Assembly (NCBI GenBank): GCA_977030845.1
Contig: OZ365115.1
Span: 2,046,001-2,110,000 of the forward strand
Origin: Fimbriosthenelais zetlandica
Taxonomy: Eukaryota
Direction of reading: 5' to 3'
Length of the DNA stretch: 64,000 bases
Part shown: positions 1 through 64,000 of the stretch, piece by piece
Layout of the letters: the number at the start of each line of letters is the position of its first letter
Position numbering within the stretch: the stretch's first letter is position 1
The notes under the pieces: model-generated
What the model was told of the DNA's origin: nothing
Databases searched by the model: none
Seen by the model: only the letters and a program-made list of their open reading frames with translations
Program-made: the position numbers and the translations under genes

Positions 1-2879
1 TCCACAGTGGCAATAGTCGGGAGTTTATGTTGGCCTCTCTGAAAAGTAAAAAATGAAGTAAATAGGGGAAGATGGGGATCCCGCAACTGTGACCAACCAG
101 CAGACTACCGAAATTAGGCACTTAAATAATCATTGTATATAACATTTCCTTTTTCCGTTTTACTATCAATTGTTTTTCCATCAGTCTCGGAAAACTTTAT
201 TGCCTGGGGAGATCTGGAAAACTGCATTCTCCTGCTGTCTATCTTACCATGCTCCCCTATTGTTTCCAGAGACCTATTAGTCAGAAAAGAACTATAGATG
301 TCAACGATTTTCATTCCAAGACGTCAAGATAAGATTTCGTTGACAACGGAAGTCCCCCCTACACTTCCGCCACCCCGCCCTATCCTCCAGAGCTAGCTAT
401 TGTGAGAGGACGTAAAGCTATCTCGAAAACCGTGAAACCTGCAGGTAACATCAGCATTGTCCTCTAGTACGGCAATCTTGGAGATCTAGCAACCTGCAGT
501 GTAGTCAGTGTTCCTGATAATATCTCCGTCATTTAAATGACGTAATCGATGTGGGTCCGGGGTAGATTAATAGTGAAGTAATGGAGTAAAATATCATTAT
601 ATCTCCATTAAGTTAGATCGGAATCAGCTACGGTGAAGAATGAGGCAGACTAACTGAAGAGAACTCAAGTTAATTTAAGAAGATGGCCAGGAAGATAATT
701 AGTTTGATGAGCAGGGAGGGGAACTCAGCGGAGGGCTGAACACTGCGCCTCACAATGCTGACACTAAGCCTTTGAATTTTTGAGATTAAATGATGTCAAA
801 CGATTACATTCCTGAGGGTTCATTATCGTCAGCTAATTTATATGTGATGTGGGCTATCCTTCAATAAGTTCACCTCCTATTTGAAAAAAAACAAATTGTA
901 CTGTCGTAATGTAGGCCTAGTGCTATTAGATGTGCATAGATCCCAAGTCCAATATCCCATAATAGTCATTGCATTAAAAGACAATCATTTTGGAACGTAC
1001 TGTGAGTTAAAATTGGTAAAGTGGGTTAATTAAATATAGGCCTACTGAATTATCATGGCGATAGGAAATGAGCCCCCACCCCGCCCCATCCCCTATAGAT
1101 ATGTTAACTTCTATGTTCATTCCGAGCTAAGTTATAATTGCTATACCTCATTTACATTTTATTCAGTCTTTAGCTAGGCTTCAACACGCGCCCATATTTT
1201 AGCGGCACGAGATATCTTATTTCCGGTAGCGCTATTATCGCAGCATGCCTGACTCAAAATGGCCACCACCTATTCAGGTCTCAAGGCAGCGATCTCACCA
1301 TGGGAGAGAAGAATGGACCTGAGATAATGATCTGGATGAGATGACTTGTCTATTTAAGGTGATTGTCATTGTGAGGCCTGAATTCCCCCGTCCGTTTCCA
1401 TGGGGACTGCCCTGCTCATTAAGGTAACGCCAGGACTATAGGAAGGATGGGGGTTGCATTGTAACAGCCTACTCGATTAAAACCTCATAAAATGGGCAGA
1501 AAATACTAGTAGCCAGGCCATGTCGAATGTAGAGGAATGGCTAAACCCAGTAGGCCTATAGACCCACATAAGGCATAGGATTTCCGGCAAAACTGCTAAT
1601 TTTTAAAAGGAAAGTTTAATAGTTTGATCAGGAGTCAGGCCTACCGATCAATAAATAGGCATAGAGGACAGTACCGGAAGTAGACGCATGTTTGCTTTTG
1701 CGCAGTCGGGGTACAGGGAGATGTTTAGACCAGAAGAAAGTGATGTCAGAGTAATTGATAGAAAGGTGTCTGTTCCCGCAGTGCTAATAGAATTGTATCA
1801 AATGTGAAAGAATCAAATGATCAGTCCTAATGGTTTCATTCTAACGTTAGCCGACCCCACGCCTAAGCTACAGTAACTGAAGAGCTAGAGAAACGTTATA
1901 ATAATGGATCATAAAATGGATGACAAAAACGACTACAGGATTCAGTTAGTGTTATCCTATTTCAAAACCCTCGTCGGGAAAGATGTTCTTTTTGAAACTG
2001 CTAATAATCAATATCAAATCGCACGAACTTCGATCATTGTCTTTCATTATAAAACAAATTCAAACAAATTATAATACAAATAGCTAAAGCAATGAGAGGA
2101 CTACAATAACCATCCCATGAGAAAGGGAAACGCAAAGGTGTCATGTTTCTTTAGGTTTGAAGACGCTACTCATTACGGCGATCACCACAGGGGGCGCAGT
2201 GGACACCAGGTAAGGTGACCAGGAGGGGAGGAGCAGAACCGGGAACCAGACAGATCTAAAGATGGCGGCGGGTCATCTAATGTAAGAGGAGCAGTGTGGT
2301 CACACCTTCCACGATACGACAAAGATCATGACCAAAGGTTGAAAAATCATCTTAAATGTAACTCCCTGGTCGCACTTTGCCCAGAAGAGACCACTTTTAC
2401 TGACCCCATCCCCCCAACCACTTGTCTACGATTCATATGCCTGTCGTTTCTGTTGCAATGCTGTCTCAGTCCGGTGTTGCGAGTAACATTTGTTAGTCAC
2501 AGCCTCATGACGTTTATCTTGAATATGGTCCACGTACATTTTTTAATGCTCTCCCCTCATATATTCCTCGATACTGGCCTAGTAAAATACCTGAAAGAAA
2601 GAAAGACACTCATTATCCAATCAGAAAGATTCGTTAGTGGCTTGTTTTTGTTGATGAAGACCTCATTAAAACCATATAATATATGGCATATAACATGTGT
2701 ACAATAAAAATGAAACGTTAAATATAGAGCATACTTTACTTACAAGAAATGGCCGCGGTTCACGGACCGTTACAACCACATATAGGTCAGCTGGCAAAGT
2801 TTATATTTTCTTCTGCCTCACATTGAAGTCACAGTATTTTGCATTTAATGGTTGAACATATACGTGAAGGCTTTACGAA

Positions 2880-3240
2880 TATCTTGGTAATTATATCGCT
2901 ATTTCATAAGGTAAGATGCCATCTTTATTCCTAATCATTAATCATTCCTAACTTTAATCTCCCAACTAATCAAGGTGGTGATCCTAAGAACCCTCTGATC
3001 ATCGTTTTTGTAGTGTCATTTTGATTGGTAGAAGAGGCCTTTAATTTTGCATTGCAGATTAGATGGCATTCCCCTAGATTTGGCAACAGGATCTTATATA
3101 ATATTGTATTAAACATATTGCATAATGTTGCAAAGAATTTTGATATAATAATGAATAAATAACATTCAATTTCATGCCTTGTCGTTCTATAATGCAGACT
3201 CTCCTAGAATACTATACCAAGGTAGATCACGTAGCGTACA
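2880..3240 (+). other. Probable 5' non-coding exon end and intron of SULT copy A (donor AAG|GTAAGA at 2910/2911, acceptor GCAG near 3196); paralogous donor near 6335 and acceptor near 6463 for copy B
   Basis: Both copies have CTATTT..AAG|GTAAGAT upstream and TAGAATACTA..CCAA in the 5' UTR of the first coding exon. Confidence 0.5.
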
Positions 3241-4705
3241 ATGGCAGAAGGGACAAAAACATGCGAATATCCTGATGGATTTGAATATGAAGGAAAGCAG
3301 TACGTAGAAGTTTTCCCATTGGATATACTGGAGAAAATAAAATACCAATTTGAACTGCGAGATGATGATGTTCTGATCACGACATATCCCAAATCAGGTA
3401 TAACGTCACTTTCAACCATTTTTCAGTTATATCATGACGGTGCCTACTTGTGACAGTGAGCCCAATGCTCTTTTATAGTGCTGTCTCACTGAGGTTTCAT
3501 GTCGCAGGTACATGACATGATATCTCACCCAGTCACATTATACTGACACCGGGTTGACCAGTCCTAGTACTGTCCTCTTTTTGCTGAGTGCCAAGCGAGG
3601 GAGCCATTAGTAGATACTGCAGCCTACATTGTACCCTTCTTCCTTTAGGCACAAGTTGGTTCATAGAGATAGTGTGGCTACTGATGAATGATGCAGATGT
3701 TGCTAAAGCAAATGAGACACCACAGGAAGCAAGGATTCCTCATATAGAAGCGAAGATACCTGATATGGTGAGTTAAAATCATCAGCTTCATTTTCAAAGC
3801 CCCCTAATCTGAAATGTAGATTCAAGTATAATACATAATTAACCGTAACGTTTCTCTTATTTGTTTACTATAAGAAACCGGAAGTAGAGAAACTTGAAGA
3901 ATGTGATTCACCTCGCATCATCAAGACCCACTTGTCGTTCGACTTCTTCCTGAGAGAGCTGAAACTGAACAAGAAGAAATCCAAGGTCATTCTGGGGGTC
4001 AGGAATCCTAAAGATACTCTCATCTCTTTCTACCATTTCCACAGAATGAATCCATTTCTCGCTGATGAATTTTTCGAATTCAGTGATTTTTATGAAATGT
4101 TTCAAAATAAACGTTTGCTATGTGGTGACTGGTTCGATCACGTACTTGACTACCAGAACAACTGTCATCATTTTGATCATTTCTGGCTGAAGTATGAAGA
4201 CCTGCACAAAGATTTTATGGGTACTATAAAACAACTGGCAGCTTTCCTGGGTAAGGAATTATCAGAGGAAAAGTTACAGGCGATAGCTAAACACGTGGCC
4301 TTTGATACGATGAAGGACAACAAGATGGTGAATAAGACGATATATCCGATCTTCAGAACTGATGTATCACCATTCATGAGAGAAGGGAAAGTGGGAGACT
4401 GGAAGAATCATCTTAGTGAAGAGCAGAGTGAATATATTGACAAGCTGTACACACAGAGAATAGAAGGTACAGGGCTGAACCTGGACTTCGAGTTGACTGA
4501 AACAGAGCAAAGGGAATATGCCACCCCAGAACCACTGCCGCTGGAAGATAACCATCAGGAAGATCACAAGCTGGAAGATTCAAAGTTGGAAGATATAAAA
4601 CTGGAAGATCCTAATTTGGAAGATGCAAAGCTGGAAGATTCGAAGCTGGAAGTTTCAGAGGAGAAGCATTTTGTTGCTTCTGAAACAATTGATACACATT
4701 TGTGA
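3241..4705 (+). CDS. SULT: Cytosolic sulfotransferase (Sulfotransfer_1 family), copy A. Exons 3241-3397, 3649-3767, 3875-4705; 368 aa including an acidic repeat tail
   Basis: The spliced ORF is continuous (157+119+831 nt) with GT..AG introns. 5'-PSB motif TYPKSG|TSW is split by intron 1. Also KTH (catalytic His), 3'-PB motif RNPKDTLIS, LKYEDL and C-terminal REGKVGDWKNH. Exon 1 and 2 lengths are identical to copy B. Confidence 0.95.
3398..3615 (-). mobile_element. 5'-truncated SINE filling most of SULT-A intron 1 (resembles V-domain-type invertebrate SINEs)
   Basis: The reverse complement reads ...CTCGCTTGGCACTCAGC..GGACTGGTCAACCCGGTGTCAGTATAATGTGACTGGGTG..CAGTGAGACAGCACTATAAAAG..CACCGTCATGATATAACTGAAAAATGGTTGAAAGTGACGTTATAC. 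I recognise this as a widespread invertebrate SINE body and tail. It is absent from the orthologous intron of copy B. Confidence 0.7.
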
Positions 4706-6117
4706 TCTGGTACTTTAAGACAAGGGAAGACAAGGTCTAGATGAAAGCGTCCTGATTGGTCAATATTACTGACCACGACCTAATTGTCAGTGCAGTGATT
4801 GGACGACAACAGGCCTGATACAACTAACAGTTAAATGTTATTCAACATCGTAAATGACGTAATCTTAGTGCAATATTATGCCATCATTTACTTTACATTC
4901 TGAAAGGATATATGGAGGATAAATCTATATGATTGTATAGACCTAACTTCTTGGTCAGTTGTATCTATATCTATAACATGTACTAAACCATTAAGGGTAA
5001 TTAAGCATCATTGTCCATGCTATACAGACTATCATGTAGTCATTATATCAACCTGTTCCACAGTAATATGAATCAACCAACCATCATCTTATCACTGAGT
5101 ATAACTCTTAAGCAAACTTGTAACATTATTAACTGCAGGCCCGAGTCCACACTCAAAATCTCACCGATGCCTTGTTGATTTCAAAGCAAGTTACATTCGT
5201 GATAAAATATGTTCTTGGGGCTTTTTGGACTGATGCCAATTAATGCCTTAATGAGTGTTACTTCTGCTATACTGTCCTGAATTACCCGATGTTAACGCAA
5301 GTGTATTCTCTTTCTCAAATGTAAATAGAGATGAATAACCTGTTTAGCCTGGCGGTGCAGGCATACATGACTTGTGTTATATAGGCTGCAGAATAAAATA
5401 CCATATAAATAATCACTGTAACTTAAAATACTTATAAATAAACATCGAGGTTCATCAGAGCATGGAAGTTGTAGATGTTGACTGATGCAACTAGACCAAG
5501 TAGTTCTCATATTTTTCATATGTGAATTAGTTGAGTATACGACCATTAATGTAAAACGTTCTCAGTATTCTTTGGATCTCCTGACAACTCAACTATCGAT
5601 GGTTGTGATTTTGCTGCGGCTGAATTTTCTATGACCTCTATTCTCTGCCTACCACACAACTCATAAATACCATATATTTCAAATTCAGAATTTCAAAAAT
5701 TACTACAATAATAAATCAATAATTCACTGCTTAAATAAGTAGTATAGATGTATAGAATGCAATGAGCCTGTTTGATAACCATGGGCTAAATCATTATCTT
5801 AAAACAGGTTCAAGATCTCCCAACACATTATCATTCTAGGTGTTGCCAATGATTGCCTGAGTGCACAGAGAAATCACTCGTAATGCACAGTAATTATTAT
5901 ACCCTCAGATGTAGCCAATGCCAAGGTAGCCCTTAACATAACAATCACCCATCAAATGGTGAGAAACCTGCTATAGTACACAAATGGATATAAATGAGTC
6001 AGACCAAGATAGACCTTACAAAATAACAAAAGTATTCATTTGAAAGAGGCTCCAGGTTGAGAAAAAGATCAAATAAAATATGCAACATAATAGCTAGTTG
6101 TTATTTGTGACAGGAAT

Positions 6118-6174
6118 ATCATTTAGGGTGTAATATCATCATTTAGGGTGTAATATCATCATTTAGGGTGTAAT
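6118..6174. repeat. 20-bp tandem repeat x3
   Basis: ATCATTTAGGGTGTAATATC repeated. Confidence 0.9.
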
Positions 6175-6523
6175 GATTGTGTTGTAAACATCATCAGGGC
6201 ATGGAAGTTAAGATAATTGGGAGAGTTAGCAGTGATTTTCATTCTTCTTCTCACATTAGAGGTATTCATGATAGGTGCTTCACATATATATACATAGAAC
6301 TCCAAGGATTTATCATCAATTCTCCTCTATTTAAGGTAAGATATAAAGTTTAAATGATAACATTTTGAGTAATTCTGCTTCTGTCCTAGGCAAACATTTC
6401 ATGTGTCACTTCAAGAATCTATGTATAATTCTAAAGTAAGAATATATATTTCTATTTTCTCAGTCTGGAAATCTAAAGGAGTCTCACAATAATTAGAATA
6501 CTACCCAATTGAGGAGACTCACA

Positions 6524-7685
6524 ATGGCAGAAGCGAAAAAAAGATATGAATATCCAAATTCATACGAATATGATGGAATATGCTATGTCGGGGACATTCC
6601 TCTGGAAGTCTTGGAGAAAGTTAAATACCAGTTTGAACTTCGAGACGACGACGTCCTTGTCATCACATATCCCAAATCAGGTACGATTTACATTAATAAG
6701 TTCAAAATCGGTTCAGATAATCTGGCCAAGGGACACCAACTTCGGTTGATCCACACAGAATCTGACACAGATGTTATCTCCAATCTCTTTCCAGGCACAA
6801 GTTGGTTCATCGAGATAGTGTGGCTACTGATGAATGATGCAGATGTTGATGCAGCCAGAAAGGCTTCTCAAGAAGCGAGAATTCCTACTCTAGAAGTTGT
6901 CCTACCCAATCTGGTAAGTAACGCATAGCACGATGATATTAATTGCAGCATTTTCTGGTTATATAATACGATAAAACCCCAAGCTTTCGGTATTTAATTT
7001 CCCGTGGCAAAATTGTTACAATTCTGTTCTTCTCTGTTAGAACAAACATGGCATAGGGACGCTAGAGGAATGTGACTCACCACGCGTCATGAGAACCCAC
7101 CTCAGGTCTGACTTCTTCCTGAGAGAACTCAAACTGAACAAGAAGAAAACAAAGGTCATCCTGGGGGTCAGGAATCCTAAAGATGTCCTAGTTTCCTTCT
7201 ATCACTTCCACAGAATGTATCCAGGGCTTGGAAACATGACTAAACCATTCAGTGATTTTTTCAAAATGTTTGAAGACAAACGTTTAGTGTATGGGGACTG
7301 GTTCGATCACGTACTTGACTACCAGAACAACTGTCATCATTTTGATCATTTCTGGTTGAAGTATGAAGACCTGCACAAAGATTTTATGGGTACTATAAAA
7401 CAACTGGCAGCTTTCCTGGGTAAGGAATTATCAGAGGAAAAGTTACAGGCGATAGCTAAACACGTGGCCTTTGATACGATGAAGGACAACAAGATGGTGA
7501 ATAAGACGATATATCCGATATTTAGGAATGACATCTCACCATATATTAGGAAGGGGAAGGTGGGAGACTGGAGGAACCATCTCAGTGAAGAGCAGAGTGA
7601 ATATATTGACAAGCTGTACAAAGAGAGGATTGAAGGTACAGGACTGAACCTGGACTTCCAGTTGACTGAGACAGAACAGGAATAA
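6524..7685 (+). CDS. SULT: Cytosolic sulfotransferase, copy B. Exons 6524-6680, 6795-6913, 7041-7685; 306 aa
   Basis: Spliced ORF of 157+119+645 nt with GT..AG introns. Motifs TYPKSG|TSW, RTHL, RNPKDVLVS, LKYEDL, RKGKVGDWRNH; ends TETEQE-TAA. Confidence 0.95.
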
Positions 7686-8497
7686 CTTCCACAAGAATAA
7701 TTGTGACCATTGATTTCCAAAAGGATGTCCTTGCTATACTGATTAGTTATTCAGACAGAAAATGATCAATACAAATTCTTTAAATATAGGAAGGAGTTTT
7801 TTTGCTAAGATTTATGTTCAAGGCACATTAAAGAGGACCAGTAATCTCTCTGTCTGTATTCCATTGTTTCCCTGGAGTTTAATTCAATAATAATTCCTGG
7901 GAATTTCTCTCATGAGTTTATGAAAATATGAATGGCATTTCACACATGAATCACCTTGTCAATTGGGCAGGGAAACGAAATATAACAATAGAAGCTTCTG
8001 TGAGAAAAAAAATGCTTCCTGAGGTTTCTATATAAATGGTGAGCCCACTGGCCAATCTGGCCAATCATCGCCCTTCCAGTGACTGGCCCATCCAAAAAGT
8101 GTTTGCTCATTCTGAATCGGGTAAATTTGCCATGGTAACTGGCTGCCATTCTATTATGTTTTTCCGGTTATTAAGCCTTAGGTTCCTTGAGATGGCAGGA
8201 GGGCAGACTGTATGGCAGGGCAATGAGAAATAGTATGGAAGGCGAAATGTTTACATGGACATTTTACCAGGCATTTTCCACAAGAGATATGTGGGCTCAA
8301 AATGAATATTATCCATATTACTCTAGAATGGGCACAGTAGATTTCTATTGGCTTAACTTTGCTTATATTCCTTTTGAAACAGGCGCCTAATTCACTTGTT
8401 TAACTGCTTGATACTCGCATGAAAGTCACATGTATTACATTGTTGTCTTCACCTGACCTGGGGCCCGTTTCAGCGCAAAAAAAATCCCATAGACTAA

Positions 8498-8739
8498 AGC
8501 CCGACATCCACCAGCCCGTTTACATCCCGATTTTGCGATCTTAAGCGATCACAGGCGATCGGGACCACCAAAAAAGATCCGTTCTGATGATCGGGCTGGT
8601 GGATGCCAAAATCTTGGGATCGGCGCCGATTTTTCAATAGCAAATCAATAGAGAAAGGATCCGAAACGACTTTATTTTCATCTTTGCCGATCACAAAAAT
8701 CGATGCCCTCAAATTAGATCGTACAGTGGATGTCGGGCT
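8498..8739. mobile_element. MITE, PIF/Harbinger-like
   Basis: TIR AGCCCGACATCCAC / GTGGATGTCGGGCT flanked by TAA and TTA; internal GATC-rich subrepeats. Confidence 0.7.
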
Positions 8740-10453
8740 TTAGCTAGGTTTCTTTTCAAAACCGATGACTTGGGACTAATTTACCTGAAATGCATCACAT
8801 ATGACGTGCCATAAACAATGTCAAGACCTGACGTTTTTCAACACTTCCCTAACCCACGTGACCTCACGTGACACGAGACTAGATGAAGTAACTGCTGCAC
8901 GTCACTCGAGATGGCGCTTCATTCGCTTTCACTGGCAGCCAATCATTTCCCCCCAATCAATTTTCTGCCCCGATCTAAAGGTATAATGAAATGCCCACCG
9001 GGGGTCGCCCCCTGCAGCGTCATGGTTGCTAAGACAACTCCAAAATCTCGGCCAGCACAGGTGCGCGATCTAAATAAAGTGGACAAGTAAATCGATCCCA
9101 TAATAGTCCTGTCCCTGCTTCAGGTTTAATTCGACACAGTTCTTAAACAGTAACAAAATAGACCACTTATTAAGCAAAGTACAATAAAATCTACGATAGT
9201 TATTTCTAACTTAATTAAAATTCAAACTGAACAGTAAATCTTTCCTACATATTAACTGTTATCATTTTAATATACTTTGAATAGGTGGTTAAGCCAAAGA
9301 TGTGATGGTAACAAATCCTCATAGACCCATAGGGAAGTTCAGAATTTTTGTTTTACGGTCGGCTTAAGATCGATCAGTGATCAGTTTATTAAGGCAACTG
9401 GAAGACATTATACCCTGCAGCCTAAACTTACGCCAAACGTTTTCAAACAGATTTCACCAACTTCCTGTAAAAAAAAGTTAGTATCCTATGTTGCAAGATG
9501 CTGTGGGGGTAATACCTTTGTTATTTCGGTTATAAGCCTATCAGAATGCTTCCACGCCACCTATAGTTTACTTTTAGAACCGTTAGCCAGGTTTTGTTAA
9601 TTTGTACACAGGTGTCATGGGTCAGGGGTCATCGCGCATGCGTGATCTGCCAACGGTAAACCAATATCTTAAATCTCTCCTCACCCTAGTCTCACGAGAT
9701 CTCGCTCTGTCTCGTGCTGGCGAGACGCACTCGCGCGTGAAACAACGAGAGCTGCCAGCCTCTGACACGTGAACAATGGAGTCAGTTAAGGCGTCACTAT
9801 ACTAAATAAAATATGAAAATAAATGTCATCTAAGATGGTCGGGAATGGAGTTAAGAAAAGCTTGTAAATCTGTGAGAATAGTAGCGTGCCACCTGAACCT
9901 CTAATTATTAGAGGCTAAATGGACTGACAGTTGACGCTAGACTGGGTTTATCATTGTGTGAGTCAAAAAAGAACAAATATTGAGCGTCTTTTTTGTTGAC
10001 AAGGAAAATATTGCAGGAAATGAAATGATCCCCAACTCTATGGTATCCTAAGCATTGACAATTCTGCACATTATCAGTCCAGGACTAGAAATCATCGAAA
10101 TAATCGATTGTCGAGATTTTAAAGGCCTAAGCCACAGACAGGAAACAGTAAAAGCAAAATATAGTTTAAAAAACACACCATTCTTTCACACTTGTTTTTA
10201 AATACTATAAAGTTAAAATCTGTAAACTATTTTGTTACTTTTCTGTAATGACGTTCTCAGATTTGTTTATAATTTTACACACAAATAGACCAGCTAAGGT
10301 CTAACACACATTTGTCGGTTTCTACATCATTCTCTCTGAAGCCCCAATTATTTATCAGTCAATATTTAAACAGCCTCCGCTTTCAGTAAAATTAAACATG
10401 TCTTTACAGTACAAGAGGGTAAACAAATATGTATTTTACCTCCCACTTATTAA

Positions 10454-10764
10454 CCCTCTTGCCACCCCTACACACTTTAAACCCCACCTTAACCCTTCTT
10501 TGCTCATCATCCCTATTGTTAACCCTCTCACCCAACATCCCACCGATAATTAATTGGATCTGGGGATATGTCCACGACCACATAATAGGTGAGGATTCTT
10601 TGAAGCCTGGGGATGAAAAAAATTAACCGACCCTCAGGTCCCTACTCGTGAACGCTGGGTTATTAATTACATGTCCTTAATTAGTGGTGCTCCTAATTAG
10701 AGGTATATTACTATTGTTCTCCTGAACAATTCTAACAACGATGTGATGGTCTAGAGTAAGAGGG
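10454..10764. mobile_element. Possible piggyBac-like MITE
   Basis: TTAA-CCCTCTT...AAGAGGG-TTAA; TIR only 7 bp. Confidence 0.35.
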
Positions 10765-12439
10765 TTAAGTACACGTGTATGCGATGCCTTTATATCACGT
10801 TATAAAAGGGTTAAATGTAAACGTTAAGTGGCTTTAGGTCAGAAAAACGTTAATATTTAGCCAAACGTTGTGCTTTAATGCCTCGTAAACAAAGTGTTGA
10901 TAAAATATTGTACAGAAACATAGACAAGTGAATTATATAACGATAATTAATAGAAAATTGTCAACTGTACTGGTAAACGCAAACATTTTAACTTTTAATT
11001 AACTGGGTAACACGGCCAGGTAATTCCCCTTGTCATATATTATTGCGTGCATTGTTAAGTCACTTGGGAAATAGGCCTATATATACATTTTTATAATAGA
11101 ATAAATCACTCCGGGCCAGGCAGCTTCCCGATGTCTTTGAATTTATTCCAATATAATTATTTCGCCCTTTGGTTGGGCTTCTTAAAAGATACACCATTTA
11201 TATTAGTTTTATATTGACAGTCATATGAAGACAGAATGAATGCATAAATTATTAAACAGATGCCAAATTGAGAAGAATGTTGGTCTATATGCAGGTTTTT
11301 TCCCAAGCACCGATGCACTCTATTTGAGTTAATATGTTGTATTTTAAATCATTATGTTTAAATCACCATTTGACAAACCAATGCCCGCTGGTGGTATTAA
11401 TGGTTAGATTGAGAAATACAACCCTGGTGTCTATTCTCAGAACCTCTCCCCCCAGGCGCCCCCTAACGCCAAGAATAAAAGCATCTTGTTGGGGGGGCAG
11501 ATCTATCACCAAACAATGGATGGAGCTGAGTCACTTTAATTGAAAAAAAAGTTTGAGAAAAATGTAAAAGGCCTATCTCAAGATGGCTGCTTATGTTCTA
11601 ATAAAAAATTATAAAGTTTGTAATCCGGATCTTTAGCTATTGAGTTTGATGCCATGGGCCACATGCATGCCTTCCTATCTACCTGAATATGGATAATATT
11701 ATAATGACATGAAATTATTGCTTTTCTGTGATTTTTTTTTATCTGTAAAGCAAAGGATGTATTAAAAACGTATTTGATAACCAGAAAAAAACAGAGGAGA
11801 CACGACTACTCTGTGTATTTCCAGCCTTATCTCACGACACTTCATGCACCCACTAATTCCAGCCTGAAGGTATGGACATCTTCCTTCATTATCGCCCATC
11901 TATTTTTCATTGATCCCCGCTAGGGGGATAGAGTGGAGTAACGACGGTTAGGCATGGCGTGTATAATATGTAATATATCACACATAATACCCGGGGGGTA
12001 GATTCCCCAGTCACACGGGCGTGAACTGGACGCTAGGGAACTCACGCATGACGTCACAGGGGCACGAGAACAGGCGAGACTGCTCGCGACCCTGGTGGGA
12101 GGTGTCCGTGGAAACGACGTGCACCATGGCAACCATAATAGATATGATTTGGGGGAAATTATCGTCAATTTGATAAATTTTAGGCAGTTACTGCTGGTGA
12201 CGCCTTGGGATGGGACATGACAACATCTGTTCTTCACTTACAATTCTCTTTTGTTTACTCGTCTGAGAACGAGATCTTTATTTGAAAGTTAGCCTAGGCC
12301 TATCATTTTTGTGAGTAGAACAGCAGGAATATTGGTACGTTTTGATAGAAGTTTCATTTAAATTAAAACCATTTCCCAAAGAGAGCAAATTATTAAGCCT
12401 TTTCCTGCTCTCCAAATAGGCCTATAAATTTCCTCTCCC

Positions 12440-12650
12440 CACTCCTCTGTCTCCATCCCTCTCCATCTCGCCCTCTCTTTCTGTCTGTCTCTCTCTCCCT
12501 CTCATCTTTCTCCCTCATCCCTCCCTCACCCACGTTTCCCTCTATCTACCTCTCACTCCCGGCCTCTCTCTCTCTCTCCCTCTGCCACCCTCTATCTCCC
12601 TCTGCCACCCTCTATCGCCCTCTGCCACCCTCTATCTCCCGGTATCCCTC
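12440..12650. repeat. CT-rich tract including a 20-bp tandem repeat x3 (TCTCCCTCTGCCACCCTCTA)
   Basis: Direct reading of the sequence. Confidence 0.85.
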
Positions 12651-15600
12651 TATTTTTAAAATGCCCCGCCTGTCTTTTTTTCTCTCTATACGATGTCCAT
12701 CCGTTTTCCTCCACTTTACATACCATATGGGATTGTAGACTTTAAATGGCACCTTCCAACACAATACATGCAATAAAATGTAAATCACCTTCACCGTGCC
12801 ATCACGCACAGTTTTTATTTTACAGCCTCGAGAGCCAATTATCAGCTTATCGCACTTAGCGTTCAAACATTTTGAAAATTACTCAATTACTGAGATAATA
12901 AAACGCACCAATTCTGTCCCGGATCTGGGCGTAGTGATATTAGGGCTCGTGCTAGAGTGATTCAACCAGCGTCCCTCCACATCCTCCTCCCCGGAAAATA
13001 ATCCTTTTTGTTCTGGTCGGATGGGTTTGATGAGGGCCGGGAGGGAAGAATCTGAGTGGAGAGGGAGGCATTTTCAAGAGGAGTGGGTGATTTTGAAGTG
13101 GGACTGGTAGTGGGAGGGTAGGTATGGGGAATGAAGGGTATTGCCCTTATTGGGATGAGGTCCTTCAGGGAGCCTGAGGGCTTTAGAAGGGCCAGGTTAG
13201 AGTGTACACCTATTCATGACATTTGTATATTACAAAGGATATTTGGGAATCATAAGAATGGGGCTTTTGCATAAATATGTTTTCAAGTATATGTACTTCG
13301 AGTGGTGGAATTTAATAGTTTTTTTGTTGAAATACATATCAATTTAGCAATGGAATTATTTCATCCATGTGACTGTAAGTTCCATATCAAAGAGTATGAA
13401 AATATAGAATTCTCCATTTAAAGTGGAATACAATAATGATCATTGCACAACAGTATTTTAGACTACCACAAACCTAAAGTTTAGACCGTTTTCCATGTAG
13501 ACTTACAGTCTAATCTTTTGGTAGGTGTGTGGATCTATGTATTGTGGCTTATTTTGTGGCATAGTATTTCATAACAATAATAATTAAGTCCATATAATTG
13601 CGATTCTACTCAATGTAATCCTCGAATTATGTCTAATAGAATATATATAAAAGAGCTTAAGTTTTGGTTTTGTTTTAGGATTAGTACTGATACCCATGGT
13701 ATAAACCCTCATCAGTCCTGTGTGGGGTATATAGGTTGGGTTTGTGTACCCAGGGACCCTACTCACATCTAGTTAGAGTGCACCCATCCCGTGAACACAT
13801 AATATGATAGCACAATGGATTAGACAACCGTCAACACTGACACCATATGTTATATTACACAAGTTTATATATACTTACAAAAGACTTACATGGGATTAAA
13901 CATAGTGTAGTGTACACTACAATGAAACTTTCTTAGCGAAAATTATAAGAAGAAATATTTAGTACGGCATACATGCACACATGTTAAAGAAACAGGACTA
14001 TTTCTTTTCAAATGCCACAGGAGAAAAGAGAAAGAGATGCAGATATGAGAAATTTAAAGGATAATATTCATTATGATCCTACATTTCTTTACATAAATTA
14101 AGTAGACAGCATCCGGAATTTCTGACCGTTGGGAAGTTGTTAAGGAAACACTTTATTAAATAATGTTTGGTATAAAAATTGATGGGGAACAAATCCATGA
14201 AGCATGGGTTTGTAATGATTGCGTTATCTGATATCTACCTGGCACATGAATTGCTACCTGTCTGCTCTTTTCACAGGTCGGACCTTTTTACCCATAATGC
14301 CCTGTCACGACCCTATGTGATACCTCACGCATGCGCACAAGGTACCCCTTGTTCTTCCCGCGTCCCTCACTCTCCTCTCTGACACGCAGTTATCTCGTAA
14401 AATCTCGCGGAAGATGTGACCATGTCGTGACGTCACTGTCCGCTGCCATGACGACCATATGTTGTTAAACATGAGCATGTCATCGCCACCTTGTCCGCAT
14501 GCTCCGAGCATGCGTACATGGCTGGTATTGTACTGTGAGGGCCACCATTATTACAAATCACGTGTAATTACGTGTGGTATCACGAGAGTGGAATCACGAC
14601 CTTGGTTAAGATGCTCAACACCAGGGGGCAGGTTGTAGGTGTGAGGGGCTGAGGGTCAGGGGTCCGGGTCGGCAGGTAGGGGGCATCAAGGTGATAAGGA
14701 AGACGATATTTAGACGTGTTTAAACCCCCATCATATGTGTAATTTACCTTTGATATAATGACATCGTTATCGTTATGACATTGCCATGGTAACGCATGCC
14801 GTCACAACATGACATGGTCACGTCATGGGCTGAGTCAGACACCCGGCCCTGTGACAGCAAAACCACAGAACACATTCTTTATAACTTCAGTCCTTTCTTC
14901 TATCTTCCCGAAACAGATATCTGGCATAGATACAAATAATTCAAACTATCTAAAGTTAATATTTGGACCTCTTTTTAGAGATAGGCCTACTTATTACCAT
15001 TTTGTTCTAGGCCTATATTGTGTATGACTATTGAGCATCTACAAGGTTACTTTTTGGGTGTCTTGAGTGTTTTGATACTAAATTAGCAGCCTTTTCAGAA
15101 ACTAGTTTTATCTTAGGATTTTTTTTGCTGAGTTTCACATCTTTTTCAATTGTTCAACACAGAAACCACCCATTTCAATGTGATTTGGGAGGGTGTATAG
15201 ACCTGCCCACATTGAGACAAGCCACCACAGCCAGGGCCCCGGGTGGTAGAACAAGAAACTTATCTTGTTATTTTTGACATCCTAATAACGGTGATTATCA
15301 CAGTGCCCCTTGTGTCAGGCTGAGAAATTAATTTCTAGTTGCTATAGTGACGTCATGGGCAAAGTTGAGAGATTTAGAGAAGGACACGGAAAGAGTTGCA
15401 AGTTAGTCAGTCAACTTCTAACAAAAACTAGCACAATAGATGAATAATCAATCCATGAAAACAATAATAAATTCAGATGTTTAAAAACTATAAGCATCTA
15501 ATTGCTAGAATTGAAGTATGACTAAAAAAAATAAATGAAAGATAAATATAGCAAAACTGTAAGATTATTTTACTGAATTCTGAATTAACCCTATCACATA

Positions 15601-18600
15601 CATGCATCTCAGAAGTGTTTACCCTGGTTTAACTTCGTTAAGACCTTGGTTGCCACGACGTAACACTAATTTGCAAGCATTACACATTGTAATCTTTATC
15701 ACCAATATAAAAACTAACCCTTAGCCTCACACATCCTCTGTCTTATAAGCCTAACCAAAGGGACCAACATTCATGCCAACAACAGTTTTATCAGCTATGA
15801 CAATGTTTACACTCTTATAAATATATCAATAACATACCGTAAAAAGATCAGGGCTTATGCACTACCCTTGTGGCACGCCACAAGTCTAAAGCCTTGTGAA
15901 AATCCACAAACAGTGACAAATATGCTACACAAATGCAACATTATGTATCTGTGAATTTGCCTACTAGATATTAGCCTTGTCACCAAACCTGATTAAGACC
16001 TAATCCTCATACAGGATTCCTCTGCATGGTAATATGAAGTCAGGGCTTATACCGGATTAAAAACAGATCCTTGAGGGAATCCTAATTTAGTTAATGTTAG
16101 TCAAAGGCTTTACTGAAGTCTTTGTACAAAGGATACGTGCAGTGACCTAACCTGGCCGTTAGGTAACAGACAGTGAGATACACAGTGGGGATATATTTCA
16201 TCAATTATCAACCACCCAGTCATTATTACCATGTCACTGATATGTTGTTACGTCATCATTAATATGATAGGTTTATTAACGGGGATGAGTAATGAGAGCT
16301 GTCATCTCAAACGTCTCCCTCCAAACTTTTTATTCGCAATGTCCGCAGAAATGTATAATATAATGGCCGGAGGGAAGTCAAATATTCATGAGTCGAGGGG
16401 GACGGAACTCTATGATTACAAAAGCTAATCTGCTCAATTTCCAAGAGATTTTGTAATGCCATTTTATTGTTAAACATCAGTAGTATTTCACCAATTAAGT
16501 AAAGGTCATTCTGTTGGCAATCAAAAAGACAGAATCTCCACAATTATTCCCTGATTTCTGAATCAGGAACCCACTTTTTTACTGTCTTAATATACATGTA
16601 ATTCAGAATTTACATTTAATTTATACTTGTATCTAAGTATCAGTGAACCATAAATTGGCTCAAGAAGAAAAGCATGGAACTTGGGAGTGGGACATGTAGA
16701 CATTGAATTTGCTGGTTGAGTAGTTACGACTCAAAGTCTGATTCAGTGATTGGAAGGAAAGGCCTATTGAATTTATCAGAATGGTCTGTTCTATAAATAT
16801 CATACTAGAGCTACCAACTTCCCAGGAAACTGTTACTATGTTTAACCCTTTGTGCCGGGAGTCCTTATTTCAGGCTTAATGTAATATTAAGAGATTATAA
16901 CATAAGGGTCCCGCCTCTGACAGTGTAATCAGGGTTAAACCAGACCCAGCCACAGGATGTTTCTTCCCTTTCTATGTCTGTCAAAGTGTCACTCGTAGTT
17001 CAACTAATTGTTTCTACTTTTGATTTTATCTCTGTAAATGATTTGCATAATTACATCTCTTGGCAATTCTTTAAGTGATTTCACCTGTTGAATAATTCAT
17101 TCTGAAGATCTTCAAAATAATGAAAAGTAGTTCAATTATGGACGATTTGTGTGCGTCTAGTCATAATTATCTTGCCTTGATTGATAATTCAGGTTGACAT
17201 CTTTTTTTTTTTTTATAGATCTTTATATTTATTGGCAATTAAGTGAACTTAATTACTATGAGTAAAAAAGGTTTTATATGCATAACTTTCTATTTACCTA
17301 TTATTGTTTTAAATTTCGTTGTGAGCATACTCTTTGTACCCCTGACTTCAGGTGTGAATGCAATATGAACCTATAAGAGTACACCTTTTCCCTTCTATAG
17401 CCTTAATTTTTAATGACATAGTGTCTTAAATTGAATGACAGTTCATCGTAGAGTAAAACTACACTTAGGAATCCAAATAATCCTTGGTCGTTTTTGTGAA
17501 AACTGTCCCCATGTGAAACCCAATACCTGTATTCACAACACCTGTGTGAGGCTTCTCTACCTGCCTTCTGGCTATAAAAGGTGTCATAGGGTTACACCAG
17601 ACCACGCCCTCCCCCATCACGACACGCCCCCATCTCTCCCGGCCACGCCCCCTTGATGGTACCAGCATGGACTGAGGGTGTATCATTATTTCAACAAAGG
17701 TAAGGTTACCATAGGGATATAATCCCAGGTAAGAGGGGTACGTCCTAATATATGACACTTGTACTTTATTTTCATTTCTTTTATGCCTGTCCATAGAGCT
17801 TGACACTTGTAGAGGGCATCTCAAGGTTAAATATGATCAATGCTCTCAGGTTTATCATCAAACTTTCACTGTACACATACTCAGCTCATGTGTAACTTAT
17901 AGCAATGATCTCATGGTTAAATATTGGTATACAATTAGTGCGGCGGGGGTTACACAGGTTTCCTGTATTGAAAATCCAAAAATTATACAATTTATACAAT
18001 TACAAATTCACCCCTTGACATAGCATACCAGTTGTTCCTATAACGTTAAAGAAATAAAAATCCTTTTTTCAAGAAACAGAATTTAGCTGATTTGTGAATA
18101 ATTGAGTTAGTATCTGATCCCTGATCCTATGTTTAAATTATTTACAGCAATGAAATCAATTCTAATTTTAGACCTAGATTTAGTTTTAATTATTGTCATG
18201 TTGCCGTTGCATAATTAATTTCCTGAGTAATGTTTAGATTTGTTTATAGTTCTGTTTTGGGATATACGTGTAATTAGCATTGATATAAGATGATAATGAA
18301 GCCATGATATTTTTTCACAGAAACTTTCTTCGTGAAATCATCCACTTTTCCCCCGATATACCGTCATACATTCCGCCATTACATTAACATGACCCTGTAA
18401 TAGTCCTTTATTCACGATCTCATCCATCATTATAACACCCATACATTAATACCTACACCTTCCCCTATACCTTCACTATAGATCACAAAACCACAGAAAT
18501 GTCTATGGGGTTTACCCCTGCTTCCTGCCTATTGTACAGGACACTATACATTCCCTGGGGGTGGGGGGAGGGTGAGGGCCCGGGAGGGGGATGGGGGCTT

Positions 18601-20305
18601 TGAGGCGCTGTCTATAGCATCAATGGTATGCGCATTCAACATATTGTTAATTATTAACGATGTCATGAAAGACTAAGTGTGGGTATAAGGTTTGAATGTA
18701 CGAAATAAGAGCCATAATGGAAAGCAGAATCAAAATAAAATTCCAGATTTTTTTTTATATATTTAGATACAAGTCCTTCATAGATCTATAAAGGCATAAG
18801 TTATGACATTGATCTATAATTAGCAATTCAAATTTGGACACCTATAGCCGCAGCTCTATTAAGGAATGCTAATGCTAGGATATCATGTCATATCTAAGTA
18901 AATTTCAAGGCACACCAAGTTCTGCACTAAAATCATGCAAAAAGTGTTTTAAACTTGCCACTCACACGTGTTAAATCGTTTGAATTATATTCAAATAGAA
19001 GCATTAAAACATATTACTTCAACTGGGGGGATTCCAGATACAGTAAGTAACCCGGATGTGGTTATGGCACGTGACAAGGCAACCACAGAACAAGCCGGAA
19101 GTGGGGAGTAATTCTAGAGGAGAGTGTGCTCTGCGCCTGCGCGGTTCTGGCTGAGCTGTTACGCCACAACCGAAGAAAAGAACGGCAGCCCTGAATAAAT
19201 GTACATTTTGCGGTTCTACAATTAAGATTTTTGGAATAACGTCGCTTCAAAGTGAATAGAAATATGGCAGCCGAAGAATTGGAGCTCAAAAGCTTACTTA
19301 CGTAAAGGTTTACTGGGTTTGGTACATTCTATGATATCTTTGTCAAAGCTTCATAAAGAGAACAATGTGAGTAGTATATGAAAGTTTAAGTGTATCCTGA
19401 TTAATAGTATAACCTATAGTTATTAGTTAGCTTTAGTTTAGTACACTCCAGGTCCATTGTTTTGTGTACAGTGCACAGAAAGACACTATAGATATATTAT
19501 GTAGGCCACATAATGTTACATAATATCCATCCTCTTAATATTTTTGCCTCTAAAGTTGTGTATAAATTATTCCATACTATAGTGTATTATTCTTATAACT
19601 CGATGTCTTTAAAACTCATTCTTTGACGGACAAAAATATAGACAACTGTAACCATGGAGTTGATATTTAGGTTTTTGATTTTATTCAAGACTATGTACAG
19701 AAATATAGCATCTTCATATGGAGATCGATGAGATATTATAAACACAAAGGGTGCCATGTTAGCACAACATAAGACAGTTTCTCTCCACAAAATATATACA
19801 GATATAACGAAGGTGGACAGTCCACACCTGAGTGTTTTCATTGTGAACTAAATGACCATTAAGGCAAGAAACCATTAAACAAATGTGTGTATTTTATCAA
19901 TACAAACTCTTTGTTAGTTGTATGTATTCATCTTTAATAATAAAGTGGAATATAATATTCCTTATTATGATTGTCTGTAATAAATAATAGTTTTCACCTG
20001 CACATTGTTATAATGACGTTTCATATTTGGTATTTGTATTTGTCATGATTATGATCAATATCTTCAGTCATTTTGCATCATGTACTGGATCACATGATCA
20101 GTGGGTCACATGATAGTCGAGATTTCACACACGAAATCTCTCAATATATTCAGTGTGTGAGAAAGAGGCTTCATAGAATCATATCACTAAATGCACAATT
20201 ATCACTAACTATGGACATGATCTTCTACAGAAACATGAACCTGCCCATCCTGGATGAACCTGCTATCACACAGGACACAGAGATTGTTTATAACTGGCCA
20301 CATTG

Positions 20306-23300
20306 TCACCAGGGGCGCCACATGTCGTCCTGCCTCATGTCCAGGTCTCTATTGTCGTCTAATTGAGCACATGATGAGTCATCAGTTTTAGCCTCGTTAG
20401 ATGACTGATCATCATTTGATGACACCTCATCATCTAGTCCTGAATCGACACTCTCCGTCTCCTTCTTCATTATGACGTCACTTCCTGTTAGAGGTAAGAC
20501 ACTAATGACGTCACAATTTGTTCCTAAGGCAACGGAGAACTGATTCCGTGTTGGATTTGAATGTAAGTCTATGGGTGTTTCTGGGTTGCTTTGTTTTAAT
20601 CGTTCAGCACCGTTCATGCTAAGATCTAGCGGCAGGGATGGATCATGCGCAGGCTCCACTACCATGACAGTGTTTTCTTTTGTGTCAGCGACGCCAAGCG
20701 ACTCTCCCATCCGAACAAGGCAGTCATTCATGTGAGAGAGAATGTTCGTTTTGACAGTGTCCTCGATCTTGGGAATGTTGTTCAGGAAGTGGGCAATCTC
20801 CGAGGCACATTCAGTGAAACCTGCTTGGTATCGCGTAACAAGGTTCTCTCGGCTATCTGTAAATGAAAAAGAAAAAACGGTTATAATAATAGAATTGCCT
20901 CTATTCCGAGTTTACATTATGACGTCATAGGGATGTCGCAAAAGCTGCCAGTTTCTGGCAGAAAGTATGGAGAATACACCTTGTTCTGTGCGTACATGTT
21001 CATACGCCAGTGTCTAAGCACTATACCCTCTCTCAAACTAACGAGTATAGAAAGAAGCTCGTTGTTCAAACTAAGGACTAAGGACCTGAATTTTTGAAAA
21101 AGCTAATAAGAGAGGTAGTTAAGAGGTCACTGCATTAGACATCTCAGGGTCTTAACCGCTGAATTCTCTTCCTGGGGTGCCCCTGAATGGACTGCTACTG
21201 AGGGTCGAACCCACGGACCTCCATACAGATCCTACTAGCCACCTGTGCCGTCCAGTCTCCGCACCTGTTACCATGGCTACCCATGGTCTAAATCAAGATC
21301 CCCCACCTGTCAGTCTTATCGTTAACTAAGATCCCACCCAGCTTCCCAGCTGGCTGACCACGCCCTATGATTGACAGGTACAAATGGTGATTGACAGGTA
21401 CAAGCCACGCCCCCTCATTGTAGCACTGTCATTACACGCAAATGATGCTGTTAACAAGGTCTACATCCATAGACACAGTAGACATGAGTCCCATAATGAG
21501 CTACTATAGGATCTGATTAAAAGCCCTTAGTTTTTGACAAAACTCTTGATTTATATTCAGATAATTGTGATGGCCGTTAAGCATATGAGGGGCTGGCAGC
21601 AGTAACGACCAAACCAACAAATATATCACATTATCTTGGTCGTTTTGGGTCTTTTTTGTATATTTTGTGAGTGTTGGGCACTGAAATCCATCAGTATAAT
21701 AGTAAAATGTAGTCTATTCTCTGCAGTCCTTTCATTCTGTTCATTTTTTATCGGAAGAGGGCGTGATCTTATCATGCATTTTTGTTCCCAACCCACATCG
21801 CTTCTCTTTTCAAAGCGACATTTTGCTGAGATCCTTTCAGTTGATTACAAAATCTTGTCCATCTTGGGTCTCTTTGTCCAAGGGAGAACAATGTCAGTCA
21901 CGTGACTGATTGCTTCCTCATTGAGCCGGTAGAGGGCCAGGAATCCTCGCCTAATTTCACATCACATCCAACATATGGCACGTGTGTTCACAGGTCTGAG
22001 AAATGATGGCTTTAACCCTTTCTCACCGGATGCCTGCCCATAGAAACACCCATTGAAATGTCATTGAAGGTGGTAGTGAGATTAATGGTTAATTTAGCGG
22101 GCTTTAACCACCAATCAATGAAGTACTGACAACGTGTTCAGCCTCGCCCTTACACCAGATGATGTATCCGTCCCTGATCGCTCAGCGAACAGATGGATCA
22201 TGGAGAAAGACCCATTAAGAAATGGCTAACTTCAAAGGGTTAACTGTCACCAGGGCTGGGTTCATCCCTCATTAGCCAGTGATGATACTCAGAGGTATTC
22301 ACATATTTTGTTCAGGTACTTGGTGGATACAAGAAAGGTGAAATATGGGTCACCAAAAAGGGTGAACATTTCAAAAGAAATACATTTTAGATCGGCCTTA
22401 ACTGATTATTGGCATTATACCTGCCATTGTCAACTTGTTTTTATCCTTCCATGTTGCCTGTTAAATTAAGATAAATGACAGTAAAATCAGATGTCAGCTT
22501 GTAATTCCTGACATGCAGGGTATTATTCATTGCCCTGCTTTTAATATGTAGGCAATGTTTTGGTGAGTTGAACCCTATGTTTAAGGCCAGAGTCAAAAGG
22601 ACAGGTCAACAGTAAAGAGTATGTTCTGGAGGGGGGCAGTCCTCCCCACACTGACCGCCCTTCTCGTGATGAGGGCTGTAGTTCATCATTCACTCACCAG
22701 AGATCTCGTGCCCTCTCTCATCAAGGTCACATGACAATAGCCAGGAGCATTCTGGGTACAATCAGTGCCTCTCTGTGGCAGGTCCACAAACTATGGCCCC
22801 GCATTTCAGGGACACACCACTAGGGGGACGGGGATGTGGGTGTAAAACCGGAAGTGTTCGTATTAACGCGGTTACTATGACAACAAGCCTAAGGGACCCT
22901 ATGTTCTTGTTCCATGGCCGTGACGTGAAAGGCAACATCAAAAAGATGGCGGAGTGAACATCAAAGACCGGCATGCACTGCTTCACTGGTCAACTCCCCA
23001 GGGTTCCACGTTTCCAGGGACCAGACCTGGGAGGTAGGGGGTTTAAAAAGCTGGAGGGGTGAAGACAGAGGGGTAAATACCGTCCCCACTCATTGTCCCG
23101 CCCCCCTTGGACCTTATTTAGTCCCTTGTTTACTTGTCAACAACCTGTTACTTGGAGAGCAACTGCCAAAGGTTTGAGATCTTATCAAGTCCTTAGTAGA
23201 AAGAGAATAGATTATCTGGTGAGAGGGTGGTAGGGCATGATGACAGGTTGCCATGGTGATGCCCTGGAGGTGGGGGGGGGGGGGGTTATCTATCTACCTG

Positions 23301-26300
23301 TGTGGGTTTTTTTATCGTGATGTGGCCTATGGGAGATGGGGTTATTATGGGATGGCTTTGTTGAGATTGTACTTAGTTATTTTCCACTGTGTAGCATTGT
23401 GTTTGAAACGTGTACTCACAAAAAAACGAAACTACCTCATTATGTTTTATCTCTGACTAAAGAATTAGAATTACGGACCGTTTAGGTGATTGATGGGACC
23501 AGGGTTTATATTATCTGACAACATCTTTCAATTAACCTTGCAGAGTTAACTTTACAAATTTTAATGTATAATTATGAACAAAATATGGAGAAATGAATGA
23601 GGTGGACAAAACTTAAATTGTGACAAAATTCTACGAAATGAATGGCAACAGAAAGAATTGGCTCCTAGCCAATTTCATTTCTAAGCAAGTAAATAAAATG
23701 AAATGTCAGCAAAATGAAAGAAACTTACCATCATTTTGTTGTGATTTCAGAGTCTTCAGGTGGTTCACTGTCATTTCCAAGATGTCTGCCTTTTCTAACC
23801 GGTTATAACAAGCAGGCTGCAAAAAACAAAACAAAAATCTCATCAATATAAGGCTTTTGTCCATTGTTCTCATTCTAAAAACATAAACTTATTTTTCTGG
23901 GGACAAATATCGCAAAGTTCACTTCTGGAATTTTAATTTTGACTTCTAGTTTTCGTGAAGGATTCAGTTTCATATAATCGTTAGCCCTAAGTGAAAATAT
24001 ACCCTATTTTCATTTCAGCCAAGGGGGATTGTCTACCTTTTGAAAAGAAGACAATTTTAAAAGGTTCAACCTTTGATGGACTCAGGGAAATAGGATACGG
24101 GCGGGTGGGGAGTAGCAATAACCAATTGTCGACCCATTCAGGCATGTGACAAAATACGGGCAATTAACGAGGATCAGATTCACAAAAAACACACTTAAAT
24201 GATACACGCCTAAACGGAGCAGAAAGAGTCATCACAAGCAAGCCTTTGTTAAATAGCTTTTGGTGCTCAACTGCAAAAATGTGAACCCAAACTTTGGATA
24301 CATTTCCTTTCACCCCTTTTACCCTCATTACCGATAGAATAGACTAGCCAAAGTCTTGTCTTAATATTCCTAATTATTAATAGGCTGATTTGCACTTCAG
24401 TTCCGATTTAGCATTGTACTTCAGTTCCGATTTATTTGAATATAGATTTCGTAATTAATTTTTTTTTCAAATGTTAAAGTAATTAAATTACTGGTACAAT
24501 TATTACGAATTGTATAACTGATGTGCAAAAAGCACAATCAAAAGAACTGCCAGAAATTGAACTGTTATATTTTAATTGTTAAATTATATCTATATCTATG
24601 TAAGGACTAGTAGCTGCCATTTTTTAAAACGTTTCTGGGAGGAAACAAAGTTAGGGAATGTAACCAAGAGCAAGTCTATTTCGGTTGAAGAGTGGAAAGG
24701 AAGTAGCAAGTGAGGCTTTATTTTCCTGAACAAAGCTTCATTTGGCTGAACCAAGCCGAGCTTTATATTGTAAGCCAAAAGAAACACACAGTAGGACTGG
24801 CTACAATCCAGGCGTGCTAATGATGCTTCTATTATAGCGTCACTCCTTCCTCCTCCCAGCCCGCCGTTCATAAAGAAAGTAGCCACCTCCCAACTGCCCC
24901 CCTTAACTCTTAACAACCTGGCCATTTCCAAAATAAAGAAGATCCAGTGATTTGTTCCGAATTTATCCACCTATCAATTTTCCATTAACATCCAACAAAC
25001 AGAGTAAAATAGTACAAATCAACGATATAATATTTATGTTAAAAATTATAAATTATCATCAGTAATTTTTAAAAAGGCAGAGCTCGCGTGCGCGCTGTAG
25101 CATCCACATGCAACGGACCATTCCAACAGGCCCAGTGTTGCGCGATGCAGAATAAGTGGACGTTAGGGCAGAGGTATAAGAAAGACATTAGTCCTGGCGC
25201 AGTTAGCCATATGGTGTAGGGGGTTATAATAGTCAGTCCTGGTAGAGAAGTAATCACAGAGTGGTAGGTGAGAGATGGTCCTACAACATATGGTAGGGGG
25301 TGGAGGGGTATGGCCGAACAACGACCAAGTATTTATGACACTCGAGAAGACCCCTTAACGATCTTGACCACTATCATAAATATGGAAATTGACTCAGATT
25401 TTGTACTTGACAATTTCAAGAGTAAACAAGGCAAAGATTTGAAATTTAAACAAAGATTCTAAAAGGAGACTGTTACGAAATGATACCTGTAACTGCGAGA
25501 TGCTCTCACGACACAGAGATTTCATAGAGAAGGGAAATACCAGAAGAGTCTGTATTTCTACATATTCAACATTTTTGGGATTATCAGAACAGCATAATTT
25601 CTGAATTAATCATTTCCATTGAGCTAACTAGTCAAATCATCATAAAATCAATAATTACCATAGTTTTTTTCTCAGAAAACTAAAAGAGTAAATATAGGCG
25701 CCTATTTTCTTACTCCACTACATTTGTTTCATTGAAAGTTTCAATCAATCGCGTCGAATAAAAAGCTGAATTTAGATATGATTCTCATTGAAAAACAATC
25801 TACATCTTGTGAGATTTCATATATTCAGATCCCAACCATAGTGTCCCCTCGTACTGAAGTCTTCTTCTAAAAGCTGTTGGTCTTTTAAAGGTCATTTAAA
25901 GGTTATACACTTTGTAAGTCTATAATACACGTGTACACCTACCCACACCCCCAGCAACCGTTCACCTGTGTGTGAACATAAAGGTGTGTGTGGGACATAT
26001 ACACATGCGTGTGTAGAGAGGCTGGGATGGTAGTATATGTCTCCACTCATACACTAATCATTAAGTTTGTCGCTATGCATCTTGGGGCAGGATGGCGGTG
26101 TCTCAGTCAATGTTTGCCCCTGATGAGATTGTCATTGTCATGCAAGCAGGATTCTGCTCTCTGTGTTATAGGATATCTCGCCTCACACAAACACTTTGTT
26201 GGTGATTTAGAGCGCTGAGACACGCACTCATACACGACCAAGCTGAGATTTAAAACACCCCAAACCCTCTCACACACACCGGCTTACAACTCTAAAACTT

Positions 26301-27783
26301 TCACTAATCCTTCTCCGTTATGCAAGTTTTATTTTAAATCAAATTAAAATCTGTTGTAACAATATACTTGGGAGATATATCGTATGCTCTGTCATGAAAT
26401 TGCTTATGTAATTTCAAGTGGTTTTCTTAATCAATCATTGATTTGATCTGTCTAAATCATTTTATGTTGGTTAGCTTATTTCCATTCTGCTGAAAAAGAC
26501 CAATAGGGCCTACCTGAAACATATCTCTGATGGGAATCTTAAGACATGAAGACCACTTGACATTACAAGCTTTGTGCATAGCTACAGACGGGGAAGAGGT
26601 CAGAGATGGCAGTTATGTAACAGTATCACTTAAAATTAAAGTTAAAAACACTTACATCTTTCTTGAGTCCTTCGAGTACTAGTGATTTAAGCTGGGTGAG
26701 GGAGCTGTTGATTCGGGCTCTCCTCCTCCGCTCTATCAAGTGTTTGTTAGCCTGCAAGGTAACAACCACCATTAACAAACAAATACAAACATTTATCATG
26801 GCTTTAATATGTAAAATGTACACAATAGACAATCAATAATAAATATAATACACGGGCAATATATGACACTCATATGTCCCCAAAGTACAGTATCCTTCTG
26901 TTTTACCTTTGTATTCGGTGTATGTCTCAGAAGAAGTAAAAACAGTACAAGTAGGCCTATATGTGACCATATAATGTAGGCAATGAAACAACACCCTAAT
27001 CAATTTAATTGATATATGTATCAAATAACCTCTAATATCACCCAGGTGTGCCATTCCCAAATGTTATTTCAATACTCTACCCTATATGAGACACCAACAG
27101 GTTGACAAGTATCACATTACAAAATAGGAGGTGAGGGGGAAAGCTATATTTGTATTTATAATAGATTTCACTGAATCTGTTCATCCAGCTGTGACAGTGT
27201 GTAGGGATAGTATGACAGTGATTTGCCCGTACATTGCTGTCACGCTCTAGCTGTCACAAGGCTGTCACAGACAGTGACAGTACAAATCTTGCTCATTTTA
27301 TGACCTCGACCTGTTACTCAGTACCCGCATATCCCAAAGGCACTTCATTTTCTCTGTCACTCTAGTTCCTTGATTTTCTATACTGGCAGCTCAGTCAAGA
27401 AAGCTAGACCAGTTCCCTTGATTTATTGTCAAGATCACAATGTCATAATGCCACTACGAAGGACCATAATGTATATCAGACCTGTAATCAAACTCTTTAT
27501 ATTTTTATTATTTTATATTGATGTCTTGTAATATTTTAAACTGATATTTTAAGTTAGTTTAACTTAATAATGTAACATAACACTCCGTTCATATCGGTGA
27601 TGTCTTTTAGCACATCAATGATATAGATAGTGTCACAAATATTAGGCCAAGTTCCTATCTTGAAATTACACCTTCTCAAATAAAATCAAAACAAAATCTC
27701 ACCCTTCTTTTGCTGACTCCACGGGGGCTGCCCTCGGTCACGTGATCGTCCATTTGGTCGTCCATGTCGACCTCCAGCTTCAT
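20306..27783 (-). CDS. HES: Hairy/Enhancer-of-split (HES) family bHLH-Orange repressor. Exons 27783-27703, 26751-26656, 23816-23729, 20856-20306; 271 aa
   Basis: Exon 1 MKLEVDMDDQMDDHVTEGSPRGVSKRR|gtgag. Exon 2 (96 nt) ANKHLIERRRRARINSSLTQLKSLVLEGLKKD|gtaag. Exon 3 (88 nt) PACYNRLEKADILEMTVNHLKTLKSQQND|gtaag. Exon 4 has the Orange domain RYQAGFTECASEIAHFLNNIPKIEDTVKTNILSHMNDCL and ends WRPW-TGA. All junctions are GT-AG and in frame; the 96/88-nt exon pattern matches HES1-type genes. Confidence 0.96.
22016..22239. mobile_element. Possible piggyBac-like MITE in HES intron 3
   Basis: TTAA-CCCTTT...AAAGGG-TTAA; a similar end (GAGAAAGAAAGGGTTAA) occurs near 55831-55847. Confidence 0.35.
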
Positions 27784-28552
27784 GCTCCACACACACACTG
27801 CTCCAGTAGGGTACAATAGTCTATGGCAAACACACACTCCTCCAATAGGTCACTATAGTCTATGGCAAGTTGTCTAGTCGTTTCTTTCTCAGTAATATTA
27901 GGTTAAAAACCTATTCTTCCAGTAAAAGTTTCAATTGAAAGTTTCCTGGGTGTACTAAAAGAAGATTTTGCTCAGGATAAACATGAATCAGGCGACTGGC
28001 AGTTGTTATCAACAACGAGACATATCCAACGTAAGAGATGAAAGTAAACTCCTTGAACTTTCCCCAAAAGCTTTTACAAAAAGTGACACTTTGTAAACGA
28101 TATTTGTTCCGTCCTCAGCGAATATAAAATAAATCCAGAAATAAATCAAAAGGTATAGCAGTAAAATGTCATGACTTGGTAGAAGGCGATACGCTCTGCA
28201 TATTGGTATTGCATGTCCCTATGAGCAATCCTCCATATGTCTGTTGTCATCGATGCAAAGCAACTCAATTGTCAAGTCCCTGTATGCACTTGTTGCAATC
28301 CAAAATCCTGTTAAAAAATAACAGTCCGATGTCAGTGGAGAAATCCTTCAGAAGTTATATGAAATTTTGTGTAAAAGTTGTTTTTCCAAGTTGATGTTTT
28401 TGCTCCAAGTTGATGTTTGATAGAATGTGTAGGTAGGTAAATCTCTCTTAAAGGTTCCCTCAGTGAAGGGTTAGATATAGGAAGGGTGAGCAGTGACTAC
28501 CCTGGTGAAGGGTGGAGGGGTAAGTAAGACCAAGATGTGGGTCTACCTGTCC

Positions 28553-29230
28553 ATATATATGTAGCACACCTGTGATCGCGTGCACTTTGAACCCTGTCCT
28601 CCGCCCCCCTCCCCACCCACCCCCCCCCCAAACTTCAAATCCCTACATACCAGCACATCTTAATGTCAAGCTTGAGATTTCTCCCCTTCCCCTGCCCCCT
28701 CCCCCTTCCCCATCATCCCCTAACCTCCAATCACGTTTCTGACTGGCCCAATCAGACAGCCAGCGCACCGACCAATCAGAAAGCAGTAATGCCATTGCTG
28801 CGGGCTGATGCACTGACTGAGCATGCGCAGTGAAGCGTGTCTCATTCTTACCTCCTATCCCTACCTACCGCTGGGGTATTGTCAAAGATATAATCGCCCT
28901 AGACTTATTTTCGCGCTGTGAAAACTTTAATGATATTAAAATCAAATTTGATATGGGAAAACCAACGATTTCGAAATATATCATGAGAAGTTTCTGAGAG
29001 GAAAATTCTCTATGGTTTGTAACGGTTTGGGAACTTTTTTTCTGTAAGAAATCTTTGGAAATACAAATGAAAATTAAAATGATTAAATATTGTTAGATTT
29101 CTCGGTCGCCCACGTGCGCGAGCTGTCCATGATTGTCGATGACAGGACGCCGGAAGGTAGGCTATCAACTTTCTGCGCATGCGTGGAAGTGAAAGACAGA
29201 ATTCCTCGTGTAAATAGGCGGATGTAATCA
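28553..29230 (-). promoter_or_regulatory. Candidate HES proximal promoter
   Basis: TATATAT at 28553-28560, E-box CACCTG 28567-72, class-C site CACGCG (on -) 28577-82, GC boxes, three CCAAT (28727, 28748, 28772), NRF1-like GCATGCGCA 28821 and TGCGCATGCG 29174, N-box CACGAG (on -) 29205-10. CpG-enriched, about 0.8-1.4 kb upstream of the ATG. Confidence 0.55.
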
Positions 29231-29679
29231 GAGAGAACGTCTCTCTATAGACGAACAACCCAAAATATCTCACTTTCCTCAAACTTTAGTCTTTCCAATA
29301 TCAAGAGAATGCTTCACGAAGATAATCGTAAGCTTTTTTAAGGATATATTTTGGCCAGTTTTATCGACATTGGAAAATAAAACTTCCTTCATATAGTATA
29401 TTTTTGATATACAGAAGCTTTTCAAAAGTTGTGTAAAAAAGCCCTTCTCTTACTCTATTTAGTATAATTAATGTAGTCTACAAAAGCCCCAGGATATCTT
29501 AAATATCTTCATTTCAAAGAAGGTCATATTGATATTAGTATTATTGTGAAAATCTGGGAATCAAATTAAAACAATTTTGATTTAAAAAAACATGCAATGA
29601 CCCTAAAAGCATAGATGACAAATGAGCCTGAAAACGTTTAGACCAGTCCTAGTTTTGAGGTGGATATCTATAGGTGAAA

Positions 29680-30155
29680 GGGTGGCCGAGGTGGTCGGCC
29701 GTTGGACAGAATCTTGAGAAATAAATTAAATCCGCGGTAAAGAAGCCAGTTAAGTCTGGGGGAGACTAGATGGGGTCGACATCCGAGATGTAAACCCTCC
29801 TCAACTGGTCACTTTCTCATTACTGAAGGGAATTATGTTTGACTGTCTTAACTTAAAATGTAACCCTGGACAATCGGGTCATATTATCTAGAAGGAAATG
29901 TGGTAAATTAAAGTAAGGAACTTTGTTAATAGAAGGAAGTATATGAAACATGAAACTATCTTTACAGGCTTCGCCAAACAGGGCTCTGGCACTGTCTGAA
30001 ATTGCGGAATGAAACTTTTGAACATCAATCAATGTAGCAATGCACATAGAAAGAGCCCCCAGCTGAAAATCATACGAAAACTTGAGTAATCAAGAGTGAG
30101 AGCTGGTATTCACCCATAACAGGCTCTATAAAAATGCTAACTAAAAATAAAAAAA
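29680..30155 (+). mobile_element. Second, degraded or interrupted copy of the same SINE family
   Basis: A-box-like TGGCCGAGGTGG at 29683-94. The 3' part CAATGTAG..GCACATAGAAAGAG..CTGGTATTCACCCATAACAGGCTCTATAAAAA is nearly identical to 54725-54830. A-rich end. Confidence 0.6.
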
Positions 30156-30533
30156 TGTGTGTATCATAACTAGTCTTTTAAATTCATACCTAAATTGTTC
30201 AGATCAACGAGTATAGAAAGAATGATTACTCTATACTTGTATAGATAGACGCTGTCCCTATCTCAGGCACAGTGACTCCACCTGGTGGATCTGGAAGGAA
30301 CTAGGAACGAGGTATGTACGAGGTAATACAGATCTGTGACGAGAGTTAAGATTATCTGTCAGCCATAGCCTAAGGCTAGATTTGCACTGTTAATTCATAT
30401 TCTAAGTCGGGCATAACGGGCTGGGAAGACCTGGGATTGAAGTCTAGAGCTTTGACCAATAACAGTGCTGCCAAAAAGAAGAGCAATAGGCTACAGCAGT
30501 AGATTAATGCCCAAACAATCTGAAGATGTTTAA

Positions 30534-30744
30534 AGCCAGGAATACACTAATCCGATTCTCCAATCCGTCGCCATCCAATACCCTATTTCTAATGACATCT
30601 AAAGATTGAAATTTTGTTAGTGGTTAGCTTTACCTAGGTGTAAAGGTCTGTTCAAATAGCAAGCATTTGGTGCGAATAGAAATATATTTTAGGACAGCTA
30701 TCGGATGGCTCCGGATAGAGAAACGGATTAGTGTATTCCTGGCT
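30534..30744. mobile_element. MITE, PIF/Harbinger-like (family also at 58234-58432)
   Basis: Perfect 21-bp TIR AGCCAGGAATACACTAATCCG / CGGATTAGTGTATTCCTGGCT with an exact TAA target-site duplication (30531-33, 30745-47). Confidence 0.85.
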
Positions 30745-33700
30745 TAATGGAAGTACCTTGATAGAACCACTTAAAGGTGCACCGGATTTTTTTCAGCTTT
30801 TTTCCCAGTTCATTGTTAATTTAATTGTGCCCTAAAGTTCAAGTACGGCAGGTATAGGCGAATATAATATGTCTTACATTAAAATATAAGCGAATGAATA
30901 CCAAGTATTAAAAATACAGGTCCACTCCGAAAATTAGCCATATTTTGAATCGATAATGAATGGCATTTTTTTTTGCTAAAAGAGGGAGGCAGACATCTTT
31001 GAAGTCTTTTCATTGTGGCACACATTCTTTTGCTCATTTACTGCATTTTGCTGATGGGCAAATGATTAAAGGGTCCAAGTCAGTGGTGAGTACAATACCA
31101 CCGTTAGTTCCCTGCCTGCCCACCCCCCACCTCCCAGACGGCCTGAGTGACAGCTCCACATATTGTGTACGTATCTATACCTCTAATGGGATAAGGTACG
31201 GTCAAAGCGGCCGGTCACTCACTCACAGAAAAACTTTTGAGATGTTTAAAAAGTTTTCTGAAATACGCCCATTAGGCTTCATCTGATGCTGCTAAAATAT
31301 GAAGTAAAATAATTATAGTAATTATGGTAAAAGCAAGTGGGGAATGAAGAAATTTCATATTGAATCCAGAAATAAAATTATCGCTTGAACTTACTAAGAT
31401 TATCATTGCAAAAACTAGAAAGAAATTGTGAAAATAAGAAGATATAGCCTTACTTGAGTCCACAAAAAATATTACAAATTTAAGCTCAATTCTATCAAGA
31501 AAATATAGTATATAGCCTATTACACATGTTCAATATTCAATATTCAATATTGATCAATCTTACACTGACCCATTAAATAATTACTCGTAGATTCCCTGAC
31601 CCACACAATTTTGATATTCTACCAAATTCTTAATTCTTCTCATCATTAATAATGAAGGGATTTTGATGATTTTGGAGAGCAAAACGAGTTTTTAAATTAT
31701 TTCAAAAGAAATCTATTAAAACCTTAATAATGAAGCAGAACGTCCATCAATACCTCAAAATGAGAATTACAGGTAATAAAGGACTTTGAAGTAATTTAAC
31801 ATTTTAGACATTCTCCGACAAGTACTTGTAATTATGACACATTTCGAGGCCTTTAATTTTCCCATGGTTTGCCAAAACATAAACCTGTAGCTTGACCACT
31901 TCACCCACCCTCCCTCTATACCATGGTATATACCTTTAATATATATACTTAGACCCCCTAGCCCACCCCCTGACTTTGACCAACCGCTCCCAGCCATTGT
32001 TACTATTGCCATTGTTCCTCACCGCCCTCCAACCCCGCGGGACACGCCAAAAGAGGGAATTCACCAGGGAGGAAACGGCACTTCAAAGTTGCGAGCAAAA
32101 TACGGAAGGTACATAAACAGGGAAAATTAAATCCCTCGGGCCCTGAAGGGTTGGTTAATGAATAGATATGAAACGATGTGTAATTTGGCAAACAAAGGGG
32201 TTCGGTTGGGGTTCCCAGTACCTGCTCGACCACTTGGGACAAGTTGAGTGGGGAAGAGGTGTGGTGGGGCTTTGAAAAAGGACGGGATGAAAATGTGGGA
32301 AATGGTCACTAAGGGGGTGTGACAGTGAGAGGAAGAGAGGGGCCCCCGGGGGTAAAGTCCCCCTAGAGTCAGTGCTAAAAATCTACCCGGCCTTGACCAG
32401 TCCCACCCTCAATTGGTGAGCGTCCATTTGCTTTAGTGATCAGCCACCCAGGTGTGCAAAAAGTGAACAAAAGCTGCAACTGACCAGAAAATGCTTCCAC
32501 TGAGTTAAATATGGTTCTATGTGTTCTCCTGGAAAACATGCATGGGAATAAATGTCTGCAAGGGAGCTGGTATACAAGATTCTTATATTCTGATATACGA
32601 TACGACCTGCATTAGGTTAGTCTGCAGACGGCGGAATCAAAGATTCTGCCTCTTTTGCTTCTTTGTCGGGAATTCCGATTGGTGACCACAGCAACAATGA
32701 GTGGAGAAGGGGATTAAAAAGTTGAAGTACAATGGGCATTTTTGATGTAGAATATAGAGTGAAGAGAGTGTCATATTTGACATAAACTGGACCACGCCTT
32801 GGGATACAGGCTCTGTCCAGTAAATGCCCTTCAAACCTTTCACAAGTAGCCAACTCGCTTTGAGGTACATTTTTGATATACTCAGATATGGTAACGGCCA
32901 TTCTACTCTAGGCTGACTTTTAAAATTTAAATTCAGCTGATACCTTATAGTAATGCCATGAAAATATTTTGTGCTTTGTGAATTATACTATTCCAAATAT
33001 ATATGTCTAAACTAATATAAATATATCTTGATTTACAAAACTGAAATCAATATGATAAAACATTCTCATATCCTAATAACTTAAACTGATTTAAATCAGA
33101 TGAGAATAGTTTTACATGTATTCCATTTCTCTTTTACAAAGCAACTTGATGATAGCATGAGTCTGCATCAACTTGCTGTCTATTGCTTTGTGCCAAAATT
33201 AATATAGGTTTAAATATAGACTTAAAGAAAATCTAGGCGTTATATTATGTCCTTAACAGCTTTGTGTTTATATATAAGACACTGCTGTAATAGTAATGTG
33301 GTATTGTTCATAATGATACATTCATACAATGACATGATTACATCGTGAATAAAATGCTAAGCTCAAAATGCCATAAGCTTTCTGCACTGTCCACAAACAA
33401 TGAACTGTATGATTATGAATTAATGTTTTGATTTCATTGATTCAGACAACGCCTGCCATATCCTGACAAACAAGGGAAAGGTAACAACTTAAACAAGTGT
33501 TCAATTCACTTCCAACCAATCCCTGATTTAAATTTTATCTTGATGACAATAAAATAAATGACAATAATTGCTCCGTCCATTATGAATTAAGGACCCATTA
33601 TCACATACCTTTTTTAGCGTCAAGAATACTTATTCTTAAGAATTTTTTTATCTGGAACTGGGCCAGCAAATACAAATTTAATACCTAAAATAATTAAACT

Positions 33701-36700
33701 TTAAACCCTTTGTCGTTTCCTTTATAAATCGATCTCAGTGAACATTATGAAAACAGAAAAGATAAAAAATCTTTTAAGATTTGCTCGGCGGGGGAACATC
33801 TAAGAAGAGTGCACGTGTGAAAGGGCACGAGTATCAGAAGGCACGATTTACGTGGAACTCCCCGCTCCTATAATGACACACGAGACGCGCGATGACGTCA
33901 TCAAACACTGCGTCCTGATTGGCTATTATCCACCGCCCCCTACAGGGTGTTAGGTGAGCTAGGTTCAGAGAGACAACAAGTGGTTCTAACTTAGCAGTCT
34001 TCAGTTTCGTTTCACTCTCTTTGAATGCGCCATTTTCATGCAAATTGGACGTTTAAAATGAGGAAAACACCCCATCAATCTTGGGGACATTCGCTCTTTA
34101 ATTAGAACTCCGGCTACATTCTAAGCTTTTAGAATATTGATCACTAGTATAGGTTCGTTATTATAATTAAAGGTTTACTAATCATTTAAGGTTCAAAATA
34201 TAAGACGTCCTCGTTAGTTACGCCGTTTAATAAAGAAACCTGTAGCAATAATTGTATTGAATATTTGTAAAGCAACGAAGTCACAACAATTAGAAAAGAT
34301 AATTACTTACATAATGAGGCCTAAACGTTTTATATTTTTTCATGATCATTTATAAATAATTAAACAGTAAGACAACCCAATAAGGTAATAAGGCCGTTGG
34401 TAATACAATTCAAGTGAATTTTCATCCCAGATTAAAACATTATATATTCAAACACCCATTGAAATACAACCCCAATAGAAAGTATTCACTTCAACGTATT
34501 CGAATCATAATTTCTGGAAGGGACCATTTCGGAATATCCCTTTCAAATCACACGGAGTAGAAGTACCACTTATGCGCGTATATAACCATATATAAGCATC
34601 TACACCAGGCTATTATTAGGCCTTCTATGGGGCGGTCACTTTTAAGTCTTTGATTTCACATTTTACACCGATCACTTCCACTCAAGTATAGACCAAGATG
34701 ACGTCATAACTCTCACCATGACAACGGATATACCCGCTACACCCCCCCCCTACCTGTCTCTCACGGTCACGTGATAACCATCGATAAAGGGCTGAAGGTA
34801 ATTACTAATTAATGCTACCTCTGACTATCAGGTACATATTATCCAATACTCGAGTTGAAATTCAAAACTGGCGCCCAAATTAGGTTGCAATGTGGTTACC
34901 TTCCCATGGATTCCCATCCCGGATAATTATGGCAACTACTACTATAGTCTGTAGTAGCCGAGTTACCAAGATTTCGAGAGTTCAGTAGCGTCCAAAATAA
35001 TATCTGGGAATAGTTTTAATAAAATGGTGCATCTTGGGTACATATTTATTTCCAAGAAGGAAATGTCAGGAAAGCAACCTCAGAGGAAGTTTTTCTGACT
35101 AAACTAACTTAATTTTCTGAAAAACTGGGGCTATAGGTCTACCCACAGACTCCGGTATAACAAGAGTCAGATATTGTTCATACTTCATCCACAATATATC
35201 CACTGCATGCCACATTCAAGTCTGCATGTTATCAGATAGTAGAAATCAAGGAAGAGAAATGTGTTCCGTCTAAACATAGAGATAATTATACTCCCCTGGT
35301 GAACAGGTTCAAAAGCAGGAAACCAAACACCGGATTTCCAGGTTTCTGTGACAATGCTTTGCCACCTGCAAATAAAAACGATGTGTGACCATTGTCTTGG
35401 GTTGATTGCACACACATAGTAAGCCTCCAAGCCTCGGGGCTAAATCCCCACGTGCATGCCCTGAAAATAGCCCATCTTTTGATCTCTCCCCTCACCCCAA
35501 ACCCCGGCTTCCTTCTTAACAACAGTCGTGGCCTGAATGCAACCATAGACCTATAGAAGGCACATCCCTTGTCCCGAATTACTCCCACAATGCCACTTGT
35601 TGCTGTTTTGTGACAATGACGTCACCTACTTGAACTCTCGCGGCAAATCTCGCGGTTTGCGTGATGAAAGCCTCAGGCGGCCTCGCTTTCATATCCCGAT
35701 CCCCTTTTGTTTCCAAGGCAACCGGAGATGATGTAAAGGACAAAAAGAGGTCAGCATGACGTGTCATTACGTCATAAACGCCGTGTTATGACGACACACA
35801 TCAAGTCATTGTGTATGACGTGTGATGAGGGGGAGGATCCGGTGCTCATTAGGAGGATCTTTTTGTTGGGGTGTCAAGTTTTCAGGGGATTGGTGAGGAT
35901 ATTTCGGGGGTTAAAGGACGAGGATAGATTGAGGAGGAGAATGAATCGCGGTCTATAAAAGGTGATTAGGTCAGCTTAGAAAAGCTTTCCTGGCAAACAC
36001 TCATGAGCTCCCGAAAAAGATCTATTTTCAGGTCTTTAGACCACAATAGATGAGGAGAGGTTAGAGCTTACAAACGGGAACGTTTGTTTTTAATTAGTTT
36101 GCACCATAAAAGATTGAAAGTGCTTTTGAAGCCTAAGTTTGAAGATTTTAAGCTTTACCAGGGAAATAGAAACTTTCTTTAAATGTAACTACCAGACGAC
36201 AACGTTATTTCATGAAATTCTTTCCACACTAAACCTTAATTGGGAAGGGATAGGCTATATATGTGATTTTAGATCCATTTCATCATAGGCAAGGATAGGC
36301 TAGGTTACTAAACTGGACTTGACAGGCTCCTCTGGCCCATTATCCGTTTGGTCACCAGCCGGCATTAGTCAGTCATGTAACACAGAGACAGTGTCGCCCT
36401 CTAGTGAACCATTCTGTCACTAACCAATGGAGTCCTTGGATGAGACATACAGTGGCGCCACCTACTTTAGGCTGCTATTAGGGAAATTGCCAAAGGCAGG
36501 GCCTATCTCAGATAACAGAGATCTGTTTCTAATCCATTTAGACAGTTGTTATGTTGAGATGGTAAGGGGATTAAGTTTGTAAATTGGGAAAGGAAATGGA
36601 TTATTATATATGATTTAATGGACTATTACAATTTATTAGAACATACTAAACATTATGCTTTCTAAAAATATATAAATTATAAGTTTAGGCCGTCATTCAA

Positions 36701-37368
36701 ACGAGTAAAACAGACACATGTTCTATAAATAAAGCATGCCTCTCATTTTTCAAACGTGGGTTTTGAAAACAAACAGATCTGGGTCATGTTGATATTGGGG
36801 TCATGTTGGGGTCATGTTGGGGTCAAACGGAAACAACAGCAGTCAAGTGTCTGTCTTACATGATCTGCTCTTCATGATCTTTCACATGTGCAACATGTTT
36901 ACATGAAAGAAACCAGCGCAAAGATTAATACTTTAAGAACAGGTCACACTAGATGGATTTTCCATACGAATGTAATCCAAATGTTTATAATTCCAGAAAT
37001 AACAGATCTGATCTTTTCTGATATTTTTCACTTGAGAGCTTCCATCCTTAGTTTAACTACTCATACAATCCCAACCTGAGGCAGAGGAAGAAGTGAATAA
37101 TCGATTGACAGATCGAATGAAGAATCGACTGAGTGGAGTTGGGGCAGTGTATGCCACCAGATGGCCGGCCGGACGATCGATGTCTGAACAGACAGAAGAC
37201 ATGATTAGCATCTGTAGGCTGTAGTAAAGAGATGAGGTCAGGGGTCAAACCCACAATCAAACCCAGCCATCTGGCGATCAATGCTTACACTACTTTCTCC
37301 CACTATATAATACTAGGTTTGTATCCACTATATATGTGACTTGAAGCATCAAGAGCAGAACGATCTAA

Positions 37369-37478
37369 AGCCAGGCCTCCACTGCTGTATTTTATGAATT
37401 TATGAATTTTCTGCGACACAACCATCCCCTTTATCGCAGGAGTGTCGCAAGCAAAATCGCAGCAGTGGAATCCCGGCT
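37369..37478. mobile_element. Short Harbinger-like MITE (CCACTGCTG family)
   Basis: Ends AGCCAGGCCTCCACTGCTG / CAGCAGTGGAATCCCGGCT, TAA on both sides, internal GCGACA/TGTCGC repeats. Confidence 0.75.
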
Positions 37479-38169
37479 TAAGTCATAATTTTGGTGAATT
37501 TGTGATAAAAGCACCATCGATATACTTATTGTTCAACCTTTATTTGCCCCCTCAAGAAATTTTCCGGAGGCAGGCACATCCAATTATACATATAGAACAT
37601 ATACTGTAACTCGTAACAATCATTTCGGACAAAAATTGTTTTCAGAGATGGAAGTAACATGATCCCAATTAATTTGGGCTCAAATTGACATATATATATG
37701 TTTAAGGAAGTTTAAGGGCCATGAGAGTTCAGTGATGGTGCAGCTACAAGACTATCTCTTAGTTCTATAGAAGAACCAGGCAGGAAATAGCCTGCCTTTC
37801 CGGTTACCAAGGTTACTAGGGTCAACAAGAACCTGGGACTTCCGGTTACCTGGGACTTCCGGTTACCCTCTAGAGAGGATTCAGCAAATTATCGAAAGGA
37901 CAAAATGTGTAGGCTATTCATATACATATTCCTTATATTGTATTTATCATTTTTATTTATTTTCTGCGTCCCAAGTCACATTATATATTATTGAGTCTAA
38001 TTTCATTTTGGCCTAAGATGAAGACAGTGTATGTATACGGATGTGATCATTAGCATACATGTACACAGTAAGTAAAGCCTCCAGTCATACAACCCCCAGA
38101 GGTACCTCCTTGAACAGAAGCCAATCTATCTCACATGCAACATTAAATTATATGAGCCCTATGGTGGGA

Positions 38170-38196
38170 GTGAGAGAGGAGGGAGACGAGAGAGAG

Positions 38197-38236
<40 letters not shown>

Positions 38237-38454
38237 GGAGACGAGAGAGAAGAGAGGTAAACCGAGAAGAGAGAGAGAGGCAGAGAGGAGGGAGAGAGAG
38301 AAGAGAGGAGGGAGACGAGAGAGAGAGAGAGAGGTAAAGAGAGAAGAGAGTGAAAGAGAGAGAGAGAGAGGAAGGAGAGAGAGAAGAGAGGAGGGAGACG
38401 AGAGGGAGAGAGAGAGAGGTAAAGAGAGAAATGAGAGGCAAAGAGAGGCAGAAA

Positions 38455-38490
<36 letters not shown>

Positions 38491-38590
38491 AGGAAAAGAG
38501 AGAAAGGGAAAGAGAGAGGGAGAGAGAGGTAGAGAGAGAGATAAAGAACAAAAGAAGGAAAGTGAGAGGCCCGAGAGGGAGAGGCAGAGA
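38170..38590. repeat. Compound (GA)n / purine microsatellite
   Basis: GAGAGA runs with GAGGAGGGAGACGA subunits; the source of several spurious S/L and E/R ORFs. Confidence 0.95.
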
Positions 38591-40629
38591 ATAAATGAGT
38601 GAGAAGGGTGGCTCAAAGAAAGAGCAGAAAGGCCTCAGCGGGGTAATTTGTCTGACCCCACACTTGGCTAGCTCGGGCCCCTTGTGGGCGTTTTCCCATG
38701 GCAATTATTCCAACTAATACATGCATCCATCAGTCTCTCGCCTACCCCATCACATTTACCCCGTACCCCACTCCCTTTATGAGCCTCCTCATCCCATAGG
38801 ACTCTGCTAGAATATAATTATATAAGTGCATGAAAGTCGTGGACATTATTGCTGAGCTTGCTTACAACACAGAAATTACGAACTTGAAAGTTCAAAGGAT
38901 AAGAATTGTTACAATTCATTGCTTGTCATTGGCCTTCCCGCTTGCCTAACCATCCTCTCTACTGGATCTCCCGAGGTCCCTTCCTGTCTTTGCCTTACCC
39001 CACTTCTGCTTCCATTCCTCCCTTCCTGAATCCACCCCTCACTTCTTGCCACCTCTCCTCGATTTCTGGCCCCACCCCACCCTTCCTGACTCATCCCTTC
39101 CCTTACATCCATTCCCTTCCTTTCACTTTAACCCCAACACAAAACATTTTGTACTCGCAACAAACACCAGACCCCACTTAAACTACCACTAAGTACCAGC
39201 AGTGTCCAAGCAACATATTACTGTGTTAGCAATAGCATGAGTACAATCCATAAAAGCTGTCATAATTCTGACAATTTCATTTTTATAAGCATCTGAAGCA
39301 ATTACGATAAGACAGATGCACGAGAGGAGCTCATTGACGAGGCGAGCTGGATACAGAGCTGTTTCTCATGAGGTGTACACAAAAATAGTTCACACTGGAT
39401 TATATTTCATGTTGGGGCCTGTAACCATCAGTAAAATTACACCAACAGTGCTTTTTAGCTCCACTTTCTTCTCATGATATAAAATACAGTCCAAGGGATA
39501 CTCTGACATGTAACATTTTATAACGTTTTGTGCATCCTTTTGTGTTTCACATTACATGCCAGGAATTTAATGAGTTTTGAAAATTCTAAATTGACAACAA
39601 AGTTAATACATGCACATGTACAGCCTGTTAAAACATCTTAGGAGAACATATATATTTAGAACCGTGTAAGTGCCTAAACTAGCTTTAGTTCTGTAATTGA
39701 TATTTGCATGACATTTCAGCCGGTAATGCCTCACAATTGATGTATAGATTGTTTCTTTTCACTTTGGGCCAACTCATCACATAGTTCCAGCAGGCCAACT
39801 CCTTTAAAGCGGCTCTATCGCTGTCCAGAGATGTATATAGTTCCACTGACATTCTTATATAATGAATGTTGTGCTAATTTATATATTCCCAGCCAATGCC
39901 CAGCCTGCATTCAGGGTCAAACAGTTCAAACTGGCAGACCGATCCTTATGTAGGAAATTTAAATAACATTCATCACAGTAACAGTGCTGTTTTAAATCAA
40001 CTATTCCAAAATATTCACTTCTCTCCCTTCTAAGTTCTGGATCCTTTTAGCCCTACAGACTCTACAGCAACTGGTATTATGTTATACCATAACCGGAAGC
40101 CCTGGATTAGCCAGTGAAGGGACCTGAAGTGTGGGGTCAAAGGCCCTGTCAGTGAAGGGCCTATAGTGTTGACAATCAAGTCCCTGAGGGTCGAATGGAC
40201 ATTTACGTGCGTCGAGCTGGTGTTGATATGTAAAACATTGTTTGACAGGAAGCTGGGTTTACATCCTGTATTCTGTCACCAGAAGGTCAACCGGTCCCAC
40301 AGGAGGTATCCCTACGCGGCACAATATAGTACCTAGATAGTACCTCACAAGGCTTCCTCCAGGACGGCTCGTGTCTTTTGTGTCTTCCGGACATGTAATA
40401 GTCTGTACCACTGTACCATCTAAGCTCGAGACTTAAGCCTTTCTCTGGGCTGTTTTGCGGATATATCTTGGCACAGAGTTTAGTATCGGCCTTTTCAAAG
40501 TGTAATATAATTACTGAGAGGAATTCCCAGAAAACGGGAATGAATGGAAGACATGTGTCATGACGTTGGAAAAGGATCTATATTTTTTTGCATTTCTATC
40601 TCACTGATGAAGAGTGCAGATTTCCCCTA

Positions 40630-40765
40630 CGCTTCCTGCCCTCCCACCCTGCCCCTTCTTGCCCTGCCACCCTGCCACCCTGCCCCTTCTTGCCCTGCCA
40701 CCCTCCCACCCTGCCCCTTCTTGCCCTCCCACCCTGCCCCTTCCTGCCCCTTCTTGCCCTCCCGT
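40630..40765. repeat. Pyrimidine-rich minisatellite (GCCCCTTCTT / GCCCT / CCACCCT units)
   Basis: Direct reading of the sequence. Confidence 0.85.
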
Positions 40766-42604
40766 CTAAGGAATCTTCCCTTCTTTCCTTGATCTACATT
40801 TCTAAATTTGACCATCTCTCGCCCTTCCATTGTCCTGCCTCCCCCTTCTGCTTCCTGTCCCTCCCGCTGCTCTTGGGTCTCCCCGACCCCATAACTGCCC
40901 TTCCCTTACCATTTTCTTTTCCCTTTTCTCTGCCTTTCCATGATCCTATACCGTCCCTTTCTCTTCCTCTCCCTTCATCCTAATTCCCCCTCCCCTTCCT
41001 CCCTGGCCCTGCTGCCCTTCCTCAATTTGACCTTATTCAGTAAATCCATTAGGCTCTTCTTTCTTTCTCCCTCTGCCAGCTCGACTTATTCCTGGCGGGA
41101 TTACCCAACATTAGAATGCACTGTTTGTATCCAGCCCCAGGGGTGAGGTTAAGTCTCAGAACCATTGTGCATCCATATTTTCTTGGCCCAACGTCAACTC
41201 TAGTTCATAACCCATTTGTTTACAGATCAATTGAGATCAATTTAAAATTCACAAAGCTTTCGACTTGAATATGAATCTAATCTGTTAGTCTTTTCAAAAA
41301 TCCATCCTAAGAGATTATGAACTGCTTTTTGGTCGGTTATTTCCCATTGCACAGTTAGTTTGTTTCTCGATCTCTTCCCTGTTCATGGGGTTGTTTGAAC
41401 ATTATATTTCCTGTGTACAACAGTGATTCAGTGATTGTTCTTGGGTCATTGTCTCACTGTTGCACAGTGAATCTAGGCTGTTAGCCGCCTGTGTCCCTGC
41501 ATGCCCAATGGTGATTTGGGGCTTGTTTTCCAGTCATTGTCTTCTTCCTGTCTGACAGTGATTCTGGGGTTGTTTTAAACCATTCCTGCCGTACAGTGAT
41601 TCTGGCGGGGTGGTTTTCATGCCTTGCTACTAGCCATTACTCCCCCGAGCCCCCCCCCCCCCCCCCCCACCCACCCAGCAGCTGAATGAGATCTGAGCAT
41701 CACTCCACTTTCTAGAGACAGGGTAAGTTTACACCACCGGGTTGTGTAATTTTACCACCAAGTTGTGTAATTCTATCTAGTCCGGAGGATTGTGTTTGTA
41801 AAGCAGATAAGACAGTGTCTTATACACTATAATACAATGGGAAGGATGGATGATTGGATGGATGAATTTATGGATGGATGGATGAATTTGAATTTAACGC
41901 CATGTAACTTAAGCTGCTTCAGCCATCTTCATGGCGAAAGGAGGAAGAGCGAAAGACAGAAAACCATAGATAAAAGCATCGAAAAGTGATATATATTATG
42001 GAGCATATGGAGACCACCCAACTTATACATTCTGCTCAGTTAGAGCAGTTCAGAAGAGCAGTACATTGTAATAACTCATTGTGTGTGAAGGGAGTCCTGG
42101 GAGGAGAGAGGGGGGAGAGGAGAGGGAGGGGGGAGGGAGAGGAGGGAGGAGAGGTTACAGTATGGGGCTCTAAGTTATACTCCAATGAATCATAGATGTG
42201 GCACACCAAGCCTTAACATAACAATACAGGCAAGAGGGAGAGGGGTGGCGGGGAGAGGGATGGGGCGAGGGAGGAGGGATGGCGGGGAGGGGGAGGGAGG
42301 AGGGATGGCGGGGAGGGGGAGGGGGACAATGGCTGGAGTAGGGCCAGTCTCCCACTTTAGGCGACAATAACTCATGAAAATGTTCCCAGTAAATACTACT
42401 GGGCTAAATACCGTCTGTCATATGAACATTAACCGCTTTAACCTGACAGTATTACTACATGCTATAAATGGTGTACATGTATGCACCAGTGAGTGTGTTC
42501 TGCCAAAGGGGACCATTTAAAAACCCTTCTGTACTTAATTTATTCACTAATCAATATCGTCACGATAAGCCTTTGTCGCAAGGTGTATGTGACAACTTAC
42601 GATA

Positions 42605-42973
42605 GAAGCGACAATGGTCCTCCATTGCAGCGACATTTTCATGCAGAAATTGAAGCGACATGGGACGACAGAGGCCTCCATTGGTGCGACACTGTCTTGC
42701 GACATTACCTGAATACCATCAGCAAATCATATGACCACATCAGCGACAACCTGCCTCCATTGCCGCGACAATGTCGTGCGACAGGGCCACTTCCGGTTAC
42801 CAACCAGTAGTTCCGTTTCGTTTCACCCTCTGGCCAGGCTTTCTTAATCCCACCCAATAGTTTTGCCTTTCGTCAGTTTAGACCTGCCTTGTTTATGTGA
42901 CGCCCTCTTGGAATGAGTATGGTCATGCCAGGCTTGTCGCCGACAGGCTTGTCGCCGCAGTGGAGGCCCGGCT
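42605..42973. mobile_element. Degenerate element of the same family with three internal TIR-like units
   Basis: GCGACA-n5-CCTCCATTG..GCGACA occurs near 42608, 42663 and 42742. Right end GCAGTGGAGGCCCGGCT+TAA at 42957-42976. Confidence 0.55.
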
Positions 42974-43271
42974 TAAGACTTTGGTGCATGTGATCTGAGG
43001 CCTGGCATTTATCTTATTGTGGCCTCACGGACCCACACAGACTCTAACATCAACAATTAATGAAGGTCGAGAAGCAGACCAGAGACACAGACGGCATAAA
43101 GAGCAGGGACATGGTCCGCACTGACTATACGATATATATATATATATATAGTCCCTCCAGCTCTACTGTTTATACGGTGCATGCATCACCATATGTCACA
43201 TATGTGGCCATCTTATTGTCCAATTATAGCCTGACGACACTCAGACGACAATCTGATGTAGCGACATCAGG

Positions 43272-43467
43272 AGCTGGGGATCCACTGCTGCGATATTGAT
43301 TGCAATTGCGACTGCTTCTGACCCAATGAAACATGCACAAGTGGAGGACGATCTAAGGGCTTGGTCAGGCACTTCCACCACAATTCATCAGATTTATTGC
43401 AACACCACCATCGCCTCTGTCGCAGTAAAAGTGTCGCAAGATAAATCGCAGCAGTGGAGTCTCAGTT
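43272..43467. mobile_element. Harbinger-like MITE, same family as 37369
   Basis: Inner TIR TCCACTGCTGCGAT / ATCGCAGCAGTGGA; shares GTGTCGCAAG..AAATCGCAGCAGTGGA with 37442-37470. Confidence 0.7.
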
Positions 43468-44133
43468 TAAGAATGTGTCATCGTTTACCCAACCAATGTC
43501 TATCTTCGAATGAACCGCTCATGCGCTCAAAAATATTTTAATTTTTATCCCCACCAATCCAAGACAAAACTTGTCCAGGCTGTCTTGGTACATACATTAA
43601 TAATCTGTTTGGGTGGCTAAAGAATGCATGGACTATGGACCCAGTGGGATCTTGTTTGATAGTAGTAGGCAGAGTTTTCTGTGGCATTTTGTTACACAGT
43701 AGAGCAGAGAATTAATAATCAACCGACAAAACAGTACTGAAACCTGTGGGAGTACTGGGAGCGTCCGAGCAAGATCTACTGGTATCGACCACAAGCTTTA
43801 TAATGGATTATTGAATGTACCTGTAATGCAGGTCGATTTAATGTCTGCCCCTCACTCCCGCCTTCATCCAATAAAGCGCTGCAATATAAAAAATACTCCA
43901 ATATTATCGCTACGTGTGTGCTCCACTCCCAATAATCCCGACTCTCCCTTACAAGCTGTTACATGCACGCTCTTACGACGGCAAAAATACAGACTTGGTA
44001 CAAGCGATCGTCAGTGGATCATGCAGTGCGAACTCTTACCAGTGTTATAAAGCCTTTCCTCAACTTATGAGCCTCCTGGGCAACAAATGTGAAAGTCCCT
44101 TAGATATTCTCAGACGACTCCTAATAATCGTAA

Positions 44134-44255
44134 GGCCAATAAGCACTGGCACAACATCATGAGCACCAAAAGGAGTTCACAAAACTTTCCGAAATCTTCT
44201 GCGGCCATACGCGAAAATTTATAGATAACAAAAATGGAACCATTGGCTCTTGGCC
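44134..44255. mobile_element. Possible small Harbinger-like MITE
   Basis: TAA-GGCCAA...TTGGCC-TAA; short TIR only. Confidence 0.35.
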
Positions 44256-45376
44256 TAAGTGGATAACACACTTTAGGCTGAACGTCCCAATCTAGAGGCA
44301 ATCTGCCCAATCTAGAGGCAATCTGGCAAACTACTACTGATAACGACGTCTGCTATATATCAGATGATAAGAGGTAATCAATAAACACAAACTGTGACTG
44401 TTATTGGTTCAAGTTTCGGCTTATAGTGAATACAATACATAACTTAGCATTATAGTGGGTATATGACTATATATGAGGAAGGCCAGGGGACCAGTGAATG
44501 TTCCCGGTATAGTCATGGCGTGTGGTAATACAATCTAGAAACTGCTACGTCGATCTATATGTATACATGTATACACTCCCAACTCTCTCACGCTTTATAA
44601 ATCTGTATACATCTATACGAACCTATACCAGAGGTTATATGGGTCGCTGCTATTGCAAGGAGGAAACAGCTCACAGTTTGTTCTCGCATTTCTGACGAGT
44701 ACAGGGCCGGGATTTTTGATAGTGGTGGGTCGATGTGGGTCTGGCGGTAAATCTCAACCCTGTGGCTCTAAACATTGAGTGCCAAACCATCATCTCCTAA
44801 AGAGGCTGGCTGTATAGCTAGTAGGAGGGGATCTCCTATTACATGCCGCAAGGAAATGGCAGCGATACTTGCAAGAATGGCAAGAATGGCGAGGCAAGAA
44901 CCCCATTAGTATCTTATATCCAAACGGAGAAGAAAAAGAACCCAACAATTCAGAAACCGAGACCATGAATTCATGCAGTTACCTTTGATTTCTGCAAATT
45001 CGAATACGAACTCAATAGAATTAAATGACCATTAAAAGACACAAAAACAAAGCACACATAATGTGAGTCGATCATTAGGTATAATGAATGATTCCCATGC
45101 CCCTTTAATGGTTATAATGAATGATTCCCATGCCCCTTTAACCTTTTTTCTGACCTCCCCTCATAGACAGATACCACATAGCCATTGTTTGCTCTTACCT
45201 CCACCCATTGTTGTGGTTACCTTGGCGACACGTCACTGATCAATGCTGATTCAATGAGCGGAAGGAATGGCGGCCACAATCAGAACGAGGCTTGAACGCC
45301 TACAAGAGAAACAGTTGGGTGTTTTATAGCAGCAACACTAACAACACAAATCTCATAACATCAGACGATCCCGGTC

Positions 45377-45657
45377 CACGGTAAAAAAGATGGTTATTAC
45401 AGTACTCAATACTGAGCTGAAGTGTACACTGTAAAAACAGATGGTTATTACACCACTCATTACTGAGCTGAAGTGTACACTCTAAAAAGAGATGGTTATT
45501 ACACCACTCATTACTGAGCTGAAGTGTACACTGTAAAAAGAGATGGTTATTACACCACTCATTAAAGACATGAATCGTACACTGTAAAAAGAGATGTTTA
45601 TTACACCATTTCAGAGATGAAACATGAATTTTGCACTGTAGAGAGTAATGGTTATTT
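45377..45657. repeat. 51-bp minisatellite, about 5.5 copies
   Basis: Unit ACACTGTAAAAAGAGATGGTTATTACACCACTCATTACTGAGCTGAAGTGT; outer copies are degenerate. Confidence 0.9.
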
Positions 45658-47842
45658 TAATGTCTATTTCCCTGATTAAATCCAGAATTGATAATAGTAA
45701 AAGGGTCATTGATGTCATCAGATTAGGTTAACAGATATTATAAAATATTTAATATGCAGAATATGAAAAATAGCTAAAAGCCTAAACTTCGAACAGGTAT
45801 ATGGCATATATTTCCAATGTAGAACTGAGCATTGGAAACCAACAAAACACTGATTTTCAGTGCCCTGATATATTCCTGATATGTTACCACAAAACCAATG
45901 TTAGAGTCTTTGATTCAATTTGATCTCAAATTGAAAAATATCTCCATAAAGATTCTATATAGTACAGAGTGGGAAGGCCTCGCGTCCCAGGCCCGGGAGG
46001 ATGAAGACGGTATATGGGAAGCTTTCTATACAATCTACAGACTATATTCCCCGAGGGCCAAAACCAAATTACAAGTTTACACCAAATGGACAAAACAGGT
46101 CACTGAGCGCATGCAGTGAGGAGGAAACAACAGCGGATAAACGGAATGACCTTTTTACTATTCACATTGCAGTCATGTTTCTATGGCAACTAATTCTTTA
46201 TTCATGGTGATGAAAATACGAGTCCATAATGTAATCATGTTGTGAAATTGGAATGTTCCCATGGCAACACGGCTGGTCCCCAGTCTCACTTCATGTAAAC
46301 ACATTCTGTCTGTTCATAACCAGCATGTTCTTGATTCAGACCGAGGCTGTAGCAGTCACATGACCCAGACACGTGACATCTAGTTAGAGGGACCGCCACA
46401 GAGGGTGCGCGGGTGCCTGCTGGTGGCTGTTTACACTGTATTTGGACATTTCCCATCAATTAAGCGAGTGGACCGTCGTTTTGTTTGTTAGTATGCATGG
46501 GACTGGTGGAATTTGATGTAAAAATGAAGAATTAATGGAGTCTGACACACTGTTAAAATACTCAATCAAGTTTTCACTGTTAAACTGCATTATTTTAATC
46601 TGTATTGAAATAACAAGATTCTATAACGACATCCAGAAAAACAATAATGGGCTTACATCGGGAGTGTCTAAACCATTTACTGAGGTATTTACTTCACACA
46701 AAATCCAATTAATACAAGCAAAAGTAACAGTGCCAGCCCTAAATGGCTTTGGTATTATTACATTACATTTCTTATATTATTTGTATTTATTTATTTTCTT
46801 TTCGGAGGGTGATTCCTAAAGGTCACATGATCATGTATGTGTATTGTACTATGTATACACTGCAAAATTAATACAGATTACAGGGGGATCCTGTTAAATT
46901 TACAGGACTGTATGGGTTCAAAATATTCAGTTATGTAAAATCAGATTCGATACATCCAATATAGCACCCCCCATAGGTCTGACCCTATAATAGCTGGTAT
47001 ACAAGCCTGCATTCATGAATACTGGTGGAAGATGGAATCCCCATCCACCTCCCCACCAGCCCAGGCCAATTGAGGGTACAGGCCGATATGGCCGCTTTGT
47101 AATGTCGTGTATCATGTTCAATACAGACGTTGTATGGAGGTTTGGTAGTACTTTAGATAAGGAGCAGGATTTGAGTGGAGGAGTATAGCAGTGGATGGTA
47201 GACACACAGATGGTTAGTCACGAACTGTCGGTGCATTCAAACACCATCATTGATTTTCCACGCTCTACTTCAAACAAAACAACAACACGCCCAGAGAGTG
47301 AGAGGCACAGCCATAGGGTTAATACAGTCCACATTGAACACTGATGGGTCTTGGGTTCGAACCCAAAGCTTTCCAAGATCCTAAGGAAGCTCATCCATAT
47401 GGTTATGGTTAATAACAACAGGTCCTGGGTTCGAAACCGAAGTTTTTCAAGATCATGCATGCTATATTAGACCACAAGATGAGGGGAGATGTCCCCAACA
47501 TTCTGACACAATTTACCATTGTCCGTCTACTCCCAGTGCTGCAAGCTGGGTTTTCAAAGGCCAGCCGTCACTCTCACTGTATGGAGTCAGAGGCAAGTTC
47601 AAAAGAACCATTGCTGCCTTTTGAGAAGATTTAAATTTCCAAAGTACAAAACTGTACACGCTGAACAGAATATTGAACAGACAAACTAAAGCTCGTACAT
47701 CCATGACCTTATACTGCACTGAGACTATATCATCATGATAAAACCTCCTGAATTAAAGACAAATACAATAAAACATAAATTGTATAAGAGCCCTTGTTGT
47801 GAACACTCCACCCTGGCATGCCTGTAGCCGTAGCTTACCACT

Positions 47843-47930
47843 ACTACAGTCCGTTCACTCTATGTTGATCCGAAACCACAGTACGAATGTATGGGGGTTT
47901 CGGATCAACTTAGAGTGAACGGACTATAGT
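47843..47930. repeat. Near-perfect inverted repeat / fold-back mini-MITE
   Basis: 35-bp arms (47843-47877, 47896-47930) with 2 mismatches and an 18-nt loop; TA-CAGT terminus typical of Tc1/mariner-derived MITEs. Confidence 0.85.
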
Positions 47931-49102
47931 GCGGTCTATTTTGGTCACCAACCATTGGATGAATTGCTTTTGATGAGGGATGCCCCTTTAATTAGTGAAT
48001 GTCCTCCCGTCCCCCTTTAATCAGTCGCGACTGACTATTGTTAACCATCGAGACCACTTAGTCCTCGTCTGAGGGGGGTGGGGGGGGGGGGGACGTCTCG
48101 TACTCGAACCAATGTAAAATACTGGGTGGGGGAGAAATAAAAACAAAATTATTTACAATAATGTCTGATTAAAGTTGTGTTCATCAAATGGGGACAAGAA
48201 TAGGAATACATGATTTTGCCATTAGAAGAAGAACTATTACGGAAATATAGAAAAGAAGGATCATTTAGTATCTAAATTATTTAACTTAAATGACAAACAA
48301 ATCTATTGATGTTTCACTCAGTTTTGACAGTTTTTAGGTGTGGCGAATCCTGTCAATACACATGGTAATGTTCCCAGAAGAATTCAATATCCACTGAGAA
48401 CGAAGGATTGAAATATAATCACAGTGAAAATACGTTCATTTAGTACCAAGTAGTATAGAGAAATAGACCAATGTGGCTGGGTAGTATGAGTAGTATAGAA
48501 AAAGTGGAATGAAGTGACGGCTGACAAAGGCTTTGGTTAGGCTATAAACCAGTGTGAGTAGTAGATAGAAATTGGACATTGATTCAGGGAGTCATTCATT
48601 GTATCTGGTTAATGTGAACAAATAATGTGAACATAAGTTTGAAATAACCATACTTGACTGAATTTCATTCAATACAGTGTAACTCTTGGGTACATTTGAT
48701 CCCGATTGTATATGAATATGTCCATATCTATGGGCTAACGGTGGTGCGTATTCCATTTGAACGGACTATTCCCAGTGTGTGTATCTGTTGGTGAGATCAT
48801 GACACTATAATATGCTTCCATACCCTCATGCAATCCAACCATCCTAATGTTCGACGTTTTTATTTGTAAATAATCACATCCACAAACCTCTATCAGATAT
48901 ATACATCTCTATCACGCGCTCTGCCATTCGGTTTGCTGCCTTTTTATAATGTCCATCAATGCCTTTTTATATGAAATGATAATAATGTTGATTACAAAAA
49001 TGTGACTTTACATTATAAAAGTACGGCACTGTATGTCATGTCTCCTCCACCTCCCCATCTCTCCATCATCCCATCCCAACCATCCATTAAATGTTTCCTT
49101 CA

Positions 49103-49289
49103 CACTCTAAGAAAAATCTTAATTTCAAATTGTCAAAAAAAAATGGAAAATTGTCATTTGAATGACTATTGTATTCCATTTGAAAACTTCATTGTATATG
49201 CTACATTCTTATCTGTGTTATGTTTTGTCACATACATGTTAATTTATAAATATTGTTTTATCACATTAGTGGAGACATTTTTTAGAGTG
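49103..49289. mobile_element. CACTA/EnSpm-like non-autonomous element
   Basis: Termini CACTCTAAGAAAAA / TTTTTTAGAGTG. Confidence 0.5.
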
Positions 49290-49509
49290 TGGATTATTTC
49301 CACAGCTTCCCTATCTATCTTGCCTACCAGTCCAACACTTGGTGGTCGTTAGACTCCTCAGTCTAGTGTGCAGGCTTGTCATCCACCATGCACTCTACCA
49401 CCTACCAAGTGGGGGCTGGGGCTGGGGACATGAAAAGTCCAAATCGTGCTATTTCAATTTGAAGGAAATTCAGGGAAAACAAGTTATATATTCTATATTG
49501 AAAATTAAC

Positions 49510-49830
49510 TCTCTCTGTCTCTGTCTGTCTCTGTCTGTCTCTCTCTGTCTGTCTGTCTCTCTATCTCTCGCTCCCTCTCATCTCATCTGTCTCTACCCCA
49601 CATATGCCTCTCTGGCTCTCTATCTCCCTCTCCTCTTTCTCTCTCTATCTCCCTCTCCTCTTTCTTTCTTTCTTTCTCTCTTCTCTATACCTCTCTCTTC
49701 TATATCTGCCGTTCCCCTGTATACTAATCTGCCTCTCTTTTCTCTACCTCTCTCTCTATCTGCCTCTCCCCGGTATCTCTCTCTCTCTCTCTATCTGCCT
49801 CTCCACTCTCTCTCTCTCTCATTGCCTTTC
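49510..49830. repeat. Compound (CT)n microsatellite
   Basis: CTCT/CTGT runs. Confidence 0.9.
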
Positions 49831-52340
49831 GCTGCATATTGATGGGTGTACCATTGGAAGCACCAACTACCAGCACCAGCCAGCTGCCTGCCACCATGGA
49901 GCTACCATAGAGCTACCGTATACTACCGTGGTCCAAAATGTGCAAGACAATCGATACGGGGCACTGATTCTCACAGTGCAACTATTACAGTTGAGTCTCA
50001 ACTACATAGTTGAGTCTCAAATATATTAGTTGAGTCTCTTTGATTCACTGACACTGGGAAGTGTGATGGTTACTAAAGTGCATGGGCGTAAAAAGACTGT
50101 TCATTATTTTTGGTCGCTTTGGAGAATATATCTAAGTGGTGATATTCATTTTGATGTTAACCATTAATTAATTCTTTAGCCCTAGATTATTATATAGAAA
50201 ATGATCGCTTTGGTTGAGGTGGTAGCTATAATTAGCCTCAAATTAATGTATTTCAACGGGGAATTCATTTTCATTTTAGAAGCATGACAGGCAGCATGCA
50301 GTATATTGACTTATATTTGGTGATTAACATTTGGGCCACGGTAGTAAACCGTGTGAGCGTTGGGAGGTTTGAAGAGGAATCATGGGAAGGAGGAACGAGA
50401 GGAGGAGGAAGGGGAGGAGGAGGAGGGAAGGGTGAGGTCTGCACGTGGGGACCTAGACCAGAGATATAAAGCCCTTACTGTGGTGGATAAAACAGCTATA
50501 GAGGGCATCAAGCTAGCATTAAGGCCCTTATCATGGGCTTCTGACACAGGATGAGGTCATGTTTCCATGGTGAAGGACTCGGGAAGGTTACACAGCTGTG
50601 GGCAGGCCATGACTGCAGCAGGACGAGGCAGTATTTAGGGAAGGACTGGAGGAGGTGGCGGAGGAGGAGGAGGTGGGGAGGAGGAGGAGGAGGAGAAGGC
50701 GGGAGAGGAGTTGTAGGAGCAGGAGCTGGAGGGAGAAATACCCCAAGGTTTAATTCCATGACCTTGAATTGTGGAATGTACCGGGATGCAAGAGGGACAC
50801 TGCCTAGATGTACTGGTAGCTGCGTATCCATGGATACGATTTGATGGTTATATGGATATGTACGAGATTCCATCCATCTGCAAGGCCTTCTATGGTGATA
50901 TCCACTTGAAAAGGTTGGTTTATTATTCCCATATAATATATAATGCATCTAGCTGCAATACACTATTTGCTCTTGGTTGTGCTCTAAAATCTGATATTAA
51001 TTTTTCATGTTTTGGTGTGTATTTCAGGGGTTGGTGTATTGATGTTCAACTGATGTGTATGTCTATTCAGACAATGCAAATAAGCCCATCCAGGGGGTCG
51101 GGGTATCATCGATTAATAGATGCATATCTGTTTATTCATGCCAAGTGTTCAAAAACTCTTCAGTGCCAATAATATTGCTTTGGAAAATAGAGTTTTTGTA
51201 AGATTAAAACGGATTGGCTTCAAAGAAGGCTTGACAAAAAAGCCATAGATAATTCACAGAGGGATTGCTGGACCGGGGAAGGGGGATCCGCCATTGTGGT
51301 GCATTCGGCATATATAATCTGTTCATCTCATCTCTGGGGTGGTGGTGGTGACGGGTGATGTCCATTCACACAATAGGTGTTGAGGGGATTTTCGAACGCT
51401 GCTAGAGGTTAATAGAAAAAGGTAGAGAGGGTGGAAGTGTGGGCGAGGCTGCACGGGTGTGATTACCACTATATATATGATACTCCAGGGACTAATCGCT
51501 ATATGAATAGCTTCAAGTGACAATATAGCATGTCCAACTGTCACTTACACCGCCAATACATCATTCATAGGTGTCACATAGGTGTCACATGAGTTGACAG
51601 CGTTATCATTGCAGCTGTCACAACGAATTCGCCTCAGTTTATATTAGCTGAGCTTTATTCAAATTGTATATCAAATGCGAAGGTAAATGGAGATGTTTAA
51701 TTCTCGTTTGTAATGTTCCAGAAGAATTGTTGTAGAACATTCGATTGCATGCAGAGGAGGGGTAGGGGATTTTGATATTAAAAGATCCAAGGGTGTCCAA
51801 GGGTATGGGCAGTAGTTCCGGAACATTCCACAGCTAATATCTTATGGTATGAACGCCATATCATTCTTTCCTCCCCAGTTTGTTTTGAAAAAGAAATCAC
51901 TGCCAAACAACATTGTTTTCTCTACTCAGACACCCTTCACCCTGCCCCCATCTCTACAAAATGGCCTCATTATGGCAATATTTTCTTGTTAGGAAAGGTT
52001 GGTATTCCAATGTGACAACCTCAAAATGGATTATGGGACGAGGAAAAATGGAAAGAAAACAAAGTAGACAGGGAAAGGAGATTGATGTTGACTTTAAGGA
52101 GAGTAGAATAGTGAGGATATTCCAAGGGGCTGCTGTTCTGAAATGCTTCATGTTTAAATTGTATTTGAAATGGTCTCTGCTGAACTCCATCTCAATGTTT
52201 TCATTTTGTTCTTCCTTATTGTTAAGATCATTCGATTTGTTTTCTGGCAAGCAGTTAAAATAATACATTCTATTGTATGACTTCAGAGATATGATTAAAT
52301 AAATGATATAAATAATGACAAGAATAGGCTGAATAGATAA

Positions 52341-52842
52341 ATAATTAGTAGCTAACCACTTGTATGAATCAAGGATGCACATTTATAATTAGTAGCTTAC
52401 TACTATAGCCTTGTATGAATCAAGGATGCACATTTATAATTAGTAGCTGACCACTATAGCCTTGTATGAATCAAGGATGCACATTTATAATTAGTAGCTG
52501 ACTACTATAGCCTTGTATGAATCAAGGATGCACATTTATAATTAGTAGCTGACCACTATAGCCTTGTATGGATCAAGGATGCACATTTATAATTAGTAGC
52601 TGACTACTATAGCCTTGTATGAATCAAGGATGCACATTTATAATTAGTAGCTTACTACTATAGCCTTGTATGAATCAAGGATGCACATTTATAATTAGTA
52701 GCTGACCACTATAGCCTTGTATGGATCAAGGATGCACATTTATAATTAGTAGCTGACTACTATAGCCTTGTATGAATCAAGGATGCACATTTATAATTAG
52801 TAGCTGACTACTATAGCTTGTATGAATCAAGGATGCACATTT
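52341..52842. repeat. 51-bp minisatellite, 10 copies
   Basis: AAGGATGCAC recurs at 52371, 52422, 52473 ... 52779, then 52829; near-identical units. Confidence 0.97.
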
Positions 52843-53696
52843 TGGCTGACAAGCAATTACCAGACCAGTGATTATGGCCCTGTTTCCATGGTAACCAATA
52901 ACAGGTCTGCCCGCATGTAATAAGACATAAAGTGTATGAATATTTTACTATCATATCCCGACTATGACCAGCGAGTCCACACATGTTGGTATTATCACTA
53001 TACGAGGAGTTACTGCAAGGATTAAGTATACAGCACTATAGAGATATTACCCAACAATAATGTGATCAAATGTCCAGCAATGTTTAGTCATCTATCCAAG
53101 TAATAAATTACCCACACTTGGCGCTCACTATAATAACAATTATGTACTAAATATTTTGAATTTGGACAATTGACATAATGTAACACAATTACATGATTTA
53201 TTTTAAAAATCACAGGATAATATTATTGTTTGTTTAATGGGATTTAACTTCTCTCTCAAAACATTTTTCAGTTCACTTCTTAATTACCAATTACTGAAAT
53301 CCACACTTCGCAAACAACGTTAAAAAACAGATTCAGTTTGGGAAAAACTAAAGGGCCTCAGTGATTGGCAATGTTCATTGTTTTAACGGTGAGAAACTTT
53401 GAAAACTGTTAAAATTCCCAGCCGTCTGTGAACCTATAAAGTGACTAATCGGCACTTTGTGGAGCAGTATAAACCGCCGACTATAGGAACATACGGGCAA
53501 TAAATACCTGATCTTAAAGGTCAGTGAGACCGGAGTCTAACAGGAAGACAGTCAGGGGCAGACGGACAGGTTACCATAGCAACTGACAGAAGGTCAAGGT
53601 TGGATGTTACTAGGTAACAACATGGAATGACACATCAGACTTATAGTGAGACTTATAGTGAGACTTATAGTTAGACTTGCCCCATGTCTTTTATTT

Positions 53697-53859
53697 TTAT
53701 TTTTATTTGAACTGATCAGTTAATATAATCAAAGTCCTTTCTGTTATTTTTATTTGAACTGATCAGTTAATATAATCAAAGTCCTTTCTGTTATTTTTAT
53801 TTGAACTGATCAGTTAATATAATCAAAGTCCTTTCTGTTATTTTTATTTGAACTGATCA
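53697..53859. repeat. 47-bp tandem repeat, about 3.5 copies, each carrying the palindrome AACTGATCAGTT
   Basis: GAACTGATC at 53709, 53756, 53803, 53850. Confidence 0.95.
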
Positions 53860-53879
53860 AAGAATGTAAAGGACAGGCG

Positions 53880-54428
53880 GACCATCAACTGCACGAGCAT
53901 CCATTACCGCCAGAAAATGATTTATTGCCAGAATCGGAAGACAACAGTCAGCAATTAACATCTCCCTCAACAGAATATAGACTCACATTCATCCCAGTCC
54001 ATGTAGGTGACTGGCATCTGTAACCCCAGCCCCTTCCTTTGTGGGGCGTCTTTGGAGGAGACGGGTATGTTACTTCGGGAGAATTGCAAGTCATGAATAT
54101 CTAATGGATATGTCACATGAACTGGTACACACATTGGATACCTACTAGGGATCATTGCCTGGTGATTCTTGCAGTGATTCCTGCACGGTGAGCTTGTCTA
54201 CAAGACCATCAACTGCATCCATTGCCGCCAGAAAATGATTTATTGCTAGAATCGGAAGGCAACAGTCAGCAATTAACATCTCCCTCAACAGAATATAGAG
54301 TCACATGCATCCCGGTCTCTAACCCGAGTCCCATCCTTTGTGGGGAGACTATGGAGGATATGGGTATGAAACCAGGATATGGGTATGAAGCCTTGCAAGA
54401 ATTGCAAGTCATGTATATCTAATGGATA
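53880..54428. repeat. About 230-bp direct duplication (53880-54110 and 54204-54428)
   Basis: Shared GACCATCAACTGCA..CCGCCAGAAAATGATTTATTGC.AGAATCGGAAG..AACAGTCAGCAATTAACATCTCCCTCAACAGAATATAGA and GAATTGCAAGTCATG.ATATCTAATGGATA. Confidence 0.9.
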
Positions 54429-54591
54429 CCTAAGATAATGCGCTAGAATTGTTACTAACGCGGCTTTTAACTAACTAAAAACAAAGGATTAATAGACTGA
54501 CTGACTGACTGACGAAATGACTGACTGCAATATCAACATCTGACTGAACATCTACATGTACCTGACTGAACATCTAACTGACACACTGAGG

Positions 54592-54854
54592 GGACTTGAC
54601 CAATGATCGAAGGGTCGGCGGTTCAATCCCCCGAGATGTCCAAGGCATTTCCAATGCCTCCCTCCTCACAGTCGTACATATGTTCTAGAGCACATGCACC
54701 TAGTAATATCCATTGCACAGAAGGCAATGTAGTAATGCACATAGAAAGAGGCCCCAGCTGAAAATCATACGAGAAACTTGAGTTATCAAGAGTGTGAGCT
54801 GGTATTCACCCATAACAGGCTCTATAAAAATTCGTACTAAAAAAACAAAACAAA
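54592..54854 (+). mobile_element. tRNA-derived SINE
   Basis: B-box GGTTCAATCC at 54620-54629. About 125 bp of 3' body (54725-54842) is shared with 30030-30147. A-rich tail AAAAAACAAAACAAA. Confidence 0.7.
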
Positions 54855-56039
54855 CATACTGTATGATATGAGGAGGAGACTGTATAAAAGGTGAGCAGCT
54901 GACACTATGGTCTTACACCAGTTCACCGCCCCCCCCCCCGACCCCTGAATAATAAATAACCTGCCAGCTACTATTTTATACCATACCACCCACACCTGAT
55001 GAGCAATGACACTCGTCATATATACCCCAAGATGAGATATCATCCATGCCACGCCGAACATTATATTATACAAGGGTGGATTGAACACCTGCTCAATGCG
55101 ACCCGCGATAAGGGAGTGACTCGGCAGCTGCTCAACGGCGTACTGTGTGATAGTCCCTACTGCTCCGACACACTGACGACACTGCTCCGACACTGCTCCG
55201 ACACAATGTTTTAACCACCCCAACTCCCTCCCCAAAACGCCACTGGAGTCTCTGACCACTTTTCGCAATAATTTAATGACGAATCGAGAGTTATCTCATG
55301 TTGACATACATTAAATTTTAAAATTTAATGAAGATTAAAATGGGAGTAGAGTAAATTGGATATGAAGCTAGCTTTAAGTGGCTTGAGTCGGGCCTTCACT
55401 CATCTAACGCTGTGAATGGATGCTGGTAGTCAGTGAATCAGCTTTAGATCCTCTCTGCCATGAGGAGAGATTGACTGAGTGAAAAAAAAGCTATTTAAAG
55501 CATCAAAAGTGGATCCATTAAAGTCTTAAGGGGATGAGACGGTGGTATATAAAACATCCTTAAGACAGTTCCTTAAGAAGCTCAGATTATCTTCACATCA
55601 TGTGATTGTACATTTATTTTTTCTTTAATTTTTTAATTAATATTATTTAATTCAGTATTATTTTGATTTTCACAAGCCACCTGAATTATGCAAGCCACAA
55701 TTTTGCGTTGCAATTTTCCAAAATGGTATGCAACAATAAAAAGTTCACAGCTTTCCACCGTCAGGCAAGATTTGATTAAGAAATATTGTCAGAACCCCAT
55801 TAGCTGGGCCCATTAGGGAAGACTTGCCATGAGAAAGAAAGGGTTAAACCTTGAGAATGAAGCTTGTCCTGGGAGGGAAGGGTTAACCCCTGACAAGCAT
55901 TAGTTTGTTACTCACAGAGCCAGGACGTCCACTCTCTTTGATTTTCTAGAATATTCAATGACTAGCATGTAGTTAGATGTTGCTATGGTAACAACAAATT
56001 ACCTTCGTATGTATGCTTGGAATGCCTGGCACTCCAGAC

Positions 56040-56400
56040 TAGAGAGGGGGAGGAGAGAGGCTGAGAGAGGATGAGAGAGAGAAAGGAGAAGCTGGACAGG
56101 ATTGAATAGATGAAAAGGAGAGAAAGAAAATTAATGAGAGACAGAATGGTGGAAAGAAAACATGCAGAAATTCAGGATTAAAAGAAAGGAAGGAGAAGGG
56201 AGAAATTATTGATGGGATGAGGAAAAGAACGAGAAAAGGAACAAAGAAAAGATGGAAAGATTCACACAAAGGAAAACGGGGAGACAGAGGGAAAAGAGAG
56301 GGAGAGAGAAAAAAGCTAAAAGGAAAGCAGACGTAGAGGGGAAAGTCTAGAATGAAAGAAGAACAAGACAGATTTTTATATATAGGCATTATGAAGGGAA
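56040..56400. repeat. Purine-rich (GA/AAG) low-complexity tract
   Basis: Direct reading of the sequence. Confidence 0.8.
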
Positions 56401-57470
56401 GGACATGCCGAAGAAATAGCTCAAGGGAAAGATGTTCAAATGGGAAAATAAAAAGGTAATATTAGAGGTGGTGTTTCTATTACTGGTAGGCCCTGTAGAT
56501 CTAATATCAAAGGCCACTGGCCGAGGCTTTGTCCGCTATGAGAGCTAATATCTACCCGCCATATACCGGGTTATATCTCATAATACCGAAAGCAGAAAAA
56601 ATCTGTTTTACGTCAGAACAGATTGCTATGTAGGAAAAGAATTACGAATGGAAGGGGATGTCAAGAGGGTGGGGGTATGCCTAGGTGTTCTCTTTCGTTT
56701 TATTGTTGATCAGGAATAGTAATTCTTATTCAAAAACGTAGAATTATACAATAATTAATCAAAGCGTTCAATATGTTTTCAACCTGTACAATTATCAATC
56801 GAAAATGCGTAGAATAATTCAAACTAATTCCCTTAGTCGCTCACTATATTCTTTGAAAAATGGGACTGCTTGAATGATGTCAGAGTCCCTAATACACCCT
56901 ATGCCTAAATGGTACGTTATGAGCCTGTTTCATAACCATAGGCAAAAACATTGTTATGAAACAAGCTGGTTAGTTAGGAGACTCTGTCCTTGGTAATATA
57001 GCCCGCGTCCTTGAGAACCCCTGGTTAGGACCTAGTTTGGATTCAGCGCTATGTGCTTCAATTATCCCATTCTTTGTTTGGCACTGGTCCTGCATCTAAT
57101 GGGCTTGCAGTTAGGCCTAACCTCTAGGATCATTTTCTGCTCTATTATGTACCATGCCCACACCCAAATCACCTCTCCACCCCCACAAAACACCCTCACT
57201 TTTAAAACCACATATGGATCCATGTATTGCTTTCCCCAGCCCATACTTTCACTGACTCCTTCCCTTCTCAAACATCCCTTGCCCTCCCAACCCCCTCCCC
57301 GGAAATCCTCTACATAATGTAAACCTTGCATACCAACCCCCACCCCACCCCCCCACCCTCACCATCCACCCCCGGTCCCTTCCTGAAAACTGCTGACTGT
57401 AGGAATTGAGCCATGACTTTCTGATTGAAGGAGGATACCCTAACAGTATTTAAAACTCATGATCCTCACC

Positions 57471-57585
57471 CCCACCCCACTAATCCTGCTCACTCCTTCC
57501 CCCACCACCCCACCCCACTAATCCTGCTCACTCCTTCCCCCACCACCCCACCCCACTAATCCTGCTCACTCCTTCCCCCACCATC
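57471..57585. repeat. 38-bp tandem repeat x3 in a C-rich tract
   Basis: TAATCCTGCTCACTCCTTCCCCCACCA at 57481, 57519, 57557. Confidence 0.9.
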
Positions 57586-58233
57586 CCTCACCCTCTCACT
57601 ACCACTGAAGACCACCCCCCCCCCCCCCCACAACCTCCCCCTCACTCCTCCCAACAAATCCCCAGCAACCACACCCACCTAGAGGCTAGTTAGAGGGTGA
57701 ATTGAATAAAACACGAGTACATGGTATAAAAAGAGAAGGCTTTCTTTGCCAGGGGCTGGAAATCTATACACACTTTAGACAATTCAGTATAGACAGATCC
57801 GGTTACTGCATTGCCAGGCCTCGATATAGAGGCAACTATATTTTGTGCAGGCCTCTGAATTGCCCAACAAGGGTTTATTCGGAAGAAGAGACCCTACGCC
57901 GCCTTCCAACTCCTTTCTAAATGAGTTTTTACTAACCTTATTGTATATTAAAGCAGTTTGTATAGACCACAGTCTTCATAGTTGACCTCCCTCAGCCTCG
58001 GTACAATCCATTTGTCTTTAGGGTTTGCATGTATAAATTTATGGTCGCCAACTTCCGGAAATAGTTCCGGCATTTGGAATTTGAGTACCGGTACTGTATA
58101 TTGACTGATCAATACGTATGTATATGCTAATTGCCTGTATGATTGCAATCACACGGACCTATAGGCTAAATAGGAACCGTATAGGAAATGAACAATTCTA
58201 AAACCAGTATAGGCATTCTACGCACCTCCCTCC

Positions 58234-58432
58234 AAGCCGGGAATACACTAATCCCATTCTCTAATCCGTCGCCATCCGATACCCTATTTCTAATGACATC
58301 TAAAGATTGAAATTGTGTCAGTGGTTAGCCTTACCTAGGTGTAAAATTTTACTCTAAGGCCTTAGAAATATAGTTTCGGACCGCAATCGGATGGAGCTGG
58401 ATAAGAATCGGATTAGTTTGTGTTCCAGGCTT
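58234..58432. mobile_element. Second, more diverged copy of the 30534 MITE
   Basis: Shares AAGCCGGGAATACACTAATCC..AATCCGTCGCCATCC.ATACCCTATTTCTAATGACATCTAAAGATTGAAATT..GTGGTTAGC.TTACCTAGGTGTAAA with 30534-30645; right TIR is degenerate. Confidence 0.8.
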
Positions 58433-60035
58433 TTAATTAGTCTGCCCCTAGAAAAACAGCAATAGGCAGAATACCATGTCATTTACTGTGCCATATCTGA
58501 ACCCTGTATTTATCAATACATGAAAACAAAATACATTCTTAGAAATGTATGTAAATATGCATTGGTATATATAGGGCATGGGACCTCACTGCAATCCAGT
58601 GTAATACAATTGTTACACACTTTCTGAGGTTCTAGTGTCCGCCCCATGTGTGGAGGGATGGCGGTTCGAACGGCTATTAGCAAAGATATATAAATTAAAC
58701 CACAGATACACATGGCTTTGGCTGGCTTTGACATCCCAGGTTATAGCAAGTAATGGACAGGGAAGGACAAATAGAATACTGAATGATATAGAGCATTGTA
58801 GAGGGACAATGTCCACTGTTTTGCCGTATACTGGGTATTGTATAATGTCATTGTACAGCTGGATGATGGGGTATGTGTCATATCACACACTACTGACCAC
58901 CACCCATCATTGTCCAGCCAGCTGACCATTACAAAGTGGACTGTACAGTGGACAAGCCAGCGTCTAATGTGTTTGGTCAGTCTGAGGACAAATTGTTTCC
59001 ATGGCTACAACGTCGTTACCGAGGAGATTGAGACCAATTCCCAGTCAGACTTCTGCTTTATATTGTGGCACGGTAGGCTTAAAGTACTTCAGAAAAAAAT
59101 ACCACCCAAGTAATATTATTGTAAAAAAAAAAAAATTAGTCATATTATCTTTTGGTCATTACAAGGCCTTTATTTATTTTTTAAGTTTCCAGAAAATTGA
59201 ATAGCTCCTGAAAGAACCTGTACATTATGTTCTCTTTGTACTTTATTAGATATTACAGCTCGTAAAACCTCTAAGTGTTTCCCTGTCCTTTATATATGCT
59301 TTCTATTCAATTTATTTTTAAGAAAAATAATGATAATAGTCTCTCATTTGGAACAAAGTTTGTATCTTAGAATTAGCCGTACCTTTAAGGCACGTCATTT
59401 GAAATTTTCTTAAAAATTTTAAAAATTACATAGACCTAATATTCTCGTGCCTGGTCAATTCTTGTCCCCAGATTACTGTTTGGGATAGACATGATATGTC
59501 TACGATTAAATGTACGAGCCAGGGAATTGGGAAACACGATAGATCCACCAATATGGCAAAAGATGAGTAGGCACAATTCCCAAGCTGGGAATAACCCTCA
59601 ACGCCCCCTATCAAAAAAAGATCAAGACTGTCATGTGACATCATCAATCAGTGAGATACGGCTGGAGAAGGGTCATGACTCTACGAGCAATGGGTGGGGG
59701 AATGAGAAGCGGAGAGGAACTGGAGGAATGGTACGGCCTCTATATACTGCTCTTGGACATTCTCAGATGGTTTCCAATATGTATGGACCAAATTGGTTAA
59801 ATTTACTAAAGTCAGGATCCATGCACTTCAGGCAGGATGCAATTCAAGTTCCATCGACTTAAAGTGACTTTATCACCTTTCTAATTTGTTTCTTTCCATT
59901 TCTTTTGTATGCCTGTTTCCTACACCCAGTTATAAAATACGTGATAATACTTTAATTAATGGAAACATTTCAAAGAAATATGTTGTAAAGCTAATAAAAG
60001 CAAAGCCCTTGCCATGATAGAGACCACACAGCCTC

Positions 60036-60107
60036 TGCCGTGACCAGGATTCGAACCTGGGTTGTCTCGGCCACAACGAGAAGTACTAACCACTATACGA
60101 TCACGGC
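60036..60107 (-). tRNA. trnH-GUG: tRNA-His (anticodon GUG)
   Basis: Reverse complement is GCCGTGATCGTATAGTGGTTAGTACTTCTCGTTGTGGCCGAGACAACCCAGGTTCGAATCCTGGTCACGGCA. Acceptor stem GCCGTGA/TCACGGC, anticodon stem TCTCG/CGAGA with loop TTGTGGC, T stem CCAGG/CCTGG with TTCGAAT loop. A T4 run lies on - at 59996-59999. Confidence 0.96.
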
Positions 60108-60861
60108 TACTGGGGCTCTGGTTCATAGCAGGAATTATACCCAACAAGTTTTGAATAGGTTTCCCGTTTTCCATAATCCCAGGTTTCCCATAGCCATGAA
60201 TTTTCTTAATACTTTGCCTAAGCATTCCCACGTTTAGTCTTCACCAATCGCACTGTCTCCCTTTCCTCCCTTCTCTACTCCCCATAACTCTTCCCCGCCT
60301 CTTCCCTTGCATCACCACCGTCTGTTAAGCTTCTGTCTTCTTCCATCCATCTAGATCCTATTTCCTTCTCCCTCTGTTTCATCTTACTTTCCACCTCCCT
60401 GTCCCCTTTCTAAATTGTATCCATCCTTTAGACATTGATGGCCTGTTAATCCCTAAAAGACCCTAATTTCAAACTTGTCTGCTATTAAATAATCCATGAC
60501 TGACTTTTCAGTTGTGTCTTTAGGATCGATCTGATGTAGTTTTCTGCTTCTTTTCAGGTTTTTCATGACATCAATGATGTGGAGTACTCCTGGTAACCAA
60601 AAAGGACAATGACCCTCAACTTAAACGTCACAAGGAACATCATGTTCCTACCCTTTAGTGAACTCTACATGGCTATTAAACAAATAGCACTTAACAAAAA
60701 ACTCCGGCCCCATGACAGGGGCAACCGTTGCTTGAAAACATGAAGTTTGATATAGTCAAACTCATAGACTATGTGAGAATTCGAAAACTGAGATACTGAT
60801 GTTGGACCTAATAGTGCATTTGTTCATAGTGTAGTTATTATCAAGAAGAATAAAAATAACC

Positions 60862-62307
60862 ATGCCTTCCCCTGAGAAGAAGCAGGAACGCTCAAGTTTA
60901 AAGCGCGAGAATAAGCCAGATTGCCTTACCATTCCTGAGAGGGTGAGTGACCATTCAAGCACCAGCCCCTCACCCAGCCTTCCACAAACTTCAGACCAAG
61001 ACCTGTCACCGACTAGTCCTAAATGGATAGACGACGACACAGGTCCCATAGACACTGGCGACGACTCGCGAGCTAGTGACGACGTGAGAGACATAAAGAC
61101 AGACAAAGAGGACGAGGACGAAGATGACGTGGACGCTAAACTAGTTCCGGTTAAAGATGATGACGATTGTAAAAGTATAGACAAGGATGTAGACGAGATA
61201 AATGAGGAACATGAGGTGAGAAAGGTGGATGAGTTAGATATTAAAGTGGAGGAATGTGACAGTGTGCCTGTCACACCACAGACACCCAAAAAGGGGTCGC
61301 TTATATCGCTGGGTAAGAAGAAGACAAGTCGCCGCAAAGGTAAATGTTCCAAATGTGCCCAGGAATCGAGCGACAAGAGGAAAAGTTGGAAACTGCGGGG
61401 AAAAGAAGAAAATCATAATAGTTGTAAGGGTGCTCAGAGTCATTGTAAGGGGAGTAGGAAATCTACCAAGAATGCAACGACTGACGCTCCCATGTCCCCA
61501 CGAACCCGGGATCTATCAGACAAGAAGCGTGTACCTGGGAGTCCAAGGAGATCCGAACGATCACGAAGCAAACAAGAACAGTTACAAGATCGACATTTAG
61601 AGAGGCGAATCCAACATGAATGCGGACATAAAAAACTAGCTAAAAAGGAACACGACCTGAAGTCGGAGAGAGATTTGATAGACAGTGATGAGGATGATAG
61701 TATAATGGAGGAATGTCACAAACAACCTCACTACCACAAAGTACCGCACCGAGCTCGTTCAGAGCGGCGCTGCTCACACAGGTCAAGGAGCAGCTCGGTG
61801 AGCAGCCGGCGGAGTTGTGAACTGCCGCCTGACGGGGATGATAACCTGAGTTTTACTGTACCTAACCGATGGTTGTCGTACGACAGACTGTCACAGACGT
61901 CTGACTGCGGTGAGCATGGTGTGAACGGCTCCACCATTCACCTGGAGTATCCCTACAAACCATCCAACAATCAGGGTATCTATATCTCTCCGTATTTCTC
62001 AGCTGCTTACCGTGCGCCCGGCGCAGAGATCCTTATAGCCTCTTTAATTATGATCGTTGGAGTTGTTGCTTTGATTACTCACTACGCCACCGGCCAGCAG
62101 ATCTGGATGCTTGTTGGTGGTATATGTCTAGGCCTTGGTGGTATGTTCATGCTGCTAGGATTATGCTGGTACTGTGCACTCTCAACTCAAAAGAAAGAGG
62201 ACCATGCAGTACAGGTGAAAATTAAAAAACTTAAGGAGAAGTTGAGATTAGAAAGGTCGCCCAGTGATGGGCTCAGCCAAGTGAAGAGTGAGATTCAGAT
62301 GGTATGA
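60862..62307 (+). CDS. Uncharacterised 481-aa protein: long low-complexity acidic then basic/Ser-rich N-terminus and two C-terminal transmembrane helices
   Basis: A 1446-nt uninterrupted ORF is far longer than chance ORFs in this AT-rich DNA. Start context ACC ATG C. Hydrophobic hairpin EILIASLIMIVGVVALITHY..IWMLVGGICLGLGGMFMLLGLCWYCAL followed by a Lys-rich tail. Possible upstream acceptor TTTTCAG ending at 60557. Confidence 0.85.
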   Translation: MPSPEKKQERSSLKRENKPDCLTIPERVSDHSSTSPSPSLPQTSDQDLSPTSPKWIDDDTGPIDTGDDSRASDDVRDIKTDKEDEDEDDVDAKLVPVKDDDDCKSIDKDVDEINEEHEVRKVDELDIKVEECDSVPVTPQTPKKGSLISLGKKKTSRRKGKCSKCAQESSDKRKSWKLRGKEENHNSCKGAQSHCKGSRKSTKNATTDAPMSPRTRDLSDKKRVPGSPRRSERSRSKQEQLQDRHLERRIQHECGHKKLAKKEHDLKSERDLIDSDEDDSIMEECHKQPHYHKVPHRARSERRCSHRSRSSSVSSRRSCELPPDGDDNLSFTVPNRWLSYDRLSQTSDCGEHGVNGSTIHLEYPYKPSNNQGIYISPYFSAAYRAPGAEILIASLIMIVGVVALITHYATGQQIWMLVGGICLGLGGMFMLLGLCWYCALSTQKKEDHAVQVKIKKLKEKLRLERSPSDGLSQVKSEIQMV

Positions 62308-64000
62308 GTGTGGGTGTTTGTAGCCCACATCAAGCCAAGTTAAAGTGTCATGCAGGCCTCAGTCGGGATTCCACTGCATTCATTCTGCAGTCCCGACTTT
62401 TGGAGATTTTCAGGGAATAACCTAAGTTGGAAAAGTGAAAAATAAAAGCCGTGCAACCACCTACATTAACACAGAGTATGAATGATTCTGATACAAATAT
62501 GAGAGAGCATGCGCAAAGACAAAAATATCAAATATTGGTACATTGTCCCAAAGCATCTGTTTTGTATCAGAGTCGTGCATACACTCAGAAAACAGAAAGG
62601 AAACAAATTCAAAATAACAGTTCTGAATTATTGAATTAAAATATTCAGACCATCAATTTTCCTCTTCATGGGATGGTGACGCACTGGCCTGTATGGATGC
62701 GATGGTTCTGACATGAATCTGTGTGGATAAGAAGCCTTACTAATTACCTTACTAACCTGCAGGAGCAATATGGGGGAGTCAATGATGACCCCCCATCTCT
62801 GACTGACTGTAGGTGATTTATTATACCAGCAGGGTTTATGGGTTTCTACTCTTGCCTGTACGTGCCCCTGCAATGACCTTGGAATCCCTCAAATGGATTA
62901 TGAGACCTACAATGGTCTGTTTATAACATTGGCTTCTTCATCACCATGCAGTCTGTTCCCTTGCAGTAATTTTTATGAAATTCTGCATCGGTTCCAGACG
63001 GTCACATATAATATCTGGGCATCTCCTGATATATTATAACCCTATTGCAAAAGCATTGCACGCGCGTGTGCAAAATTCTTTATATCTTAAAATTATGCGT
63101 ATATATAATTATAATGTATAACGGATATTTGAGACTATAGCCGATACCCATTATATTGATATAATGTGTCCTTATGCATGAGTTTCTATGGCAACTGTTT
63201 CCTAAATTGAGACTTAGTATTATCATCTGGGGATGTTTTCACCACTATCATTGTGATAATATACTGCATGTTCTGGGTATGTTTCTTAGCATTTTGGCAG
63301 GGCTTAACGCGTATTATATATAATCAAATCATATATAGATTGACGTAGAGGATGCTGTAGGCCTATAGCAAGAACATTTTTTCCACTGGTTGACTTATAA
63401 CTATAACAAAATAATACCTAATGGCTTGAAGAATTTCAGTTGAAATTGGAATTATAGGAAAAAAGGGACCAACCGACTATAAGTTACGATATTAATTTTA
63501 ACGTAGGCCCACACCAACATGCTTGACAGACAGATTGAATTTTGGGGAAAGGCAATTCAAAGAATTTTTGAAAAGACTGACTGTCAATCGGCTTGGTGTG
63601 TGAGGACCTTAAGATATTATCAATGGAAGGAACAGCTGCGTGGTTGTCAACCGATGGAAAAATCGGTTCAGTGCATCCGATGTTTAATATATAAGAATGT
63701 TGCTTCATCATGTACCTTCACTAGTGTATTATACGTGATAATTCACTGCTTTATATCATATATATACTCATATATACACGTGTATATAACTGAGATTTTA
63801 TTTCAGCTTTGACATAATATTATTATTATTAATATATTCCTCACTGATCTGTGTACCACTGCTGCAAGATTGTCCAAACATCTCCTAAACATTGACATTT
63901 AATCCACTCTTCCCACTGATGGTATTAACACTGATGTTAAACGCACCCATTATTTTGGTCATTTATGACAAGTTTTGATGGTTATAGAATAGAATAATTC

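What the first reader, a model, noticed from the sequence alone, without database searches (positions are those of the whole stretch)
26725..26751. HES gene lacking the diagnostic basic-region proline (K-H-L-I-E-R-R-R instead of K-P-x-x-E-K-R-R)
Seen: exon 2 encodes ANKHLIERRRRARIN within an otherwise complete HES protein (bHLH, Orange, WRPW, HES1-type exon sizes). Known: Hairy/HES proteins are defined by Pro at this position, linked to N-box/class-C binding; HEY has Gly and HELT has Lys there. Inference: His at this site plus the K-to-R change after the Glu could shift DNA specificity, for example toward CACGTG E-boxes, marking a divergent HES subfamily.
Basis: partly seen in the sequence, partly recalled or inferred. 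Interest (0 to 1): 0.7.

Follow-up and report, generated by a model that had tools for sequence, protein, structure and literature searches.

The report
HES gene with His-for-Pro swap
This animal (probably an annelid worm) has an intact Hairy/HES-type repressor gene in which the textbook "invariant" proline of the DNA-binding region is a histidine. The change is real and inherited, and three sister genes and relatives in other species share it, but its effect on DNA binding has not been tested.

Summary
Observation confirmed. A four-exon gene on the minus strand (CDS exons of 81, 96, 88 and 551 nt, all GT-AG) encodes a 271-aa protein with bHLH, Orange domain and C-terminal WRPW. Basic-region position 6 is His (CAC, 26742-26740).

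It is not an assembly slip:
- Three more WRPW-type genes 190-220 kb away on the same chromosome read N-K-H, and a fifth reads K-V.
- Seven other HES genes in this genome keep K-P.
- N-K-H is also found in one spliced mRNA contig and two other assemblies.
- The His codon alternates CAC/CAT, and synonymous sites between orthologues are saturated or near saturation, so His looks selected.

All 75 named or unnamed HES relatives with a readable basic region, other than these, have Pro. The closest named relative is Platynereis Hes8, which has Pro.

The K-to-R change is not special, because Pro-bearing relatives also have E-R. The predicted shift toward CACGTG is untested, and Pro-bearing E(spl) proteins already prefer that site.

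No public reads were listed, so expression in this species is unverified. I found no paper describing the variant. Verdict: a new variant of a known kind, of moderate interest.

The parts
27703..27783 (-). Exon 1, coding part (81 nt, 27 aa, M-K-L-E-V-D...K-R-R). The ATG is at 27783-27781 and the donor is AGG|gtgag. The transcription start was not determined.
26656..26751 (-). Exon 2 (96 nt, 32 aa): basic region plus helix 1, A-N-K-H-L-I-E-R-R-R-R-A-R-I-N... It keeps K5, E9 and R13 and has His at position 6.
   Evidence: 100% self-hit
26740..26742 (-). CAC codon for His at basic-region position 6, where Hairy/HES proteins have Pro.
23729..23816 (-). Exon 3 (88 nt): loop end and helix 2 (…N-R-L-E-K-A-D-I-L-E-M-T-V-N-H-L-K…). 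Acceptor ttgcag|, donor |gtaagt, ends in phase 1.
20306..20856 (-). Exon 4, coding part (551 nt including the stop): Orange domain, acidic/Ser-rich tail with P-L-D-L-S, and terminal W-R-P-W followed by TGA.

Best explanation
SHOWN: this is an intact, selectively maintained member of the Hes branch of the bHLH-Orange superfamily. I call it HesH1 here. The Pro-to-His change needs only one base change (CCY to CAY). His is fixed and inherited. HesH1 belongs to a lineage-restricted set of Pro-less, WRPW-bearing HES genes lying together at C25:2.07-2.30 Mb: four with K-H and one with K-V. Its closest named relative is Platynereis Hes8, which has Pro.

INFERRED mechanism: the protein dimerises through HLH plus Orange and reads a CAC half-site with the retained K5/E9/R13. 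It represses by recruiting Groucho/TLE through the terminal WRPW, and possibly CtBP through PLDLS. Position 6 is a base-contacting position in bHLH-DNA co-crystals, and Pro6 is predicted to force an unusual basic-helix geometry. His6 should therefore give a regular, continuous basic helix with an extra hydrogen-bonding side chain in or near the major groove. My best guess is that binding to CACGTG and CACGCG (class B and C sites) is kept. I expect binding to the degenerate N-box (CACNAG) to be weakened, as in Gly6 Hey proteins, possibly with a new preference for flanking bases. I put about 0.9 on the genomic and evolutionary part and about 0.4 on the specific DNA-binding consequence.
For: The gene model has canonical splice sites and no stops or frameshifts. 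The Orange domain passes Pfam's cut-off and WRPW is terminal. The intron pattern (two in the bHLH, one before Orange) matches Pdu-Hes1 to Pdu-Hes10 (PMC4172395).

The own genome gives twelve exon-2 matches: four K-H, seven K-P and one Hey. A cwo/Stich-type gene and the K-V gene turned up separately.

Other sources carry the His too. P0003 is a spliced 349-aa mRNA product from run SRR2014689 that reads A-N-K-H-L-M-E-R-R-R-R and ends in WRPW. P0002/P0052 (ERZ26222911) read A-N-K-H-L-I-E-R-R-R-R. L018 and L029 (ERZ25767047) read F-N-K-H-M-A-E-K and F-N-K-H-I-A-E-R.

The His codon alternates CAC/CAT across these genes. In orthologue pairs dS is saturated (undefined) or 1.07, with dN about 0.3. Over that divergence an unconstrained codon would not be expected to stay His.

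Trees: the F-N-K-H genes form a clade (100/99). HesH1, Pdu-Hes8 and P0003 group together (81/98). All HES rows are separated from Hey plus cwo (97-99/92-93).

Literature: positions 1, 2, 5, 6, 8, 9, 12 and 13 are base-contacting, Pro6 is predicted to be incompatible with the canonical helix, and position 10 makes phosphate contacts only (PMC3113581). Hey proteins with Gly6 bind class B sites but only weakly bind the N-box (PMC1950541).
Against: No RNA or read data could be obtained for this species, so expression and splicing of this copy are inferred from the ORF and from the mRNA of another species. No DNA-bound HES structure exists among solved structures; only the free HES-1 bHLH (2MH3) and Orange domain (7C4O) are available. 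AlphaFold2 monomer models run a helix through position 6 in both the His6 protein and the Pro6 protein, so they show no clear geometric difference. From memory, and not checkable here because the papers are not held, Drosophila work suggested that the basic-region Pro is not essential for Hairy/E(spl) function. That would favour a near-neutral change. No Su(H)-type site lies within about 4.5 kb upstream, and the window-wide count equals chance, so regulation by Notch is not supported.
Confidence: 0.55

Rival explanations
1. Near-neutral substitution. His6 is tolerated because Pro6 is not needed for HES function. The protein would bind the same sites and act like any Pro-bearing paralogue, and the clade differs only in where and when it is expressed (subfunctionalised tandem duplicates).
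For: HES families expand by tandem duplication with divergent expression (PMC4172395). E9, R13 and K5 are unchanged. The AlphaFold2 models of the His6 and Pro6 proteins look alike. From memory, unverified: Drosophila mutagenesis found the proline dispensable.
Against: His has been retained in at least four paralogues and their orthologues across saturated synonymous divergence, with the codon itself changing CAC/CAT. That argues for constraint on His specifically and not just tolerance. Position 6 is base-contacting in co-crystals.
Confidence: 0.3
2. Partner-modulating HES. The His6 proteins act mainly as heterodimer partners or antagonists of Pro-bearing HES proteins, as Hes6 does toward Hes1. 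On this reading they would not be autonomous DNA-binding repressors.
For: Three of the four His6 genes have a weak or undetectable Orange domain (18.1 bits, or no hit, against a 25.3-bit cut-off). One His6 gene (H2) has R-R-P-W in place of W-R-P-W. This suggests relaxed or altered function in the cluster.
Against: HesH1 itself keeps a full basic region (K5, E9, R10-R13), a good Orange domain and a terminal WRPW.
Confidence: 0.1
3. Decaying duplicate (pseudogene) whose diagnostic residue has drifted.
For: It is one of at least twelve HES-type genes in the genome. No expression data exist for this species.
Against: The ORF is intact with four canonical splice junctions. An orthologue-like mRNA is spliced and full length in another species. 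dN/dS is about 0.3 or lower where it can be measured. The bHLH is 62% identical to Pdu-Hes8 over 100 columns.
Confidence: 0.04
4. Assembly or sequencing error, or a rare allele of a Pro codon.
For: None beyond the lack of a read-level check.
Against: The same residue is present in three paralogues of the same assembly and in three independent data sets from other sources.
Confidence: 0.01

Closest known systems
Platynereis dumerilii Hes8 (UniProt S5TRL6 / AGS55442; Gazave et al. 2014, PMC4172395)
   Same: It is the closest named relative: 62% identity over 100 bHLH-Orange columns and a shared clade with 81/98 support. It shares E-R-R-R-R-A-R-I-N, the Y-N-R-L-E-K-A-D-I-L-E-M-T-V-N-H-L-K stretch, the Orange domain, WRPW and the three-intron pattern.
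   Different: Pdu-Hes8 has the canonical K-P where this gene has K-H. The C-terminal halves are not detectably similar.
Canonical Hairy/E(spl)/HES1 proteins (class VI or group E bHLH)
   Same: Same architecture of bHLH, Orange and terminal WRPW. K5, E9 and R13 are shared. The exon 2 and 3 sizes (96 and 88 nt) match my recollection of HES1. The HES-1 bHLH (2MH3) and Orange domain (7C4O) are the top solved-structure hits for the orthologue-like P0003.
   Different: It lacks the 'invariant' proline that reviews use to define the class (PMC1950541; PMC6317319). No Su(H) sites were found near the promoter.
Hey/HERP proteins
   Same: They are also bHLH-Orange proteins without Pro6 (Gly6 instead). 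They give the only experimental precedent for what losing Pro6 does: class B binding is kept and N-box binding is weak.
   Different: Hey has Gly6, Y-R-P-W plus a T-E-I-G-A-F tail, and a different intron pattern. This genome's own Hey gene is on C21 and separates from all HES rows in the tree.
Pdu-Hes11, Hes12 and Hes13 (Platynereis HES genes without an Orange domain and with only the two bHLH introns)
   Same: The three F-N-K-H genes in the cluster have the same structure: two introns, helix 2 fused to the C-terminal exon, and a weak or absent Orange domain (PMC4172395).
   Different: I could not obtain their sequences, so whether they carry His6 is unknown. My profile search for F-N-K-H relatives returned only unnamed proteins.

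Membership tests
Hes family (Hairy/E(spl), bHLH-Orange superfamily) | bHLH domain with a DNA-binding basic region (E9, R13) | tested here: met
   The sequence reads K5-H6-L-I-E9-R-R-R-R13 followed by helix 1, loop and helix 2. The orthologue-like P0003 carries Pfam HLH and hits the HES-1 bHLH structure 2MH3 at E 8e-17.
Hes family (Hairy/E(spl), bHLH-Orange superfamily) | Proline at basic-region position 6 (the 'invariant proline', defining for class VI bHLH) | tested here: not met
   His (CAC) at 26742-26740. Seven other HES genes of the same genome have Pro.
Hes family (Hairy/E(spl), bHLH-Orange superfamily) | Orange domain C-terminal to the bHLH | tested here: met
   Pfam PF07527, E 2.9e-11, 43.9 bits against a cut-off of 25.3. 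The genome search gives 46.3 bits at C25:2066717-2066833.
Hes family (Hairy/E(spl), bHLH-Orange superfamily) | C-terminal WRPW tetrapeptide (Groucho/TLE binding) | tested here: met
   The protein ends ...D-D-M-W-R-P-W followed by a stop. Actual Groucho binding cannot be tested here.
Hes family (Hairy/E(spl), bHLH-Orange superfamily) | Conserved intron positions: two inside the bHLH and one between bHLH and Orange | tested here: met
   CDS exons of 81, 96, 88 and 551 nt match the pattern described for Pdu-Hes1 to Pdu-Hes10 (PMC4172395).
Hes family (Hairy/E(spl), bHLH-Orange superfamily) | Falls with Hes and not with Hey, Stich or Dec in a tree | tested here: met
   Hey plus cwo/Stich are split from all HES rows with 97-99/92-93 support. 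The nearest row is Pdu-Hes8. Position 6 was left out of the tree.
Hes family (Hairy/E(spl), bHLH-Orange superfamily) | Binds N-box or class C/B sites and represses | not testable with these tools
   This needs EMSA, SELEX or reporter assays.
Notch-responsive HES/E(spl) genes | Su(H)/RBPJ sites (YGTGRGAA, often paired) in the proximal promoter | tested here: inconclusive
   The window holds 8 matches against 8.2 expected by chance. The nearest upstream match is at 32294, about 4.5 kb from the ATG, and there is no paired site. The transcription start is unknown.
Hey family | Gly at position 6 and a Y-R-P-W...T-E-I-G-A-F C-terminus | tested here: not met
   His6 and terminal WRPW. The Hey signature is described in PMC4172395.
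Helt family | H-K at positions 5-6 and no WRPW (from memory) | tested here: not met
   K-H at positions 5-6 and WRPW present.

The most novel reading that the evidence does not exclude
A conserved cluster of five Groucho-recruiting HES repressors, probably annelid-restricted, has replaced the helix-distorting Pro6 with a base-contacting residue (His in four genes, Val in one). On this reading it has gained a DNA-site preference different from both canonical HES and Hey proteins. That would make it a separate functional class of bHLH-Orange repressor and a natural experiment on what the 'invariant' proline is for.
Probability: 0.25. Interest if true: 0.6.

Novelty: new variant of a known kind. 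Interest (0 to 1): 0.4.

Why it matters
Pro6 is the textbook signature of Hairy/HES (class VI) bHLH repressors. It is thought to explain their unusual N-box and class C binding, yet no DNA-bound HES structure exists and the role of the proline is still inferred. A naturally occurring group that is kept by selection and is otherwise canonical (bHLH, Orange, WRPW), but carries His6, offers matched protein pairs for a direct test. HesH1 can be compared with Pdu-Hes8, or His6 genes with Pro6 paralogues in one genome, by SELEX, PBM or EMSA and by structure determination. It also warns that annotation rules which rely on Pro6 to call HES genes will mislabel such members. If the change turns out to be functionally neutral, the finding is a minor addition to the known diversity of lophotrochozoan HES expansions.

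Tried and rejected
1. Read-level check. The look-up of sequencing runs listed no run, either for the whole gene (kind any) or for exon 4 plus 3' flank (kind rna) (one search failed as busy). Read laying was therefore never used. None was listed, which is not the same as none existing.
2. A word-indexed protein search with exon 4 found nothing. The C-terminal half evolves fast, and the length window excluded the 349-aa P0003.
3. Search for named orthologues carrying His. The search with P0003 residues 1-130 returned 36 proteins, and every one with a readable basic region, other than P0003 itself, had Pro. The profile of F-N-K-H C-terminal exons returned only unnamed ENA and Logan proteins.
4. 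DNA for assembly ERZ26222911 could not be fetched because the file is too large. The HesH1 orthologue there is known only from its exon-2 ORF and a downstream Orange ORF.
5. One origin or two for His. The best tree separates HesH1 from the F-N-K-H clade, but forcing all His6 rows together is not rejected (p-AU 0.41), and HesH1 plus P0003 as sisters is not rejected either (p-AU 0.31). This stays unresolved with about 100 columns.
6. AlphaFold2 models of the His6 protein (P0003 residues 1-130) and the Pro6 protein (Pdu-Hes8 residues 1-150). Both show one continuous basic/helix-1 helix (H5-37 and H20-49). pLDDT around position 6 is higher in the His6 model (92 against 77 for the 10-residue block). 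This is not decisive and I do not use it as evidence.
7. The Su(H) site scan gave chance level.
8. Literature. I found no paper mentioning a His-for-Pro HES. Gazave et al. 2014 discuss Gly6 of Hey but not Pro6 variants, and their supplements hold no sequences. The classic Drosophila mutagenesis papers (PMC364440, PMC230947, PMC402140) are not held, so my recollection that the proline is dispensable is unverified.
9. Organism. It was not identified directly. 'Probably annelid' rests on Pdu-Hes8 being the nearest named protein and on other agents' notes. Run SRR2014689 is named in no searchable paper.

Full report
**1. What is in the sequence**

The gene lies on the minus strand. Exon 2 (26751-26656, 96 nt) sits between ...ttgcag| and |gtaagt. 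It reads A-N-K-H-L-I-E-R-R-R-R-A-R-I-N-S-S-L-T-Q-L-K-S-L-V-L-E-G-L-K-K-D.

The other coding parts are:
- Exon 1: 27783-27703, 81 nt, beginning with ATG.
- Exon 3: 23816-23729, 88 nt, helix 2 (...L-E-K-A-D-I-L-E-M-T-V...).
- Exon 4: 20856-20306, 551 nt including the stop.

Together they give an 816-nt reading frame with four canonical GT-AG junctions and no internal stop. The product is 271 aa and ends in W-R-P-W. Exon 4 matches Pfam Hairy_orange above the curated cut-off (43.9 against 25.3 bits).

In standard bHLH numbering the basic region is K5-H6-L7-I8-E9-R10-R11-R12-R13. The His codon is CAC at 26742-26740. The window contains only this one bHLH exon and one WRPW, so no alternative Pro-bearing exon exists.

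**2. The His is not an error**

The window lies at C25:2,046,001-2,110,000 of a 447-Mb assembly. Searching the genome with the exon-2 peptide gave twelve HES-type exon-2 matches:
- Seven read K-P, as canonical HES genes do.
- One is the Hey gene.
- Four read N-K-H: this gene, and three others at C25:2,262,405(-), 2,283,018(+) and 2,293,897(+).

A Pfam Orange search pointed to one more gene, at about 2,273,350. Its exon 2 reads M-K-K-V-Q-V-E-R-H-R-R-E-R-I-N, with Val at position 6, and it also ends in WRPW.

So five Pro-less HES genes with a WRPW-type C-terminus (degenerate in one) lie within about 230 kb. The three F-N-K-H genes have lost the intron between helix 2 and the Orange region. Their Orange domains are intact in one and weak or undetectable in the other two (48.1 bits, 18.1 bits and no hit).

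**3. Conservation in other species**

An exhaustive phmmer search of exon 2 against 1.84 billion cluster representatives returned 51 proteins. Forty-six have K-P and three have K-H:
- P0003 is a 349-aa product of a 1,223-nt Logan contig from run SRR2014689. Its bHLH is contiguous, so the RNA is spliced. It reads A-N-K-H-L-M-E-R-R-R-R and ends in WRPW.
- P0002/P0052 come from ENA assembly ERZ26222911. They read A-N-K-H-L-I-E-R-R-R-R, 91% identical to the query, and an Orange-domain ORF lies about 3 kb downstream.
- P0021, from ENA assembly ERZ25767047 (locus L018), is the orthologue of the 2.262-Mb gene and reads F-N-K-H-M-A-E-K. Both share the C-terminal D-R-C-V-P-V-P...R-P-W-D-R-P-V-S-V.

A second locus of ERZ25767047 (L029) is the orthologue of the 2.283-Mb gene and reads F-N-K-H-I-A-E-R.

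The His codon alternates CAC and CAT among these six genes. Between orthologue pairs dS is undefined (saturated) or 1.07, with dN about 0.3. Over that much divergence a codon free to drift would not be expected to stay His, so the residue appears to be under purifying selection.

**4. Relationships**

I built a maximum-likelihood tree from about 100 columns (exon 2, helix 2 and Orange), leaving position 6 out.
- The F-N-K-H genes form a clade (100/99).
- This gene groups with Platynereis Hes8 and P0003 (81/98). Pdu-Hes8 is the nearest row, at 62% identity.
- All HES rows are split from Hey plus cwo/Stich (97-99/92-93).

Pdu-Hes8 has K-P, so the switch in the HesH1 lineage happened after the split from the Platynereis lineage. 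Whether His arose once for the whole cluster or twice is unresolved. Forcing all His6 rows into one clade is not rejected (p-AU 0.41). A Pro-to-His change needs only a single C-to-A change at the second codon position, so convergence is plausible.

'Probably annelid' rests on this nearest named relative and on other agents' notes. I did not identify the species.

**5. Comparison with what is known**

Reviews call the proline 'invariant' and use it to define class VI bHLH proteins (PMC1950541; PMC6317319; PMC8431614). Among 40 full-length WRPW proteins that I fetched from many phyla, 39 have Pro6, and the single exception is P0003. None of the His6 sequences carries a name in any source.

Gazave et al. 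2014 catalogue 15 Platynereis Hes/Hey genes. They note Gly6 as the Hey signature but say nothing about Pro6 variants. They describe Hes11 to Hes13 as lacking Orange and having only the two bHLH introns, which is the structure of the F-N-K-H genes here. I could not get those sequences to see whether they carry His. My literature searches found no description of a His6 HES.

**6. How it probably works**

Shown: the architecture, and retention of K5, E9 and R10-R13.

Inferred from family knowledge: dimerisation through HLH and Orange, recognition of a CAC half-site, and repression through Groucho/TLE recruited by WRPW.

De Masi et al. list position 6 among eight base-contacting positions in bHLH-DNA co-crystals. 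They predict that Pro6 is incompatible with the canonical helix, which implies a different conformation in Hairy-type proteins. Position 10 makes phosphate contacts only (PMC3113581). His6 should therefore restore a regular basic helix and add a hydrogen-bonding side chain next to the DNA.

The only experimental precedent for a Pro-less bHLH-Orange protein is Hey (Gly6). Hey keeps class B binding and binds N-boxes weakly. My best guess is therefore retained CACGTG and CACGCG binding with reduced N-box binding, at about 40% confidence.

- The K10-to-R10 change is not distinctive. Pdu-Hes8 and three Pro-bearing paralogues here also read E-R.
- 'Toward CACGTG' is not a real shift, because Pro-bearing E(spl) proteins already prefer that site.

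AlphaFold2 monomer models of a His6 and a Pro6 protein both show one continuous helix, so they do not discriminate. No DNA-bound HES structure has been solved. No Su(H) sites lie near the promoter beyond chance, so regulation by Notch is not indicated.

**7. Limits**

- No public run was listed for this stretch, so I have no read-level or expression check for this species.
- The spliced protein has no single reference, so searches used exons or the orthologue-like P0003, as the operators advised.
- My recollection that Drosophila mutagenesis found the proline dispensable could not be verified. If correct, it favours the near-neutral rival.

**8. Verdict**

The 'divergent subfamily' reading is supported and extended to a five-gene Pro-less cluster conserved across species. 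The DNA-specificity inference remains an untested hypothesis, and part of it was mis-specified. This is a new variant of a known kind, of moderate interest. Its main value is as a ready-made natural test of what the HES proline does.

Noticed in passing
G000:C25:2,262,000-2,300,000 (loci L013, L015, L016, L025), outside the window: Four more Pro-less HES genes lie in a cluster here. Three read F-N-K-H and have only two introns and a weak or absent Orange domain. One reads M-K-K-V-Q-V-E-R-H-R-R (Val6, His11) and ends in WRPW. In two of them the W-R-P-W-type motif is followed by a short conserved tail (D-R-P-V-S-V or E-G-Q-S-S-A) and is not terminal.
   Followed up: partly
L013:8543-9235 (-) = G000:C25, about 2,261,5xx: The 2.262-Mb His6 gene ends ...Y-D-G-R-R-P-W-D-R-P-V-S-V, so the first Trp of the Groucho motif is Arg. 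The unnamed near-identical protein P0088 has the same R-R-P-W. The orthologues in ERZ25767047 and P0089 keep M-W-R-P-W. This may be a lineage-specific loss of Groucho binding.
   Followed up: partly
window 27791-27868: A 39-bp unit is repeated twice (87% match) 8 bp upstream of the HesH1 start codon, in the presumed 5' UTR or promoter. Its function is unknown.
   Followed up: no
window 20306-20632 (-): The HesH1 tail contains P-L-D-L-S (CtBP-type), P-I-D-L-H and D-S-G-L-D-D ahead of WRPW, as another note of this scan says (s1-210774). The motifs are present in my translation. P-I-D-L-R-H also recurs in the F-N-K-H orthologues (L013, L018).
   Followed up: partly
window 3932-4705 (+) and 7089-7685 (+): Two tandem ORFs match the C-terminal two-thirds of Pfam Sulfotransfer_1 (E 8e-47 and 1e-49). 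They are probably the last exons of two tandemly duplicated cytosolic sulfotransferase genes.
   Followed up: no
window 52359-52842, 45377-45608 and 53697-53859: Well-preserved tandem arrays with 47-51-bp units (9.5, 4.6 and 3.5 copies, 91-100% match) lie in intergenic sequence.
   Followed up: no
G000:C25: Ten of the twelve exon-2 matches, and the extra K-V gene, lie on one chromosome-scale contig, in groups at 2.07-2.30, 7.27, 11.91-11.92 and 35.58-35.68 Mb. This fits the tandem-duplication history described for lophotrochozoan HES genes.
   Followed up: partly
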